64,000 nt of DNA from Ignisphaera sp. (GTDB taxonomy: Archaea; Thermoproteota; Thermoprotei_A; Sulfolobales; Ignisphaeraceae). The first letter of the stretch is position 1, and every line of letters begins with the position of its first letter. A program made the position numbers and the translations under genes. The stretch lies in assembly GCA_038889075.1 (NCBI GenBank), contig JAWAHS010000002.1, positions 76,930-140,929 of the forward strand, in the 5' to 3' direction. The notes under the pieces are model-generated. The model was given only the letters and a program-made list of their open reading frames with translations. It had not been told where the DNA came from and made no database searches. Below, in pieces: positions 1-64,000 of this stretch.

Positions 1-44
1 GGCTGGCTCTGATATATCTGATAATTAGATTAAGGAGGAGGTAG

Positions 45-1298
45 ATGAGGCTCTACGACATCTTCTTCCTCGCATTTAGAGCACTGTGGACACATAAAAT
101 TAGAACGGCCCTTCTAATTTTCAGTGTTACAGTCGGTATTACTGCTATGATCGCTCTAACGTCACAGACGGAAGGTGTTGGAAGAAGTATTGTCTCCATG
201 CTCCAGAGGCTGGGTCCTGATACCCTAATTGTAAATGTAGTGGGTAGAAGGTTAACAGATCTAGATATATCTATAATGGCCTCACTAGATGGTGTTAAGA
301 AGGCTATACCAGTTGTAAGGGAGATGGGTATAATAGCCCTTGGCGATACTCAAGTAAATGTAGTAATGTATGGTATAGCATCACAGGAGCTAAGCGAAAT
401 TTTGGGAGAGATAAAACTAGTTGATGGTTCTCCATATCAAGATGCAACAGTTCCTTTAGCTGTTGTAGGAAGCCAGATAGCATTTCCAAATACAACAAGT
501 CAGCCTACAGTACTCCCAGGCCAGACTATTATGGTGTACACCCGGAGCAGTCCATCACAATCGGTGCCTATAGTGATGATAGTTACAGGTATACTTGACC
601 GTTATGGAGCTATGGGCCTCATATCACCAGATACAGCGATCTTCACGTCTATTCAAGCTGCTCAGCAAGCATTTAATAAAAGGTGGTACGATTTGGTGAT
701 AATTAAAGTTTCTGATGTAAGTTATATAGATATGGTGGAGGAAAACCTGAGAAACATCTATGGGGGTGCTGTAAACACTATATCCCCAACCCAAATGGCT
801 CAAACGATGCAAGGTGTAATTGCACAGATCACACTACTCCTTGGGGGTATTGCAGCAGTATCGCTAATAGCGGCTGCTCTAGGTATACTCAATATGATGC
901 TGGTTATAATCACAGAAAGAACTAGAGAAATAGGGACTATGAAAGCCCTAGGTTTCAAGAATAAATATATATTGGCACAGATAGTAGTTGAGGGGTTATT
1001 AATTGGTATATTTGGGGGTATAGCCGGCATAGCAGTAGGTATAGTAGCATCATATACACTACCACATCTAATAGTGAGAGGCACGGCAATGCCAACAGTT
1101 ACATCAACAAGATTGCCACAGACCAGAATGGTTAACCCTATGACACCCACTTTCAACATCTCTTACGAACCCTATATAAATCCAGCTATAGTATTGATAT
1201 CGTTGGCACTAGCGGTATTAGTAAGTGTTGCCTCGAGTCTCTATCCTGCTTGGAGAGCGGCTAAAATGGATCCCGTTAAAGCACTACGATATGAATAG
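45..1298 (+). CDS. ABC transporter permease, MacB/FtsX (ABC-3) family
   Basis: N-terminal TM, large extracellular domain, ITERTREIGTMKALG motif, C-terminal PAWRAAKMDPVKALRYE; SD AGGAGGAGG upstream. Confidence 0.93.
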   Translation: MRLYDIFFLAFRALWTHKIRTALLIFSVTVGITAMIALTSQTEGVGRSIVSMLQRLGPDTLIVNVVGRRLTDLDISIMASLDGVKKAIPVVREMGIIALGDTQVNVVMYGIASQELSEILGEIKLVDGSPYQDATVPLAVVGSQIAFPNTTSQPTVLPGQTIMVYTRSSPSQSVPIVMIVTGILDRYGAMGLISPDTAIFTSIQAAQQAFNKRWYDLVIIKVSDVSYIDMVEENLRNIYGGAVNTISPTQMAQTMQGVIAQITLLLGGIAAVSLIAAALGILNMMLVIITERTREIGTMKALGFKNKYILAQIVVEGLLIGIFGGIAGIAVGIVASYTLPHLIVRGTAMPTVTSTRLPQTRMVNPMTPTFNISYEPYINPAIVLISLALAVLVSVASSLYPAWRAAKMDPVKALRYE

Positions 1299-1300
1299 TC

Positions 1301-1816
1301 GTGGTGAGGCTATACTATGTATTGAACCGGAATCGGGTATCACCTATGCATAAAAATACAATCATAGCATTAATTATAGGTCTTGCCATAATCATTTTCT
1401 GGCCTTTAACAACATACCTTATATACCCAGTTCCACCAGAAAGTGTTGAACCTATTATCAAAATTTGTGATGAAGATCTTCCTCTCGAAAAATTGCCCGG
1501 ATTTTTAATTGGTATCGGAGGGCTTGTGAGATTTAGAGATGCAGATTTTAGAGCCAGAGGGGTACCTATATCGCTTCATCGTCGCGTAGCCATCTTCAGA
1601 ATCGGGACAGGTGAGACAATTATTGTAATGTTTATGCCCAGGTATAGATCTGTTGATGAAGGATATGAATTGAGTGGTGACGAACTGGCTGAACTAATCG
1701 ATGACGGTGCAATATTAAGAGGATATGCATTTCTAACAAGAAGAGGCATAGTACTTACACCAACCAAGGTTGTTGTTGGAAATAAGACATTCATTGCCGT
1801 GCCACCCTACCGATAA
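1301..1816 (+). CDS. hypothetical membrane-anchored protein (likely start ATG 1346)
   Basis: ORF directly after the permease; one N-terminal hydrophobic helix. Confidence 0.7.
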   Translation: MVRLYYVLNRNRVSPMHKNTIIALIIGLAIIIFWPLTTYLIYPVPPESVEPIIKICDEDLPLEKLPGFLIGIGGLVRFRDADFRARGVPISLHRRVAIFRIGTGETIIVMFMPRYRSVDEGYELSGDELAELIDDGAILRGYAFLTRRGIVLTPTKVVVGNKTFIAVPPYR

Positions 1817-1943
1817 TTGAATAGGGTAATTGTATTTGGAGAAGCTTCATCGTAACATATAGGGTTTGATTGTAGTGTTGTATGAATATAAATGCTGGGC
1901 AATGGAGTTTGTAATTAGGAATGCAACTAGTTGGTGAAGTTAT

Positions 1944-2498
1944 ATGGATCTATATATAGCACTACTCTTAGCAGTAGAGTGTATTAGTATTACCGCATTT
2001 GCATATCTAGAGGCGTTATTCATCAGAGTATATAGGGGGGTTAGATTGGAGAGCGTTCTAGTATATGCAATATTTATCCTCTTCCTCCTCTTAAGCCAAT
2101 TTTGCAGCATACTTTCTATCATTGTATCTGATAGCAGAACTGCGGCTGCTCTATATGTGGCAACATCATCGCTAGCTCTAGCAGGCTTTATACTAATATG
2201 CACCCCCAGCTCCAATAGCATGTACATAGCTATACCTATTTTTATCGCTTCACCAGATATACTCGCAGGGTTGCTATCAACCATACTTATACTGAAGCGT
2301 ATAGCAGGTAGAACAAAATATTTTCTAACACTACTATCCCTTTCCTACTATATTAGAGGAGTAAGTACCCTGCTAACAGCAGCTCAAGGTTCACCTCTGC
2401 TACTACTAATATCTGAAGCTACAAGAGCTATTGCAGTAGTACTCCTATCGCTACACCATACTGCCCAGGTATTAGTCTATGGTAAAGAAGAGAAGTAA
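1944..2498 (+). CDS. hypothetical polytopic membrane protein
   Basis: 184 aa, about 5-6 hydrophobic segments; GGTGA SD upstream; overlaps next gene. Confidence 0.75.
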   Translation: MDLYIALLLAVECISITAFAYLEALFIRVYRGVRLESVLVYAIFILFLLLSQFCSILSIIVSDSRTAAALYVATSSLALAGFILICTPSSNSMYIAIPIFIASPDILAGLLSTILILKRIAGRTKYFLTLLSLSYYIRGVSTLLTAAQGSPLLLLISEATRAIAVVLLSLHHTAQVLVYGKEEK

Positions 2499-2751
2499 GT
2501 TAGAGATAATATTTGATGTTATTGAAATATTGTCTAGAGAGTCTGCAAATCCTACAAAGTTATCAATGTTGGTGAATATGCCTTATGACAGACTCAAGAG
2601 ACTGCTAGAGGAATTAGAGGATAAAGGGGTTGTTAGACGTGAGGAGCAAGGAAGGTCTAGGGTCTACGTGTTGACTCCACAGGGGTATAGATTAAGTGAA
2701 GAACTAAAAAAGATTCGAAAGATATTGACAGACTATGGTATATTAGAATAG
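2479..2751 (+). CDS. winged helix-turn-helix transcriptional regulator
   Basis: KRSKLEIIFDVIEIL...NPTKLSMLVNMPYDRLKRLLEEL...YVLTPQG pattern of small archaeal wHTH proteins. Confidence 0.9.
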   Translation: MVKKRSKLEIIFDVIEILSRESANPTKLSMLVNMPYDRLKRLLEELEDKGVVRREEQGRSRVYVLTPQGYRLSEELKKIRKILTDYGILE

Positions 2752-3247
2752 AGTCGAAATCTATAGACGTCGAGGCAGCGAATTCTCAGTATATTTAGAT
2801 CCCTTACCGTTATGTGCTTACAACATTTCTCTACCCCCTTTCGAGAGTCTGCATTGCTGTACATATTTTCTGTGAAAATGATGAAGAAGAATAATTGCAA
2901 TCTAATATCCACGGTATATATAAGAGCGATCACAATCTATCTGAAGAAGCTCCAATCAAATCCGTGAAGAGATCTGCATACTCCTAGAACTGGAACAAAA
3001 ACAAAATATATGAAAATAGAGGCATCAGCACAAGGAAAGTTCTCGATGTTGTCTACCTTCATTGATTTAAATCCTCCTCTCCTACTTTCAAAGGGAGTAG
3101 AAAATGAATGGATGTTTATAGAGAATTCTATAGATTGTTCAAGGAAAGTTATTGTTTAAATCAAGAGTCTGAATAGCTATACATATGAGAAATTAAAGTT
3201 TATAAACCTTAATCTACAGTTAAATGGTTAAGTTTAGGTGAATTGAG

Positions 3248-6001
3248 ATGGTAGAATACCGGTTTACAGCATTAATAGCCATATTCATGATTTTAGTAAG
3301 CCTAGTAGGATGTGCATTCCTAACAGAGGTTCGTGGACAGGCTACTGCACCCAGGGGTCCATGGGTAGATGAAATTACATTTATAATGGAGCCAGACGCT
3401 GCTAAAGCTCTTGACATGCTTAAGAAGGGCGAGATTCAGATATACTTTGACGATTTTGGAGATCCAGAGCTCTTTAAAGATATTAAAGCATCAGGGTTAA
3501 GATATGTAGTATCATATGGTCTTTACTATGAGCTTACCTTTAATCCATATGGACCCGAGTTTACAACAGGTGAACTAAATCCATTTAGCGTAGCTAGGAT
3601 TAGGGAGGCTATGAACTATATAGTTGATAGAGACTATATAGTTAATGAAATTATGGGTGGATTGGCAGTACCTAGATACACAGCAATAGCGCCAAGCTTC
3701 CCGGACTATGCTAGATACGCAGATGTTATGTTTGAGATTGAAAGTGAGTATAGATACAACTTTGAAAAGGGTAGAGAGATTATATTTGAGGAGATGAAAA
3801 AGCTTGGGGCAGAGTATAGAGATGGTAAGTGGTATTATAAAGGAAGCCCTGTTGTTATAAAGTTTCTAATCAGAGTAGAGGATGCCAGAAAGGCTATAGG
3901 CGATTATGTATCTACTCAGCTAGAGAAGTTAGGATTTACAGTAGAAAGGATGTATAAGACAGCTAGAGAAGCTTCGCCGATATGGATTAGAGGTGATCCA
4001 GCTAAAGGTGAGTGGCATCTATATACAGGGGGATGGATAACCACATTGGTATCTAGAGATGAGGCTGATAACTTCGGCTACTTCTATACCTCATTAGGAA
4101 GACCAGAACCGCTATGGCAGGCATATAAACCGGATCCAGAATTCTATACTGTTGCAGAGAAGCTCTGGAATAGAGCATTCACAACCATTGAGGAAAGAGA
4201 CGAGCTTATGAGAAAGGCTATAGTACTATCTATGAAGGATTCTGTAAGGGTATGGCTAGTACACCTAACATCAGTATGGGCTGCAAGACCAGAGGTTGTA
4301 CTCTCATATGATTTAGCAGGCGGGTTCTCAGGCTCGAGACTATGGCCATACACGGTAAGATATGTAGATAAAGTTGGAGGATCTATGAAGATAGCCCTTC
4401 CCAATACACTTGTAGAGCCCTGGAATCCCATAGCAGGCACCAATTGGATATTTGATATGGCTGTGATCAGAGCTACCAGTGACCCTGCTGTTATGCCGGA
4501 TCCCTATACAGGGCTGTATTGGCCAAATAGAGTTAAAAAAGCAGAGGTGTATGTCCTTAAAGGACTTCCTGTCACAAAAACTCTGGACTGGGTTGATCTG
4601 AAGTTTGTTGATAGAATAGAGGTTCCATCTGATGCATGGTATGGTTGGAATGCGTCAACAAAGCAGATGGTAGCTCCACCTCCAGGGACTACTGCTAATG
4701 CAAAGGTCGTTCTACATTACGAGGATGATCTATTTAAGAAGGTTAAATGGCATGATGGTAGCTCACTAACAATGGGCGATATACTGCTATCATTTATATT
4801 AACGTTTGATCGAGCTGATCCTGCAAGTCCGATCTATGATGAGGCGTATGTGCCAAGCTTTAGGGCATTCAGAGAAACATTTAAAGGATTAAAGATACTA
4901 AGTACAGATCCCCTTATAATCGAATACTACACAGATACAGTGTACCTTGATGCAGAGTGGATCGCTGCTAGTGCCGTTGTATGGCCTGAGTATAGCCAGG
5001 GTCCAGGACCATGGCATGTACTTGCAGTTGCATGGCTTGCAGAAGCCGAACAGAAGTTGGCATTCTCATCGGCTAAAGCTGATAAGCTAAAGATCGAATG
5101 GACCAATTTCATAGCAGGTCCATCGCTGGATATATTGAAGGGGATGCTGGATAGAGCAATTAGAGAAAACTTCATTCCATATGCAGAATTCCTGGGTAAA
5201 TATATAACCTCTGCTGAGGCCTCAGCAAGGTATGGAAACCTGAAGAAGTGGGTTGAGTCGAAAGGCCACTTCTTGGTCGGTAACGGACCATTCTATCTAG
5301 ATAAAGTTGATGTTACGGCAAAGATACTTATTATAAAAGCCTTTAGAGAATTTCCGGATACTGCCGATAAGTGGCTTATGTTTGCAGAACCCATGGTTCC
5401 CGAAGCAAGCATAACACTACCATTAATTGTGACCCAGGGTCAGGCAGTAGAATTTGAAATAGATATAACATCACATGGACTTCCATATAGAGTTGACGAT
5501 ATTATGTATGTGAAGTACATCATTAGACATGGAGACAGAACAAAGATAGGCATGGCCACGCCAGTAAGGGACGGCAAATGGGTTGTGAAACTTTCAGTAG
5601 AGGAAACAAAGGAGTTGATACCAGGTTCAGCAGAACTTACAATAATCATCGTTTCAAAACTTGTAGGCACTCCAACAATAGTAAAACAACCATTTACAGT
5701 AGCAGGGGTCACACCTACTCCTACTCCAACTCCTACTCCAACGCCCACCCCTACCCCGACTCCAACGCCAACACCTACACCTACTCCCACACCTACTCCT
5801 GTGCCTGGTGCTGTAACAGTTACAGTTGTTAGGACAGAAACAGCAACAGTAACATCAACAGCTGTAGTAACATCAACAGCAGTATCAACAACAACAGTAA
5901 CAAAAACAGAGACAGTAACAGAATGGACAACAACAACAGCACTAGCAATAGCACTACTAATAATAGGAATAGCAATAGGATGGTTCATAAAAAGAAAATA
6001 G
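3248..6001 (+). CDS. ABC transporter substrate-binding protein, family 5 (Opp/Dpp type), with Pro-Thr linker and C-terminal membrane anchor
   Basis: signal peptide; NPFSVARIREAMNYIVDR, KWHDGSSLT and VGNGPFYL family-5 motifs; (PT)n repeat, Thr-rich stalk, TM helix plus KRK. Confidence 0.92.
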   Translation: MVEYRFTALIAIFMILVSLVGCAFLTEVRGQATAPRGPWVDEITFIMEPDAAKALDMLKKGEIQIYFDDFGDPELFKDIKASGLRYVVSYGLYYELTFNPYGPEFTTGELNPFSVARIREAMNYIVDRDYIVNEIMGGLAVPRYTAIAPSFPDYARYADVMFEIESEYRYNFEKGREIIFEEMKKLGAEYRDGKWYYKGSPVVIKFLIRVEDARKAIGDYVSTQLEKLGFTVERMYKTAREASPIWIRGDPAKGEWHLYTGGWITTLVSRDEADNFGYFYTSLGRPEPLWQAYKPDPEFYTVAEKLWNRAFTTIEERDELMRKAIVLSMKDSVRVWLVHLTSVWAARPEVVLSYDLAGGFSGSRLWPYTVRYVDKVGGSMKIALPNTLVEPWNPIAGTNWIFDMAVIRATSDPAVMPDPYTGLYWPNRVKKAEVYVLKGLPVTKTLDWVDLKFVDRIEVPSDAWYGWNASTKQMVAPPPGTTANAKVVLHYEDDLFKKVKWHDGSSLTMGDILLSFILTFDRADPASPIYDEAYVPSFRAFRETFKGLKILSTDPLIIEYYTDTVYLDAEWIAASAVVWPEYSQGPGPWHVLAVAWLAEAEQKLAFSSAKADKLKIEWTNFIAGPSLDILKGMLDRAIRENFIPYAEFLGKYITSAEASARYGNLKKWVESKGHFLVGNGPFYLDKVDVTAKILIIKAFREFPDTADKWLMFAEPMVPEASITLPLIVTQGQAVEFEIDITSHGLPYRVDDIMYVKYIIRHGDRTKIGMATPVRDGKWVVKLSVEETKELIPGSAELTIIIVSKLVGTPTIVKQPFTVAGVTPTPTPTPTPTPTPTPTPTPTPTPTPTPTPVPGAVTVTVVRTETATVTSTAVVTSTAVSTTTVTKTETVTEWTTTTALAIALLIIGIAIGWFIKRK
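5711..5800 (+). repeat. coding 6-bp-period repeat encoding about 15 Thr-Pro units
   Basis: ACN-CCN codon array with synonymous variation; TPTPTP linker. Confidence 0.9.
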
Positions 6002-6124
6002 AATAAAAAGAAATTTTTTAAATTTTTAATTTTTAAATTATTATTGAGTCTCCTTATTCTGTATCCATGTCATTAGATGGTATTTATTTATAAAAATTTA
6101 AAAATTCAAGAGTAGTTAGATTAA

Positions 6125-7153
6125 ATGGAATTGGTGATGATGTTTATGCATCCAATTGTAAGATATGTTTTACAGAGAGCACTATTAGCATTTTTAGTGA
6201 TATGGATAGGGTTGACAATAACGTTTGTACTATCTAGGCTGATGCCTTTCAACGCTGCTGACTTGTTTATATCTAGACTGGTTTCACAGGGTGCTACTAT
6301 AACCGGTCAGGAAATTGAGATTATGAAGAGACAGCTACTAGAGCTTTATGGTCTTGATAAACCTATTATTGACCAGTATTTGATATTCTTAAGGAATTAT
6401 ATGGTAACAGGTGAAATGGGGCCTTCCTTTGCATTTTTCCCAACGAGTGTACGGGATGTTATTGCAAAGGCTCTTCCATGGTCGCTACTGCTACTCATAA
6501 TGGCTTCTATCATTAGCTGGATCGTTGGTAATGGTATAGGTGTTCTAGCAGCTCTGACCAGACATAGAAGAATTTCAAATATCTTAGAAAATGTTGCAAT
6601 AGCTTTTCAGCCCGTACCATTTGCAGTACTTGCGATAGCCTTTCTGGTATTCTATGCACTTATTCTTAGATTGCCTATACCAAGTGGAGGATACATTGTC
6701 ACAGGTTCGGCTATTGAAATGTTTGCATATATGTTGCGTAGGGCTGCATTTCCATTACTAGTTTTAGTAATGTTTGGATGGTTCGGAGGGTTTGTTAGTA
6801 TGAAGGCTATAGCTCTTAAGATGCGTGAAGAGGATTTTATTGTATATTCATTCCTACAGGGAGCACCTACAAATTCTATTAGATATATGATATTTAGAAA
6901 CTCAATACTGCCGCAATTCACGTCCCTTGTCCTAGGACTTTCAAGGGTTTTTATAGGCTCACTCCTTATAGAATATATATTCAATTATCCGGGTATAGGC
7001 TATATACTCCAAGGAGCTATAGCAAATGCGGATTACAACTTAATGCTGGGTGTACTATTCTTTGCAACAGTAGCTACTGCCACGGCAACATTCATCCTAG
7101 ACCTAGTATATCCATTAATAGATCCTAGGATTAGATACCCTGGTCAAGGGTGA
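6125..7153 (+). CDS. Opp/Dpp-family ABC permease (DppB-like)
   Basis: LYGLDKPIIDQY, IEYIFNYPGIG, LDLVYPLIDPRIRY motifs. Confidence 0.92.
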   Translation: MELVMMFMHPIVRYVLQRALLAFLVIWIGLTITFVLSRLMPFNAADLFISRLVSQGATITGQEIEIMKRQLLELYGLDKPIIDQYLIFLRNYMVTGEMGPSFAFFPTSVRDVIAKALPWSLLLLIMASIISWIVGNGIGVLAALTRHRRISNILENVAIAFQPVPFAVLAIAFLVFYALILRLPIPSGGYIVTGSAIEMFAYMLRRAAFPLLVLVMFGWFGGFVSMKAIALKMREEDFIVYSFLQGAPTNSIRYMIFRNSILPQFTSLVLGLSRVFIGSLLIEYIFNYPGIGYILQGAIANADYNLMLGVLFFATVATATATFILDLVYPLIDPRIRYPGQG

Positions 7154-7159
7154 TGGAAG

Positions 7160-8017
7160 GTGGCCTACGTTTATAGATTTAAAGAGCTTGTATTAAAACC
7201 AAAATTCCTAGTGCCGCTAATCATATTCATAGGTTTGTTGCTGTATTCATTTATATTTCCTGCTACCATAACTATAAATCCTGGAAGATGGTACTATGCA
7301 CCACCAGCACAGCCACCGAGCTTAGCCTATCCCTTCGGTACAACTTCTATGGGCCAAGACCTCTTCTTACTAGTACCTACGGCTCTTAGAAATACTATAA
7401 TTATAAGTTTTGTAGCAGCGGTAATCTCGGTGCTGATAGCATGGGGTATAGGCTCTACAGCAGCACTCTCATCAGCCATTGTGAGATCGACGCTGATGAC
7501 ACTAGTTGATATAATATGTGTATTGCCAGGTTTGCCGCTGCTAATGGTTATATTCTATACGTGGAGAGATTATTTAACAATACCTTTAATAGGTATAATA
7601 ATGGGTTTGATAGGCTGGGGCTTTCCAGCGAGGGCCATCTATGCAATGCTATCTAGCCTACGCCAGAGAACATTCATATACACATCATACTTTTCTGGAT
7701 TGGCAATATATAAAATTGTTATAAAGGATTTCATACCTTTCCTCCTCAGATATCTAATGATAAATCTAGTAGGTACAATGACATGGGCTATAGGTAATGA
7801 AGTAACGGTATCGATATTCGGTGCTATGAAGATGGAGGAAGCAACAATAGGAACTACAATACACTGGGCCATGTATTATCAGGCAATACTTCTAGGTGTC
7901 TGGTGGTGGTTAGCGATACCAATAGCATTTCTAGTACTGTTTGTACTATCACTATACGTACTTATGGTCGAGATCGACAAGTATATATTTGCAAGGGCTA
8001 GAGTGACGTGGGGGTAG
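7160..8017 (+). CDS. Opp/Dpp-family ABC permease (DppC-like)
   Basis: PPSLAYPFGTTSMGQDLF and WWWLAIP motifs; about 6 TM. Confidence 0.9.
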   Translation: MAYVYRFKELVLKPKFLVPLIIFIGLLLYSFIFPATITINPGRWYYAPPAQPPSLAYPFGTTSMGQDLFLLVPTALRNTIIISFVAAVISVLIAWGIGSTAALSSAIVRSTLMTLVDIICVLPGLPLLMVIFYTWRDYLTIPLIGIIMGLIGWGFPARAIYAMLSSLRQRTFIYTSYFSGLAIYKIVIKDFIPFLLRYLMINLVGTMTWAIGNEVTVSIFGAMKMEEATIGTTIHWAMYYQAILLGVWWWLAIPIAFLVLFVLSLYVLMVEIDKYIFARARVTWG

Positions 8018-8022
8018 AGATA

Positions 8023-9021
8023 ATGTCTAGTGACATCCTCACGGTTAATAATCTGGATGGAGGTTACGAGGTATTCGTTGGAGAAAGAAGAGTGTTTGTG
8101 CATGCAGTTAACGATGTGTCACTCACGTTGCATACTGATGAAGTTTTGGGTATAGCAGGAGAATCAGGTTGCGGTAAGTCTACGTTGGCCAAGATGATCT
8201 ATGGTGCACTGATACCGCCACTTGTGGTAAGAGGTGGAAGCATATACATTAGCACCAAAAGTGGTGAAATTTTAGAGATGAATAAACTTGCCATAGATGT
8301 AATTAGAAGAAAGATCTGGTGGATGGAAATATCATATATACCGCAAAACTCTATGAATGTTTTAAATCCGTTGAAGCGAATAAAGGACCAATTTATAGAT
8401 GTTTTTAGATACCATAACATTGAGATAGATAAGGAGGGTATTGTAAGGCATCTAAAGGATACTCTATCGACCTTAGGACTCCCTCCAGAGGTTATAAATG
8501 CCTATCCCCACCAGCTCTCTGGTGGCATGAGGCAGAGGGTAGTTATAGCACTAAGTCTCCTATTTAATCCAAGGATAGTTCTAGCAGACGAACCAACAAC
8601 TGCTGTAGATGTAGTTACACAGAGAACAATCCTTTCATTGCTTAAGGAATGGCGTGAAAGTAATAAGAGCTCCCTTATATTAATTTCACATGACATGTCT
8701 GTACACGCATATATGGACGATAGAGTTGCAATAATGTATGCAGGAAATATTGTGGAACTGGGTAATGCGCTCGATATCTTTAAAGAACCTCTACATCCAT
8801 ATACAAGGGCATTGATAGAATCGCTTATTAGAAGGGGGGATAAATCGATTAGAAAGGGTTTAGCAGGTCAGCCACCAGATCTCACTAGTCCTCCACCCGG
8901 CTGCAGATTCCATCCAAGATGTCCCTATGCAATGGATGTATGTAGATCCAGGGAGCCACCGGTAACGCCTTTGGATAAAGATAGATATGTTAGATGCTGG
9001 CTTTATGCGACTCCAAGGTGA
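8023..9021 (+). CDS. Opp/Dpp-family ABC ATPase (DppD-like)
   Basis: GESGCGKS, LSGGMRQR, DEPTT, C-terminal PPPGCRFHPRC. Confidence 0.95.
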   Translation: MSSDILTVNNLDGGYEVFVGERRVFVHAVNDVSLTLHTDEVLGIAGESGCGKSTLAKMIYGALIPPLVVRGGSIYISTKSGEILEMNKLAIDVIRRKIWWMEISYIPQNSMNVLNPLKRIKDQFIDVFRYHNIEIDKEGIVRHLKDTLSTLGLPPEVINAYPHQLSGGMRQRVVIALSLLFNPRIVLADEPTTAVDVVTQRTILSLLKEWRESNKSSLILISHDMSVHAYMDDRVAIMYAGNIVELGNALDIFKEPLHPYTRALIESLIRRGDKSIRKGLAGQPPDLTSPPPGCRFHPRCPYAMDVCRSREPPVTPLDKDRYVRCWLYATPR

Positions 9022-9026
9022 TATGG

Positions 9027-10046
9027 ATGAAAGGTGAAAATAAACTAGAAGTAGAAGATGTTACAAAACTGTACGGCTACGGACTTCTTGGACTAAAGAA
9101 ATTTAAAGCACTAGATAGTATATCGATGGAGATAGATCTTGAGAAGCCGAAGATTGTTGTAGTAGCGGGGGAAACTGGTAGCGGTAAGACGACACTACTC
9201 CGCATAATTATGGGGGTAGTGAAACCTGATATTGGAAGGGTTCTATACAGAGGCTATGATATACATAGGCTAAGAGGATCTGCAGCTAAATGGTATAGAA
9301 GAGAGGTACAACCAGTATTCCAGGATCCGTATGAAGCCTTCAATCCCCTTAGAAGAATCGATTCCTATTTCTACGATACAATAAGGAATATTTGTGGAGT
9401 TAGAGAGAAAAATGAGATTGAATATAGAATTGATGAATCGCTACGATTTGTTGGACTAGGCCTTGATAGGATTTCCGGTAAATATCCCCACGAATTTTCG
9501 GGTGGAGAGCTGCAACGAATTTCAATTGCACGGGCTCTTCTAACGGGTCCGAAAGTACTATTAGCAGACGAGCCTGTTTCGATGCTTGATGCTACGCTAC
9601 GAGTAGGGATACTGAATATACTAAAGGATTTGAAAGAGAAACTGAATATGATTATTATCTATGTGACGCACGATCTATCAACAGCCTATTATATAGGTGA
9701 TGACATATCTATTATGTACAGAGGAACACTAGTTGAATACGGATCTATATCAAAGGTGTATCAGGAGCCTAGACATCCATATACAAATGCGTTATTAAAC
9801 TCTATACTTGAACCAGATCCATCTTTACGAGAGAGATATCCAGCGATAAAACCATCATCGCTAGAGCTAAAGGAGTTTCTAATAGCTGGATGTAGATATG
9901 CTAATAGATGTCCGTTTGCTAAAGATGTATGCTGGCATACGTTACCACCATTTGTAGATGTGGATGGTGTGAGTGTTAGATGCTGGAAATATCTGGACTA
10001 TAAAACTAGTTCAGTAGACAGGGTATCCTCTAAATCCAGTGGATAG
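9027..10046 (+). CDS. Opp/Dpp-family ABC ATPase (DppF-like)
   Basis: GETGSGKT, FSGGELQR, DEPVSMLD, C-terminal Cys motif. Confidence 0.95.
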   Translation: MKGENKLEVEDVTKLYGYGLLGLKKFKALDSISMEIDLEKPKIVVVAGETGSGKTTLLRIIMGVVKPDIGRVLYRGYDIHRLRGSAAKWYRREVQPVFQDPYEAFNPLRRIDSYFYDTIRNICGVREKNEIEYRIDESLRFVGLGLDRISGKYPHEFSGGELQRISIARALLTGPKVLLADEPVSMLDATLRVGILNILKDLKEKLNMIIIYVTHDLSTAYYIGDDISIMYRGTLVEYGSISKVYQEPRHPYTNALLNSILEPDPSLRERYPAIKPSSLELKEFLIAGCRYANRCPFAKDVCWHTLPPFVDVDGVSVRCWKYLDYKTSSVDRVSSKSSG

Positions 10047-10125
10047 CATTACCATACTGCAGATTAATAATCAGATAGCTTTTTAAAGGGGGCCATGAGA
10101 GGTGTAGTATAGGAGATGAGATAAC

Positions 10126-11136
10126 ATGAAACCGAAGTTATTTGTGACTAGAGAGCTCTTCCCAGATGTGATAGATAGGCTTAGAAAATATTATGAAGTT
10201 GAGGTTTGGGATAGATACCAGCCACCACCATATGAATTACTCCTTGAAAAGGCCAAAGAGGTCGATGCGCTCGCCTCTCTATTAAGTGATAGAATAGATT
10301 GCAATCTTCTCCGACAGGCTAAAAAACTTAGAATTATTGCGCAGTATGCTGTAGGGTATGACAATATTGATGTCCAGTGTGCAACACATCTGGGAATCTA
10401 TGTAACCAATACCCCTGGTGTTTTGACAGAAGCAACAGCAGAGCTTACATGGGCACTCATACTAGCAGTTGCCAGAAGAATCGTTGAATCGGATCATTTT
10501 GTGAGATGGGGTGAATGGGATAGACTCAAAACTGGATGGCATCCACACATGATGCTAGGAGTCGAACTAAAAGGTAAGGTTCTAGGGATTGTAGGACTTG
10601 GAAGAATAGGGGGCAGGGTTGCTGAAATAGCTGTCAAAGGCTTCAATATGAAGGTTATATATTACGATACCTCTAGGAATGAAAGGGTGGAAAGGGAATT
10701 GGGAGCTGAATACAGGGATCTAGACACACTTTTAGGTGAAGCTGATATTATATCGATACATGTACCTTTAACTAAGGAAACGTTTCACCTAATAAATGAA
10801 GACAGGCTCAGGAAAATGAAAAAGGGAGCTATACTCATAAATACAGCCAGAGGTGCTATAGTAGATACAGATGCTTTGGTAAAGGCCCTTAGAGAGGGCT
10901 GGATAGCAGGTGCCGGGCTAGATGTATTTGAGCAGGAGCCACTACCGCTCAACCACCCACTAACAGCATTTAAAAATGTTGTACTAGTACCACACATAGG
11001 TTCAGCAACATATGAATCACGACATGCGATGGCGGAACTTGTAGCAGAGAATCTTATAGCATTCTATGAGGGTAGAGAACCACCAACACTGGTAAACAGA
11101 GATGTATTAACAATAAGACCACCGGGGTTCCGGTAA
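10126..11136 (+). CDS. gyaR: glyoxylate reductase / D-2-hydroxyacid dehydrogenase
   Basis: YAVGYDNID, GLGRIG, INTARG, GLDVFEQEP, PHIGSAT; N-terminus MKPKLFVTRE typical of archaeal GyaR. Confidence 0.9.
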   Translation: MKPKLFVTRELFPDVIDRLRKYYEVEVWDRYQPPPYELLLEKAKEVDALASLLSDRIDCNLLRQAKKLRIIAQYAVGYDNIDVQCATHLGIYVTNTPGVLTEATAELTWALILAVARRIVESDHFVRWGEWDRLKTGWHPHMMLGVELKGKVLGIVGLGRIGGRVAEIAVKGFNMKVIYYDTSRNERVERELGAEYRDLDTLLGEADIISIHVPLTKETFHLINEDRLRKMKKGAILINTARGAIVDTDALVKALREGWIAGAGLDVFEQEPLPLNHPLTAFKNVVLVPHIGSATYESRHAMAELVAENLIAFYEGREPPTLVNRDVLTIRPPGFR

Positions 11137-11272
11137 ACCTTCTCCAATAATTCCAATCCCAAATAGATTCCGTAATTAAGACAGTACTCCGCAGGATTTC
11201 ATTTATAAAGTATTGTAGCATCATCATGGTAAAGGGTAAAATTTATTTCATCTATTTTTACTATTATAGATT

Positions 11273-12298
11273 TTGGGCATCCCTATGAAATGTGTCAAAT
11301 GCATAGTTGTTGGATTAGGTAGAATAGGTAAAATACATGCAGAGAATCTAAGATATAGAGTTGAAGGAGCAGAACTCGTAGCTGTTGTAGATATCGTAGA
11401 GGATGTTGCTAGGGCAGCTGGAGAGGCATTGAAGGTAAGATGGTATACGGATTACTTGAGAGCTCTAGAGGTTGAGAAACCCGACGCTGTAATCATTGCA
11501 ACGCCTACCTATCTACATAGGGAGAATATTACTACTGCAGCTAAATACGGTATTGATATATTTACAGAGAAACCCTTAGCCCCTAATCTAAGCGATGCTA
11601 TGGAGATCTATAGCACGGTTAAAAAATATGGTGTTAAACTTCAGATAGGATTCCAAAGGCGGTTTGACCCCATATATCAAAGAGCTAAGGAATTTATAGA
11701 TGGTGGTGGTATAGGAAAACCTATAGCATTCATAGCTATAGTTAGAGATCCAGAACCTCCACCATCATGGGCTAGGGATCCCAAGGCGAGCGGTGGGATG
11801 TTTGCAGATCAGCTATCGCACGATTTTGATATAGTACGCCATCTATTAAGTGATGAGATTGCTGAAGTTTACGTTGTTGGAGGCAATTATATATATGAAG
11901 ATATGAAGAAGCTTGGGGACCCGGATGCTGCAGTAGTTACATTTCGAACTGAGAAAGGGCTACATGGAGTTATACATGCTACAAGGAGATTTCCATATGG
12001 CTATGAGTTGCGAAATGAGGTATACGGCTCAGATGGTGTGGTGTACATTGGAACAAATAGAGATGAGAACATCGCTTATGCTACAAGGCAGGGCCTGATA
12101 TTTCTAGGAGCACCATTCTTCGAAAAAAGATGGTCAGAAGCTTATTTGCAGGAGCTACGAGCCTTTATACACTCTATACGCAATGGCAAAGAGCCTCCAG
12201 TAACAGTTGTGGATGGAGTAAGAGCAGCTCAGATAGCTGAAGCCTGTTGGCATAGTTATAGAGAGGGAAAACCTATTAGGATACAAACTGTGAGCTAA
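11273..12298 (+). CDS. iolG: myo-inositol 2-dehydrogenase-like Gfo/Idh/MocA oxidoreductase
   Basis: GLGRIGKIH, EKP, GFQRRFD, RDPEPP, SGGMFADQLSHDFD; upstream of iolM/N/O-like genes. Confidence 0.78.
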   Translation: MGIPMKCVKCIVVGLGRIGKIHAENLRYRVEGAELVAVVDIVEDVARAAGEALKVRWYTDYLRALEVEKPDAVIIATPTYLHRENITTAAKYGIDIFTEKPLAPNLSDAMEIYSTVKKYGVKLQIGFQRRFDPIYQRAKEFIDGGGIGKPIAFIAIVRDPEPPPSWARDPKASGGMFADQLSHDFDIVRHLLSDEIAEVYVVGGNYIYEDMKKLGDPDAAVVTFRTEKGLHGVIHATRRFPYGYELRNEVYGSDGVVYIGTNRDENIAYATRQGLIFLGAPFFEKRWSEAYLQELRAFIHSIRNGKEPPVTVVDGVRAAQIAEACWHSYREGKPIRIQTVS

Positions 12299-12441
12299 AC
12301 TCATCTAAATCAATTCTAAACTATGGTAGCTAAACCATTTCACTGCAATTGCTATTCAATGTAGTTTAGCATATGTTTGTCTGTATTTTAGGCAATGCTT
12401 TCAGTTACAAAAAGACTTAAATATCTCTCTATAATCGCAAT

Positions 12442-13638
12442 ATGCGGGAAGACAATATGGTTAGAGGAAGAATGTTAGCAGCTATTCTATATGGTGAATG
12501 GATTCCTAGAGCTGGATATACTCCATCAACTTTTGAGGAGCGCACGAGAAAGGCCTTGCATGGAAGTAGAGTATGGAGAAACCCAGTATTAAAACTCGAG
12601 GATACAAAGATACCAGAGGTAGGTTCCAACCAGATCCTAGTGAAAGTGAAATCGTGTGGTATATGTGGTAGCGATGTTCATATGTATGAAAAAGATGAGG
12701 AGGGTTACATGTTATACCCTGGTATGGTTAGACTACCTGTTGTTATAGGCCACGAGCTTTCTGGTGTGGTTGAAGAGGTTGGTACTGGGGTTACAGATTT
12801 TAAGCCCGGAGATGCTGTTACACTTGTTGAGATGTGGTATTGTGGTGAATGTATAAGTTGTAGAAGGGGATATTTTGACCACTGCATCAATTTGGAGGAA
12901 ATGGGATTTACAAAGGATGGAGGATTTGCTGAGTATATTCTTGCAGATGCAAAGTATGCTTGGAGAATTGATGCGTTTAGAGAAGTTTATAGTAATGATG
13001 AGAAGGTTTTTGAAGCAGGAGCCCTTGTAGAACCCTTTAGTGTAGCCTACAAAGCTATATTTATTAGAGCGGGTGGATTTCTACCAGGAAGTTATGTTAT
13101 TGTATATGGTGCTGGACCCATAGGGTTGGCAGCAGTAATGTTGTCAAAGGCGGCTGGTGCAGGTAAAGTTGTAGTATTCGAAACGATTCAGGAAAGAATT
13201 GAATTGGCAAAATCAGTTGGAGCAGACCATGTATTTAATCCCATAGAGCTTGAAAGAAAAGGTACTTCAATACATGAAAAGATCATGGATGTAACAGGTG
13301 GTCAAGGTGCTGATCTGCAGGTAGAGGCAGCCGGATATCCTCCTTTAATTAGAGAGATGCAAAAAAGTATATCTATAGGAGGTAAGATAACATGGATAGG
13401 TAGAGCAGATAGGGAAGCACCTACATGGTTCGAATACTTCCAGATAAGGAGTGCGCAAATATATGGTTCTCAGGGACATGTCGATTACGCGCCATTTATG
13501 TGGGTGATAAGACTCATAGCTTCTGGAAGAATAGATCCAACAAAAATTATTACAGCTAGGTATAAACTATCAAATGTTATTGAAGCTATGGAGAGAGCAA
13601 AGCTTAGAAAGGATGCAAAAATTCACATAAAGCCGTAG
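12442..13638 (+). CDS. iolM: scyllo-inosose 3-dehydrogenase (Zn-dependent medium-chain dehydrogenase)
   Basis: CGICGSD, GHE, structural Zn CGECISC...C, GAGPIG; N-terminal extension (VWRNP) and YPG...LPVVIGHE as I recall for Thermotoga IolM; synteny. Confidence 0.8.
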   Translation: MREDNMVRGRMLAAILYGEWIPRAGYTPSTFEERTRKALHGSRVWRNPVLKLEDTKIPEVGSNQILVKVKSCGICGSDVHMYEKDEEGYMLYPGMVRLPVVIGHELSGVVEEVGTGVTDFKPGDAVTLVEMWYCGECISCRRGYFDHCINLEEMGFTKDGGFAEYILADAKYAWRIDAFREVYSNDEKVFEAGALVEPFSVAYKAIFIRAGGFLPGSYVIVYGAGPIGLAAVMLSKAAGAGKVVVFETIQERIELAKSVGADHVFNPIELERKGTSIHEKIMDVTGGQGADLQVEAAGYPPLIREMQKSISIGGKITWIGRADREAPTWFEYFQIRSAQIYGSQGHVDYAPFMWVIRLIASGRIDPTKIITARYKLSNVIEAMERAKLRKDAKIHIKP

Positions 13639-13658
13639 ATCCTTTATGGTGAATCTAT

Positions 13659-14615
13659 ATGACATCCTTAAGTGAAAGATGGGGAAAGCCCATATTAAAT
13701 AAATGGGGGAAGAAGATATATCTCGATCAGATGACTATGAAGGAACTTGAAGAGAGGGTTAAGGAAAACGATATTATATTCCTACCTATAGGTTCAACAG
13801 AAGCTCATGGACCTTTTGCACCACTTGGTGAGGATACACTAATAGGTGTAAGCATAGCTGAAAAGGTATGCTATGAATGTGGGTGCACGGTTGCCCTACC
13901 AATAGCTTACGGTAGCCATCCAAGCCACCATTACGGTTTAAGGGGAACCATACCCGTAAGGGCAACTACATTGATAGAGTATGTGGCAGATGTGATTAAA
14001 TGGCTCTCTAATGCAGGGTTCAAGAAGATAATTGTTTGGAATAGCCATGGTCAAGAGTATGTTCTTCCAATAGCAAAAGATATAGCCATAGTAGAGAAGC
14101 AGGTACATGCCTTAATACTGGTTACGAGTTGGTGGGCATGGATACAGGATGTTCTTAGAAAGGCGGGAACAGGTGAAGAAATAGCACCAGGTATAAGGAT
14201 AGAAACACCGTTTATCCATGCAGATGAAGTTGAGTCTAGTGTAACCCTATACGTTGTACCTGAACTTGTAGATGTTGATATAATGAAAAAAGAAGGTGAA
14301 TGGGGTGTGAAGAGACCTCTACCAAAGGAATATGTCAATACGGCAGGTAATGTATTCCCAGATAAACCATTTGGATGGTATGATGTCAGTGCACTTCCAG
14401 AGCTGTACTACTATCCAAAGGGATTTGTTGGATGGCCAAAGTATGCAGATTATGAAAAAGGGAAGGTACTGGTAGATAAGGTGGTGGAAAGAGTAACAGC
14501 ATTTATAAATAGGTTGAAGGAGCTTTACCCACCAGGTGTAATACCAAGGACGTGGATAGACTATGAGGACATGAACTTTGACAAACCTAAAGAATATGCT
14601 GAGCCGAGGGGATAG
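13659..14615 (+). CDS. iolN: 3-dehydro-scyllo-inosose hydrolase (creatininase family)
   Basis: LPIGSTEAHG, GED, NSHGQE, PFIHADEVE metal motifs; directly follows iolM. Confidence 0.8.
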   Translation: MTSLSERWGKPILNKWGKKIYLDQMTMKELEERVKENDIIFLPIGSTEAHGPFAPLGEDTLIGVSIAEKVCYECGCTVALPIAYGSHPSHHYGLRGTIPVRATTLIEYVADVIKWLSNAGFKKIIVWNSHGQEYVLPIAKDIAIVEKQVHALILVTSWWAWIQDVLRKAGTGEEIAPGIRIETPFIHADEVESSVTLYVVPELVDVDIMKKEGEWGVKRPLPKEYVNTAGNVFPDKPFGWYDVSALPELYYYPKGFVGWPKYADYEKGKVLVDKVVERVTAFINRLKELYPPGVIPRTWIDYEDMNFDKPKEYAEPRG

Positions 14616-14662
14616 CAAATCTTTAAGACACAAATACAATAATAATTTCGGGTTTTAAAAGA

Positions 14663-15493
14663 ATGAAATTTTCTGCTGTATATGTTCTAGAGGAGGAGAT
14701 ACCGTTTAAAATAGGTATTCAGGCACCTATACAAGAGGTTTTAACTTTTTTAACAACACGTAGCTACAATGGTGTGGAATTACATATACCAAACCCATTT
14801 AATGTAAATATTGATACTCTAAAGAGAAATCTAAATGAATATGGACTAGAGGTTTCTGCAATATCTACTGGGCTATCATATGTGAAATACGGCTACAGCC
14901 TATCTAGTGAGAACGAAGATAATAGATTGAAGGCTATAGCATTCTTTAAAAAGTACATAGAGGTGGCATACCTTTTAGATAGCAAGGTTGTTGTCGTAGG
15001 AACGGCTAGAGGGAAATGTAGTATAGACTGCAGGGCTGCAAAGACAAGACTTACGGAGTCATTAAGCTTACTAGGATCTTATAGTAGAGATTTCGGTGTA
15101 TGGCTGGTTTTGGAGCCAATGAATAGAAGGGAAACTGATCTAATAAATAGGATTGGCGAGGCTATGGAGGTTATTCAACAAGTGGATAATGTTTATCTGC
15201 TCCTGGACACCTACCATATATTGCTTGAGGAAGGCAATGTCTATGAAATTTTTCAAAAATATGGAGGATATGCTAAGCATATCCATGTAGCAGATACCCA
15301 TAGGCTTCCACCAGGGTTAGGAGAACTGGATTGGAGTAAGATACTCAAAATTCTAGACAGCATTGGGTATGGCAATTACGTAAGTGTGGAAGCTCTAATG
15401 GAACCTGACTATGTTACAGCATTAGAAGTTGCTATAAAGACCCTTAGAACAAGCTTAAAGGGACATCACAGCTCCGCATCCACAAATCGGTGA
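14663..15493 (+). CDS. iolO: sugar-phosphate isomerase/epimerase TIM barrel, 5-keto-L-gluconate epimerase-like
   Basis: LEPMNRRE, LLDTYH, HIHVAD, PPGLGELDW, SVE metal ligands; last gene of the iol cluster. Confidence 0.68.
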   Translation: MKFSAVYVLEEEIPFKIGIQAPIQEVLTFLTTRSYNGVELHIPNPFNVNIDTLKRNLNEYGLEVSAISTGLSYVKYGYSLSSENEDNRLKAIAFFKKYIEVAYLLDSKVVVVGTARGKCSIDCRAAKTRLTESLSLLGSYSRDFGVWLVLEPMNRRETDLINRIGEAMEVIQQVDNVYLLLDTYHILLEEGNVYEIFQKYGGYAKHIHVADTHRLPPGLGELDWSKILKILDSIGYGNYVSVEALMEPDYVTALEVAIKTLRTSLKGHHSSASTNR

Positions 15494-15655
15494 ACAATAA
15501 ATGATGTAGATGGATTAAGTTGAATTAATAGATTTTTAAATAAATTGTACGCTAGAAAAACAGTGCCTAAAATTATTTTAATCGAAATTGAATTCCTATA
15601 CATTGCCACTCCAGTGGGTAGCAACGGGGCCTGCAGTAGATTGAATGTCTGCAAT

Positions 15656-16627
15656 TTAGAGCTTGACATGTCTTTCTAAAATAAGAGATGCAACCTCATT
15701 ATATGATCTAGGACCTTCCATAGGACCCCTTCTACTAACCTTGATTGCCGCGGCGGCATTTGCGAAAATAAGAGTTTTTTCTAGATTCCAATTATTTAGA
15801 TAGCCGTAGATGAAAGCTGCGTTAAATACATCTCCAGCACCTGTAGGGTCTACCTCACTAATGGGAAATGCGGAGGCTTCGATGATAACACCATCTCTTG
15901 TTAGCGTCGTTGACCCTTTTCTTCCTCTCTTAATAGCGATGAGCTTGGGTCCTAAATCAACTATTCTATAAGCAGCTTTCCTGACATCAGTAATGCCTGT
16001 AATTAATGCAAGTTCATCTTCGCTGATAAGTATAGCATCGCTGTTTTTGATTATGGGGTACAGCATCTCTCTGATTTCTTCAATAGATGCAAGTTCGACT
16101 CTAATATTAGGGTCGAGAAAGACCGTTATATTGTTGGCCTTGGCTATATCTATAGCTTTTTCGCACGCTCCTTTAGCGGAATTGCTTATGTATAGGGTTG
16201 ACCCAGAAATGTGGAGAAGCCTAGCCTTTGATACATATTCTGGATCGATGTGTTCTGGTGAAAGTTTTGCAGAAGCAGAATACTTTAAATTAAATACGAA
16301 TCTTCTACTGCCATCAGATCTATATGCTACAAAAGCCATACCAGTTACAGAATTTCTATCAACTCTAATTCTCGAAATATCAACACCATCGGATCTCAAT
16401 CTCTCTATAACCATTTGTCCAAAGTCATCATCGCCTACAATACCTATAAAGCCTGTTCTTAGACCCAGACGAGCACAAGTATCAATGGTTATTGCAGGTG
16501 CACCGCTAGGGTAAGGTCCGACATAGTCCCCAGGTACTGTGTGCATAACATCCTGTTCTTTTCGGACGAACTCTACAAGTAATTCGCCAAGAGATACTAC
16601 GTCAAAGTGGAGGGACATGTAAGCCAC
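15656..16627 (-). CDS. PfkB-family sugar kinase, tagatose-kinase-like
   Basis: DPTGAGD signature, DPNIR; N-terminal GELLVE...GPYPSGAPAI resembles tagatose kinases; next to GatZ-like gene. Confidence 0.85.
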   Translation of the reverse strand: MAYMSLHFDVVSLGELLVEFVRKEQDVMHTVPGDYVGPYPSGAPAITIDTCARLGLRTGFIGIVGDDDFGQMVIERLRSDGVDISRIRVDRNSVTGMAFVAYRSDGSRRFVFNLKYSASAKLSPEHIDPEYVSKARLLHISGSTLYISNSAKGACEKAIDIAKANNITVFLDPNIRVELASIEEIREMLYPIIKNSDAILISEDELALITGITDVRKAAYRIVDLGPKLIAIKRGRKGSTTLTRDGVIIEASAFPISEVDPTGAGDVFNAAFIYGYLNNWNLEKTLIFANAAAAIKVSRRGPMEGPRSYNEVASLILERHVKL

Positions 16628-16738
16628 CTAAAGGTTGTATTTATAGAGGAGATTTAAAATCAGTTATGGTAAAACACGCATGTATTTCCTCTACCGTTAA
16701 AGTTAGAGGGTAACTTTAGAGGGATGTACAAACTAGGA

Positions 16739-17959
16739 TCACGATCTGTATATGGTGTTGAATTCCTTAAATATGTTTACCAAGTTTTCAAGATTTAGCT
16801 GTATCAGATACCTCCTTACGGTATATTCTATTGATTCAATACATTTTCTAAAGAGATCGATACCTATTTCACGACTTATTAAATTAATAGTATCTCTAAT
16901 TGAATTATTCGACCATATATATCTAGAGGCCAATCCAACTTTGTATTCCTCAATTTCTCCACTATTTGCAAAATATCTACCGAGCTTATCGCTGGAGATT
17001 ATATTTCTTTCAATGTTTTCTTTAAATATTTTTAAAAGCGACTCTCTACCACTGGATGTAATAACCTCCTTAATAGTGGTATATTGTATGTGTGCAAACA
17101 TAGGGCCAATATTGATGCCTCCAATACCATTTCTCGGCAACTCATCTAGGTTCTCCAAATAATCGCCTGAGTGAATCTTTAGGTAAATGCTGTAATCCTT
17201 TAGTGTATCGACAAATTTCAAAGCCAGCGGAGTGTTCATTATATTACCAGGTCTGACCCTTGTACCAACATCAGCTACGGCAAAGGTTATTTTAGATACA
17301 TCTATTTTTCTAGACTTAAGCATACCTACGGCTAATGATAGAAATTTCCTAAAGTCCTCCACCTTATCCATGTTCCATCTATCACTACCTATCTCATATT
17401 CCATTATATCAATACCCCTGCTCTTAGCAACATCTTCAGCAAAACTAATCAATTCAACTGTTCTTTTAGCTGCTGTATCAATGTTTGCAAACCCTGCAGG
17501 GCTCTCTCTATCTAATGAAGTATCTATATGGAGAATACGAAATCCGGCATCAATAAAACCTTCAATAGATCTTATAACATTTTCTAAAGCTGTCTGATAA
17601 TCGTAGTGACTAATGATATGCTCATCCTTTAACCAGGGACCACAGTGATCAACTTCAAAAAACACTATGCCATTGAAATTGATAGCTTCAGCTTCTTGAT
17701 GGACAAATTCAACAAACCTCTTAGGGGTCCAGCCAGTATATCCACCATTGATATCAATTTGATTCAGAGATGCAGCAAAGATTATTGGTGCATTAATGCT
17801 CTTTGCAGCCCTTAGCGTAGCTACTACAGTTTCTCTTGAAATTGGTGAGATACATAGAAGTGTGATATTTCTTTTCAATACCTTGCAAGCAGCATCTAGT
17901 AAAGATTTAGCTGACTTCGCTTCCTTGAATGCGAAAGTATTATGGTTAAAGATATCCAT
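16739..17959 (-). CDS. GatZ/KbaZ-like protein (putative tagatose-6-phosphate 4-epimerase)
   Basis: ASLNQIDINGGYTGWTP, DHCGPW, HIDTS, YEIGS, HSGDY, INIGP motifs of the GatZ/KbaZ family. Confidence 0.85.
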   Translation of the reverse strand: MDIFNHNTFAFKEAKSAKSLLDAACKVLKRNITLLCISPISRETVVATLRAAKSINAPIIFAASLNQIDINGGYTGWTPKRFVEFVHQEAEAINFNGIVFFEVDHCGPWLKDEHIISHYDYQTALENVIRSIEGFIDAGFRILHIDTSLDRESPAGFANIDTAAKRTVELISFAEDVAKSRGIDIMEYEIGSDRWNMDKVEDFRKFLSLAVGMLKSRKIDVSKITFAVADVGTRVRPGNIMNTPLALKFVDTLKDYSIYLKIHSGDYLENLDELPRNGIGGINIGPMFAHIQYTTIKEVITSSGRESLLKIFKENIERNIISSDKLGRYFANSGEIEEYKVGLASRYIWSNNSIRDTINLISREIGIDLFRKCIESIEYTVRRYLIQLNLENLVNIFKEFNTIYRS

Positions 17960-18200
17960 ATTACAGACACCTGTGGTCTGATTTTATTAAGGTATTCTAT
18001 CCTATAAGTCGATTAGATAGATTATCTGTTGGAGTGTTATTTTTATGCTATCTAATTGCCCATTAATCGAAAAATTATACTCTCCGTAGAGGAAGTTAGA
18101 AGCTAGGATGGTATCTCAAATTCTATGTAGGCTGTAAAAATTCTTATTATTTTCGATCCATGTCTATTTATAAAAAGTATCGTATTAGAATTAGAATACC

Positions 18201-19274
18201 TTGGGTGTGATTATGAATGGTGCATCTAGAGTTGTTGGTGAAAAAACGCTACAGGATATAATGGAAATACCGAGATCTATAGATGCTATTAGAGAGAACT
18301 TCGATAGCCTAAAGGAGGTTGCCGCATCTATTGTTAATAGAAATTGTAGATGTCTATACCTTACTGGATGCGGATCTTCATATTACTCAGCAATGTTAAT
18401 GTCGATTCCTCTTCAGATTCACCGACCAAAATTAAATGTACGTGTAATACCATCATCAGAAATTTTGATGTACCTAATCAACACACTTTCTGAAGAATGT
18501 TGCATAGTAGCTATTTCTAGATCGGGGGAGACAGCCGAGACTCTTGAGGTTATGAAGAGGGGTAGAGAGAGAGGGACGTATAACGTAATCATAACCATTA
18601 GTGAAAAAAGTGAAAGCATTAAATACGCAGATGAGTACCTCTATATTAATGTTGGGGTTGAGAGAGGCATAGTAATGACAAAAAGCTTCTATTCAATGTC
18701 ACTAGCAGGATTGTTAATTACACTTAGCATGGTCGCAGGGAAAAGTAGTGATATGGATTTAGAGTTAGATAGGCTTAAAGAGCATGCCATTAATACAATT
18801 GAAAAAAGAAGCATAATATTTAGGCTTGCAGAGAATTATATCAACATGGGCATCAATAGATTTATAGTCTTAGGTTCAGGTCCATCATATCCAATAGCAT
18901 TAGAGGCCTCCTTAAAACTAAAAGAGTCTTCATATGTAGCAGCAGAGGCTATGCATGCTCTCGAGTTCAGACACGGCCCCATAGCAACACTTGATAAAAA
19001 CGTGCTTGTAGTTATTATAAACCAGGATGGAAAGAGCTACAGCTATGTCTATAAACTCTATGAAGAACTTAGAAATATAGGTGCTAATGTACTTAGACTA
19101 AGTAATAAAGATTTAGATGAGGATACATTGCCACTAAGTAAAACTAGCTATGAAGAACTCGATGCTCTTTCAGCTATATTGCTATTACAGCTTATTACAT
19201 ATGGCTATACATTAGCATCAGGTCTGGATATTGACAGTCCTAGAAGGTTGGTTAGGGTAGTTACACATTATTAG
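18201..19274 (+). CDS. tandem SIS-domain protein, hexosamine-6-phosphate deaminase (GlmD/AgaS-like)
   Basis: TGCGSS, ISRSGETAET, VMTKSF, LKLKE, EFRHGP, DSPRRLVRVV; no glutaminase domain. Confidence 0.88.
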   Translation: MGVIMNGASRVVGEKTLQDIMEIPRSIDAIRENFDSLKEVAASIVNRNCRCLYLTGCGSSYYSAMLMSIPLQIHRPKLNVRVIPSSEILMYLINTLSEECCIVAISRSGETAETLEVMKRGRERGTYNVIITISEKSESIKYADEYLYINVGVERGIVMTKSFYSMSLAGLLITLSMVAGKSSDMDLELDRLKEHAINTIEKRSIIFRLAENYINMGINRFIVLGSGPSYPIALEASLKLKESSYVAAEAMHALEFRHGPIATLDKNVLVVIINQDGKSYSYVYKLYEELRNIGANVLRLSNKDLDEDTLPLSKTSYEELDALSAILLLQLITYGYTLASGLDIDSPRRLVRVVTHY

Positions 19275-20281
19275 ACTACCAAAATGCTAGTTTCGGCTCT
19301 TTCAACGTTTTTCAATACTTTTTCAACAATATCCTGGGTAATGTCCATACCTAGCCTTTGTAAAGCTATTATAATGGGACCTAATATAGCCCTGTATCCT
19401 ACTATAGGCTCCTTTAATGTGGCTTTCCTTAGCAACTTTCTAACTCTGTTTTCAAAAACTCTGTTAACTATCTTTGATTTAAATACGCTACCGATACCCC
19501 CTACAATAATATCATCATCTACCATACCAAGTTTCTGTGCAACACTGTATACAGATAGTGCAAGTTCCAAACCAGCTTTTTCCATTATTTCTCTAGCTAC
19601 TTCATCACCTTTTTCGGCCTCCTCATCTACGAGAACAGCTATGGCTGCTATCTTACCTATATCAAAAGGTTTCATCCTATAAATGTATGTTACGATATCC
19701 AGCAGGTCATCAACATTGTAGAATTCTCTTATCCTATTTATAAGTGAAGTATAGCGTCCTCTACCATCATATGCCCTCGAAACCGCATTTAGCGCCTGGA
19801 GAGCTATCCAAGAAGCACTACCTTCGTCACCTATGATCCAACCCCATCCACTTGACCTTGCCCTACGACCAAACCTATTCATACCAAATGCAATAGCGCC
19901 GGTGCCAGCTATAACAGCAATTCCAGGTTTGCCCCATGTAACAGCATAGAAAGCTGTTATAGCATCGTGCTCAATTATAATTTTTTCAAAAGGATAGCCG
20001 AGTTCTCTAACATAGTTCCAGGCAATATCTAGATCTCTTTTGGTATCTAAACCAGCCCAGCTAAATACAATCAAATCGACGTCTTCAATGGATGTGGTGG
20101 TCCGTCTAAGACACGTATCTATAGCATCTCGTATATTTGTTTTGACGATATTCTCCTCTAGAGTTATATCAGCGGGTCCACTAGAAACGCTACACAAAAT
20201 ATCTAGGTTTTCATTGAACATCATTGCAATACTTTTCGTTTTTCCTATATCAAGGGCTATAAATTTCATAACGACCACCAT
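19271..20281 (-). CDS. BadF/BadG/BcrA/BcrD-type N-acetylhexosamine/hexosamine kinase
   Basis: DIGKTK, IAGTG, GWGWIIGDEGS motifs. Confidence 0.88.
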   Translation of the reverse strand: MVVVMKFIALDIGKTKSIAMMFNENLDILCSVSSGPADITLEENIVKTNIRDAIDTCLRRTTTSIEDVDLIVFSWAGLDTKRDLDIAWNYVRELGYPFEKIIIEHDAITAFYAVTWGKPGIAVIAGTGAIAFGMNRFGRRARSSGWGWIIGDEGSASWIALQALNAVSRAYDGRGRYTSLINRIREFYNVDDLLDIVTYIYRMKPFDIGKIAAIAVLVDEEAEKGDEVAREIMEKAGLELALSVYSVAQKLGMVDDDIIVGGIGSVFKSKIVNRVFENRVRKLLRKATLKEPIVGYRAILGPIIIALQRLGMDITQDIVEKVLKNVERAETSILVV

Positions 20282-20336
20282 GCTGTACTCAGTGGTTCGG
20301 AATTATATAAATGACACTTAAAAATTGCCTAACGTA

Positions 20337-20630
20337 ACTGTTTTGGTTTTCGTATAGGTTTAAGGGTTGATGTGGTTGTTTTACTGTGGTTTGAGCTTGT
20401 CCACGATGTGGTGTGTGGTGGAGACCTGGGTGGGTAGGGGCATACAATGCCGGGATGTGGGGGTTTCCCACAGCTGTGAACCGGAACCATATGAGGGGGA
20501 GCTGTGGGTAGGGGTTTCCCCAAAGGGGTGGAGGCCGATGATATGGGCTCCGATGAAGGGTGCCCCGAGGTCTGTGAAGCCAAGAGTTGACAACAAACAA
20601 CATCAACCAATACAAAACCCAAACCCCAGT
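20337..20630 (+). mobile_element. non-autonomous structured element, probable internally deleted IS200/IS605/IS607-type miniature keeping an omega-RNA-like right end
   Basis: GC-rich island; G/T-rich left arm imperfectly complementary to A/C-rich right arm; nested helices; + frame RDVGVSHS...ELWVGVSPKGWRPMIWAPMKG recalls crenarchaeal TnpB tails (from memory). Confidence 0.55.
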
Positions 20631-20669
20631 ATGCTTAGTATAGTCTACTATAGGAGTAGCATATTTAAT

Positions 20670-21533
20670 TTATTTCCCAATCTTTTTAATTACTACATCT
20701 ACTGTCGTGTGATATTTGTGTGGTGCAACACCTCTAATGACATGTCCGCCAATGATCTCAGCAGAAGCTCCGTATTTCTCAATGAACTTCTTTACTGTTT
20801 CAGCTGACTTGATAAGAGCCTCTCGCTTATTCCTTGCTTCTATAAATAGATGGGGATGTACTATGCTCTCTTCTTTGACGATCATCATAGCAGCCTCAAT
20901 AGCTTTTTCAAATAAATCTGGAAATGGCATTAGTATTCTATCAAATTTTCTTTGAAGCGATGGTACTATCAATAATGCATCCCCATGTATAATTTCGTTT
21001 AGAAATGCCACCTTATTTAGCTCTGCATTTTCTCTAGCATATTTAACTGCATGTTCATTGATGTCTATAGATAGTACATAGGAGGGCTTTCCATATTTAG
21101 AGGCTATTATACTATATGGTCCAAAGCCGGAGAACATATTTAATATTTTTTCGCTTTTCCTAATCTGCTTAGCTATTCTCATGTGATCATAACCCAGAAC
21201 GGGTGAGATATAGACTTTAGTTACATCAAGTTTGAATATACATCCATGTTCTTTATAGACGGTTTCGCTTCTTTTTTCACCTGCTAAATGTACGTAGCTT
21301 CTAGTCCTTTCAATTCCATATACGGGTGTTATAGCAAGCCACACACTCTTAACATAGGATAGGGATTTTAAAAGTTCCTCGCCAATGACTTTAAAAATAT
21401 CTTCAGATAGATTAAAGGGTTTTCTAATAATAGCAATATCGCCTACAATTTCAATACGTCTCCAAATCAGCTTAGCATAATCAGAGCCTAGAACTTTCTC
21501 AGCAATTCTCCTAAGTAAAGGTTCTTCGGACAA
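20670..21533 (-). CDS. Trm5/Tyw2 (Met-10+) family tRNA position-37 modification enzyme
   Basis: EIVGDIAI, YKEHGCIFKLDVTKVYISP, MFSGFGPY, DRILMPFP. Confidence 0.88.
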   Translation of the reverse strand: MSEEPLLRRIAEKVLGSDYAKLIWRRIEIVGDIAIIRKPFNLSEDIFKVIGEELLKSLSYVKSVWLAITPVYGIERTRSYVHLAGEKRSETVYKEHGCIFKLDVTKVYISPVLGYDHMRIAKQIRKSEKILNMFSGFGPYSIIASKYGKPSYVLSIDINEHAVKYARENAELNKVAFLNEIIHGDALLIVPSLQRKFDRILMPFPDLFEKAIEAAMMIVKEESIVHPHLFIEARNKREALIKSAETVKKFIEKYGASAEIIGGHVIRGVAPHKYHTTVDVVIKKIGK

Positions 21534-21708
21534 ATACCTCCCCTACAGTAGCCCCATTCAATAATTCTGAATATTTGTGAAGTCAACTATTATCCGCTTT
21601 TTACATTTAAACCAATTGCATTCATCTTCATACTCCAACAAGGGGTTGTGTTGTATCTTCCTATTACAATTATTTGATAGAGGGGTGCCACCTAGAGTTG
21701 GAGAGGAG

Positions 21709-22710
21709 CTAGAATGCTATTTTAGGTCTAAATGGTATCAGATCGGCCATTGTTAATAGACCTGGTTTCTGCTCTCCTATTTTCTCTGCTATATTTAGAA
21801 TTACAGCAGCTGTTGCCATATCACCTGGTGTTCCTGAGCTTCTCCAAGTTATAGTATAATCTTTACCATCAATTACAATCTCCTCATACTCCTCTGCTGC
21901 AACATACGCATAAAACTCTACTCTTATAACCTCTCTATCTCCTATATAAGCTATCCCGTAGCCTCTAATCCCTCTATTCATATTTTTCAAAACTTTCACT
22001 CCAGCAGATTCTACATCACGTTCAGCTACCACAACATTCTGTTCCTCAACTACTTTAGTTGGCTGTATACCAGCTGCATCAGCTATTATGAGTGTAGATT
22101 CAGCGTATCCTACATGTCCCGTTATTTCGCCTCTTCTAAGCCTTTCCTCAACGTTTCTCGGATCCTCTCCTATACCAATCTTCCTTCTAAACGATTCCCT
22201 TCTTTTAGCAGCATCAATACTTCTTATAGCCCTAATCTTTCTCACAATATTGAATGGTGCTGCAAGTACTATTGCTAGGGTATCTAGTAGAAAACCTGGA
22301 TTTACACCCGTTCCAATTATTGCGATACCCCTAGATTTTGCTATCTCATCCAGTTTTCTAGCCAGTATTGGATAGCGGTAGTAGGGATAGGCTAAGGTCT
22401 CACATGTTGATAGAACGTCTATACCCATTTTAGCAACTATAGCAATTTGATCGAAAACTCTATCTAAATAGGAACCTGTAGCGTGGATAACAACATCTGC
22501 ATTAGCTAAAACTGTAGGGTTGCTAGCAACCTCAATACCAAGCTTTTCACTAAGACCTATAGCTAGACCCACATCCTTTCCAACGAGATTTGGATCGATA
22601 TCAACTGCGCCAACGATTTCATAATCCCTCTCAATAGCTGCCCTCGCTATAATCCTACCTATAGCACCAAATCCGTAGATACCAATCCTCATAAAATGCA
22701 CCATAAACAA
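21709..22710 (-). CDS. dihydrodipicolinate reductase-like NAD(P)-dependent amine dehydrogenase (Ord-like)
   Basis: GFGAIG Rossmann motif, STCE, GTGVNPGF, GHVG, PGDMATAA. Confidence 0.82.
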   Translation of the reverse strand: MFMVHFMRIGIYGFGAIGRIIARAAIERDYEIVGAVDIDPNLVGKDVGLAIGLSEKLGIEVASNPTVLANADVVIHATGSYLDRVFDQIAIVAKMGIDVLSTCETLAYPYYRYPILARKLDEIAKSRGIAIIGTGVNPGFLLDTLAIVLAAPFNIVRKIRAIRSIDAAKRRESFRRKIGIGEDPRNVEERLRRGEITGHVGYAESTLIIADAAGIQPTKVVEEQNVVVAERDVESAGVKVLKNMNRGIRGYGIAYIGDREVIRVEFYAYVAAEEYEEIVIDGKDYTITWRSSGTPGDMATAAVILNIAEKIGEQKPGLLTMADLIPFRPKIAF

Positions 22711-22890
22711 AAATAATAGTGCTTCTAAAAAATCTTTCTATTTCAATGCTACCCAGACATCTCTAATTACATATAACGAAACAGGATCTCGGTTAACATA
22801 TCTCTAATGGATAGGAATATGGAATAGTTGCCTACCTAGATTCAACAAACTTAAATAAACGTTAGTCGAATACTGGACTGTATTAGAGGG

Positions 22891-23724
22891 ATGAGATACT
22901 TGAGTAGCGGTTCGAATGGTAGTGACAGTGTACATAGCTACTTTATTGAAAAGGGAGAATACTTTAGGATAATAATGGATTCTCATGAAATGATTAGTCG
23001 GGGTAAAAAGATTGCTAGAGGTATAGCTAAGCAACTAATGTTGCTTGGAATCGACAAGGGGCGCATTCTCGATGTTGGATGTGGTACCGGGAGGATAGCA
23101 CTTCCACTAGCCGAACTTGGATACAATGTTATAGGAATAGATATTTCACCAAATTATATTGAAATAGCCAGAGCAAGGATGGTCTCTAAAGGTTTAGAGA
23201 ATAGAGCCGAGTTTATAGTGTGCGATGCGAGAGAACTGGATCAATGCACATCTAAGTACTCACCATTTAATGCGATACTATTTGTATGGTCCTCCGTCAT
23301 AGGATACTATGACGAGGATACCGATATAAAGGTATTGACAAATGCCAGAAAGATCGTCGGCGAGAATGGCGTTCTAATAATTGTTGATTCAATAAATAGA
23401 GACTACATGCTGATGTTGCACAACATTGTTGGCGAGACGACCTGGTTCTATGACTATCACTTCTATGTTGTAGTTGAAAGGAGTCTATTCAATCCGGTAA
23501 CAAGTGAAGTTATGATTAAGCACAGCTTCTATAGAAAGGATGGCAAGAATCTGATATTTTTGGACGAAGCGCACTTTAAAATGAGGATATACTCGCTGAA
23601 TGAGCTGGTATATATAGCTAAAAAAGCTGGCTGGTGTCTTTACAGAGTGTTAAGAGATGTTGCTGGTGAAATTGGGTACTCCTTTACAAAACCTCTTAAC
23701 ATAATATTTAGTACATGTAGATGA
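22891..23724 (+). CDS. class I SAM-dependent methyltransferase
   Basis: ILDVGCGTGR, GIDIS, CDAREL. Confidence 0.9.
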   Translation: MRYLSSGSNGSDSVHSYFIEKGEYFRIIMDSHEMISRGKKIARGIAKQLMLLGIDKGRILDVGCGTGRIALPLAELGYNVIGIDISPNYIEIARARMVSKGLENRAEFIVCDARELDQCTSKYSPFNAILFVWSSVIGYYDEDTDIKVLTNARKIVGENGVLIIVDSINRDYMLMLHNIVGETTWFYDYHFYVVVERSLFNPVTSEVMIKHSFYRKDGKNLIFLDEAHFKMRIYSLNELVYIAKKAGWCLYRVLRDVAGEIGYSFTKPLNIIFSTCR

Positions 23725-24198
23725 AATGTATTAAAGCACTACATGGAAAAGCCGTTACGGTATTGTTGTCAGTAAAGGGAGGATCTAGTAAAAGAGCCCA
23801 CCATTAAACTTTTTATAAAGAGTAGACCTGCTCTAAACTTTACCATAGAAATTTCAGCTAGGCTAGCAGTTTAAGTCCTTAATTCAAGAAAGCTCGATAC
23901 TGCTTTTCATGGTATCGATGATATTGTGGACATTTTATAAATACTGTTTATACAAGTATTGACCCAGCTATGTCTAGAAATACATATTGTTAATACTCGC
24001 TATAAACGTAAACTGCTATACAATTTCTATAGCTTTAACTAATTTTTGCATCAAGCTCACCATCCTGGAGCATACTTGGTTACGAATGCTATGCATTTTC
24101 TTTTGCGCTTTCTCCACCGACAATAGAGCCTGTATTCCAGTATATACACCTTTCTTAGCAAGAACTGATTTTAATTGATTGGATGTAACCATTTTGGT

Positions 24199-24275
24199 TG
24201 GCGCCGCGGCCGGGATTTGAACCCGGGTCACGGGCTCGACAGGCCCGCATAATAGCCGGGCTATACTACCGCGGC
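24199..24275 (-). tRNA. tRNA-Asp(GUC), intronless, CCA encoded
   Basis: GCCGCGG acceptor stem, CGGGC-CT GTC GA-GCCCG anticodon arm, GGTTCAAATCC T loop; TTTTAAG TATA about 30 nt upstream. Confidence 0.97.
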
Positions 24276-24347
24276 TCGTATTTAGAAATATATTGCGTGG
24301 AGCTTAAAAGCTTAAATTGGGTACATCTTATGGAGTTCCTGTAGTGT

Positions 24348-25394
24348 TTGAATGAAATGCGTTGTTTGAAATGGGATGCGGTACTGGTGTTAGCATTGGG
24401 CTGTAAGGTTGTAGTGGTTGCTGATTGGGATGTTGATGGTGTTGTTTCAGCTGCACAGATAGTTTATTCACAGGAGGTTGTTGGAAGGTATCCTCTAGAT
24501 GGTAAGCAGAAGGTGTATTTAGTCCCATCAACTTTGAGAACACTGAGTCAAGTTTTGGATGAGGTTAGCGGTTTGAAGGCATCCCATTTGGTACTACTTG
24601 ATATTGCCTATAGTAAGGATACCGAGTCCTTTCTAAAAAAGATTAGGGAGTTGAATATGTACAGCATATATGTAGACCATCACATATCATCCCTTATCCA
24701 TAGTTCCAGTGTAGAGAAGATTGTAGATGAATTCATTGTTGGTAAGGTTCCAACAGCATATCTGGTGTTTCAACTGATGAATTCTCTAAAGATAGCTCTA
24801 ACTACAAGAATACGAGCTTTTGTTGAAGCTGCTTCTGCTATTGAGGGTAGAAGACAGGGTAGTGTAGATAGGAGATTCATTCAACTAGTTGTAGCAATGT
24901 CGAGAACTCTTGCTCATTCTAGAAATAGAGAGCTGTGGGAAAAGCTTGTGAGGTGGCTTAGCTCACCACTACCCCAGTCCTCAATGCCATTTACTGTAGA
25001 TGTAGGCAGCTTCGTAAAGTTGCAATTAGGTGCTGGAGATGTAAATCTATTTGCAAGAGAGTTGGCTTTAAGAGCTGAAAGAATATTCAATGTTAGATTC
25101 ATAGATGCTAGAAAGGAAAAGATAGTATACAGACCTTCAGCTGTAGCTTCCGCATTGTATAGAATATTTAGAAGCCCTGTCATACTCCTACTTACTAATA
25201 AGGAGGGCAGAAGCTATATCCTAATAAAATCAAGGGATCTAACTGCCTATACAATAGCCATAGAGCTATATAGAAGCGGTATAGCTATAGATATAATGGG
25301 CCATCAAACACTCTCATACAGTTTACTGAGGGATGATATCGATATTAATATCGTAAAGAACCTTATTAGAAATATAATCCTAAAAAAGCTTTAG
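24348..25394 (+). CDS. DHH-family phosphoesterase (true start may be downstream)
   Basis: ADWDVDG, LVLLD, YVDHH motifs; degenerate DHHA1 (IMGH). Confidence 0.85.
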   Translation: MNEMRCLKWDAVLVLALGCKVVVVADWDVDGVVSAAQIVYSQEVVGRYPLDGKQKVYLVPSTLRTLSQVLDEVSGLKASHLVLLDIAYSKDTESFLKKIRELNMYSIYVDHHISSLIHSSSVEKIVDEFIVGKVPTAYLVFQLMNSLKIALTTRIRAFVEAASAIEGRRQGSVDRRFIQLVVAMSRTLAHSRNRELWEKLVRWLSSPLPQSSMPFTVDVGSFVKLQLGAGDVNLFARELALRAERIFNVRFIDARKEKIVYRPSAVASALYRIFRSPVILLLTNKEGRSYILIKSRDLTAYTIAIELYRSGIAIDIMGHQTLSYSLLRDDIDINIVKNLIRNIILKKL

Positions 25395-25427
25395 CCAACC
25401 ATGTAAAGTACTTAAATTAATCTGATC

Positions 25428-25539
<112 letters not shown>

Positions 25540-26351
25540 AACTTTCCCATCTCAATATTTAACATATATATTTCTCTCTTACTCTCTTAATGACTCTCAG
25601 AAAATTTAAGTTGTAGTTATCATCCTCAAATAGGTTACTTTGTCGAGAGTCGGTTAAGAAACACGGTGGTAGAGCTCGGTATAGTGTATTTTCTGCTCCA
25701 ATTTAGTAAGATTATAGAAGGGATATCTTCAGAACCTCCTACCTCCTTCCTAAAGATTAAGGGATTCCTTCAAGAAGCTCACAGATCCTCTACATCTATA
25801 GAGCAATCAAGAGTCATCTGCTTTCTAGTTGTTTTAGGAGATATAGATTCTATTTCTATTAGATTCTAAATTGTTTAGAGCCCTAGGTCGTTGTAGGAGC
25901 TGTGCTTTAAAGTTATTTAGGTTTAAATCTAGATGAGAACCCTATTCCACTAGATTCAACAACCATACATGAACACATAGGATACTGAAATACCTATGGA
26001 CTAGGTGGAAGTCCTTGAATACAGGTGAACATCAACTAACAAAGACAAACAGATCAAAGCTCTTTCCATTAAGGTTGAAAGCCCCATTTTAATGTCTAGC
26101 ATAGTTATCGTATCTATACCCCCTCTGGGATGTTTTAAGCTATTCCACTAATCCGTACTACTAATTTATTTTAGTTGAATTGCGTATTCTGTACATCTCT
26201 ATCTCTAACAATTGATATCAATTCTTAACAGTATCTCTAAACCTTTTGTAGAAGCAATCTATTTCCACATGATGCCCTCTCCAAGAACGGAAGGTAAGCT
26301 GGTCTTATTGTTTTTACAGCTCTCTGCGATTTTCAATTAAAACTCCTACAG

Positions 26352-26669
26352 TTAGATCTCTACGTACTTCTTGATAATTTTTTTGAATTCTTCGGCATCT
26401 TTTTTATTTAGTACGTGTATCTCTATCTTTGAATTTGGAACGAGTTTTCTTGCTTTATGTAGTACCTCGAGTCTATCGATATTATCCGGTATTTCTAGAA
26501 GCACATCTATATCGCTCAGAGCTATGGCTTCACCTCTGATGTAGGAGCCGAAGACATATAGCTTACCATTGTAGCCTATTGCAAGCTCTTTTAGCATTCT
26601 TAAATATCCATCTAGATTATTCTCTAAATCTTTTCTCCGTCTCCTTAGGTACTCTACATATTTAGACAT
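26352..26669 (-). CDS. minimal nucleotidyltransferase (MNT) antitoxin
   Basis: FGSYIRGEAIALSDIDVLL (GS-x10-DxD), 105 aa. Confidence 0.92.
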   Translation of the reverse strand: MSKYVEYLRRRRKDLENNLDGYLRMLKELAIGYNGKLYVFGSYIRGEAIALSDIDVLLEIPDNIDRLEVLHKARKLVPNSKIEIHVLNKKDAEEFKKIIKKYVEI

Positions 26670-27022
26670 TTGAACATTTCCTCAGTAAATTTCCTTGCCT
26701 CACTATACTCTTTCTCTCCATATCTCCTTATAAAATACCTAGAACCTATATATGCATCCTCGAGGATGTCTACAATATACCATTTATCTTCTGATAAGCG
26801 ATTAAGACACTGATTATCAGCGATCTCGATCAGCTCTCTTAGAGAGTGTATTTTGGGGAAATCGCCTAGGGTATAGAGTAGATATGATTTTATAGCCAGT
26901 TGTACAGCTTGTTCAAGATGAAATAGTGCAATATCATATCTACCTAAAGAAACATCGTATTCGCTAATCCTGTAGAAATGCTTGGCTTTTTCAACCATTT
27001 CTCTATAGAGTCTACTACTCAT
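26654..27022 (-). CDS. HEPN-domain protein (HEPN-MNT toxin-antitoxin partner)
   Basis: FHLEQAVQLAIK, PKIHSL, YIGSRY motifs; overlaps MNT gene. Confidence 0.92.
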   Translation of the reverse strand: MSSRLYREMVEKAKHFYRISEYDVSLGRYDIALFHLEQAVQLAIKSYLLYTLGDFPKIHSLRELIEIADNQCLNRLSEDKWYIVDILEDAYIGSRYFIRRYGEKEYSEARKFTEEMFKCLNM

Positions 27023-27252
27023 GTAGATGCACTTTGCATTGAATCATAGATTTATTGTACTAATTAATAAGCTATTCGTAAAATAGCTGAACATGTATAG
27101 CATTAATAATGGGAGGAGGCATTCAATTTTGTAATTATTGTATAAAGTTTTGTAAAACTTTCTCTAAATGAGGTATTGCATCTATCATAAATATTAGGAT
27201 GCTAAGTATTTTTAAGTGGTTTTAGAGAAATAGAAGGACGAAGATTAGAGGA

Positions 27253-27651
27253 TTGATGTGTATGGCCAGGAGGAGGAGTAAATGGAGGAGAACAACTGCG
27301 ATAGTTAAGAAAATGATGCAGGAGGCAAGAAAAGCCAGAGCATACGAAAGTTTGAGGCAGTGTCCTGTATGCGGTAATCCACACAGTCTTTCAATAGATG
27401 TAAATGAGGATAAAGTAAGTGGACGGAAAAGTGCCTTCATAAGATGTGCCTCATGTGGATTTGAATATACAATGGATAGCCTGCCACCCATTGCTGATGT
27501 GTTCTGGGTCTATTCAAAGCTACTCGATAACATCCATGGAGCATCCATCCAGAGCAGGCCGGTACACGAAGGTGTAACAGAGGGTGCTAAGGAAGAAGTA
27601 GGCGAAGAAGGAGAGGAATTGAATATAGAGATAGAAAAATATAGTGAATGA
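27253..27651 (+). CDS. elf1: transcription elongation factor Elf1-like zinc ribbon with acidic tail
   Basis: basic N-terminus, CPVC...CASC, DVFWVYSKLLD, Glu-rich C-terminus. Confidence 0.8.
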   Translation: MMCMARRRSKWRRTTAIVKKMMQEARKARAYESLRQCPVCGNPHSLSIDVNEDKVSGRKSAFIRCASCGFEYTMDSLPPIADVFWVYSKLLDNIHGASIQSRPVHEGVTEGAKEEVGEEGEELNIEIEKYSE

Positions 27652-27908
27652 ATCTTTTTATTTAACCACATTAACCATCTATACACGTTGTTGATGGTTA
27701 TTTTTGAGATTTAGTTTTGTTAACATTCCAAGAATTCTTAGTACCTTGGACGCTACTGAGTGTGTTGATTTATAACATCTCTTTATAAAAATGTGTATTC
27801 GAAATCCTCATAATGCTGCTTCTTAACTTGCGATAGAATGTGTAATGGAAATGCTGTAGAATCTATGGGTATACAGATACATGCTAGCTTTACCCATAGG
27901 AAGTCCTC

Positions 27909-28976
27909 CTATATATGGATATGCTGTAGGAATTGACTGTAGTTTGTATGGTACAGCTCATCATATTTCTTAATAGATTTTTTAATCAATTCTTCAACAT
28001 TTATTCCATGCAGTGCACTAATTAAAACGATATCACTGTATCCTTGTCCTTCTAACGCCTCTTTGTATTTTAATAGGTATTCTCTAGGTACCTTATCGAT
28101 TTTATTAAAGACTACTATTACCTTTTCCTTACCTATTAACTGTTCAACTGTTTTAAGTGGAACTAGCTGTCTTTCAAATGTATAGTAGGCTTCTGGTGTA
28201 GGATCGAAGAGATATAGAGCTACGGAATTAAGGTGTTTTAGTGCAGCGATGGCCTTTCTTTCTATTTCATTCATCTCATCTATACCTCTATCTAGTAATC
28301 CAGGTGTATCAATTACCTGAATTTTAATGTATCCAAGGTCTATATGTCCCAGTATTATATTCTTAGTCGTGAATGGATACGGTGATACGAGTGGTTTAGC
28401 TGTTGAAATTCTTCCAACAAGTGTAGACTTGCCTACTTGCGGCATTCCAGAGACTATTATGATAGGATTTTCAAAATCTATACATGGAGTTACTTTAATG
28501 GTTTTGACGATATCATCCAAAATATTCAACATCCTCATTTTCCTCCTTATAGTGGAAAGGGTTCTACCCACAAATTCCTGTGCCAATTTTTTTGCCTCAG
28601 TTGGTGTGCTATTCAGTATAGCTCTCCTATACCTAGACCATAGATTAGTCAAAATCTTAATACTGATTGATGTGTTTACAATTAGCTCATCATACATATT
28701 CTTAGATGCGATATTTATAAGCTCAGCGTAAAAGCCATGCAGATTTTCCGTTTTCGGTAACCTTGCGATATATCCTAGATTTGTTGCGATATACTGGTAT
28801 ATCTTCTCGCACTTCAGTAGATAGACAAGTACTTTGCTCTTACTGGGATCGCCTCTTACAGATCTTGGCACCTCAACTCTTTTAGTAAATATGTTGAGCA
28901 CCTCCCGCCTAAGACCATCATATGTTACAGCTCTGATCTTTACCAGATTAGATAAACACCTATGTTCACCATACAT
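27909..28976 (-). CDS. NOG1-family (Obg-like) GTPase
   Basis: GMPQVGKS, YPFTT, DTPGLLDR, NEIE, NKID. Confidence 0.92.
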   Translation of the reverse strand: MYGEHRCLSNLVKIRAVTYDGLRREVLNIFTKRVEVPRSVRGDPSKSKVLVYLLKCEKIYQYIATNLGYIARLPKTENLHGFYAELINIASKNMYDELIVNTSISIKILTNLWSRYRRAILNSTPTEAKKLAQEFVGRTLSTIRRKMRMLNILDDIVKTIKVTPCIDFENPIIIVSGMPQVGKSTLVGRISTAKPLVSPYPFTTKNIILGHIDLGYIKIQVIDTPGLLDRGIDEMNEIERKAIAALKHLNSVALYLFDPTPEAYYTFERQLVPLKTVEQLIGKEKVIVVFNKIDKVPREYLLKYKEALEGQGYSDIVLISALHGINVEELIKKSIKKYDELYHTNYSQFLQHIHI

Positions 28977-29737
28977 AATCCATACTACACCTTCTTAGAT
29001 AATCAGAGGTCATGGTACTGTCATCCAATCCACACCGCGGGACTCATACATCATCTCTATCTATTTTTCTAATACAGTCTTTTTATGTTTATTACCAGAA
29101 ATTCTGAATTGAGAACAATCAGAATAGCTCTATAGATACTAGATAGAAAACAAAATATGCATGAATATATAATTTGAATGGTTATGTGAAACTGTCATTT
29201 ATATCACTCTTGTGATTACATATGGAGGTGGTGCTGTTACTGTAGTTGCTATGGGTACGAAGCCATGTCGACGATATCCATCAATACATCTAGGAGTATT
29301 CTTCGCAAGCTGCTCAAGCTCCTTTCCAAGCCCTGCTATAACTCTGTGGAGGTAGTGCTGTGGGATGGATCCAGCCATGCTCTATAATATAGTCACAGTC
29401 CTCCGGGTTCACAATCTTCTACTCAGCAACTTGCAAGATTAATAGCATCAGAACCGCTGAGCTTCTCATAGCTTCAATGTTGCACTTTAATGGATGTCCA
29501 CGGATCCATACAGTGGTCAGCGATAAATATACCTAATATAGCTAGGGCGAAGTCCACCTATATTATGCTGTAGGTGATCTCTTAACAGGATCTAGCCTAA
29601 TTGTATCTATAATAAGTTTTCTCTATCTCTATATACAATTCCACATTCTCGGTAAGCCTGTAACTACACGTTTGATATCCATCACATGCAATATACCATT
29701 ATATGTGTTTTAAAAGAGTTGAGGACATTGTATTGTT

Positions 29738-29815
29738 TGGTGCCGCGGCCGGGATTTGAACCCGGGTCACGGGCTCGAAAGGCCCGCATACTTGACCGGG
29801 CTATACTACCGCGGC
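29738..29815 (-). tRNA. tRNA-Glu(UUC), intronless, CCA encoded
   Basis: GCCGCGG acceptor stem, CGGGC-CT TTC GA-GCCCG anticodon arm, GGTTCAAATCC T loop. Confidence 0.97.
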
Positions 29816-29981
29816 GCTGAAAAGGTTCTGTTTAGTCAAAGCTAAAAGCTTATATTATCATCGCTAATCATTTGAACCTTTTTATTGAGATTCTGTACGG
29901 AGTTTGAATTGTTAGAATTGGTAGTTGTATATACAAGATGTGCTGTTTACAATTCACCTTAATTGCTGTAGCTAGATTTTA

Positions 29982-30563
29982 TTATCTATTGTGTTTTAGT
30001 ATTTTTATTAATTTGTTTACGAAGTTCTTATCATAGTATTTTTCCAGATCTAGCATATTCATCACACTCTCTATATTTCCTAGCCTTTTTGAAAGCTCCT
30101 TCACAACTTCACCCACTTCCCATGGAAATACTATCCAGCTATTCGTTTCACCTACATAGTAATCAGGCATAGTTATTGACCACGGCTTTATGTATAGCGT
30201 TGCTGTTTTAATATGTCTAGCACCATGTAGTTTTACTACATCCATTGCTACCTGCAGCGTCCGCCCACTATCTGCTACATCATCTACTATAAGCACGTTT
30301 TTACCTCGTAGATCGTGTGTTATTGGACTTGATACCACAGGCTTTTCACCCCTTTCACCAATTCCCTTATAGAATTTTATCTCAATTGTCGATATATCAT
30401 CTACGGCTAGGTAGTCGCCTACAAGTTTAGCAACAATGTATCCACCCCTCAATATTGCTACAATAACCTCTGGTACATATCCAGAGTCTCTAATCCTAAT
30501 ACAGAGCTCCATGGACAATTCAACAATGTCTTTCCAAGTCAATACAAGGAAATTCTGATCCAT
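29982..30563 (-). CDS. type I purine phosphoribosyltransferase (xanthine/guanine-like)
   Basis: AILRGG, VLIVDDVADSGRT, WIVFPWE. Confidence 0.92.
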   Translation of the reverse strand: MDQNFLVLTWKDIVELSMELCIRIRDSGYVPEVIVAILRGGYIVAKLVGDYLAVDDISTIEIKFYKGIGERGEKPVVSSPITHDLRGKNVLIVDDVADSGRTLQVAMDVVKLHGARHIKTATLYIKPWSITMPDYYVGETNSWIVFPWEVGEVVKELSKRLGNIESVMNMLDLEKYYDKNFVNKLIKILKHNR

Positions 30564-31044
30564 GCTACATCTACCTCTGAACTTCTTATTTAAAGTACCT
30601 ATGTAGAATAAATTTAAGCTTGTTTCAGAGTCTATCAATTTCTTGTAATTTGCACTAGTTTAAAATGATGAATCGATGGTCGTATGTATCCTGAAAGAAA
30701 TTCGCTAAATCGAGTAAAGGTGATGGAATTAGGAAAGAACACATTAGATATTCCCATCACGTACAGTAGATGTTTAAGTGGCTAAATATTCTTGAACTGA
30801 GGTGTGATTACAGATTCAAACATCTTTAGAAAACCTCGTGGAACTGTTTCGATTTTTGTATTATTTTATGTAGATTGATATTAATCTTTAGTTATCACTA
30901 TTGCTCATACTTTTTCTTCTTTTCACGTGGCCGTCTCACTTTCTCCATACCGTCTTTCGGCAGTTAGATAAGATGGAAGCTTCATGTCTACTTAATGTAA
31001 TATTTTTAAACTCTATAGATTGTATGTATGATAGGTGAATCGAA

Positions 31045-32268
31045 ATGGAGAGATTAGGTATAGGTATACTTGGGGCAGGATTTGTAGCAAGATTCCATCT
31101 AAGAGCATTTGCAAACATTAGGAATATTGATGTGGTCGCCATATATTCTAGAACGTATGAAAAATCGAAAGAACTTGCACTCTATTCCGAACAACTTGGT
31201 CTTGGGAGACCTCGGGTATACGATAATGTATGGGATTTATTGAAGGATCCAAAGGTTAATGCCATATGGATTTTAACTCCAAACGATACTCATGTAATGT
31301 ATGCCAAGTATGTAGCTGAAGAGGCTAGGCAGGGAAAGGGTAATCTAGTGGGAGTTGTTATTGAGAAACCCCTTGCTAGGAATATTAGAGAAGCTAAGGA
31401 GATGTTGGATGCTATCAAGAAAGCAAACCTTCTACATGGATATCTAGAGAATCAGGTTTTCATGCCTTCCGTAATACGAGGGAAGGAGGTTATATGGAGT
31501 ATAGGTGCGCGATACTCTGGTAGACCATATTTAGCAAGAGCTGCAGAAGAGCACGCAGGTCCTCACAATGCATGGTTCTGGAGACCATCTATATCAGGTG
31601 GAGGGGTGCTCCTAGATATGATGTGCCATAGCCTAGAAGCTGCAAGGCACTTCCTCTACGATCCTAAGAAGAGTAAAGATAGCTTAAAGCCAAAGTATGT
31701 ATATGGGGAAACGGCAATTCTAAAGTGGCTTAGAAAAGAGTATGTTGATGATCTTAGGAAACGCTTTGGAATAGACTTTTCGAAGGAACCTGCTGAAGAC
31801 TATGCATTAGCGGTAGTAACATATGAAGATGATGAGGGCAATCTCGTATTATCGGAAACTAGAACATCATGGTCATTCGTAGGAGCAGGTCTAAGACTAT
31901 CGTTTGAGGTATTGGGTCCTGAATACAGTCTCTACATAAATACACTGCAACCAGAGCTCTTTACATTTATTAGTAGAAATATAAAGATTCCACCATCTGA
32001 AGAATTCATTGAAAAACAAAATGCTGAACAAGGGCTGATGCCAATAATACCAGATGAAGCCATAACATATGGTTACCATGCTGAGGATAAGCATATGGTA
32101 GAATCATTCCTAGCAGGGAAAATGCCTACAGAGAACTGGTATGATGGATACCTAGTTGTAGAACTAATGATGCATACTTATTTATCTGCAGAAAAGGGAG
32201 TTAAAATAAGATTTGATCCTACACAAGTAGAGGACTACATACCTCCATATGCCAGAGGAAAAAGTTAG
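31045..32268 (+). CDS. Gfo/Idh/MocA-family oxidoreductase
   Basis: GAGFVARFH, EKP, GGGVLLDMMCH. Confidence 0.92.
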   Translation: MERLGIGILGAGFVARFHLRAFANIRNIDVVAIYSRTYEKSKELALYSEQLGLGRPRVYDNVWDLLKDPKVNAIWILTPNDTHVMYAKYVAEEARQGKGNLVGVVIEKPLARNIREAKEMLDAIKKANLLHGYLENQVFMPSVIRGKEVIWSIGARYSGRPYLARAAEEHAGPHNAWFWRPSISGGGVLLDMMCHSLEAARHFLYDPKKSKDSLKPKYVYGETAILKWLRKEYVDDLRKRFGIDFSKEPAEDYALAVVTYEDDEGNLVLSETRTSWSFVGAGLRLSFEVLGPEYSLYINTLQPELFTFISRNIKIPPSEEFIEKQNAEQGLMPIIPDEAITYGYHAEDKHMVESFLAGKMPTENWYDGYLVVELMMHTYLSAEKGVKIRFDPTQVEDYIPPYARGKS

Positions 32269-32291
32269 CAAATCCTGTACTTGCTTGTATA

Positions 32292-33371
32292 CTACACCTC
32301 AGGCAACTCTATTTTTACCTCCCTACCTATAGTTGAAGAGGTGTATACTGCATCTATTATTGTATGCAATATTATACTCTGATACCCTGTTACAGGTGGT
32401 TCGTGATCCTCAGTAATGCTATGTATAAATGATTTGACCATTTCGAAAGCCATATCGGCAGATCTTAAAATTGGTTTCGCATCGTATAGAAACCTCTCTG
32501 ATCTACTGTGGAACGATATATCCTTCATAGCTTCATCACCCTTAGCTTCAATACCACCCTTATCACCAAGGATTTTCATGTAGCCAACCTCTCCTACATG
32601 TGATACATTTGCAGCCCATGCGACTTCAAAAACCATTGTAAGTCCTCCCTCAAATCTTACAAAACCAGTAGCAAAATCATCTAATTTAAATTTTGAAGGA
32701 TCCCAACTACCCCAATTGAATTTGATTTCATCAGCAACATTACCAAATTTGGTATAGACCGCACCAGTAACATACAGCGGCTTCCTATACCCTGTTGCCG
32801 CAAGGAGATTGTCAATTATATAGCATCCTATATCAAGCAGGGCGCCTCTACCGCCTGATAGTGTTTTATCGATGAACGTTGGTGATCCTGGGATACCACG
32901 TCTTCTAATGAGGTAGCCATAGGCATAGTAGGGATCTCCAAGAAGACCTCCACTATAGATATCGATTGCGTACTGCAATGCTGGTGAGAATCTACTCCAA
33001 TATCCAACCATAATCTTTCTATTCATCTTTTTAGCCATTTTAACGACTTCGACAACTTCGTTTACGTTTACTCCAAGGGGCTTATCAACAAGTACATGAA
33101 TACCATTCTTTAGCATATCTATAGCTATAGTTGCATGTAGACCTGTGGGGGTAACGATACTCGCAGCATCTACTTCCTCTTTACTAATCATATCCATATA
33201 ATCTGTATAACACTTTGTATTATATTTAGAGGCAATCTCTTCACATCTAGACTTATTTATATCGGCAACAGCAACCAATTTAACATTTGAAACTCTGAGT
33301 AATGGAATTAGATGTCTGTTTACTCCATGTCCTCCAACACCAACAATAGCATATTTAACTGTAGCACTCAT
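32292..33371 (-). CDS. Gfo/Idh/MocA-family oxidoreductase
   Basis: GVGGHG, DKP, RRRGIP, GALLDIGCY. Confidence 0.92.
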   Translation of the reverse strand: MSATVKYAIVGVGGHGVNRHLIPLLRVSNVKLVAVADINKSRCEEIASKYNTKCYTDYMDMISKEEVDAASIVTPTGLHATIAIDMLKNGIHVLVDKPLGVNVNEVVEVVKMAKKMNRKIMVGYWSRFSPALQYAIDIYSGGLLGDPYYAYGYLIRRRGIPGSPTFIDKTLSGGRGALLDIGCYIIDNLLAATGYRKPLYVTGAVYTKFGNVADEIKFNWGSWDPSKFKLDDFATGFVRFEGGLTMVFEVAWAANVSHVGEVGYMKILGDKGGIEAKGDEAMKDISFHSRSERFLYDAKPILRSADMAFEMVKSFIHSITEDHEPPVTGYQSIILHTIIDAVYTSSTIGREVKIELPEV

Positions 33372-33380
33372 ACAAAATCC

Positions 33381-34496
33381 CTACTGTTTTAGGCACTTCA
33401 GCTGTTCCCTAGCACAATCAATTAATTTATCTGGAACATCTATTCTAATCTCTCTACCACTTATTGAAGATTCATAGATAGTAGTAAGAATAATTACATC
33501 AATAGCGCCTTGTTCAGCCGTAGCGATAGGACATAGGGAAGCACTATCATTACGTTCAATAGCTGTTAGAAACCTTCTCCAAGCCTCCTTATGGCTGTTG
33601 ACATGCGGTATCGATGGTGGTGTAGCTATGAGGAACTCTCTTTCAACTGAGGTCATATAGCTCAGACCGCTATTATCTATCTGGATACCACCTCTATCAC
33701 CGAGGATAACATATTCAATTCTATTCTCTTTTACATATGAAGCCCAGCTGACCTCAACATACATGGTAATATTATTTTCGAATGATATGTATGCTGAACC
33801 GAAGTCCTCTACTTCAGATACCATGCCGGGTTGCGGTGGTTGAGGATAATTCATACCAAACTCTTCTATTCTTTCACCGAAAGCTCTATATACAAACCCC
33901 TTAACACCTACAGGTTTTGGATATCCAGATAAATAGAGTAGCATATCTACAGCATGTGAAGCAATATCATAGACTGCACCACCTTTTGCAAGATCCCTCT
34001 TTATAAATGTAGGAGCCGGAGGAATTCCACGCTGTCTAAGTATAAACCCTCTTGCATAATATATCCTCCCTATATTCCCCCTGTGAATGAATTTAGCTGC
34101 TGTAGAGCTTCTGTAATCAAATCGACCATTGTGTCCCACGACAGCGAATCTATCTCTGCTACGCATTGTTTCGACAATTTTTAGAGCCTCTTCACTACTT
34201 ACTGACATAGGCTTCTCGATATAGACGTGGGCACCGTTTTCCAAGGCATCAATAGCTATTCTAGCGTGAAAGGCGTTGGGTGTAGCAACCAGTACAACAT
34301 CAGGATTTTCATTTTTCAACATCTCCCTATAGTCACTGTAACCCTTGCATCCTGTTTTTTCAATAAATGATTTCACCTTGTACTCATCTACATCAACACA
34401 TAAATCAACGTTGAATCCCAGCTCCTTTATAGCTGGTAAGTGTGCCTGTGAAGCTATGCCTCCCAAACCTACGAACGCTATGGTAATCTTGGGCAT
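33381..34496 (-). CDS. Gfo/Idh/MocA-family oxidoreductase
   Basis: GLGGIA, EKP, RQRGIP, GGAVYDIASH. Confidence 0.92.
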   Translation of the reverse strand: MPKITIAFVGLGGIASQAHLPAIKELGFNVDLCVDVDEYKVKSFIEKTGCKGYSDYREMLKNENPDVVLVATPNAFHARIAIDALENGAHVYIEKPMSVSSEEALKIVETMRSRDRFAVVGHNGRFDYRSSTAAKFIHRGNIGRIYYARGFILRQRGIPPAPTFIKRDLAKGGAVYDIASHAVDMLLYLSGYPKPVGVKGFVYRAFGERIEEFGMNYPQPPQPGMVSEVEDFGSAYISFENNITMYVEVSWASYVKENRIEYVILGDRGGIQIDNSGLSYMTSVEREFLIATPPSIPHVNSHKEAWRRFLTAIERNDSASLCPIATAEQGAIDVIILTTIYESSISGREIRIDVPDKLIDCAREQLKCLKQ

Positions 34497-34761
34497 GTTT
34501 AAAGACCTCTATTAGTAAGTACTGTATGACATAAAAATGTGTGTTCAATGGACCTAATATACAGATGGTATGGATACTATATTATCACCATCTCAAATAA
34601 TAAGTGATGCAATGCGCTGACAATATTAAATGCCCTAGCAATTCCGTTTCCAAGTATCATTGTCAAACCCATGTGATATTGGACCCTATAAATTACGTGG
34701 AGGGCAGCTATTCAGGTATCCAAATTGTTTTGATGCAAATTGTTGGTGTTTCCCTGCTAAA

Positions 34762-36450
34762 CTAATCTAGGAGATCATGTATCCCTGCAGCTCTCCAGAA
34801 CCTACCAACGATATTTTCAAGACCTTCGATCTTTCTTTCTCTGAGCCATAGATTAGAGTACTCTCTAGCTAACGCTATATATTCAGATACCTTTATATTT
34901 CCATTAATAGATTTCAATGTTGCTTCAAGAAAGCTACGGATAAAGTTGAGATCATCAGGAAGTACCAAATCCTTTACGTACTCTAGCGTTCTTTCAATGG
35001 CATTTCTTAAATTCGCAATTTCTTCGGCTGGTATGAATCTAGTAATTAGCTTTGAAATCTCTGTCTTCAGTAGAATATGCTTGGGAAGCCAGATTCCCCA
35101 TCTCACATTCCATTTTGTTATAACAGTATCGACCTCGCCAAATAGCTTTCTAGCATTTACCACTCTAGGTTCTTCACCTATTAAACTTGCCCATTTATCT
35201 TCCCAATTACCGTTACCCTCGGCAAACTCTATCGCAGCTAGTATTAATGGATCTAGGAGTGAAAATAGACACTCCGAGCCATCGTCGCCCCATGCGGTTA
35301 CTAGAAAGCCGCTAATACCCTCTTCTCTTGCTGCTTCTAGAAAATTCTTCAGATTTTCAAGTGCTGTTGGAAAGTCAGGGTAGTATCTATTCCAGTTCCA
35401 GAGTCCTGGAGCAACAATTTGTTCGATGTTCTTCTCTTTAAATAATCTTATCTTTTCTCTAAAATATTCTTTTGAATTTGGTGAGTAATCCCAGTTGACA
35501 ACCACCACCTCTTTCCATATTGGACTATCTAAAAGTCTTTTCCACTGTTCCTTTTCACTCTCTCTAAGATATGCTGCAGTGATCATATCACCCCATACCA
35601 TGGGTACCTTATTTCTAGTCTTCACAATTTTAATCATGTTGTAGTGATGCCTCTCATAGAGTTCAGGACCAATAAATTTCAATGATTTATCGAGACTCCT
35701 ACCTCTACCAAGTGCCCACGTTTCATCACCTCCAATATGGATGTATCTGCTTGGGAAGAAGTCCACTACCTCCTTAAGTAGATTATATGCGAACTCCCTA
35801 GCCTCCTCATTATCAACATTCAGAACACCCTCTTTAGGATTATGCCACTCGCTATATCTATGAAATGGTGGAAGGATTAGGATATTCTCCATGTGACCGC
35901 ATAGTTCAAGCGATGGAAAAACCTCGATACCGAGATTTGCACCATAGTCCACAATCTCTTTCAACTCATTCTCACTGTATCTACCTCTAAAGAAACCTAT
36001 ATCTGGATACCCCTTCCATGGGAATAGATCCTCTAAATAGATGGCAAAGTAGTTGTATTTCAATATATATAGCCATCGTAGAATCTTCTTTAGAGTATTT
36101 ACGGTAGGAACTCCACCTCTGGCTACATCCAGATGAAAGCCTCTAAATTTGAATCTAAACGATTCAACAATCTTAGCCTCTGGTAGACGGGATTCATTTT
36201 GAAGAAGCAATTGAATTATGGTAGCATATGCAATCTTTTCATCACCCCATACCCTTACAGTACCCTTCGTTATCTCTATACCAGCATCGCCTTCACCAGT
36301 TACCTTAACTATTTCCCAATCACCTATAGGGATGCTGAACTCCTTTGTTAGGAATTCAGGAAAGTTAGAGAAGCCATTGAATTCGAACCATCTACCTGTG
36401 AATTCAATAATTTTAGGCTCAGGGACTATGTAGATACGTTTTTGGGACAT
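34762..36450 (-). CDS. glycoside hydrolase family 20, beta-N-acetylhexosaminidase
   Basis: RGFHLDVARG, GHME, catalytic HIGGDE, WGDM, WDY, TAWGDDG. Confidence 0.92.
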   Translation of the reverse strand: MSQKRIYIVPEPKIIEFTGRWFEFNGFSNFPEFLTKEFSIPIGDWEIVKVTGEGDAGIEITKGTVRVWGDEKIAYATIIQLLLQNESRLPEAKIVESFRFKFRGFHLDVARGGVPTVNTLKKILRWLYILKYNYFAIYLEDLFPWKGYPDIGFFRGRYSENELKEIVDYGANLGIEVFPSLELCGHMENILILPPFHRYSEWHNPKEGVLNVDNEEAREFAYNLLKEVVDFFPSRYIHIGGDETWALGRGRSLDKSLKFIGPELYERHHYNMIKIVKTRNKVPMVWGDMITAAYLRESEKEQWKRLLDSPIWKEVVVVNWDYSPNSKEYFREKIRLFKEKNIEQIVAPGLWNWNRYYPDFPTALENLKNFLEAAREEGISGFLVTAWGDDGSECLFSLLDPLILAAIEFAEGNGNWEDKWASLIGEEPRVVNARKLFGEVDTVITKWNVRWGIWLPKHILLKTEISKLITRFIPAEEIANLRNAIERTLEYVKDLVLPDDLNFIRSFLEATLKSINGNIKVSEYIALAREYSNLWLRERKIEGLENIVGRFWRAAGIHDLLD

Positions 36451-36548
36451 CTAATACACCAGAATATGTACGGTGAGTAAAATATAATATAAATTGAGAT
36501 GAAATAAGACGGTACAACCTAATTGTAAATAGCGGTTAATCGTGTTAG

Positions 36549-38627
36549 CTAATGCTGGACATCAAATCTATACCGATTTCTCCACTCCTCAAATATCTTA
36601 TAGACCTTTGAATCCTTTACAAATATCGGAATAACGTCGAGCGCCACACTATATTCTATCCATTGACCACCACTATAGCTATCGCCAGTATTTGCATCAA
36701 TCCATTCTACACCTCTCGGTAAATAGACACTTCTCTTTGTTGCACCCCTCTCTAGCACTGGAGCAACAAGAATTTCTGAACCAAACATGTATTCATCTTC
36801 AATGCTATACGTATTTAGATCGTGGGGGAAATCGAAGAATAATGGTCTTATAATTGGCAATCCTTCTTCATGAGCCCTTCTGACCTGTTCAAGAATATAT
36901 TGTTTTAATAATTCTCTTAGAAATAAAAGGCTCCTTATGATTCGGTAAGCTTCGTCACCAAAACTCCATATCTCATTTGGACCACCAGTCAATTCATATA
37001 CATCACATGTAGATCCGTCCCTTGGATACGGTTTTCTATAACCATGCAGTCTAAAAATTGGACAGAAGACACCGAATTGAAACCATCTAATGATCAGCTC
37101 CCTGAATTCGGGATCACTTGGATCACCCCCGTAGAAACCACCTATATCTGTAGTCCAGTAGACTATTCCAGACAATGCCATATTTAGTCCAGCCTTTACC
37201 TGTCTCTTTAACGAATCAAAGGTAGATGGAATATCGCCAGACCATACAACAATTGGGTATCTCTGTGAACCTATCCAAGCAGCTCTAATTAGTAAGACAA
37301 ATTCTCTTTCACCCTCCGTCTCTAGTCCGTCATAGAAGGTTTTTGCATAGTAAAATGGATATAGATTTGAAACTTCGAGACCGTTACCAAGGTAGTACCT
37401 TACGTTATCGTAATGATAGGGTAGGATATTAAAGTAGTCAAAGCTCCAGCCGAACTCGGGCTCTGCTTCGTCCAGCCAGAACAGCCTAATTCCATGCTTA
37501 CAGTAGTTTTCTCTAACCTTACTCCATACGAATAATCTTGCCTCTGGATTGGTAAAATCGACATATGTAGTAAGTCCTCTAAACGTTTGAAGTATTGGTA
37601 TACCTTTCTCAGTTTTTACAAGAAGACCTCTTCTAACCATTTCATCGTAATTTTCACTAGACACGTCGACAGTAGGCCATATAGATACCATAACCTTTAC
37701 TCCAAGCTCTTCGAGTTCTTTAACCATTCTCTCGGGATCAGGCCAATACCTAGAATCGAATTTCCAATCACCTTGGTTTGTCCAGTGAAAGAAATCTATA
37801 ACAATTATGGATAGTGGTAATCTTCTTCTCTTGTATTCGTATGCTATATTTATTAGCTCCTCCTGACTTCTATACCTAAGCTTAGATTGCCAGAAGCCGA
37901 AAGCCCATTCTGGTAAAACAGGTGGATTTCCGGTTATCTCAAAATATCTTTTCAATACCTCAGCTGGTGAGCTACCATATATAACAAGATAGTCTATTTG
38001 TTTAGATGCCTTGCACATCCATACTGTTGAATTTTTAGCAAATATGGCCTTGCCTATACATGGGTTATTCCATACAAATCCATAAAATATCCCATCATGT
38101 GGACGAATGATTAAAGCAAATGGAATGCTTATCTGTGTGTTTCTATGGGCAAGCTCTAATGCACATCCTTTCAAATTCATATAGCCAATAGCATACTGTC
38201 CCATACCATATATATGGTCATCATCGTTAGCTTTAAGGTATAACTCGATTTCATACAGATCACCATGTATATGCCTATAGTTCCTAGCTTTTAGAAGATC
38301 AGCATTGTTAACTCTATAATCAATCCAGAGCTCCTCAAATAGCAGCTTGTCATTACCATAGTAGCCAACAGCACCATCATTGCTAACCTTGACGACAAGG
38401 TTTCCACACTCCATATAGGCCCCATTATCGTTAATAGATATGTTAATAGATGAGTGTAGCGAAGGTCTAAGCAAAGTCCAGTTTTCATCTACAATGCTTC
38501 CAGTAACTGATGACCTGAAACGTATAACGTTCTCATTCCATGGCTCAATCCTTATAATTTCTCCAGATCCTTTAGCAACTAGAGCATTACCATCTCTATA
38601 AAATAGATAGAGTGAAGTCTGTGGCAA
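36549..38627 (-). CDS. glycoside hydrolase family 31 (alpha-xylosidase/alpha-glucosidase, XylS-like)
   Basis: GFWQSKLRY, nucleophile WLDEAEPE, acid/base WSGD, DIGGF, RLHG. Confidence 0.92.
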   Translation of the reverse strand: MPQTSLYLFYRDGNALVAKGSGEIIRIEPWNENVIRFRSSVTGSIVDENWTLLRPSLHSSINISINDNGAYMECGNLVVKVSNDGAVGYYGNDKLLFEELWIDYRVNNADLLKARNYRHIHGDLYEIELYLKANDDDHIYGMGQYAIGYMNLKGCALELAHRNTQISIPFALIIRPHDGIFYGFVWNNPCIGKAIFAKNSTVWMCKASKQIDYLVIYGSSPAEVLKRYFEITGNPPVLPEWAFGFWQSKLRYRSQEELINIAYEYKRRRLPLSIIVIDFFHWTNQGDWKFDSRYWPDPERMVKELEELGVKVMVSIWPTVDVSSENYDEMVRRGLLVKTEKGIPILQTFRGLTTYVDFTNPEARLFVWSKVRENYCKHGIRLFWLDEAEPEFGWSFDYFNILPYHYDNVRYYLGNGLEVSNLYPFYYAKTFYDGLETEGEREFVLLIRAAWIGSQRYPIVVWSGDIPSTFDSLKRQVKAGLNMALSGIVYWTTDIGGFYGGDPSDPEFRELIIRWFQFGVFCPIFRLHGYRKPYPRDGSTCDVYELTGGPNEIWSFGDEAYRIIRSLLFLRELLKQYILEQVRRAHEEGLPIIRPLFFDFPHDLNTYSIEDEYMFGSEILVAPVLERGATKRSVYLPRGVEWIDANTGDSYSGGQWIEYSVALDVIPIFVKDSKVYKIFEEWRNRYRFDVQH

Positions 38628-38877
38628 AACTACCAGCCGTATATCTATATCTATGGGGTATGTTTATAAGATCAAGTTCTGCAATAAATGTATTGGAGCG
38701 GATTGAATGTTGCATCAAGTACCTTGTCATGTTATTTATATTACAATCGGTGGTTATTGCTATAAAGTGTATAACATCTCAATTCATAGATTAAACTCTC
38801 TCTAATAAGAATATTTTTAAACTTTTACCTCACAATATAGAGGTAATTTATACAGTGCACAGTATCATTTAAGATAG

Positions 38878-39984
38878 GTGGTACTGACTATGATTGTAGC
38901 AACTAGGTATGCTATGTTGAAGAGATTAGGAAAGTATATTGCAATACGGGGTACAGCCATTTTAGTAACCACCATTATAGCAATATATATTGTCATATTC
39001 ATTGCAAATATGGGAGGATTTGTTGATGAGATAATAAAAAGTGAAATACAGTTTAGTGTATATGAGGCAATTAGGAACAATCCTGCATATAGAGGTATGA
39101 ATAAAAGTGTTATCGAATTGATAGCACGGGATATGATTGAAATGGAGATAAAGAGGATAGGTCTTGACAAACCATTTATATATAGAAGCTTTAACTATCT
39201 TATAGATGCTCTCACCCTAAATCTTGGGAGAGCTATTAGAATAACGAGTGCTAGTGGGTCTAGGCAGGTAAGAATTATAATTCTTGAAAGGCTTCCTGCG
39301 TCAATACTTCTGTTTACTACAATACAGATTATGTTGTTCTTTTCAAGCTTGGTCACAGGTTTGTACCTCTCTAGACGGTATGGAAGTAAGATTGATAAGA
39401 TTATTGTAGCTCTCTCACCACTATCCTCTATGCCAGGTTGGTTCTACGGATTATTCTTAATTATGATTTTTGCATCATGGCTTGGGATACTTCCATATGG
39501 CGGGCTTGTGGATGCTCCACCTCCAGAACATCCTCTACTCTATGCATTAAGTGTTCTAAAACATATGGTACTTCCTATGATGTCGTGGTTTATAGCATAC
39601 TTTGCAATAAATACGTACTCTATGAGAACATTCTTCTTAATGTTCTCATCTGAAGATTATGTAGAGCTAGCAAAGGCTAAGGGGGTTCCTGCCAGAGAGA
39701 TAGAAAGAAGATACATACTTAGACCAACACTTCCGCCAATAGTCACGCAGCTAGCGTTGCTTCTCATATCCTCGTGGATGGGTGCAATAGTAACTGAAAA
39801 CATATTTAATTGGCCAGGTATAGGTACGTTAATATGGATGGCTATAGCAAATAACGATTCACCGGTTCTCATAGGTATAGTGACGATATATGCCTATTTA
39901 CTTGCAATTACAGTACTTCTACTAGATATAATCTATGTATTGATAGATCCTAGAATCAAGATAGGAGGTGTAGGTACCTCATGA
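38878..39984 (+). CDS. Opp/Dpp-family ABC permease (DppB-like)
   Basis: DYVELAKAKG, ENIFNWPGIG, LIDPRIK. Confidence 0.93.
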   Translation: MVLTMIVATRYAMLKRLGKYIAIRGTAILVTTIIAIYIVIFIANMGGFVDEIIKSEIQFSVYEAIRNNPAYRGMNKSVIELIARDMIEMEIKRIGLDKPFIYRSFNYLIDALTLNLGRAIRITSASGSRQVRIIILERLPASILLFTTIQIMLFFSSLVTGLYLSRRYGSKIDKIIVALSPLSSMPGWFYGLFLIMIFASWLGILPYGGLVDAPPPEHPLLYALSVLKHMVLPMMSWFIAYFAINTYSMRTFFLMFSSEDYVELAKAKGVPAREIERRYILRPTLPPIVTQLALLLISSWMGAIVTENIFNWPGIGTLIWMAIANNDSPVLIGIVTIYAYLLAITVLLLDIIYVLIDPRIKIGGVGTS

Positions 39985-41390
39985 TAAAGCAATTAACGGC
40001 ATTTGCTAGGGAACTGCTAATCTACAGATCAGCCTTAGTTGGAATAATAATAATAAGTTCCCTAATACTACTTTCACTATATGCAGTAATTACAGTACCA
40101 TACGAGGAAATTGTAAGAAAGTGGAATTCGATTGAGATTTGGGAGGATTTCCCTAGGAATGCAATGCCTAGCTGGATAAATATTTTTACACATAGAAAGC
40201 TTCCTGAGACAATAATATTAGATAGCCGAAGGAAGGAACTAGGCATAAATAAGACCATAATCACTATTGCAAGCGGAAAATATATTTTGAGAATCCTCTT
40301 TACATTCAATTATATATATGATGATTTTCCGAGCGAGATAATACTGAGACTATATTCGAATACCACAAAACAGACTACAACTCAGATAACATGGATAAAG
40401 CCTGGTGAAATAGAGTATATACTAGGTAGGAAGCTACTGAGAGGATATGAATCGTACTACATCTCTAGTGATGAGGAATTTCTTAAGAAATTCAATGCAA
40501 ATCTTATATCTAAGCTAGGTTCGAAGCCCAACTATGATCTCAGCGTAAATATAGCACTATTCGCTAAAGAAGATCCATCCATACTTAGCAGAGATACTGT
40601 TGAAGTATCCAAAGGTGAATACAGGGTTATAGTTGATGCATTGATAGGAGAGGAGGATCTAGGCAGAGCTCAGGTAGATGCTAAATTAGTAGTCTATGGA
40701 AAAGTATATGGAGTTGCAGGTACTGATCATAGGAGACGCGATCTGGCACTCGCACTCATATGGGGAGCACCAATAGCGTTAGCCTTTGGACTGGTAGCCT
40801 CAATTACTATAACATTTGCACAGATGTTTATTGCGGCAATAAGTGCTTGGTATGGCAAAAGTCTCGATTTCGTCATTCAGAGGATAACTGAGATATTCAT
40901 GGTATTACCATTTCTACCAATACTGTTGATGATCTCGTATTTCTACAAGATAACAATATGGACCTTGCTTGCAGTAGTTATACTTCTAAGTATCTTTGGA
41001 TCAGGTGTGAAGAATTACCGGGCAATGTTTCTCCAAATAAAGGAGATACCATATATAGAAGCTGCTATAGCCTATGGTACTAGTAGCCTTAGAATAGTTT
41101 TTAGATACATGATACCCAAGATACTACCTACAATAATACCTACAATAGTTTTATCGGTACCGGATTTCGTATTTCTAGAGGCGGTTTTGGCACTACTTGG
41201 TGTAGGTGACCCACGAGCTGTAACATGGGGTAGGGTATTAGAGGATGCTGCAAGGGAAGCAGCCCTCTACAAGGGGTACTACTACTGGATCTTGGAACCA
41301 TCAATACTATTACTACTTACAGCACTGGGATTCGCATTGCTTGGACTTACATTAGATAAAATACTCAATCCTAGACTAAGGGAGATGTAG
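39981..41390 (+). CDS. Opp/Dpp-family ABC permease (DppC-like) with large extracellular insertion
   Basis: GTDHRRRD, YIEAAIAYG, TWGRVL, LNPRLR; 469 aa. Confidence 0.93.
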   Translation: MIKQLTAFARELLIYRSALVGIIIISSLILLSLYAVITVPYEEIVRKWNSIEIWEDFPRNAMPSWINIFTHRKLPETIILDSRRKELGINKTIITIASGKYILRILFTFNYIYDDFPSEIILRLYSNTTKQTTTQITWIKPGEIEYILGRKLLRGYESYYISSDEEFLKKFNANLISKLGSKPNYDLSVNIALFAKEDPSILSRDTVEVSKGEYRVIVDALIGEEDLGRAQVDAKLVVYGKVYGVAGTDHRRRDLALALIWGAPIALAFGLVASITITFAQMFIAAISAWYGKSLDFVIQRITEIFMVLPFLPILLMISYFYKITIWTLLAVVILLSIFGSGVKNYRAMFLQIKEIPYIEAAIAYGTSSLRIVFRYMIPKILPTIIPTIVLSVPDFVFLEAVLALLGVGDPRAVTWGRVLEDAAREAALYKGYYYWILEPSILLLLTALGFALLGLTLDKILNPRLREM

Positions 41391-41391
41391 A

Positions 41392-42357
41392 TTGATGAAA
41401 ACTATACTTAATATCAAGGATCTATATCTATATTATAGAGTTAGGGCAGGCCTTGTTAAAGCTGTTGATGGTGTATCCCTCGATCTGTATAATGATGAGT
41501 CGTTGGCCGTTCTTGGAGAATCAGGAAGTGGTAAAAGCTCTTTTGCGAGGGCAATACTAAGATTGCTTCCTAAGAATGTCTATAGATTTGAGGGGAGTAT
41601 ATACATAGATGGAGAGGATGTAATGAAACTTAGCGATGATGAGTTTAATGATAGGATTAGATGGAGTAAAATATCAATGGTTCCACAAGCCTCTATGAAT
41701 GCATTGAATCCGGTAATAAAAATAGGTGAACAGCTGGCCGAACCTCTGGTAATTCATAGAAATATGAATAAGAGTGATGCTCTAGAAAGAGCTAGAGAAA
41801 TGCTGAAATTTGTGGGAATACCACAAGAATTTGTAGATAGGTATCCATTTGAGCTATCAGGGGGTATGAGACAGAGAGTAGTCATAGCGATGGCTTTAAT
41901 CACACAGCCTTCTATAGTTATACTGGATGAGCCGACATCAGCCTTGGATGTCCTTACACAGGCAAATATAATGAACCTACTGAAGAAGATTAAGATCGAT
42001 AGGAAGGTTAGCTATGTATTCATAACACATGACATTGCTTTATCAAGTGAAATTTCTGACAGGATTGCCGTTATGTATGCAGGGCAGATAGTCGAATACA
42101 ATCATGCAGATAAATTCTATAAAGAACCTCAGCATCCATATTCACAATTGTTACTTTCAAGTGTACCGACCCTTAGAGAGGATAAAAAGATAAAGTTTAT
42201 TCCAGGTGAGCCTCCCAGTTTGTTAAGTCCGCCTCCTGGTTGTAGATTCCATCCCCGATGTCCCTATGCAATGGATATATGTAGAAGAGAAGAACCGCCC
42301 ATTCTATATATGGACGGACACAGCTATGTGAGGTGCTGGCTATATGCAAAAAGGTGA
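41392..42357 (+). CDS. Opp/Dpp-family ABC ATPase (DppD-like)
   Basis: GESGSGKS, LSGGMRQR, DEPTSALD. Confidence 0.95.
   Translation: MMKTILNIKDLYLYYRVRAGLVKAVDGVSLDLYNDESLAVLGESGSGKSSFARAILRLLPKNVYRFEGSIYIDGEDVMKLSDDEFNDRIRWSKISMVPQASMNALNPVIKIGEQLAEPLVIHRNMNKSDALERAREMLKFVGIPQEFVDRYPFELSGGMRQRVVIAMALITQPSIVILDEPTSALDVLTQANIMNLLKKIKIDRKVSYVFITHDIALSSEISDRIAVMYAGQIVEYNHADKFYKEPQHPYSQLLLSSVPTLREDKKIKFIPGEPPSLLSPPPGCRFHPRCPYAMDICRREEPPILYMDGHSYVRCWLYAKR
42201..42299 (+). repeat. 99-bp perfect direct repeat, copy 1 (copy 2 at 43192-43290)
   Basis: TCCAGGTGAGCCTCCCAG...AGAAGAACCGCC identical in both ATPase genes. Confidence 0.93.
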
Positions 42358-43342
42358 ATATACTAAACCATGTAATCCCAAAGATATTCTGTGTATTAGG
42401 GAGCTATGTGTTTGGCATCCCATAAGGAAGTTCCTAACAATTTCAGGATATGTAAGAGCGTTAGATGACGTTAATCTTGATTTGGAACGAGGCAGAATTC
42501 TTGCGGTAGTTGGTGAAAGTGGCTCAGGTAAGACTACGCTTGGTAAGACCATATTAAAGATTTATAATCCAACAAAGGGAAAGATTGTATATGAGAACAG
42601 AGATATAACATTTCTTAAAGGAAAGGAAATCAAGTGGTATAGAAGGGAGGTAGGCTACGTTCAGCAAGATCCCTATGGAGCACTACCACCATTTATGAAT
42701 ATTAGACAGATACTCGAAGAACCTCTAATTATACATGGAGTAAAGAAGAGTGAAAGAATACACAGAATTCGAGAAGCTCTTGAAGAGGTAAAGTTGATAC
42801 CAGTAGAGGATTTTATAAATAAGTATCCCCATATGCTAAGTGGTGGACAACAGCAACGTGTTGTTATTGCTAGGGCTCTAATCTTAAGACCTAAATTAAT
42901 TGTGGCAGACGAGCCTGTATCTATGCTCGATGCTTCCGTCAGAATAGAGATTCTTACACTATTTCGAGAACTTCAGAAAAAATACAATTTAAGTATAATA
43001 TACATAACGCACGATCTCTCAACTGCAAAATACTTCTCAGATAGGATTGCCGTTATGTATGCAGGGCATATAGTTGAGATGGCTCAAACAGATGCAATGC
43101 TGTCCAAGCCATTACACCCCTATACACAATCATTAATTAAAGCGATACCAGATCCGGATCCAAGGAATAGGACTCTATTTAGAGAGGTACCTCCAGGTGA
43201 GCCTCCCAGTTTGTTAAGTCCGCCTCCTGGTTGTAGATTCCATCCCCGATGTCCCTATGCAATGGATATATGTAGAAGAGAAGAACCGCCTACAATAGAG
43301 ATTAATGGAACACATAGTGTGAAGTGCTGGCTATATGGCTAA
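42344..43342 (+). CDS. Opp/Dpp-family ABC ATPase (DppF-like)
   Basis: GESGSGKT, LSGGQQQR, DEPVSMLD. Confidence 0.95.
   Translation: MQKGEYTKPCNPKDILCIRELCVWHPIRKFLTISGYVRALDDVNLDLERGRILAVVGESGSGKTTLGKTILKIYNPTKGKIVYENRDITFLKGKEIKWYRREVGYVQQDPYGALPPFMNIRQILEEPLIIHGVKKSERIHRIREALEEVKLIPVEDFINKYPHMLSGGQQQRVVIARALILRPKLIVADEPVSMLDASVRIEILTLFRELQKKYNLSIIYITHDLSTAKYFSDRIAVMYAGHIVEMAQTDAMLSKPLHPYTQSLIKAIPDPDPRNRTLFREVPPGEPPSLLSPPPGCRFHPRCPYAMDICRREEPPTIEINGTHSVKCWLYG
43192..43290 (+). repeat. 99-bp perfect direct repeat, copy 2
   Basis: identical to 42201-42299. Confidence 0.93.
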
Positions 43343-43529
43343 ACCATCGTATATCGTCATCGGCGGGCTTTTCTTACTTATAGCATTTTTAATACCTTTT
43401 CTAATGGTTATAAGAGTGTTAGAATCTAGTTTAGTCGTACTAATTATAGCATATATAATGTCTGTGATTGGCTTAGTTTTAGGAATATATGGTGTAGTAG
43501 AAAAGTATTCAAAGCAAATCCGAGACTAA
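43335..43529 (+). CDS. small two-TM membrane protein closing the ABC operon
   Basis: 64 aa, two hydrophobic helices, overlaps the ATPase stop. Confidence 0.75.
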   Translation: MAKPSYIVIGGLFLLIAFLIPFLMVIRVLESSLVVLIIAYIMSVIGLVLGIYGVVEKYSKQIRD

Positions 43530-43945
43530 GAACACCACTCTTAAACAAATACATGTTCTATATGGCTAAAGTTATATCTCTTTATGATAGGGATGAAGAA
43601 AAATTCGTAGACTATTGCATTAGCGATGTACATCTTATTACTGGTTCTACATCTCGGAAACTACTTCTGAATAGGAGTAGTATTCGGCAGTACCCTTTGG
43701 TGGTACTATATTTCATACCTCTGGAATGTCTTCATGGGATAAGGAGTGTGGATGGAAATGGGCTACAATTGAATGTATAGGACTGGTATCCTGAGATATC
43801 CTTTCTCTTAGGACAGGAAGGCAAGCATGTGCATCGTGTTCTCATGTACAATAGAAGCTTTTTAGCTTAAAAACCGCTTCAAATATACTTATATTGTAAA
43901 CTGATAGGTAATAGTAGTATCTTATACTAATAGGGAGAGTATGAG

Positions 43946-44413
43946 ATGTCGATTGAGTACAGACATATAGTTAGGGTAGCAGAAACCGATATACCTGGTG
44001 AGTTGCCAGTAGCTTGGGGACTTGCAAGAATTAAGGGGGTAGGCTACAATTTTGCTATAGGAATATGTAGGGTGCTTAAACTGGATCCGAATATGCTAGT
44101 GGGCTACTTAAGTGATGAAGATGTTACAAGAATTGAGGAGTTGATTAAGGATCCCAAGAAGTTTGGATTTCCCACATGGGTTCTAAATCGAAGGAAAGAC
44201 TACGAGACGGGTGAGGATCTGCATCTAGCTAGTTCCGATCTTATTTACTATGCTAGAGAAGATATAAATAGAGAGATTAGGATTAGGAGCTGGAGAGGTG
44301 TAAGACACTCACAAGGATACAAAGTTAGGGGTCAGAAAACACACACAACTGGAAGGCTTGGACCTATTGTTGGTGTACAGAGGAAGAAGGCTCAACAGCA
44401 GCAGCAGAAATAG
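43946..44413 (+). CDS. rps13: 30S ribosomal protein S13 (uS13)
   Basis: IKGVG, NRRKDYETG, WRGVRH...KVRGQKT. Confidence 0.97.
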   Translation: MSIEYRHIVRVAETDIPGELPVAWGLARIKGVGYNFAIGICRVLKLDPNMLVGYLSDEDVTRIEELIKDPKKFGFPTWVLNRRKDYETGEDLHLASSDLIYYAREDINREIRIRSWRGVRHSQGYKVRGQKTHTTGRLGPIVGVQRKKAQQQQQK

Positions 44414-44424
44414 GGTGAAACTCT

Positions 44425-44940
44425 ATGGGTGATCCAAGGAAGTCGCGTAGAAAATGGGAATCGCCTGGGCATCCATGGATTAAGACACGGTTACAGAAAG
44501 AAATGGAGTTAATGGGGATATATGGACTTAGAAACAAACGGGAGCTATGGATTGCTGAAACATTACTAAGAAGGATAAAACATAGGGCCAGATCATTACT
44601 GGCTCTTCCAGTTGAAGAACAAAGAAAACAGCTTCAACAACTTTCTCTAAAGCTATATAGATTGGGGATAATAAATACGGAATCGGCAGAGATAAATGAC
44701 ATACTTAATCTCACCGTTGAGAATATATTAGAGAGAAGGCTACAAACAATCGTATTGAAGAGAGGACTTGCAAAAACGATTCATCAGGCAAGGCAGATTA
44801 TAGTGCACGGTCATATAGCTATTAAAGGTAGGAGAGTTACATCACCAGGACACATAGTTACAAGAGACGAGGAACCCTACATCTCCATATACCCAATATC
44901 ACCTTTATTAAGTAGTAGAGAAACTGCAGAGGAAACATAG
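44425..44940 (+). CDS. rps4: 30S ribosomal protein S4 (uS4)
   Basis: [37 protein letters not shown]. Confidence 0.97.
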
Positions 44941-44960
44941 CCTATAGGGGTGAGGTAGGG

Positions 44961-45362
44961 ATGTCATTTGCAGCTAGAGAACTCAGATGGGGTATAGCTC
45001 ATATATATGCATCATTTAACAATACAATAATCCATGTAACTGATCTAAGTGGTGCTGAAACCGTTGCTAGAGGCTCTGGAGGTATGGTTGTGAGAGCAGA
45101 TAGAGAAAAACCAAGTCCATATGCAGCAATGATGGTTGCATATAGAGTTGCTCAAGAATCCATTGAAAAGGGGGTGACTGCAATACATATCAGGGTACGA
45201 GCTCCCGGTGGTCACGGTCCAAAGATACCTGGTCCAGGTGCACAGGCTGCAATAAGGGCTTTGGCAAGGGCTGGATTTATAATTGGCCGTATAGAGGATG
45301 CGACACCAATACCTCACGATACTACTAGAAGACCTGGTGGTAGGCGTGGTAGAAGGGTGTAG
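44961..45362 (+). CDS. rps11: 30S ribosomal protein S11 (uS11)
   Basis: [37 protein letters not shown]. Confidence 0.98.
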
Positions 45363-45367
45363 AGTAA

Positions 45368-46222
45368 ATGGAGCTGATTGTGCGTAAATTAGATAGAGAG
45401 AGAATAGAATTTCTGGTAGAGGGTGCACCTCTTCCACTACTGAATGCTATACGCAGATATTCTCTAGCAAAGGTACCAACATACGCTATTGATGAAGTCA
45501 TGATAATTGTAAATACGTCGGCCATGTTTGATGAAATTCTAGCCCACAGACTTGGTATGATTCCTTTAACAAGCGAGGAGGGGCTGAATAAATTAGGAGA
45601 TATAGATCCGGATCTATGTTCTAAATGTAGTGAGGCAGAAGAAAAACCCTCTGCAGAATTTTGTGAAAAATGCTACGTCCACATGATATTAGAAGTTGAG
45701 GCTGGTAACGACGAAGTAACGGTATATTCAGGTGGTATAAAATCTGAAGATCCATATATTAGACCAGCTTATGATAACATACCTATAGTTATTTTAGCAC
45801 CTGGACAGAAGATTTCCTTGGAACTTAAGGCAAGAATAGGTAGAGGTCTTGAACACGCCAAGTGGAGCCCCGCTACTGTGGCTGTTGTTAGACATGTACC
45901 AAATATATCAATAGACTGGTCTCTATGTAATCTATGTGGAAAATGTATCGAAGTGTGTCCCAAGAGGATCCTGAAAATAGATGATAGTAAAGTTACTGTT
46001 AATAATCCATATGAGTGTATAATATGTTGGCAGTGCGTGCATTCATGTCCACTAAAGGCGATAAATATAGCAATTGATGAAAATAGAAATATAGTTAAGA
46101 TAGAAAGTAGTGGTTCACTAAATCCTGAGACCATAGTTCGCAAATCTGCTGAAATCCTCTTAAATGAACTTAAAATAATTTCCAAATCTATTACAGAGTT
46201 CAAAGTAGGTGGAGAGAAATGA
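45368..46222 (+). CDS. rpoD: DNA-directed RNA polymerase subunit D (Rpo3) with ferredoxin-like domain
   Basis: NAIRR, DEILAHRLGMIP, HAKWSP, two CxxCxxCxxxCP motifs. Confidence 0.97.
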   Translation: MELIVRKLDRERIEFLVEGAPLPLLNAIRRYSLAKVPTYAIDEVMIIVNTSAMFDEILAHRLGMIPLTSEEGLNKLGDIDPDLCSKCSEAEEKPSAEFCEKCYVHMILEVEAGNDEVTVYSGGIKSEDPYIRPAYDNIPIVILAPGQKISLELKARIGRGLEHAKWSPATVAVVRHVPNISIDWSLCNLCGKCIEVCPKRILKIDDSKVTVNNPYECIICWQCVHSCPLKAINIAIDENRNIVKIESSGSLNPETIVRKSAEILLNELKIISKSITEFKVGGEK

Positions 46223-46581
46223 AGCGTACCGGATCCACAAACTATATCTGGAGAAAGACAATTAGAATACTAAGAAAGGTTGCCAAGAATAATGACGCTA
46301 GAATATGGAGATACATAGCAGAGCTTCTTGAAAAACCGAGGAGGAAAAGAATAGCAGTTAATATAAGTAAAATAAGTAGGTATTCGAGGGATGGTGATAT
46401 TATTGTTGTGCCCGGTAAGGTTTTGGGTGCAGGTTCTATAAATCACAGAATTATCGTAGTAGCCATGTCTTTCTCCAAACAGGCTGTCAGAAAGGTGAAG
46501 GGTGCAGGAGGAAGAGCTGTACATATACTCGAATTTTTGAATGAGAATCCAAAAGGGAGCAGGGTCAAGGTGATTATATGA
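46219..46581 (+). CDS. rpl18e: 50S ribosomal protein L18e
   Basis: VNISKI, VVPGKVLGAG, NPKGS. Confidence 0.97.
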   Translation: MKRTGSTNYIWRKTIRILRKVAKNNDARIWRYIAELLEKPRRKRIAVNISKISRYSRDGDIIVVPGKVLGAGSINHRIIVVAMSFSKQAVRKVKGAGGRAVHILEFLNENPKGSRVKVII

Positions 46582-47081
46582 GTACAGCACTTGAGATAAG
46601 TTCAAAGGATTTATACAGGTATTTAGCCACTTTGAAAAATAGAGAGATTGTAATAGATGCAGAAAATGCACTACTTGGACGGCTTGCAAGCAACGTTGCT
46701 AAACTGCTATTAATGGGATTCAAAGTTCATGTTATTAATATTGAGAAAGCGTTGGTTTCAGGTGATAGGAAAATGGTTATTGAGAGCTACAAGCTTCTAC
46801 TTAATGTCAGAACGCATAGAAATCCGTACAGGCACTCCATGAAGAGGCCTAGAAATCCCATTGCAATATTTAAGAGCAGTGTAAAAAGAATGCTTCCAAA
46901 ACATAATTGGAGGGGAGTTACCATTCTTAAGAATGTAAAGGCATACATTGGTACACCTAAGGAATTTGATGGAAGAGAACGTATAAAAATAGCAGATATC
47001 GATGCGGAGAATCTTAAGAGAAGAACCGTGGTAAGAGTTTCAGAGATAGCTGAAGCGTTAGGTTGGAGGCAGACGCCGTAG
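46578..47081 (+). CDS. rpl13: 50S ribosomal protein L13 (uL13)
   Basis: IDAENALLGRLAS, VKRMLP. Confidence 0.97.
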   Translation: MSTALEISSKDLYRYLATLKNREIVIDAENALLGRLASNVAKLLLMGFKVHVINIEKALVSGDRKMVIESYKLLLNVRTHRNPYRHSMKRPRNPIAIFKSSVKRMLPKHNWRGVTILKNVKAYIGTPKEFDGRERIKIADIDAENLKRRTVVRVSEIAEALGWRQTP

Positions 47082-47092
47082 GTGAATGTCTA

Positions 47093-47557
47093 ATGGAATC
47101 AGCCACATCTGAAGAAATTAAAATTGCAGGAGCATACCAGCAGATAGTTAGTGGTAAAAAGATTGTTGTAAGTGTTGGAAAAAGGAAAACAGCTGTTGCT
47201 CGAGCAATAATAAAGGCTGGAGGTGGTAGATGTAAGGTAAATGGCATCCCAGTAGAGATATGGCCAATAGAAGTAGCTAGACTCAAAATGATGGAGCCTC
47301 TAATGCTCTTAAATGATAAATTGCGAAATGCTATAGATATTGATGTTATTGTTGAAGGTGGTGGTGTAATGGCACAAGCATATGCTATTAGAAATGCTAT
47401 AGCGAGAGGGATTATAGTATACTTCAACATCCCCATACTAAGAGATATATTTAAGGAATTCGATAGAACTATGATATCTGGTGATCCAAGAAGAACAGAA
47501 TCTGAGAAATGGATGAGGTACAGTGCTAGGAGATTTAGACAGAAATCATATAGGTGA
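47093..47557 (+). CDS. rps9: 30S ribosomal protein S9 (uS9)
   Basis: GKRKTAVAR, GGGVMAQA, DPRR, QKSYR; AGGTGA SD before ATG 47093. Confidence 0.97.
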   Translation: MESATSEEIKIAGAYQQIVSGKKIVVSVGKRKTAVARAIIKAGGGRCKVNGIPVEIWPIEVARLKMMEPLMLLNDKLRNAIDIDVIVEGGGVMAQAYAIRNAIARGIIVYFNIPILRDIFKEFDRTMISGDPRRTESEKWMRYSARRFRQKSYR

Positions 47558-47563
47558 TAAGGT

Positions 47564-47764
47564 ATGATAATACCCGTAAGATGCTTTACATGCGGTTATC
47601 CAATTGGCGCGAAGTGGGAGGAATTCCACAGAAGAGTTATTAAGGGTGAGGATCCAAAAAAAGTATTAGACGACCTAGGTATAGATAGATACTGTTGTCG
47701 AAGGATGATGCTATCACATATTGAATTATTTAGAGAGACGATAAAATATGGTACAGTAAAGTAG
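47564..47764 (+). CDS. rpoN: DNA-directed RNA polymerase subunit N (Rpo10)
   Basis: [18 protein letters not shown]. Confidence 0.98.
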
Positions 47765-48400
47765 GTGTGGAATATGGCAGAAGAACAGAAAATGGTCTCG
47801 CAACAAGTTGAACTTCTAGTTCCACTAGAAATGTACTTGCAAGCAGGGGTTCACATAGGGACACATACATGTACCAAGCATATGGAGAGATTTGTATTCA
47901 GGGTAAGACCAGATGGCCTATATATTTTAGATATAAAGAAAACTGATGAAAGACTTAGAATTGCGGGTAAGTTCTTGAGTAGATATGAACCATCGAAGAT
48001 AATGGTTATCGCAACAAGGCAGTATGGTAAGCAACCAGTCTCAAAATTTTCTGAATTTGTTAAGGCAAAACCAGTTGTCGGTCGATTTGTTCCTGGAACA
48101 TTAACAAATCCGAAACTTGAGTGGTACTATGAACCTGAGGTTATAGTATTGACAGATCCCAGAATAGATTCACAACCACTTGAGGAGGCATTGAAAGTCG
48201 GAATACCAATAGTGGCATTCGTAAGTACTGATAATAGGCTTGAAGGAATCGATTTGGCGATACCTGGTAATAATAAAGGTAGAAAATCTTTAGCATTACT
48301 ATATTGGACTCTAGCAAGACAGATACTTAGGGAAAGAGGAGAATTAGGGCCTAATGATAACCTTCCGCTAGGACCAGAAGCTTTTGAAACCACAACATAG
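47765..48400 (+). CDS. rps2: 30S ribosomal protein S2 (uS2)
   Basis: [23 protein letters not shown]. Confidence 0.97.
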
Positions 48401-48635
48401 AGTTCAACACCGATTAATATCATCAACTCTGAGACTCTAAATTTCAACTAAATATACAATCAATTTTTTCTCGATACTTAGACGTTTCAACACTCTATAG
48501 TTTTTAAACCTATAAATTTAATGTGTTTCTACATATTATATAGTACTATATGTATGTGATAGATATAGGGATTGCAATGAATATTAGAACAAGGATCATG
48601 ATGTATGTTATAATCTGTGGGTGGTGTAGATAAAC

Positions 48636-49466
48636 ATGGATAAAGTAGTATTGTTTAAGGAGGTTCGGATACCATTTCCATTAATTGGTATACCTATAGT
48701 TAATCATTTCAATACATATGTGTCTGCATTAACCAATTCAAAGTGTGTTATAAGGACTCGGTTAAGTTTAAGAAGACACTGTAATGACGAGAATGGTGAT
48801 ACGATTCACGAGTTAGACGATTTAAGGAAATATATTCTAAATAGATTTAACACAGTGTTAGGAAATATAGGGAAGGAATGCATTGAGGGGGACCTAGATG
48901 TACAATGCGATAATGACCTACCATTAATATTGGTACTCCCGGTGCTAGAGTGTGAAATATCCAGAAAGTTGCTGATGATAGGTGGTACTAGCTATACACA
49001 TATACTTAACATTTTCTCAAATTTAGATACAGAAATGCTAAATGTAGATCCAGGTTATCTCAGATCACTTCGATGTTCATACCTCTTTAAAGCGATGTGT
49101 ATTAGTAGAGGATATGAGGACATAGTACACAATGTCGATTTAGCATTGAGTATCGAAAATGTCAATAGATATAAATGTGATTCTAAAACATGCACATATA
49201 TCAGTAATCCATATGATAATTACTTACTTTCTCTTCTATATAAGTTGACTACGCACACCATTTCTCAGTTTATACATAGTCTTGTTAATAATGGAACGGT
49301 GGAGCCATGGTTAAGAAATATGATTAGACTAGTCTACATTATAGAGAGTGAAATTATAAGAAACTCCCTAGGGATTAAAATGAATTACCCAATTGATGAA
49401 GCAAATCTATATAAGGTTATTGCAGATTTGAATCAAGTTGTAATTTACAGAATTACGCTATCGTAG
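48636..49466 (+). CDS. hypothetical Cys-rich protein, possibly degenerate GHMP-kinase fold
   Basis: 276 aa ORF co-oriented and closely spaced with ipk; sits in the usual mevalonate-kinase slot. Confidence 0.7.
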   Translation: MDKVVLFKEVRIPFPLIGIPIVNHFNTYVSALTNSKCVIRTRLSLRRHCNDENGDTIHELDDLRKYILNRFNTVLGNIGKECIEGDLDVQCDNDLPLILVLPVLECEISRKLLMIGGTSYTHILNIFSNLDTEMLNVDPGYLRSLRCSYLFKAMCISRGYEDIVHNVDLALSIENVNRYKCDSKTCTYISNPYDNYLLSLLYKLTTHTISQFIHSLVNNGTVEPWLRNMIRLVYIIESEIIRNSLGIKMNYPIDEANLYKVIADLNQVVIYRITLS

Positions 49467-49477
49467 AGGAATAGGAA

Positions 49478-50257
49478 ATGAAAATTACAATTATATTAAA
49501 ATTGGGAGGCGCACTTATAACTAATAAGGAAAAACCTTTTTCCTTGAACTATTCTGTGCTATACAGAATTTGTGACGAGATAAGCCAGGCATACAGAGAA
49601 TGCAACAATAGGATCATAATAATACATGGAGGTGGCAGCTATGGTCATTACGTAGTAAAAGAGCATGAAGAGCATGGCAATATATATTCTACTGAAAGCA
49701 TTGCACAAGTTGTGTGGTTCATGAGAGAATTAAATATGATTATTACCGATATGCTAAACTCGTATGGATTACCAGCGCTACCCGTAGATACGCATGCAAT
49801 GTTTTTAAGGGTCAGCGATAGACTAGCTGTTTTTAGTAAACCTCTTATCGCAATGATTAATAATGGGCTTATACCCATCTTATATGGGGATATAATTTTC
49901 AATAGAATAGGTAAAGCAGAGATTCTATCTGGGGATGAAATCGCATGGTACTTTGCTTCACTACTAAAGCCCTCTAGATTACTATTCGCGACAGCAGTTG
50001 ATGGCATTTTCGATAGGGATCCTGCAGATAGAAATGCTAGGTTACTACCTACCGTAAAACTGTCTGAATTAGATAGGTTAGATACTAAGGGTGTAAGGGG
50101 AATAGATGTTACAGGAGGTATGAGAACAAAGTTGCTATTAGGATTAAAGTATATGGGGGAGGGTATGGATGTCTACATATTTAATGGAGTAAAAACAGGA
50201 ACCATATACCAGGCTATTTGCAACAATGAAATATTTGGCACAAGGGTTGTGATATGA
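49478..50257 (+). CDS. ipk: isopentenyl phosphate kinase (amino-acid-kinase family)
   Basis: LKLGGALIT, HGGGSYGH, SGDE, DVTGGM; next to fni. Confidence 0.92.
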   Translation: MKITIILKLGGALITNKEKPFSLNYSVLYRICDEISQAYRECNNRIIIIHGGGSYGHYVVKEHEEHGNIYSTESIAQVVWFMRELNMIITDMLNSYGLPALPVDTHAMFLRVSDRLAVFSKPLIAMINNGLIPILYGDIIFNRIGKAEILSGDEIAWYFASLLKPSRLLFATAVDGIFDRDPADRNARLLPTVKLSELDRLDTKGVRGIDVTGGMRTKLLLGLKYMGEGMDVYIFNGVKTGTIYQAICNNEIFGTRVVI

Positions 50258-51339
50258 GTATTGAGAATAGAAAGAGTGAACACATAGAGCATGCAGTGAA
50301 CCAGATATCACAAGGACCTTTGACAACACTTTTAGAGAATGTGATAATAGTCCACCAGGCTTTTACAGAACTTTCAATGGATGAGATAGATCTATCTACG
50401 GAATTTCTCGGGTACAAACTACAAGCTCCAGTACTAATCTCAGGTATGACTGGGGGATTTGATGGAGCATTTAACATAAATAAAAAGTTGGCTGAATTAG
50501 CAGAGGAATACAGATTGGCAATAGGTGTTGGTAGCCAGAGGGCGATGATCTTAAAACCTGAGCTTAGCTATACCTATAGAGTGGTAAGAGATGTAGCACA
50601 TAGTGTGCCAGTTATAGCGAACATAGGTATAGCACAGCTTTCTACAATTAACTATGAATCAATAGAATGGATTGTAGAATCGTTGGAAGCAGACGCTCTC
50701 GCAATACACTTGAACATGCTTCAAGAACTCATTCAGTGTGAGGGGGATAGGAGCTTCAAGGGGGCTATTAAATCGCTTGAGAAAATTATTGAGAAAATTG
50801 ATGTTCCGATAATAATTAAGGAAGTCGGCAATGGACTGTCTCGCGAAGTAGCTAGCAAATTCTATAACTTAGGAATAAGAATATTCGATGTTGCAGGAGC
50901 TGGTGGAACTAACTGGGTTACGATAGAAATGTTAAGGATGGAGGGAAAACACAGTAAGATAGGAGAGGCATTTAGGACATGGGGGATACCTACAGCAGCA
51001 TCGATAGTAGAGGCGTCATCTATAGGATCTGATGTTATAGTTATTGCCAGCGGTGGTATAAGAACAGGTGTTGATATTGCTAAGGCAATATCACTAGGTG
51101 CGGAGCTTGTGGGTATTGCACAACCATTTCTTAGGGCAGTATTATCGGGTAGAGAAAAAGAATACACAGATACATTGCTTAAACAGTTGAGAATAGCAAT
51201 GATGTTGGCTGGTTGCAGAAATATTATGGAGCTTAAGAATATACACATAGTTGTACACGGTCTTCTAGCTCAATGGTTATGTGCGCGAAAACTTAAAATA
51301 AGAAATAACAACTCCTATATACCATGCTTCATTAACTAA
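50254..51339 (+). CDS. fni: type 2 isopentenyl-diphosphate isomerase (FMN-dependent)
   Basis: RKSEHI, MTGG, GSQR, HLN..QE, KEVG, GAGGT, WGIPT. Confidence 0.96.
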   Translation: MSIENRKSEHIEHAVNQISQGPLTTLLENVIIVHQAFTELSMDEIDLSTEFLGYKLQAPVLISGMTGGFDGAFNINKKLAELAEEYRLAIGVGSQRAMILKPELSYTYRVVRDVAHSVPVIANIGIAQLSTINYESIEWIVESLEADALAIHLNMLQELIQCEGDRSFKGAIKSLEKIIEKIDVPIIIKEVGNGLSREVASKFYNLGIRIFDVAGAGGTNWVTIEMLRMEGKHSKIGEAFRTWGIPTAASIVEASSIGSDVIVIASGGIRTGVDIAKAISLGAELVGIAQPFLRAVLSGREKEYTDTLLKQLRIAMMLAGCRNIMELKNIHIVVHGLLAQWLCARKLKIRNNNSYIPCFIN

Positions 51340-51353
51340 TAAGGTGCAGTGTA

Positions 51354-52349
51354 ATGAAGTTTTTATCATATGCTACTGAAATATCTAAGAAGGTCGAAAG
51401 GTTTATATATGAAATAATAGAAGGAGAACCCAAGATCCTATACGAATCAGCACTTCATTATATAAAAGCTGGTGGGAAGAGAGTAAGACCCCTCATAACA
51501 GTACTATCTGCTAGACTCTGCGGTGGATCTGAAGATATAGCAATACCTGGAGCCGCCGCAGTAGAGGTTCTTCACACATTTACATTAGTTCATGATGATA
51601 TCATAGATAGAGATGAGTTTAGAAGAGGGGTTCCTACAGTTCATAAAATATGGGGTAGCGATATGGCCATAATTTCAGGAGATCTGCTATTTGCATATGC
51701 ATATAGGTGTCTAATTAAATCACTAAGCTATGGAATACCAAGTGATAGAGTTGTTAGGGCAGTGGATATACTTACTGATGCAACTATTACTGTAGCAGAG
51801 GGTCAAGCACTTGATATGCTACTGCCAACATTTAATGGAGTAGACGTCCATAGCTATATTGAGATGGTTAGAAAGAAGACAGCAGCTCTTTTTGCATCTT
51901 CAGCAGCTATAGGGGCTGTATTGGCTGGAGGGAATACGGAGATTATTGAAAAACTTAGAGAAGCTATGATTAATGCTGGCATAGCGTTCCAAATTAGGGA
52001 TGATGTCCTAGGCCTGCTAGGTGATGAAAAGGTATTGGGAAAACCTGTTTATAGTGATATTAGAGAGGGTAAGATGACCATACTCGTAATCTATACTCTA
52101 AATAATGCTGATGAGAATAAGAGAAGGAGGCTGAAAAGCATTTTAGGTAATAGAAATGCAAATTTACAGGAATTAAGTGAAGCTGCAGAAATAATAAAAT
52201 CAAGTGGAGCTATAGAGTATGCTGAAGATTTAGCTGAACATTATGCTATCAAAGCTATTAATATAAGCAGAAGTATTGAATCAAAAGATGACGAGGCCTT
52301 AAATATGTTTAGGGAAGTCGTAGAATTTATGGTGAAGAGAAATTACTAA
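51354..52349 (+). CDS. gds: geranylgeranyl diphosphate synthase
   Basis: GGKRVRP, HDDIID...RRG, GQALD, KTA, FQIRDD. Confidence 0.93.
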   Translation: MKFLSYATEISKKVERFIYEIIEGEPKILYESALHYIKAGGKRVRPLITVLSARLCGGSEDIAIPGAAAVEVLHTFTLVHDDIIDRDEFRRGVPTVHKIWGSDMAIISGDLLFAYAYRCLIKSLSYGIPSDRVVRAVDILTDATITVAEGQALDMLLPTFNGVDVHSYIEMVRKKTAALFASSAAIGAVLAGGNTEIIEKLREAMINAGIAFQIRDDVLGLLGDEKVLGKPVYSDIREGKMTILVIYTLNNADENKRRRLKSILGNRNANLQELSEAAEIIKSSGAIEYAEDLAEHYAIKAINISRSIESKDDEALNMFREVVEFMVKRNY

Positions 52350-52425
52350 GCGTGAAGCAGCCGAGCAGAGAGAGCTACTCTCTAATTCTCCACTAGCCTT
52401 CATAAATCTAAAGGATCTAAAAAAA

Positions 52426-52944
52426 TTGAGATCTAGAATACAGAGAGAGTTGTCGGCAGTAGGTTCTGCTTCAGATACTCTAGATAAACTGTTGAATATG
52501 AGATCGAGAGTCTATGTGGATCTGGTGTCGGGCACTTTCTGTAGCCAAGCTATGGATAGTGGTAATGAAGAGTTTGTAGAAATAGTATACGAGAAGGTTC
52601 TTGGCTATATAATAGATATGGAATTGGGTAAGATAGTTACTGACACGGCCATATACTGTCCGAATAGGGATGTCCTCCTCTACATTAAAGCAGACAGCGA
52701 TGTGAAGATTATTGAAGCAAAGGGAAAGAGGATCTATCCTCTAGTCTCTGAAGGGGACAGAGTTAGCTTTGGTAACAAGCTATTTTACATAGTTACAGGT
52801 AAGAATGAGGTACGCGTTATTAAATCAGATGTAAGGGGTGTTGTAGTGTTTATAGGCGAAGTTTTTTCTAATGGTATTCAGCAAGAGGTTATGACTATAA
52901 TTGAGGAAGGTGAGGTGCGTGAGTTTACTAGGTGCCGATATTAA
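52426..52944 (+). CDS. DUF2118-like protein (biotinyl/lipoyl-like hairpin)
   Basis: VSEGDRV...YIVTGKNEVR...SDVRGVVVFI pattern; position between gds and gltX. Confidence 0.72.
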   Translation: MRSRIQRELSAVGSASDTLDKLLNMRSRVYVDLVSGTFCSQAMDSGNEEFVEIVYEKVLGYIIDMELGKIVTDTAIYCPNRDVLLYIKADSDVKIIEAKGKRIYPLVSEGDRVSFGNKLFYIVTGKNEVRVIKSDVRGVVVFIGEVFSNGIQQEVMTIIEEGEVREFTRCRY

Positions 52945-54673
52945 GGAAGAGGTAAAGAAAGTAGCATTAAGATACGCTCTTCAGAACAAGTTAAAGCATG
53001 GACAGGCAGCAATAGGACCTGTACTCAATAAGGTAATCGGACATTTTAAAGAACACAAGTCAGCGATTAAAGAAATAGGTGAAATAGTTAAGGATGTAGT
53101 AGATTACGTAAATACTCTAAGTATTGAAGAGGCTATGAAAAAAATTGAAGAGTATGGCATTAGTGAAAGTAAAAAGGAGGAAACGAGAGGAACGCTACCT
53201 CCTCTACCAAATGTTGATGTATGGAAAGTCATTGTAACTAGGTTTGCTCCAAATCCAGACTTTGTGATACATCTTGGTAATGCAAGAGCAGCACTACTCA
53301 GCTACGAATATGCAAGGCTGTATAATGGTAGGTTTATACTAAGATTTGAAGATACGGATCCTAGAATCAAGAGACCATTACCAGAGGCTTATGAACTTAT
53401 TAGGGAGGACCTTAGGTGGCTTGGGATTAAATGGGATGAAGAGTACATACAGAGTTTAAGAATGGAACTATACTACAGCATAGCGAAAAAACTTCTCGAG
53501 ATGGGAGCAGCATATGTAGATCTATGTAATTCTGATACATTTAAAAATTATAGAAATCTTGGAAAAGCCTGTCCACATAGAGATGAAGATCCAACCATCC
53601 ATTTGGAAAGATTTGAGAAGATATTAATGGGTGAATATAGTGAAGGAGAAGCTGTAGTAAGAATAAAAACGGATCTAAATCATCCAGATCCAGCTATTAG
53701 AGACTGGGTAATGTTTAGAATTGTAGATACAGTAAAGTACCCCCATCCAATTACAGGAGATAGATATAGGCTTTGGCCAACATACAATTTCGCTGCTGCA
53801 GTAGATGACCATTTCATGAATATAAGTCATATATTTAGAGGTAGGGAACATACACTAAATACCCTAAAGCAACTATATCTATACAAGTACATGGGCTGGC
53901 GCTATCCAGAGGTTGTAAATTTTGGACGCGTAGGAATTGAGGGATTCATACTGAGTAAAAGCTGGGTAAAAACTCAACTTAAGAACAATCCAGAGAAATT
54001 TATGGGATTCGATGATATAAGGTTTGCAACACTTTCAGCTCTTAGAAGAAGAGGCATAGCATCAGAAACAATAAAACAGATAATGATGGAACTTGGCATA
54101 AGAGGTGTCGATGCAAAAATTAGTTGGGTTAACATCTCAGCGTTAAATAGGAAGATACTAGATCCAAAATCGAAAAGAATATTCATAGTTTGCAATCCAA
54201 TCAAAATCCTACTAAAAGGATTAGAGGTTCCATTGAAGGTTACAATACCGTTCCACCCAGCTAGCAATCTCGGAGTGAGAACAATTATACTACGTAAGCC
54301 CGAGGTCTACATTTCAAATGACGATTTGCAGAATCTGATGAAAACTGGCTATATTAGATTGATGGAGTTTGCAAATATTCGCTATCTAAATACTATCAAT
54401 GGTAATACAATAGAGGCTGAATATATTGGTAGAAGTTTGGAAGACGCAAAGAAACTAGGTTTACAGATTGTGCAGTGGGTACCGGTAGAGGATAACATCA
54501 GAGTTACGGTCTATAAAACATGTAATAGCAAGTTGAAAAGGATTGCATGTCTAGGCGAAAAGTCGTTACTCGAACTTCGTGTAGATGAAGTAATCCAGAT
54601 GGTCAGGTTAGGTTTTGGTAGAATTGATAGTATTAAAAGGAATGGTGTTTCGATAATTTACGCACATGAATGA
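52901..54673 (+). CDS. gltX: glutamate--tRNA ligase (archaeal type)
   Basis: RFAPNP, HLGN, RFEDTDP, LSKS, QMVRLGF; likely start GTG 52919. Confidence 0.96.
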   Translation: MRKVRCVSLLGADIKEEVKKVALRYALQNKLKHGQAAIGPVLNKVIGHFKEHKSAIKEIGEIVKDVVDYVNTLSIEEAMKKIEEYGISESKKEETRGTLPPLPNVDVWKVIVTRFAPNPDFVIHLGNARAALLSYEYARLYNGRFILRFEDTDPRIKRPLPEAYELIREDLRWLGIKWDEEYIQSLRMELYYSIAKKLLEMGAAYVDLCNSDTFKNYRNLGKACPHRDEDPTIHLERFEKILMGEYSEGEAVVRIKTDLNHPDPAIRDWVMFRIVDTVKYPHPITGDRYRLWPTYNFAAAVDDHFMNISHIFRGREHTLNTLKQLYLYKYMGWRYPEVVNFGRVGIEGFILSKSWVKTQLKNNPEKFMGFDDIRFATLSALRRRGIASETIKQIMMELGIRGVDAKISWVNISALNRKILDPKSKRIFIVCNPIKILLKGLEVPLKVTIPFHPASNLGVRTIILRKPEVYISNDDLQNLMKTGYIRLMEFANIRYLNTINGNTIEAEYIGRSLEDAKKLGLQIVQWVPVEDNIRVTVYKTCNSKLKRIACLGEKSLLELRVDEVIQMVRLGFGRIDSIKRNGVSIIYAHE

Positions 54674-54736
54674 CATTTTTCAAAATACCTTAAATACCAG
54701 TGCAAAAGCTTAGAACAGTGACAATCTAAAGAAAAG

Positions 54737-55126
54737 GTGATGGAAATGTCAAAACCATTTTATGTAAAGTTCGAGGTGCCCTCAGAGATATCTGAAAAAG
54801 CATACCAAGCATTAAAAAAGGCGAGGGAAACCGGTGGGAAAATAAGGAAAGGCACCAATGAGGTTACAAAGGGGGTTGAGAGAGGATTATGTAAAATAGT
54901 ATTTATCGCAGAGGATGTGGATCCACCAGAAGTCGTGGCACACCTACCACTACTATGTGAAGAGAAAAAGGTACCATATCTGTACGTACCAAGTAAAAAG
55001 AGATTAGGAGAAGCTGCAGGGATAGAGGTTGCAGCAGCTTCTGCATGTATTGTTGAACCAGGAGAGGCTAAAGCCGATGTAGATGAACTTACATCTAGAT
55101 TCCAAGAGCTTAGAGCAAAAGCGTGA
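54737..55126 (+). CDS. rpl7ae: 50S ribosomal protein L7Ae (K-turn binding protein)
   Basis: [33 protein letters not shown]. Confidence 0.98.
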
Positions 55127-55164
55127 ATAAGATAATACTAGAAAGAATAAGATAATACTAGAAA
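55125..55164. repeat. perfect 20-bp tandem duplication
   Basis: GAATAAGATAATACTAGAAA x2. Confidence 0.92.
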
Positions 55165-55293
55165 GTTAGCATATCACAGTTCAAAGAGTTTTTAATCTGT
55201 TAAATATAATCCATCACTATTCAATCCTAATTACTTTATATTTTACTAGTCATACATCTACTCTTAGCTCCTATATTGTCTCTTCTGTATTGT

Positions 55294-55563
55294 CTACCTT
55301 CTCACACTTAACTTTCTGGCTTCCCGCTCTGTTTCCCTAAGAATGATGATATCGCCTACTCTTACAGGACCTCTAACATTTCTGGTTAGAATACGGCCCT
55401 TATCTCTACCTTCAAGTATTCTAACTCTAACTTGTGTAACCTCACCAGTTACACCAGTTCTTCCAATTATTTGGACAACTTCTGCTGGAAACCCTATTTT
55501 CTCTACAACATTTATTTCGTATTCCTTGCCTTTCTCTTCTACTACAGTATTTGACATCAGCAC
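55294..55563 (-). CDS. rps28e: 30S ribosomal protein S28e
   Basis: [31 protein letters not shown]. Confidence 0.97.
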
Positions 55564-55597
55564 TGCACCCTATATCTCTGATTTTTTCGAAAGAAAG

Positions 55598-55609
55598 AGC
55601 TTATAAGCT
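55598..55609. promoter_or_regulatory. palindromic TATA box, candidate bidirectional promoter for rps28e and rpl24e
   Basis: perfect palindrome AGCTTATAAGCT roughly midway between the divergent starts. Confidence 0.55.
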
Positions 55610-55650
55610 TTAGCATGAAGTCTTATCTATATAAGCAGGTGAAATTTGTC

Positions 55651-55833
55651 ATGGTCTCTAAACACATATGCAGCTATTGTGGAAACACTATAGAGCCTGG
55701 AAATGGCTTGATGTTTGTAAGAAATAATGGTACAATAATCTGGTTTTGTTCGAGTAAATGTTTTAAGAACTTCAAACTTGGAAGAGATCCAAAGAAATTG
55801 CCTTGGACAAAACTATATAGCGGAAGAGGATAG
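55651..55833 (+). CDS. rpl24e: 50S ribosomal protein L24e
   Basis: CSYCGNTIEPGNG, FCSSKC, RDPKKLPWT; AGGTGA SD. Confidence 0.97.
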   Translation: MVSKHICSYCGNTIEPGNGLMFVRNNGTIIWFCSSKCFKNFKLGRDPKKLPWTKLYSGRG

Positions 55834-56102
55834 CATCATCTCATGCTACTTCTCTACCTATTTTTGTAGAGACTATTGTATTGGTAGATTTATTGGCTTC
55901 TAGCAGATTATGTAGCTCGGTAAGCCTAATATAATATAGTATCTACTTAATACACTCCTTTCTTTATCATAATAGTTAATGTGGAAATTTCAATATTTTT
56001 AGATGCATTGTAATTCCATTATGTATTCAATATTTTTAGAACAGTAGTGAGTATTTATGGGTATTTCGAAATTAAAATTGTGAAGCGAAAACTTGAAACC
56101 AA

Positions 56103-57914
56103 TTATATCTGCGTTAAAAAGATGGTATATCCAATATCTATGGCCGACTTTATTTTGATTATCTCTCTTAACACATCTACGGCATCAGGCGAGAGCATGT
56201 CCTTAAATTTCGACAGTAATAACTTGATATGATCTAGAGGTATATCAGTATATAGAAGATCATTTTCCTTTATATGACGTCCTACCATTACATTCCCTTT
56301 AATTGATATAGCGACCTCTTGACCAGCCTTAGCATCCTTTATAGATTTCCCCATGTGTTGTATCTGCTGGATTTCTCCAACATATTTACCGTCCATCTTC
56401 ATTAATGGTACACCAGATCTTATCATACCACCCACAACCTCTACACCTACAATTGCAGGATCGCTACGCCGAAATATATAGCCAGGTAAAATCCTTATCT
56501 TTCCAGGAGGTATTATTTTCTCAAACTCTTTTTGAAGTTCTCCAGACTTTTCTTTTTCTAACCATTCAATGTATTCTTCGATAAGTCTATATATTATATT
56601 GCTTCTAAACACGGGTACACCTTCTTTTTGAGCTAGTTCTTCGGCTTCCTGAATTGCCTTGACGTTGAATAGTAGTATTACACCTAGATATCTATCAATT
56701 TTTGCAACAATACTAGCTTCTATAACATCCCGTTTTGTAAGGGGGCCTACGTCAGCTATTCTTACCGGCACTGATTTCTTATTCAATGCATTTACAATAG
56801 CTTCCAATGTTCCAAGCGTATCAGCTTTAACTATCACACCATTTATTTCCCGTCTAAATCTTATAGTCTCAATTTCTTCGAGTAGTTTATTTCTGTACTC
56901 CTCTGCACGTTCTTCAGATGGAATAACATATAGTGGAGAGCCGGCCAAAGTCTCTTCAATATCAGGTGCTATTATTCTCACACCTGCAGCAGCTACAACT
57001 TCTTCGATGGGTCTAAGCTCTGTTTTTGCCACCCGAATATCAGTTAATGGTTTAGGTACCAGTATGGCCCTAACTCTTGTAAATATAGGGCCATTAATGC
57101 CCGCGACAATTATAGGATCATGCTGTTTTAGAATACCATCATATATTATGACATCTAGTGCAGTTCCATATCCAGGTTGCTCCTTAACCTCTAGAACAAC
57201 CCCTCTAGCAGGACCTTCAGTATACATAATTTTTTCGCTCATATATCTCTGTGTAATGCCGGCCACCACGGCTAGTAATTCAGGTATACCCTCTCCAGTC
57301 TTAGCTGATAAGGGGATTATAGGGACAGTCTTGGTAAAATCACGCACACGATCAAATAAGTCAGAATTTATTCCATAATTTGATAACTGAGCTATTAATT
57401 TGTATATCTCCATTTCAACTTTTTTAACTATTTGAGGACTCTGATTTTTTAAACTAAATATTATCGGTTTGTCTTGATACGGCTTCCAGCCAGCTATCTT
57501 GTCTATTTTATTCGCAGCTACTACAAAGGGTACACCACGGGATTTTAGTATTTCTATGCATTCGATTGTCTGAGGCATAACACCCTCATTTATATCGATG
57601 ACCAGAATGGCTATATCAGCTACACTTCCACCTCTTCTTCTAAGGTTTGAGAATAATTCGTGGCCGGGGGTATCTATAAATAACAATCCTGGGATTTCAA
57701 GTTTAAATGGTATTACTTTTTTCAATGGTTCTGCAATTCTTTCAATAACAGAAGCTGGAACGAGACTTGCACCTACATGTTGCGTCATCTCCCCTGCCTC
57801 CTTCCGTACAACAGCTGTACCCCTTATTTTATCTAATAGTGTGGTCTTTCCATGGTCAACATGCCCAAGGACCACGACTATAGGTTGGCGGAGTCGCTTT
57901 TGCCGTTGAACCAT
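56103..57914 (-). CDS. infB: translation initiation factor IF-2 (aIF5B)
   Basis: GHVDHGKT, DTPGHE, NKID, KADTLGTLEA; 603 aa with no intein-sized insertion. Confidence 0.97.
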   Translation of the reverse strand: MVQRQKRLRQPIVVVLGHVDHGKTTLLDKIRGTAVVRKEAGEMTQHVGASLVPASVIERIAEPLKKVIPFKLEIPGLLFIDTPGHELFSNLRRRGGSVADIAILVIDINEGVMPQTIECIEILKSRGVPFVVAANKIDKIAGWKPYQDKPIIFSLKNQSPQIVKKVEMEIYKLIAQLSNYGINSDLFDRVRDFTKTVPIIPLSAKTGEGIPELLAVVAGITQRYMSEKIMYTEGPARGVVLEVKEQPGYGTALDVIIYDGILKQHDPIIVAGINGPIFTRVRAILVPKPLTDIRVAKTELRPIEEVVAAAGVRIIAPDIEETLAGSPLYVIPSEERAEEYRNKLLEEIETIRFRREINGVIVKADTLGTLEAIVNALNKKSVPVRIADVGPLTKRDVIEASIVAKIDRYLGVILLFNVKAIQEAEELAQKEGVPVFRSNIIYRLIEEYIEWLEKEKSGELQKEFEKIIPPGKIRILPGYIFRRSDPAIVGVEVVGGMIRSGVPLMKMDGKYVGEIQQIQHMGKSIKDAKAGQEVAISIKGNVMVGRHIKENDLLYTDIPLDHIKLLLSKFKDMLSPDAVDVLREIIKIKSAIDIGYTIFLTQI

Positions 57915-58050
57915 TCCTAGCCTACCTCATTTAATTAATTAAGTTATTAAAGTAGCATAGATGTGGATACTACAATATATAGTCTCAAAACAGCTTTTTA
58001 GGTTTACACGTTAGAAATAAAACCTACAGTCTAGGGGTGTACTAGCAAAG

Positions 58051-58695
58051 ATGCCTGAGTTTAAGTTAGTGATCTCTGATCCTAGAGTTAAGAATCTGCG
58101 GATAGTACCAGTAAAGGTAGTAGGCTCTGAATCGCTGGAGTATACTGATGTACATAAGGAACAAAGAGAGTTGGCAAGAGTAAAACTTAATCCTGCTCTC
58201 ATAAAATTGCTGAATCCCGAACTAGGTGTTGTAATAGTAAGGATATGGAAGAATAGAGCTAGCAGGGAGAAGGTTAATTTAACAGCTAGAGTAGTTGAGG
58301 ATGCTTCAGTTGATACACAAACTGCTATGGTGCCCATGGCATTCATGAGAGAAAGATTAGGAGCTTCTGAAGCAATAGGGGAAGTTTTTAGAGCACCTGC
58401 ATTTCAGATAAGAATAGCAGGATCAACATATCAGAGTCTGATTGGTCTAAAGATAGGTGAAAGAATTGATGGCAGAATCGTGGGTTTACCCAATATTAGG
58501 CTTGAGATTCGAGGGGGATCCGATCTAGCAGGCTTTCCTATGAGGGTGGATGTAGCTGGACCTGTTAAAAAATACGTTTTACTTTCACAGGGACCAGGCT
58601 TTAGACCTAAAGAGGATGGAGAAAAAAGGAGGAAACTCATAAGAGGCAATACGATATCTGAAGACATAGTACAGATAAATACTGTAATTGTATAA
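58051..58695 (+). CDS. rps6e: 30S ribosomal protein S6e (long crenarchaeal form)
   Basis: FKLVISDP, IRGGSDLAGFPM, RRKLIRGN, IVQIN. Confidence 0.96.
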   Translation: MPEFKLVISDPRVKNLRIVPVKVVGSESLEYTDVHKEQRELARVKLNPALIKLLNPELGVVIVRIWKNRASREKVNLTARVVEDASVDTQTAMVPMAFMRERLGASEAIGEVFRAPAFQIRIAGSTYQSLIGLKIGERIDGRIVGLPNIRLEIRGGSDLAGFPMRVDVAGPVKKYVLLSQGPGFRPKEDGEKRRKLIRGNTISEDIVQINTVIV

Positions 58696-58747
58696 ATTGT
58701 AAAGATATTTTTGCTATACTAAATAGTATTTATATATCGATAATACG

Positions 58748-59983
58748 GTGCGCAAGTTTATGAGCATGATTCCATCAATGAGTATAGGCGTTGTAGGGCA
58801 CGTTGATCATGGTAAAACCACACTTGTACAAGCATTAACTGGTATTTGGACAGCTAGATACTCGGAAGAGTTGAAAAGATCCATGACTATAAAGCTAGGT
58901 TATGCTGAAGGATACATAGGCGTGTGTGAAGGTCTCGAAATACCAGAGGCCTATAATACAAGTGGGGTCTGTCCACAGGGTTCAAAGCTAAAAGTAATTA
59001 AATCGGTATCGTACGTTGATGCTCCAGGCCACGAGGTTCTAATGGCTACAATGTTATCAGGGGCTGCATTGATGGATGCAGCTATACTTGTTATTGCAGC
59101 CAATGAACCATGCCCGCAGCCTCAAACCCGGGAGCACCTCAAGTCATTGGAGATTATAGGTCTAGATCAGCTTATTGTTGTTCAAAATAAGATAGATATT
59201 GTTAGTTATGAGCAGGCTAAGGAGAACTATAGGCAGATAGTAGACTTTCTCGGTACTACAAGGTATTCTAAAGCACCCATAATACCTGTGAGCGCTCTTC
59301 ATAAAGTTAATATAGATGTTCTCGCCATGGGTATGGCTAAAATGTTTAGAGAGCCTGAACGGGACTATAGTAAACCTGCTATGATGTTAATTGCAAGAAG
59401 TTTTGATGTTAACTTACCAGGTACAAAGCCTGATAAACTTGTAGGTGGTGTAGTCGGTGGTAGTATACTGAAGGGGGTGCTGAGGATTGGAGACGAGGTT
59501 GAGATAAAACCTGGTATAAGAATTGAATTAAAGGGAGGTAGGGTGAAGTACGAACCTTTGGTAACAAGAGTTTCAAGCATTAGGTATGGAAATATTAATG
59601 TAGATGAAGCAAAGCCAGGTGGTCTAGTAGCAATAGGAACACTACTCGATCCTTCTATAACTAAAGGTGATTCACTTATGGGTAACGTTCTAGGTCACAG
59701 TGTTCCTGATCCAGTATCTGACATTAGAGTGGAGTATAATTTATTTGAACGTGTATTAGGTAGTAGGACTCAGGAGGTAATAGAACCACTAAAGGTACGT
59801 GAAACAATATTTTTGATAATTAAAACAGCCTGGGCACGTGGTGTATTAACTAGGGTAACGAGGGATGAATTTGAAATTAAGCTGGAGAAGCCTGTTGTAA
59901 CATTAGGAAAGGATAAGGTAGCTATAATTAGGCAGGTTCGAGGTAGATGGAGATTAGTAGGGTGGGGTCAAGTAAAAGGCTAG
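58748..59983 (+). CDS. eif2g: translation initiation factor aIF2 gamma subunit
   Basis: GHVDHGKT, MTIKLGY, DAPGHE, QNKID, RSFDVN, RWRLVGWG. Confidence 0.97.
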   Translation: MRKFMSMIPSMSIGVVGHVDHGKTTLVQALTGIWTARYSEELKRSMTIKLGYAEGYIGVCEGLEIPEAYNTSGVCPQGSKLKVIKSVSYVDAPGHEVLMATMLSGAALMDAAILVIAANEPCPQPQTREHLKSLEIIGLDQLIVVQNKIDIVSYEQAKENYRQIVDFLGTTRYSKAPIIPVSALHKVNIDVLAMGMAKMFREPERDYSKPAMMLIARSFDVNLPGTKPDKLVGGVVGGSILKGVLRIGDEVEIKPGIRIELKGGRVKYEPLVTRVSSIRYGNINVDEAKPGGLVAIGTLLDPSITKGDSLMGNVLGHSVPDPVSDIRVEYNLFERVLGSRTQEVIEPLKVRETIFLIIKTAWARGVLTRVTRDEFEIKLEKPVVTLGKDKVAIIRQVRGRWRLVGWGQVKG

Positions 59984-60402
59984 AGGAATTCAACTGTATA
60001 GCTATTGTGGATACCAGTGTAATACTCTTGATATCAGCAAGGGAGGCACACCTTGATGATATGATAGACTTGATACCTGGTTGCGCTGCGGTTGTGCTAA
60101 CGCCTGTTATAAGTGAACTACAATTAATAGCTAGAAAGGGGAATTCAGAGAAATCACATATAGCAAAATGGGCCTTGGAGAACCTCCTACGTTTATTAAA
60201 CGTTGTTGAGGTACCTGTAATGGAGCAGAGGAAGGTTGATGATCTGATAGTAGAATTTGCCGAAGAGATGAAAAAGGCAAAGAGGGTTCTAATTGTAACT
60301 GCTGATACGAAGTTGAAAAATGATGCAGTGCGAAGAGGCATTAATGTTCTATGGTATCGCAAGGAGAAAAAAGGATTTGAGATGTTAATAGATATAATAT
60401 AA
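59947..60402 (+). CDS. PIN-domain protein (Fcf1/Utp23-like)
   Basis: IVDTS, VISEL, VDDLI, VTADTKL; usual slot between eif2g and rpoE1. Confidence 0.85.
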   Translation: MEISRVGSSKRLEEFNCIAIVDTSVILLISAREAHLDDMIDLIPGCAAVVLTPVISELQLIARKGNSEKSHIAKWALENLLRLLNVVEVPVMEQRKVDDLIVEFAEEMKKAKRVLIVTADTKLKNDAVRRGINVLWYRKEKKGFEMLIDII

Positions 60403-60511
60403 AGTGTTCTGTAGATGTAGGCTTACTAACAGCTTCATTCAGTTATTTGTAGCTATATGTACGTTAAATATTTAAAAGCTTTATTTTACAGTAGTGCTCT
60501 AGGGTTTTTCA

Positions 60512-61051
60512 TTGTTTAGGATATATAGACTACGCGATATAGTGAGGATAGATCCATCGAAAATAGATAGACCATTAGAGGAGACAGCCTTTGATGAGAT
60601 TAGAAAAAAGTATGAGGGATTGAGGGACAGGAATTTAGGGATAGTAGTAGCGATAACAAATATAAAAGTTGATCCAATGGGAGTACTGCCGCTTGGTGAT
60701 GGTGCACCGCATTACAGAGTTGTATTTGATGCACTTACTTACATACCAGTAATTAATGAGGTAGTTGAGGGCCCTGTTGAAGTACTGGGGAGAATGGGAC
60801 TTACTGTTAGAGTGGGTCCTATAGAGGGATTCATTCATATATCGCAAGTGGCTGATGACGAAGTTTCCTATGATCCCGCTAGAAATATGGTTATATGTAA
60901 GAATAGCAAGAGATTTGTAATGCAGGGCGACATGGTTAGAGCTAGAATAACATCGATTTCGCTGGGTACACCTCAAAGATTACCCAGAGTCAGTATGACT
61001 ATGAGACAGCCATATTTAGGTAAAATTGAATGGCTGTCTAAATCTAAATAG
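60512..61051 (+). CDS. rpoE1: DNA-directed RNA polymerase subunit E' (Rpo7)
   Basis: GDGA, EVVEG, GFIHISQ, TMRQPYLGK. Confidence 0.96.
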   Translation: MFRIYRLRDIVRIDPSKIDRPLEETAFDEIRKKYEGLRDRNLGIVVAITNIKVDPMGVLPLGDGAPHYRVVFDALTYIPVINEVVEGPVEVLGRMGLTVRVGPIEGFIHISQVADDEVSYDPARNMVICKNSKRFVMQGDMVRARITSISLGTPQRLPRVSMTMRQPYLGKIEWLSKSK

Positions 61052-61102
61052 TTAAAAAGCGGTAATGGACGGTGAACTATATGGAGTTTTTAAATCCCTG
61101 TA

Positions 61103-61158
61103 TAGTGATGAGCCTTGTAAGGTCTGAGGATGAAAAGTGATGAAACAGGGGAACTGAT
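61103..61158 (+). ncRNA. box C/D 2'-O-methylation guide sRNA
   Basis: C GTGATGA 61105-11, 12-nt guide, D' CTGA 61124-27, C' GTGATGA 61137-43, 10-nt guide, D CTGA 61154-57. Confidence 0.88.
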
Positions 61159-61568
61159 TGGTCTGGCTCAGTAAGAGGGAGATAGCATACTACCTAATAC
61201 TTAAAAAGAGATTTAATGGAAACGTATTCAATATTGGTGAAGCACTCGACGTGTTAATATTTTTTGGGTCAAAAAATATAGCCAAAAAAATTATAAAGAG
61301 ATTAAAATCAAAGGGATTTTTAGAGAGTGTGGGGATTGCGAGTTACAGAATTAGGGATGGGGAGGAGGTGCTTGTGAAACTTCTATCTAACTACATCTCA
61401 GAAAGGCTGTATAGAAACCTAAAGTTGAGAGGATATGGTGTATCGCTCAATAAATTAGAAGGGTACAATGTTATAGAAGTAAATAAATGTGATAGCAATG
61501 TTTTTACAATGTTGGATGTAGTTAGAGAACTTGGCATAGAAATGAGATGTATCGATTGGAAAGGGTAA
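61158..61568 (+). CDS. hypothetical protein with N-terminal winged helix
   Basis: WLSKREIAYY...FNIGEALD...AKKIIKRLKSKGFL; TTG start abuts the sRNA D box. Confidence 0.75.
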   Translation: MVWLSKREIAYYLILKKRFNGNVFNIGEALDVLIFFGSKNIAKKIIKRLKSKGFLESVGIASYRIRDGEEVLVKLLSNYISERLYRNLKLRGYGVSLNKLEGYNVIEVNKCDSNVFTMLDVVRELGIEMRCIDWKG

Positions 61569-61612
61569 AAAACAGTAAAATCTATTTTATATCTATAGTC
61601 AGGTTCGCTACT

Positions 61613-61906
61613 TTACTCTTTTTTTGATATCACTATCTCTATTGTTGAAACTCTGCTTTGTCTACCATCACTGCTTGTTATTGATTGGCTTCCTATTGAA
61701 ACTCCTCTAACTTCTACCCTTCCCGGTAGGAATCTGTTTCTAACTATTTCAATGGCATCAACGGCTTTGCTTATAGCTCTACCTCTAGCTTTTACTACTA
61801 TCTCACTTACTCCTTGATTTAGTAATGTCAGTATTGCTAATACGTAGTTCATTACAGGCTTCTTACCTACTAGTACGGTATTTGCTGCAGATGGTGTTTG
61901 GGACAT
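61613..61906 (-). CDS. albA: DNA/RNA-binding protein Alba
   Basis: [30 protein letters not shown]. Confidence 0.97.
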
Positions 61907-62040
61907 TTCTTACACCTTTTGCTGAGGTTTTAGTTTTCTAAGGATAGTGTAAAATGGGTCTAGAATAAAAGTTTATCGCATGCATATCTGATGAGTTTTA
62001 CGTCTTTTGAATAATCTGCATAGCCATTTAAAGATTAAAG

Positions 62041-64000
62041 ATGGGTAATAGTATAATGATTGTAGCATACAGACATGGATGCCCTGTGTGCGGAGGATAT
62101 ATAACTAATGAGGAGTTGGCTATCGGAAGGTGTAGTAGATGCAACTCCGATTTAGGCACAAGTAATATAGGCGAACGGCTATTACAGATTTTAATTAAGG
62201 AAGTGGAAAATTTTGAAAACTTCTTTACTGCGGTAACAGGTTTTAAGCCCTTACCTCTTCAAGTGTATTGGATTAAAAGACTCCTCTTTGGCGATTCCTT
62301 TGCATTAATAGCTCCTACGGGAATAGGCAAATCAACACTACTAGCTATATATGCATTATACCGTGCGTACTTCTATGGAAATAAAGTCTATATAATAACA
62401 CCTACAAGAGAGATAGCAAAGCAATTCTATACAAGGATATGTGGCTATATTGAAAATATGCGCAGGTATGGATATATTTCAGATAAAATTAGAATTGTTT
62501 TCTACGACTCAACGGCAAAGAATACCTCTGAACTTAAGGATGCCGTTAAGGATGGTGTATTCGATATTTTAATAACCTCTGCAGCATTTTTATCGAGATA
62601 CCATACTGTGATCACTGATAAGAAAATAGATATCGTTATAGCCGACGATCTAGATTCTATTCTAAAAAATTCTAAAAATATTGATAGACTGCTAAGATTG
62701 CTAGGATTTACTGATACCGTTATAGAAAAGTGTATAAAACTGGTAAAGATGAAGCAGAATCTGATTGTCGCTAAGGCATCAAAGAAGCCTGAAATTGTTG
62801 AAGAATTGAGAAATACCATTATGGGTCTTGAAGCTGAAGTAAAGAATGAGATATCAAAGAGGGCAACTCAGCTAGTAGTAGCATCTGCCACGGGTAGAGC
62901 AAGAGGATTGAAATCCCATGTTCTAAGAGAGCTGCTAGGATTTGACACGGGTGCTATGTTTGAATACTGGAGAAATATTGAGGATCTGTATTCGTACATT
63001 GATTCAGAAATGTATACAAGGATTCTGGAAATAGTGAAGAATGCTAATAGTGGAATAATATTCTATTCAAATATGTACAAAGAGTATGTTGACAATCTGT
63101 GCGAAGAATTTGCTAAAAATGGCATAAAATTCGCTATAGCGAAAAGCGGTAATAGAGCCGTTGATAAATTTCGTAGTGGAGAAATCAATGTAGTAGTCGG
63201 ACCAGCATCATACTACGGCATACTTGTTAGAGGACTTGATGAACCTCTGAGAGTTAGGTTTACAATATTTATTGGTATTCCTCAAATAGTACGGGACCTC
63301 TATGAAAGTCTAAATAATATAAGATTTATGTATATCGTCCTTAGAAAGCTGGAAGAGATAGGGATAGAATTATCTACATTACGTAATCAGCTAATCGAAA
63401 TTATCCAAAAGAGCACACCAGCACTCCTCATAGTCTATTCAAAACTTCTAAAAAATCCCATTAATATTCCTCAAGACCTTGCTAACAACATACGTGTGCT
63501 CCAGCATATAAAGGAACGTCTGTATGAGGAAGTAAGGAGACAGGTTAATGTAAACGGTAAACTAGTTATAGATGGGTATTGTATAATAGTAGAGCATGGA
63601 GGTAAATTAATGGTGGTGAAACCTGATCCATATACATATGTACAGGCAAGTGGAAGGGCTTCGAGACTTTTTAATGGCTATAAAACATTTGGTCTTTCCA
63701 TAGTTTTTGAAAAGTATAAGGAACTCATAGATATTCTTGAATACAGATTGAAACGTTTAGTCAACTTTAATGGATTTAGAGAACTCGATATGAAAAATAT
63801 TGAAGAATGCATTTGTAAAATAGTAGAGTCTAGAATTCACCGTAATAGTAGTGATATTAGAGGTGGCATCTCTACAGCACTTATAGTTGTTGAGTCGCCT
63901 ACAAAAGCAAAGACTATAGCATCAATGTTCGGAAAGCCTGCAAAGAGAATCTTTAATGATGTAATTGTATATGAAACCATCGTTCCCATTGATATGGATA
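62041..64000 (+). CDS. rgy: reverse gyrase, N-terminal part (runs off window)
   Basis: translated by hand from ATG 62041: Zn finger CPVC...CSRC, APTGIGKS, DDLD, SAT, RGLD, YVQASGRASR, Toprim VESPTKAKTI. Confidence 0.95.
   Translation, partial: MGNSIMIVAYRHGCPVCGGYITNEELAIGRCSRCNSDLGTSNIGERLLQILIKEVENFENFFTAVTGFKPLPLQVYWIKRLLFGDSFALIAPTGIGKSTLLAIYALYRAYFYGNKVYIITPTREIAKQFYTRICGYIENMRRYGYISDKIRIVFYDSTAKNTSELKDAVKDGVFDILITSAAFLSRYHTVITDKKIDIVIADDLDSILKNSKNIDRLLRLLGFTDTVIEKCIKLVKMKQNLIVAKASKKPEIVEELRNTIMGLEAEVKNEISKRATQLVVASATGRARGLKSHVLRELLGFDTGAMFEYWRNIEDLYSYIDSEMYTRILEIVKNANSGIIFYSNMYKEYVDNLCEEFAKNGIKFAIAKSGNRAVDKFRSGEINVVVGPASYYGILVRGLDEPLRVRFTIFIGIPQIVRDLYESLNNIRFMYIVLRKLEEIGIELSTLRNQLIEIIQKSTPALLIVYSKLLKNPINIPQDLANNIRVLQHIKERLYEEVRRQVNVNGKLVIDGYCIIVEHGGKLMVVKPDPYTYVQASGRASRLFNGYKTFGLSIVFEKYKELIDILEYRLKRLVNFNGFRELDMKNIEECICKIVESRIHRNSSDIRGGISTALIVVESPTKAKTIASMFGKPAKRIFNDVIVYETIVPIDMD

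Follow-up and report, generated by a model that had tools for sequence, protein, structure and literature searches.

Introduction

In the genome of the hyperthermophilic archaeon Ignisphaera sp. (assembly of 1.95 Mb, 99.6% complete), a short island of DNA lies between two minus-strand genes, one for a BadF/BcrA-type ATPase (19271-20281) and the other for a Trm5/Tyw2-type methyltransferase (20670-21533). Its G+C content reaches 57-61% across 20380-20600, as compared with a genomic background of ~35%. The locus raises the question of whether such an island encodes a structured RNA and, if so, whether that RNA belongs to the host or to a mobile element. An initial annotation of the 64,000-nucleotide stretch of DNA in which the island lies (hereafter, the window) had proposed a miniature transposon with an omega-RNA-like locus, a promoter of its own and no nuclease, and this proposal has proved largely right: the island is multi-copy, derives from tnpB and carries covarying helices. 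Here, we describe the copies, ends, parentage and conserved fold of this element, which is probably a miniature, non-autonomous, MITE/PATE-like derivative of an IS607-family insertion sequence (IS) with an orphan omega-RNA scaffold. We then weigh the functions that such a gene-less unit might have, and compare it with known systems. Positions are those of the window, and features lie on its plus strand unless indicated otherwise.

Known RNAs and sequence motifs of the island

Comparison of the whole 64-kb window with Rfam at the gathering score returned two tRNAs only. For the island, there was no match at E≤1 and, at E≤10, three chance-level matches only; among the C/D sRNA families of Rfam, none matched it. 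The RNase P RNA and the SRP RNA of this genome were located on contigs C6 and C11, and because both are encoded elsewhere, these two identities were rejected for the island. The initial annotation had remarked on the lack of RNase P and SRP signatures and had suggested a covariance model and an Rfam scan; the former observation is upheld, and the latter yielded helices that covary, as discussed further below, and no known housekeeping RNA.

Each of the sequence motifs listed in that annotation lies where it had been placed, namely AGACCT at 20422, AGGTCT at 20568, GGGGCA at 20437, TGCCCC at 20561 and TGTGGG at 20456. Additionally, CCCACAGCT at 20467 and AGCTGTGGG at 20500 are 100% complementary over 9 nt (repeat I6 of an inverted-repeat search), and the reported recurrence of GTGGGTAGGGG, at 20430-20440 and 20504-20514, is genuine, with a chance expectation of 0.02 and two matches in 0 of 100 shuffled sequences. 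The folding energy of the single sequence is no better than that of shuffled sequences (z = -0.11 for the plus strand and -1.41 for the minus strand); with the energy thus unremarkable, the case for structure rests on the comparison of copies.

A multi-copy element with defined ends

A non-coding element of 301 bp occupies 20327..20627 of the window and is present in this genome in six full-length copies with 78-94% identity, the island being one of them. These copies are carried by contigs C2 (the window copy), C17, C4 (two copies), C12 and C1, and are accompanied in the genome by two partial copies, one internally deleted on C6 and the other a 67-bp fragment at C2:12278, so that the BLASTN search for further copies advised by the initial annotation has a clear answer. 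In relatives, a sensitive BLAST search brought the number to 17 full copies in seven genomes, one of these in another family, and all can be aligned end to end. The ends of the element, defined by alignment within its own genome (n=6) and across the 17 copies, are 20327 and 20627 in place of the 20337 and 20630 given initially, and both are common to the full-length IS on contig C5 and to the loci L057, L059 and L061 described below.

Similarity between the flanks stops at GCC... on the left and at ...CCCC on the right, and the flanks of the 17 copies are otherwise unrelated. The left junction triplet (20327..20329) reads GCC in 15 of the 17 copies and GTC in the other two, with no conservation further left, and CC is found at both junctions in most of the 17. 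A GCC on the left and a CC on the right would be consistent with a short TAM and with the core dinucleotide of a serine recombinase; by analogy with the TGGG/GG of the clostridial CboIStron, we regard GCC as a candidate target and TAM with a CC core dinucleotide. Around the 17 copies there is no target-site duplication, and their tips (GCCT... and ...CCCC) carry no terminal inverted repeats, the inverted motifs being subterminal. The element is therefore short, non-coding and multi-copy, as are classical MITEs, but is devoid of tip inverted repeats and of target-site duplication; its likeness to classical MITEs is one of function, and it does not belong among them. Searches of plasmid and phage collections returned no match to the element.

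Descent from an IS607-family insertion sequence

A relative on the minus strand of contig C5 (41579-38314) matches both ends of the element and thus represents the full-length tnpB element with shared ends for which the initial annotation had recommended a search. Element positions 1-91 correspond to C5 41579-41484, and positions 67-113 and 128-301 to C5 38616-38314. The right 174 bp (positions 128-301) correspond, with 85% identity, to the terminal 176 bp of the C5 tnpB gene plus the right end, on the same strand as tnpB. In accordance with this match, the plus frame of the element reads like a TnpB tail (GELWVGV..GWRPM.WAPMKGAPR), a likeness that the initial annotation had proposed and that is now substantiated by the tnpB 3' end on C5.

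The C5 tnpB frame encodes a protein of 445 aa with a Cas12f1-like TNB domain (55.2 bits; cut-off 26.3). This protein aligns with ISDra2 TnpB (8h1j, 8bf8) over residues 228-374, a stretch that includes the RuvC motifs with the E and the final D, and scores 72 bits against the NCBIfam TnpB models, below their cut-off of 100. Its relatives occur in metagenome-assembled genomes labelled Desulfurococcus, Desulfurococcaceae, Sulfolobales and Thermoproteota, as well as in one labelled Aenigmatarchaeota. Upstream of the C5 tnpB gene lies a gene with Resolvase and MerR/HTH_17 domains that is truncated at position 79 of the 145 profile positions; this tnpA gene is interrupted by an insertion of ~1.47 kb, which holds a 376-aa open reading frame of no known family.

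The initial annotation had left the family of the parent, IS607 with its serine recombinase, unspecified. Intact relatives of ~1.95 kb are represented by L057 (470-2419) and L059. The 204-aa TnpA of L057 matches the profile NF033518, ‘IS607 family transposase’, with 230.6 bits (cut-off 110) over positions 1-186 of 187, and the tnpB gene, for a protein of 426 aa, overlaps the end of tnpA. On the strength of the match of the L057 tnpA to NF033518, the parent family is therefore IS607.

Anatomy of the element and loss of coding capacity

From its parent, the element has kept ~48 bp of the left end, 47 bp of zinc-ribbon coding sequence and, together with the right end, the terminal ~175 bp of tnpB; where the parent has a further 79 bp, the element has ~14 nt. 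The left end (20327..20376) matches that of the parent up to position ~47-50 and contains repeated GGTTT..AT and GGTTGATG motifs, which are direct in the left end and inverted in the right end. These motifs are the source of the complementary arms described in the initial annotation. As inverted repeats, the arms are readily found (I2, 13 nt, 92%; I3, 11 nt, 91%; I5, 10 nt, 90%), whereas as an RNA helix they are only 72.8% and 87.3% paired across the 17 copies; they are best read, by analogy with the short inverted motifs reported for an IS607 element (10.1101/2023.11.20.567912), as inverted recombinase-binding motifs of the two transposon ends and not as an RNA stem. The right end (20584..20627), common to the element and its parents, contains a palindrome (GTTGA at 20586-20590, TCAAC at 20603-20607) and an A/C-rich tail ending in AAACCCAAACCCC. 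Its hairpin is stronger in the G005-type subfamily, where it is formed by GGGCTTGATA and TATCAAGCCC. The internal part contains the zinc-ribbon-derived segment (20393..20439), which is 81% identical to the C5 tnpB gene and forms helices H1 and H2. Of the 17 miniature copies, 12 have a frameshift or a stop that interrupts the frame of the TnpB tail.

The left end also supplies the putative promoter. In parents, a TATA box precedes the start codon of tnpA by ~36 nt, with a ribosome-binding motif, GGAGGTG, downstream of the box. This box, with the family consensus TTTATAA, is present in 15 of the 17 miniature copies and also in L057, L059, L060 and L061. The TATA-like box proposed for the island is thus the tnpA box of the parental left end, yet in the window copy it is degenerate: the box at 20358..20364, which includes the TTTAAG at 20359-20364, reads TT--TAAG as a result of a 2-nt deletion, and the nearest relative, the C17 copy, reads TTTGTAG. 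Given these changes, the window and C17 copies may be poorly expressed. In the family at large, the captured tnpA TATA box would act as promoter of the element, and all of the helices lie downstream of it.

A conserved and covarying RNA fold

Across the 17 copies, eight helices are 95.1% paired, and changes on both sides of a pair occur in 37 cells as compared with 16.5 ± 3.0 after column shuffling (0 of 500 shuffles); controls in which the register was slid gave pairing of 31-54%. The core of the fold retains these properties in broader sets of sequences. In 30 sequences (18 miniatures and 12 parents), pairing is 94.7% and both-sided changes number 34 versus 13.2 ± 2.5. In 53 covariance-model matches, the corresponding values are 95.3% and 88 versus 33.7 ± 5.8 (0 of 500), these 53 sequences having been aligned (A4) by fitting to the covariance model and the tested structure having been derived from the same related sequences. 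Parents and miniatures may exchange sequence, in which case some of the compensatory pairs could stem from selection in parents only.

The strongest helices are H4, H1 and H3. In H1 (20399-20402 with 20432-20435), three of the four pairs show both-sided changes. In every parent, this helix reads CCCAC/GTGGG and is part of the codons for CPRC and RVGR; it reads CCTC/GAGG in the G005-type miniatures and CCGCCC/GGGCGG in the miniatures of genus g34. Because the both-sided changes in H1 are confined to miniature lineages, they arose where no protein is made. H2 (20410-20412 with 20424-20427) lies within the zinc-ribbon-derived segment. The next stem, P-b, joins CCCACAGC (20467-20474) to GCTGTGGG (20501-20508) and is 97.8-97.9% paired in the sets of 17, 30 and 53 sequences, its variation being mostly one-sided and of the G-U type. 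The helix of CCCACAGCT and AGCTGTGGG proposed initially, at 97.8% pairing across copies, is thereby confirmed. A local hairpin, GTGGGG/CCCCAC, is 89.8% paired with both-sided change in two pairs and is a possible alternative to P-b.

P-b is followed by a hairpin, GGGG-UUU-CCCC (20511..20521; 97% paired), whose 5' half could alternatively pair with the 3' terminal ACCCC to form a pseudoknot of the nexus type. Pairing of a nexus stem-loop with the 3' end of the scaffold is described as typical of omega-RNAs (10.1101/2023.11.20.567912). In the present family, the GGGGU/ACCCC core of the candidate pseudoknot, compared across copies as GGGGUUN with the last 7 nt, is invariant, while a sixth pair is compensatory in four and broken in 18 of 52 sequences, and among these 52 the pseudoknot receives no covariation support.

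The remainder of the scaffold is a three-helix arm (20527..20581) composed of H5 (20527-20529 with 20579-20581), H3 (20533-20536 with 20569-20572) and H4 (20545-20551 with 20559-20565). Both-sided changes affect four of the seven pairs of H4, which occurs as GGGCACC/GGTGCCC, GGCCTCC/GGAGGTC, GAACCCC/GGGGTTC and GGATCCC/GGGATCC and is capped by a conserved loop, GAUGAAG (20552-20558); in H3, the middle pair alternates between A-U and C-G. Two long-range helices of the initial annotation do not survive this comparison. AGACCT/AGGTCT is only 65.6% paired and GGGGCA/TGCCCC only 76.3% paired in the 17 copies, and their 3' partners pair better locally, the AGGTCT side with GGCC (20533) and the TGCCCC side with GGGCTCC (20545).

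The fold also has a polarity. Of 637 paired cells, 72 are G-U, and when the other strand is considered, pairing falls from 95.1% to 87.1%; this asymmetry favours an RNA on the tnpB strand. Conservation is highest in the internal core of the element, and selection has plainly maintained the scaffold beyond the decay of the protein frame.

K-turn-like modules

Four places in the fold share a sequence pattern resembling a K-turn, in which a helix strand is followed by N-R-U-G-A and a G-A stands on the facing strand. One such module is at the inner end of P-b, with a bulge at 20475-20477 and G20478 and A20479 opposite G20499 and A20500; here, each of the U, G and A is present in 52 of 53 sequences, and each of the facing G and A in 51 of 53. 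Two more modules flank the 4-bp H3 (20537-20541 opposite 20566-20568, and 20573-20578 opposite 20530-20532), and the fourth is in the H4 loop (20552-20558); these are near-invariant in the same 53 sequences. Over all modules, conservation amounts to 50-53 of the 53 sequences for each of U, G and A, and to 44-53 for the A and G that face them. The K-turn candidates noted in the initial annotation are thus strengthened, as a sequence pattern, to four near-invariant modules.

In parents, the UGAs of these modules lie at Met codons of the PM.W, PMKG and MKP motifs of the TnpB tail, such that the region is dual-coded. In the miniature copies, the same UGAs are invariant without a reading frame. The modules have in common with the archaeal K-turn and box C/D motifs bound by L7Ae a helix, a 3-nt bulge ending in U, a G-A and a facing G-A, at four places, and one pair of strands even reads AUGAU.U ... 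CUGA in the manner of box C/D RNAs, the CUGA being present in 30 of 53 sequences. In contrast to box C/D RNAs, the strands between the C-like and D-like boxes of the element pair with one another (H4), with no methylation-guide role. By resemblance to those motifs, the K-turn-like modules are predicted binding sites of L7Ae. A word search of a literature library retrieved no paper on K-turns or L7Ae in omega-RNAs.

Distribution of the scaffold

Among 151 genomes sampled from the order, 52 contain a match to a covariance model of the core (R1); these represent 22 of 59 genera and seven of 13 families. There are nine matches in the genome of the window, 22 in genome G152 and, when all scored candidates are counted, at least 23 in each of five genomes of genus g34. 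Genes with a TNB domain number five in G077, seven in G068 and six in G152, and only one or two per genome are directly upstream of a core match. In some genomes, then, scaffolds far outnumber TnpB genes (at least 23 versus 5-7). The reverse ratio is seen in G154 (16 TNB genes versus 10 core matches) and G005 (21 versus 8), where other TnpB families are numerous. Other families of the order harbor tnpA-tnpB parents together with gene-less copies of ~300-350 bp that follow the same plan and have a TATA box. In one family with genomes of 2.5-3.0 Mb, which we guess to be the Sulfolobaceae, R1 matches are weak (E 1e-4 to 1e-9).

Transcripts, mobility and the putative guide

If the element specified a guide RNA, its guide would be drawn from the right flank. 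By the TnpB paradigm, the putative guide would occupy 20628..20647, i.e., it would begin at 20628 and not after 20630 as first supposed; the flanks, and hence the putative guides, differ among all copies. When the first 16 nt of eight flanks were compared with the genome, a single match of 15/16 was found, for the window copy at C1:197875, in unrelated sequence with no preceding GCC, and this match is taken as chance.

Assembled contigs of four out of 24 sequencing runs, one of RNA (X18) and three of DNA (X13, X14 and X15), were compared with the element. In the X18 metatranscriptome contigs, the core has a depth of 317-838 versus 7.3 for the neighbouring gene; these contigs derive from other copies and carry no strand or ends. 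Some of them cross the right end into unrelated flanks of other copies, a weak hint of a flank-carrying transcript.

With respect to mobility, the 99.6%-complete assembly contains no intact IS607 TnpA, only two partial resolvase matches, and with TnpA missing, the copies may be immobile in the present genome. The initial annotation had also suggested comparison with empty sites in relatives, and no such site was obtained. For the window and C17 copies, the flanking genes are never adjacent in 16 genomes of the same genus; where inspected (for the window copy in G012 and G009, and for the C17 copy in G012), they are on other contigs or are 14 kb apart and inverted. Similarly, no metagenome contig of the DNA runs spans an empty site: the contigs that bridge a junction carry the element, and the parts left uncovered are uninformative.

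Origin, proposed function and alternatives

The structures described above suggest how such a unit could have formed. Two internal deletions would have removed tnpA and most of tnpB, retaining on the right the site where TnpB elements encode the omega-RNA scaffold and placing the tnpA promoter in front of it. Transcription from the left-end promoter would start near 20385, run through the scaffold and continue past 20627, so that the 3' end of the RNA would carry ~16-20 nt of flank as guide. A TnpB supplied elsewhere, for example the 445-aa product on C5, could load this RNA. Movement would require TnpA in trans, recognizing the inverted GGTT-type motifs at both ends; should a serine TnpA excise it, the empty site thus rejoined (GCC plus flank) would become a target for cleavage by TnpB, and recombination would restore the copy. 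We tentatively extend this scheme, in a form that we consider possible but by no means probable: an archaeal omega-RNA with three K-turns and a K-loop would recruit L7Ae, and the promoter-bearing miniatures would be dispersed, self-expressed guide-RNA genes that outnumber and exploit a few TnpBs, each directing its own restoration after excision.

The alternative that survives best, although we consider it unlikely, is that the element is an inert relic, i.e., a parasitic miniature transposon and nothing more, whose fold was inherited from the omega-RNA region of the parent and is slowly decaying, and whose RNA has no role. A genome without an intact TnpA, a degenerate TATA box in the window copy, the lack of an empty site among the genomes and metagenome contigs compared, and RNA contigs that show no transcript ends are all as expected of a relic, and the 78-94% likeness of the copies indicates that they are not very old. 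A serine recombinase should, however, need only the ends, and yet the internal core is the part most conserved; pairing remains at 95% despite a frame broken in 12 of 17 copies; only miniature lineages show both-sided changes in H1; 15 of 17 copies have retained the promoter; and the same architecture recurs across seven families.

It is highly improbable that the hairpins act at the level of DNA, as cruciforms or as sites for the recombinase or a host factor in transposition, and not as RNA. Such a role would agree with the inverted GGTT-type motifs at both ends and the palindrome in the right end, and short inverted motifs on which TnpA depends have been reported from the ends of IS607 elements (10.1101/2023.11.20.567912). 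In the same report, however, IS607 TnpA is described as working on double-stranded DNA; additionally, the covarying helices are internal and far from the ends, 72 of 637 paired cells are G-U, and the opposite strand pairs at 87%. Equally hard to credit is a domesticated, transposon-descended host RNA, such as an L7Ae-bound regulatory or guide RNA working with a nuclease-dead TnpB-like protein: four near-invariant K-turn-like modules, a G+C-rich island like the structural RNAs of thermophiles and the precedent of TnpB-derived transcription factors (PMC10705468) speak for it, but the copies occupy unrelated, non-syntenic sites, related genomes have anywhere between 0 and at least 23 of them, their transposon ends are intact, and no dedicated partner gene lies beside them.

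Were the reading as dispersed guide-RNA genes with a K-turn scaffold true, a gene-less element would have inherited RNA-guided homing and would be under selection at the level of RNA alone. The TnpB homing model predicts an advantage for non-autonomous elements that keep the guide RNA, and the present family offers a clean natural test of this prediction: recombination ends, a captured promoter and a scaffold are united in 300 bp, and the unit is distributed among many hot-spring archaea, often in tens of copies, well above the number of nuclease genes. The family also supplies a thermostable IS607-type TnpB with its defined scaffold, natural compensatory variants of that scaffold and a short candidate TAM (GCC). 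A use of K-turns and L7Ae by archaeal omega-RNAs is a testable idea that follows from it. In the annotation of genomes, G+C-rich islands of this kind are not to be called genes or unknown housekeeping RNAs.

Comparison with known systems

Several described elements resemble the present one in part. PATEs, which are gene-less relatives of the IS200/IS605 family, often encode omega-RNAs that require TnpB in trans (Meers et al., PMC10055086). As described there, PATEs share with the element a short, gene-less and multi-copy nature, the retention of transposon ends and of the guide-RNA region, and a presumed need for both TnpA and TnpB in trans. PATEs differ in that they move as single-stranded DNA via a Y1 transposase that reads end hairpins, whereas the element belongs to a serine-recombinase family acting on double-stranded DNA; in the element, moreover, a deletion has set the tnpA promoter before the scaffold.

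The biology of IS607 TnpA, TnpB and omega-RNA has been described for the clostridial CboIStron (Zedaveinyte et al., 10.1101/2023.11.20.567912). In common with the system presented in that account, the parents of the element encode a serine recombinase TnpA of the MerR-HTH kind (NF033518) with a downstream tnpB that overlaps its gene, target-site duplication is absent, both ends contain short inverted motifs, and a structured region with several consecutive stem-loops extends from the tnpB 3' end to the right end before the flank. The element, by contrast, has lost both genes, resides in a hyperthermophilic archaeon and has GCC/..CC instead of TGGG/GG at its junctions; in addition, its scaffold appears longer (~230 nt from H1 to the right end) and contains K-turn-like modules.

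Among archaeal elements, the nearest with a name is SMN1 of Sulfolobus, which is 320 bp long and depends on ISC1733, its presumed mobiliser (PMC3718332). SMN1 is likened to the element by its description and not by sequence; both are non-autonomous elements of ~300 bp from thermoacidophilic Thermoproteota that rely on a two-gene IS. For a Sulfolobus islandicus TnpB, a 5'-TTTAA TAM was read off the aligned left ends of IS200/IS605 elements (10.1101/2023.03.06.531077), and two further studies of archaeal TnpB (PMC11043419, PMC12558985) concern IS200/IS605 by their titles. A word search of a literature library found no paper on archaeal IS607 miniature elements with an omega-RNA. Non-autonomous elements with orphan omega-RNAs are thus already known; what is new here is an archaeal, IS607-derived and promoter-bearing form with a K-turn-rich scaffold.

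Genomic surroundings of the gene-less element

Over the first 16 nt past the right end of the gene-less IS607-type derivative (window 20327-20627, plus strand), where a putative guide would begin (window 20628-20643), 15 of 16 positions are identical to a site outside the window at C1:197875 in the same genome (G000). The sequence surrounding that site is unrelated and no GCC, the conserved left-junction triplet and candidate TAM, stands in front of it; the match is probably due to chance. The right flank (window 20628-20665) also holds a small palindrome (CTACTATAG/CTATAGGAG, window 20645-20656) and an inverted pair, TATGCT..AGCATA, which sit directly downstream of the stop of the methyltransferase gene and possibly form its terminator. 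Across the window, the sole Rfam matches are two minus-strand tRNA genes (24202-24275 and 29741-29815).

For the two copies of the element whose neighbourhoods were compared, that in the window and that on contig C17 (L002), the flanking genes are nowhere adjacent in the same-genus genomes checked; in one of these, G012, the genes flanking the C17 copy are inverted and separated by 14 kb. One possibility is that the copies mark breakpoints of rearrangement; another is plain divergence of the species, too great for adjacency to have been retained.

Related IS607-type elements

Elsewhere in G000, two further tnpB loci, L013 (C1:339355-341110) and L012 (C9:17019-18377), carry left-end-like matches to the element of about 50-65 nt at 73-85%, which, together with a resolvase fragment at the C1 locus, suggests that the genome houses further, more distant IS607-type elements. 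The tnpA of the IS607 copy on contig C5 is truncated by an insertion of ~1.47 kb, which may represent a further, undescribed mobile element. On the opposite strand, this insertion holds a 376-aa ORF (L011:2657-3787, plus strand; C5:39956-41086) without a match in Pfam or NCBIfam.

Among the full-length tnpA-tnpB parents, L059 is an 84%-identical copy of the parent IS in a record labelled as a Candidatus Aenigmatarchaeota MAG, that is, a DPANN archaeon bin, a placement that could reflect horizontal transfer or a binning error. Over the last ~60 tnpB codons of the parents (L057, L059, L061-L063 and the C5 copy), Met codons conserved in the TnpB tail (PM.W, PMKG and MKP) fall in the same place as the UGA of the K-turn-like modules predicted in the fold of the element, and the RNA may account for conservation of the tail no less than the protein does.
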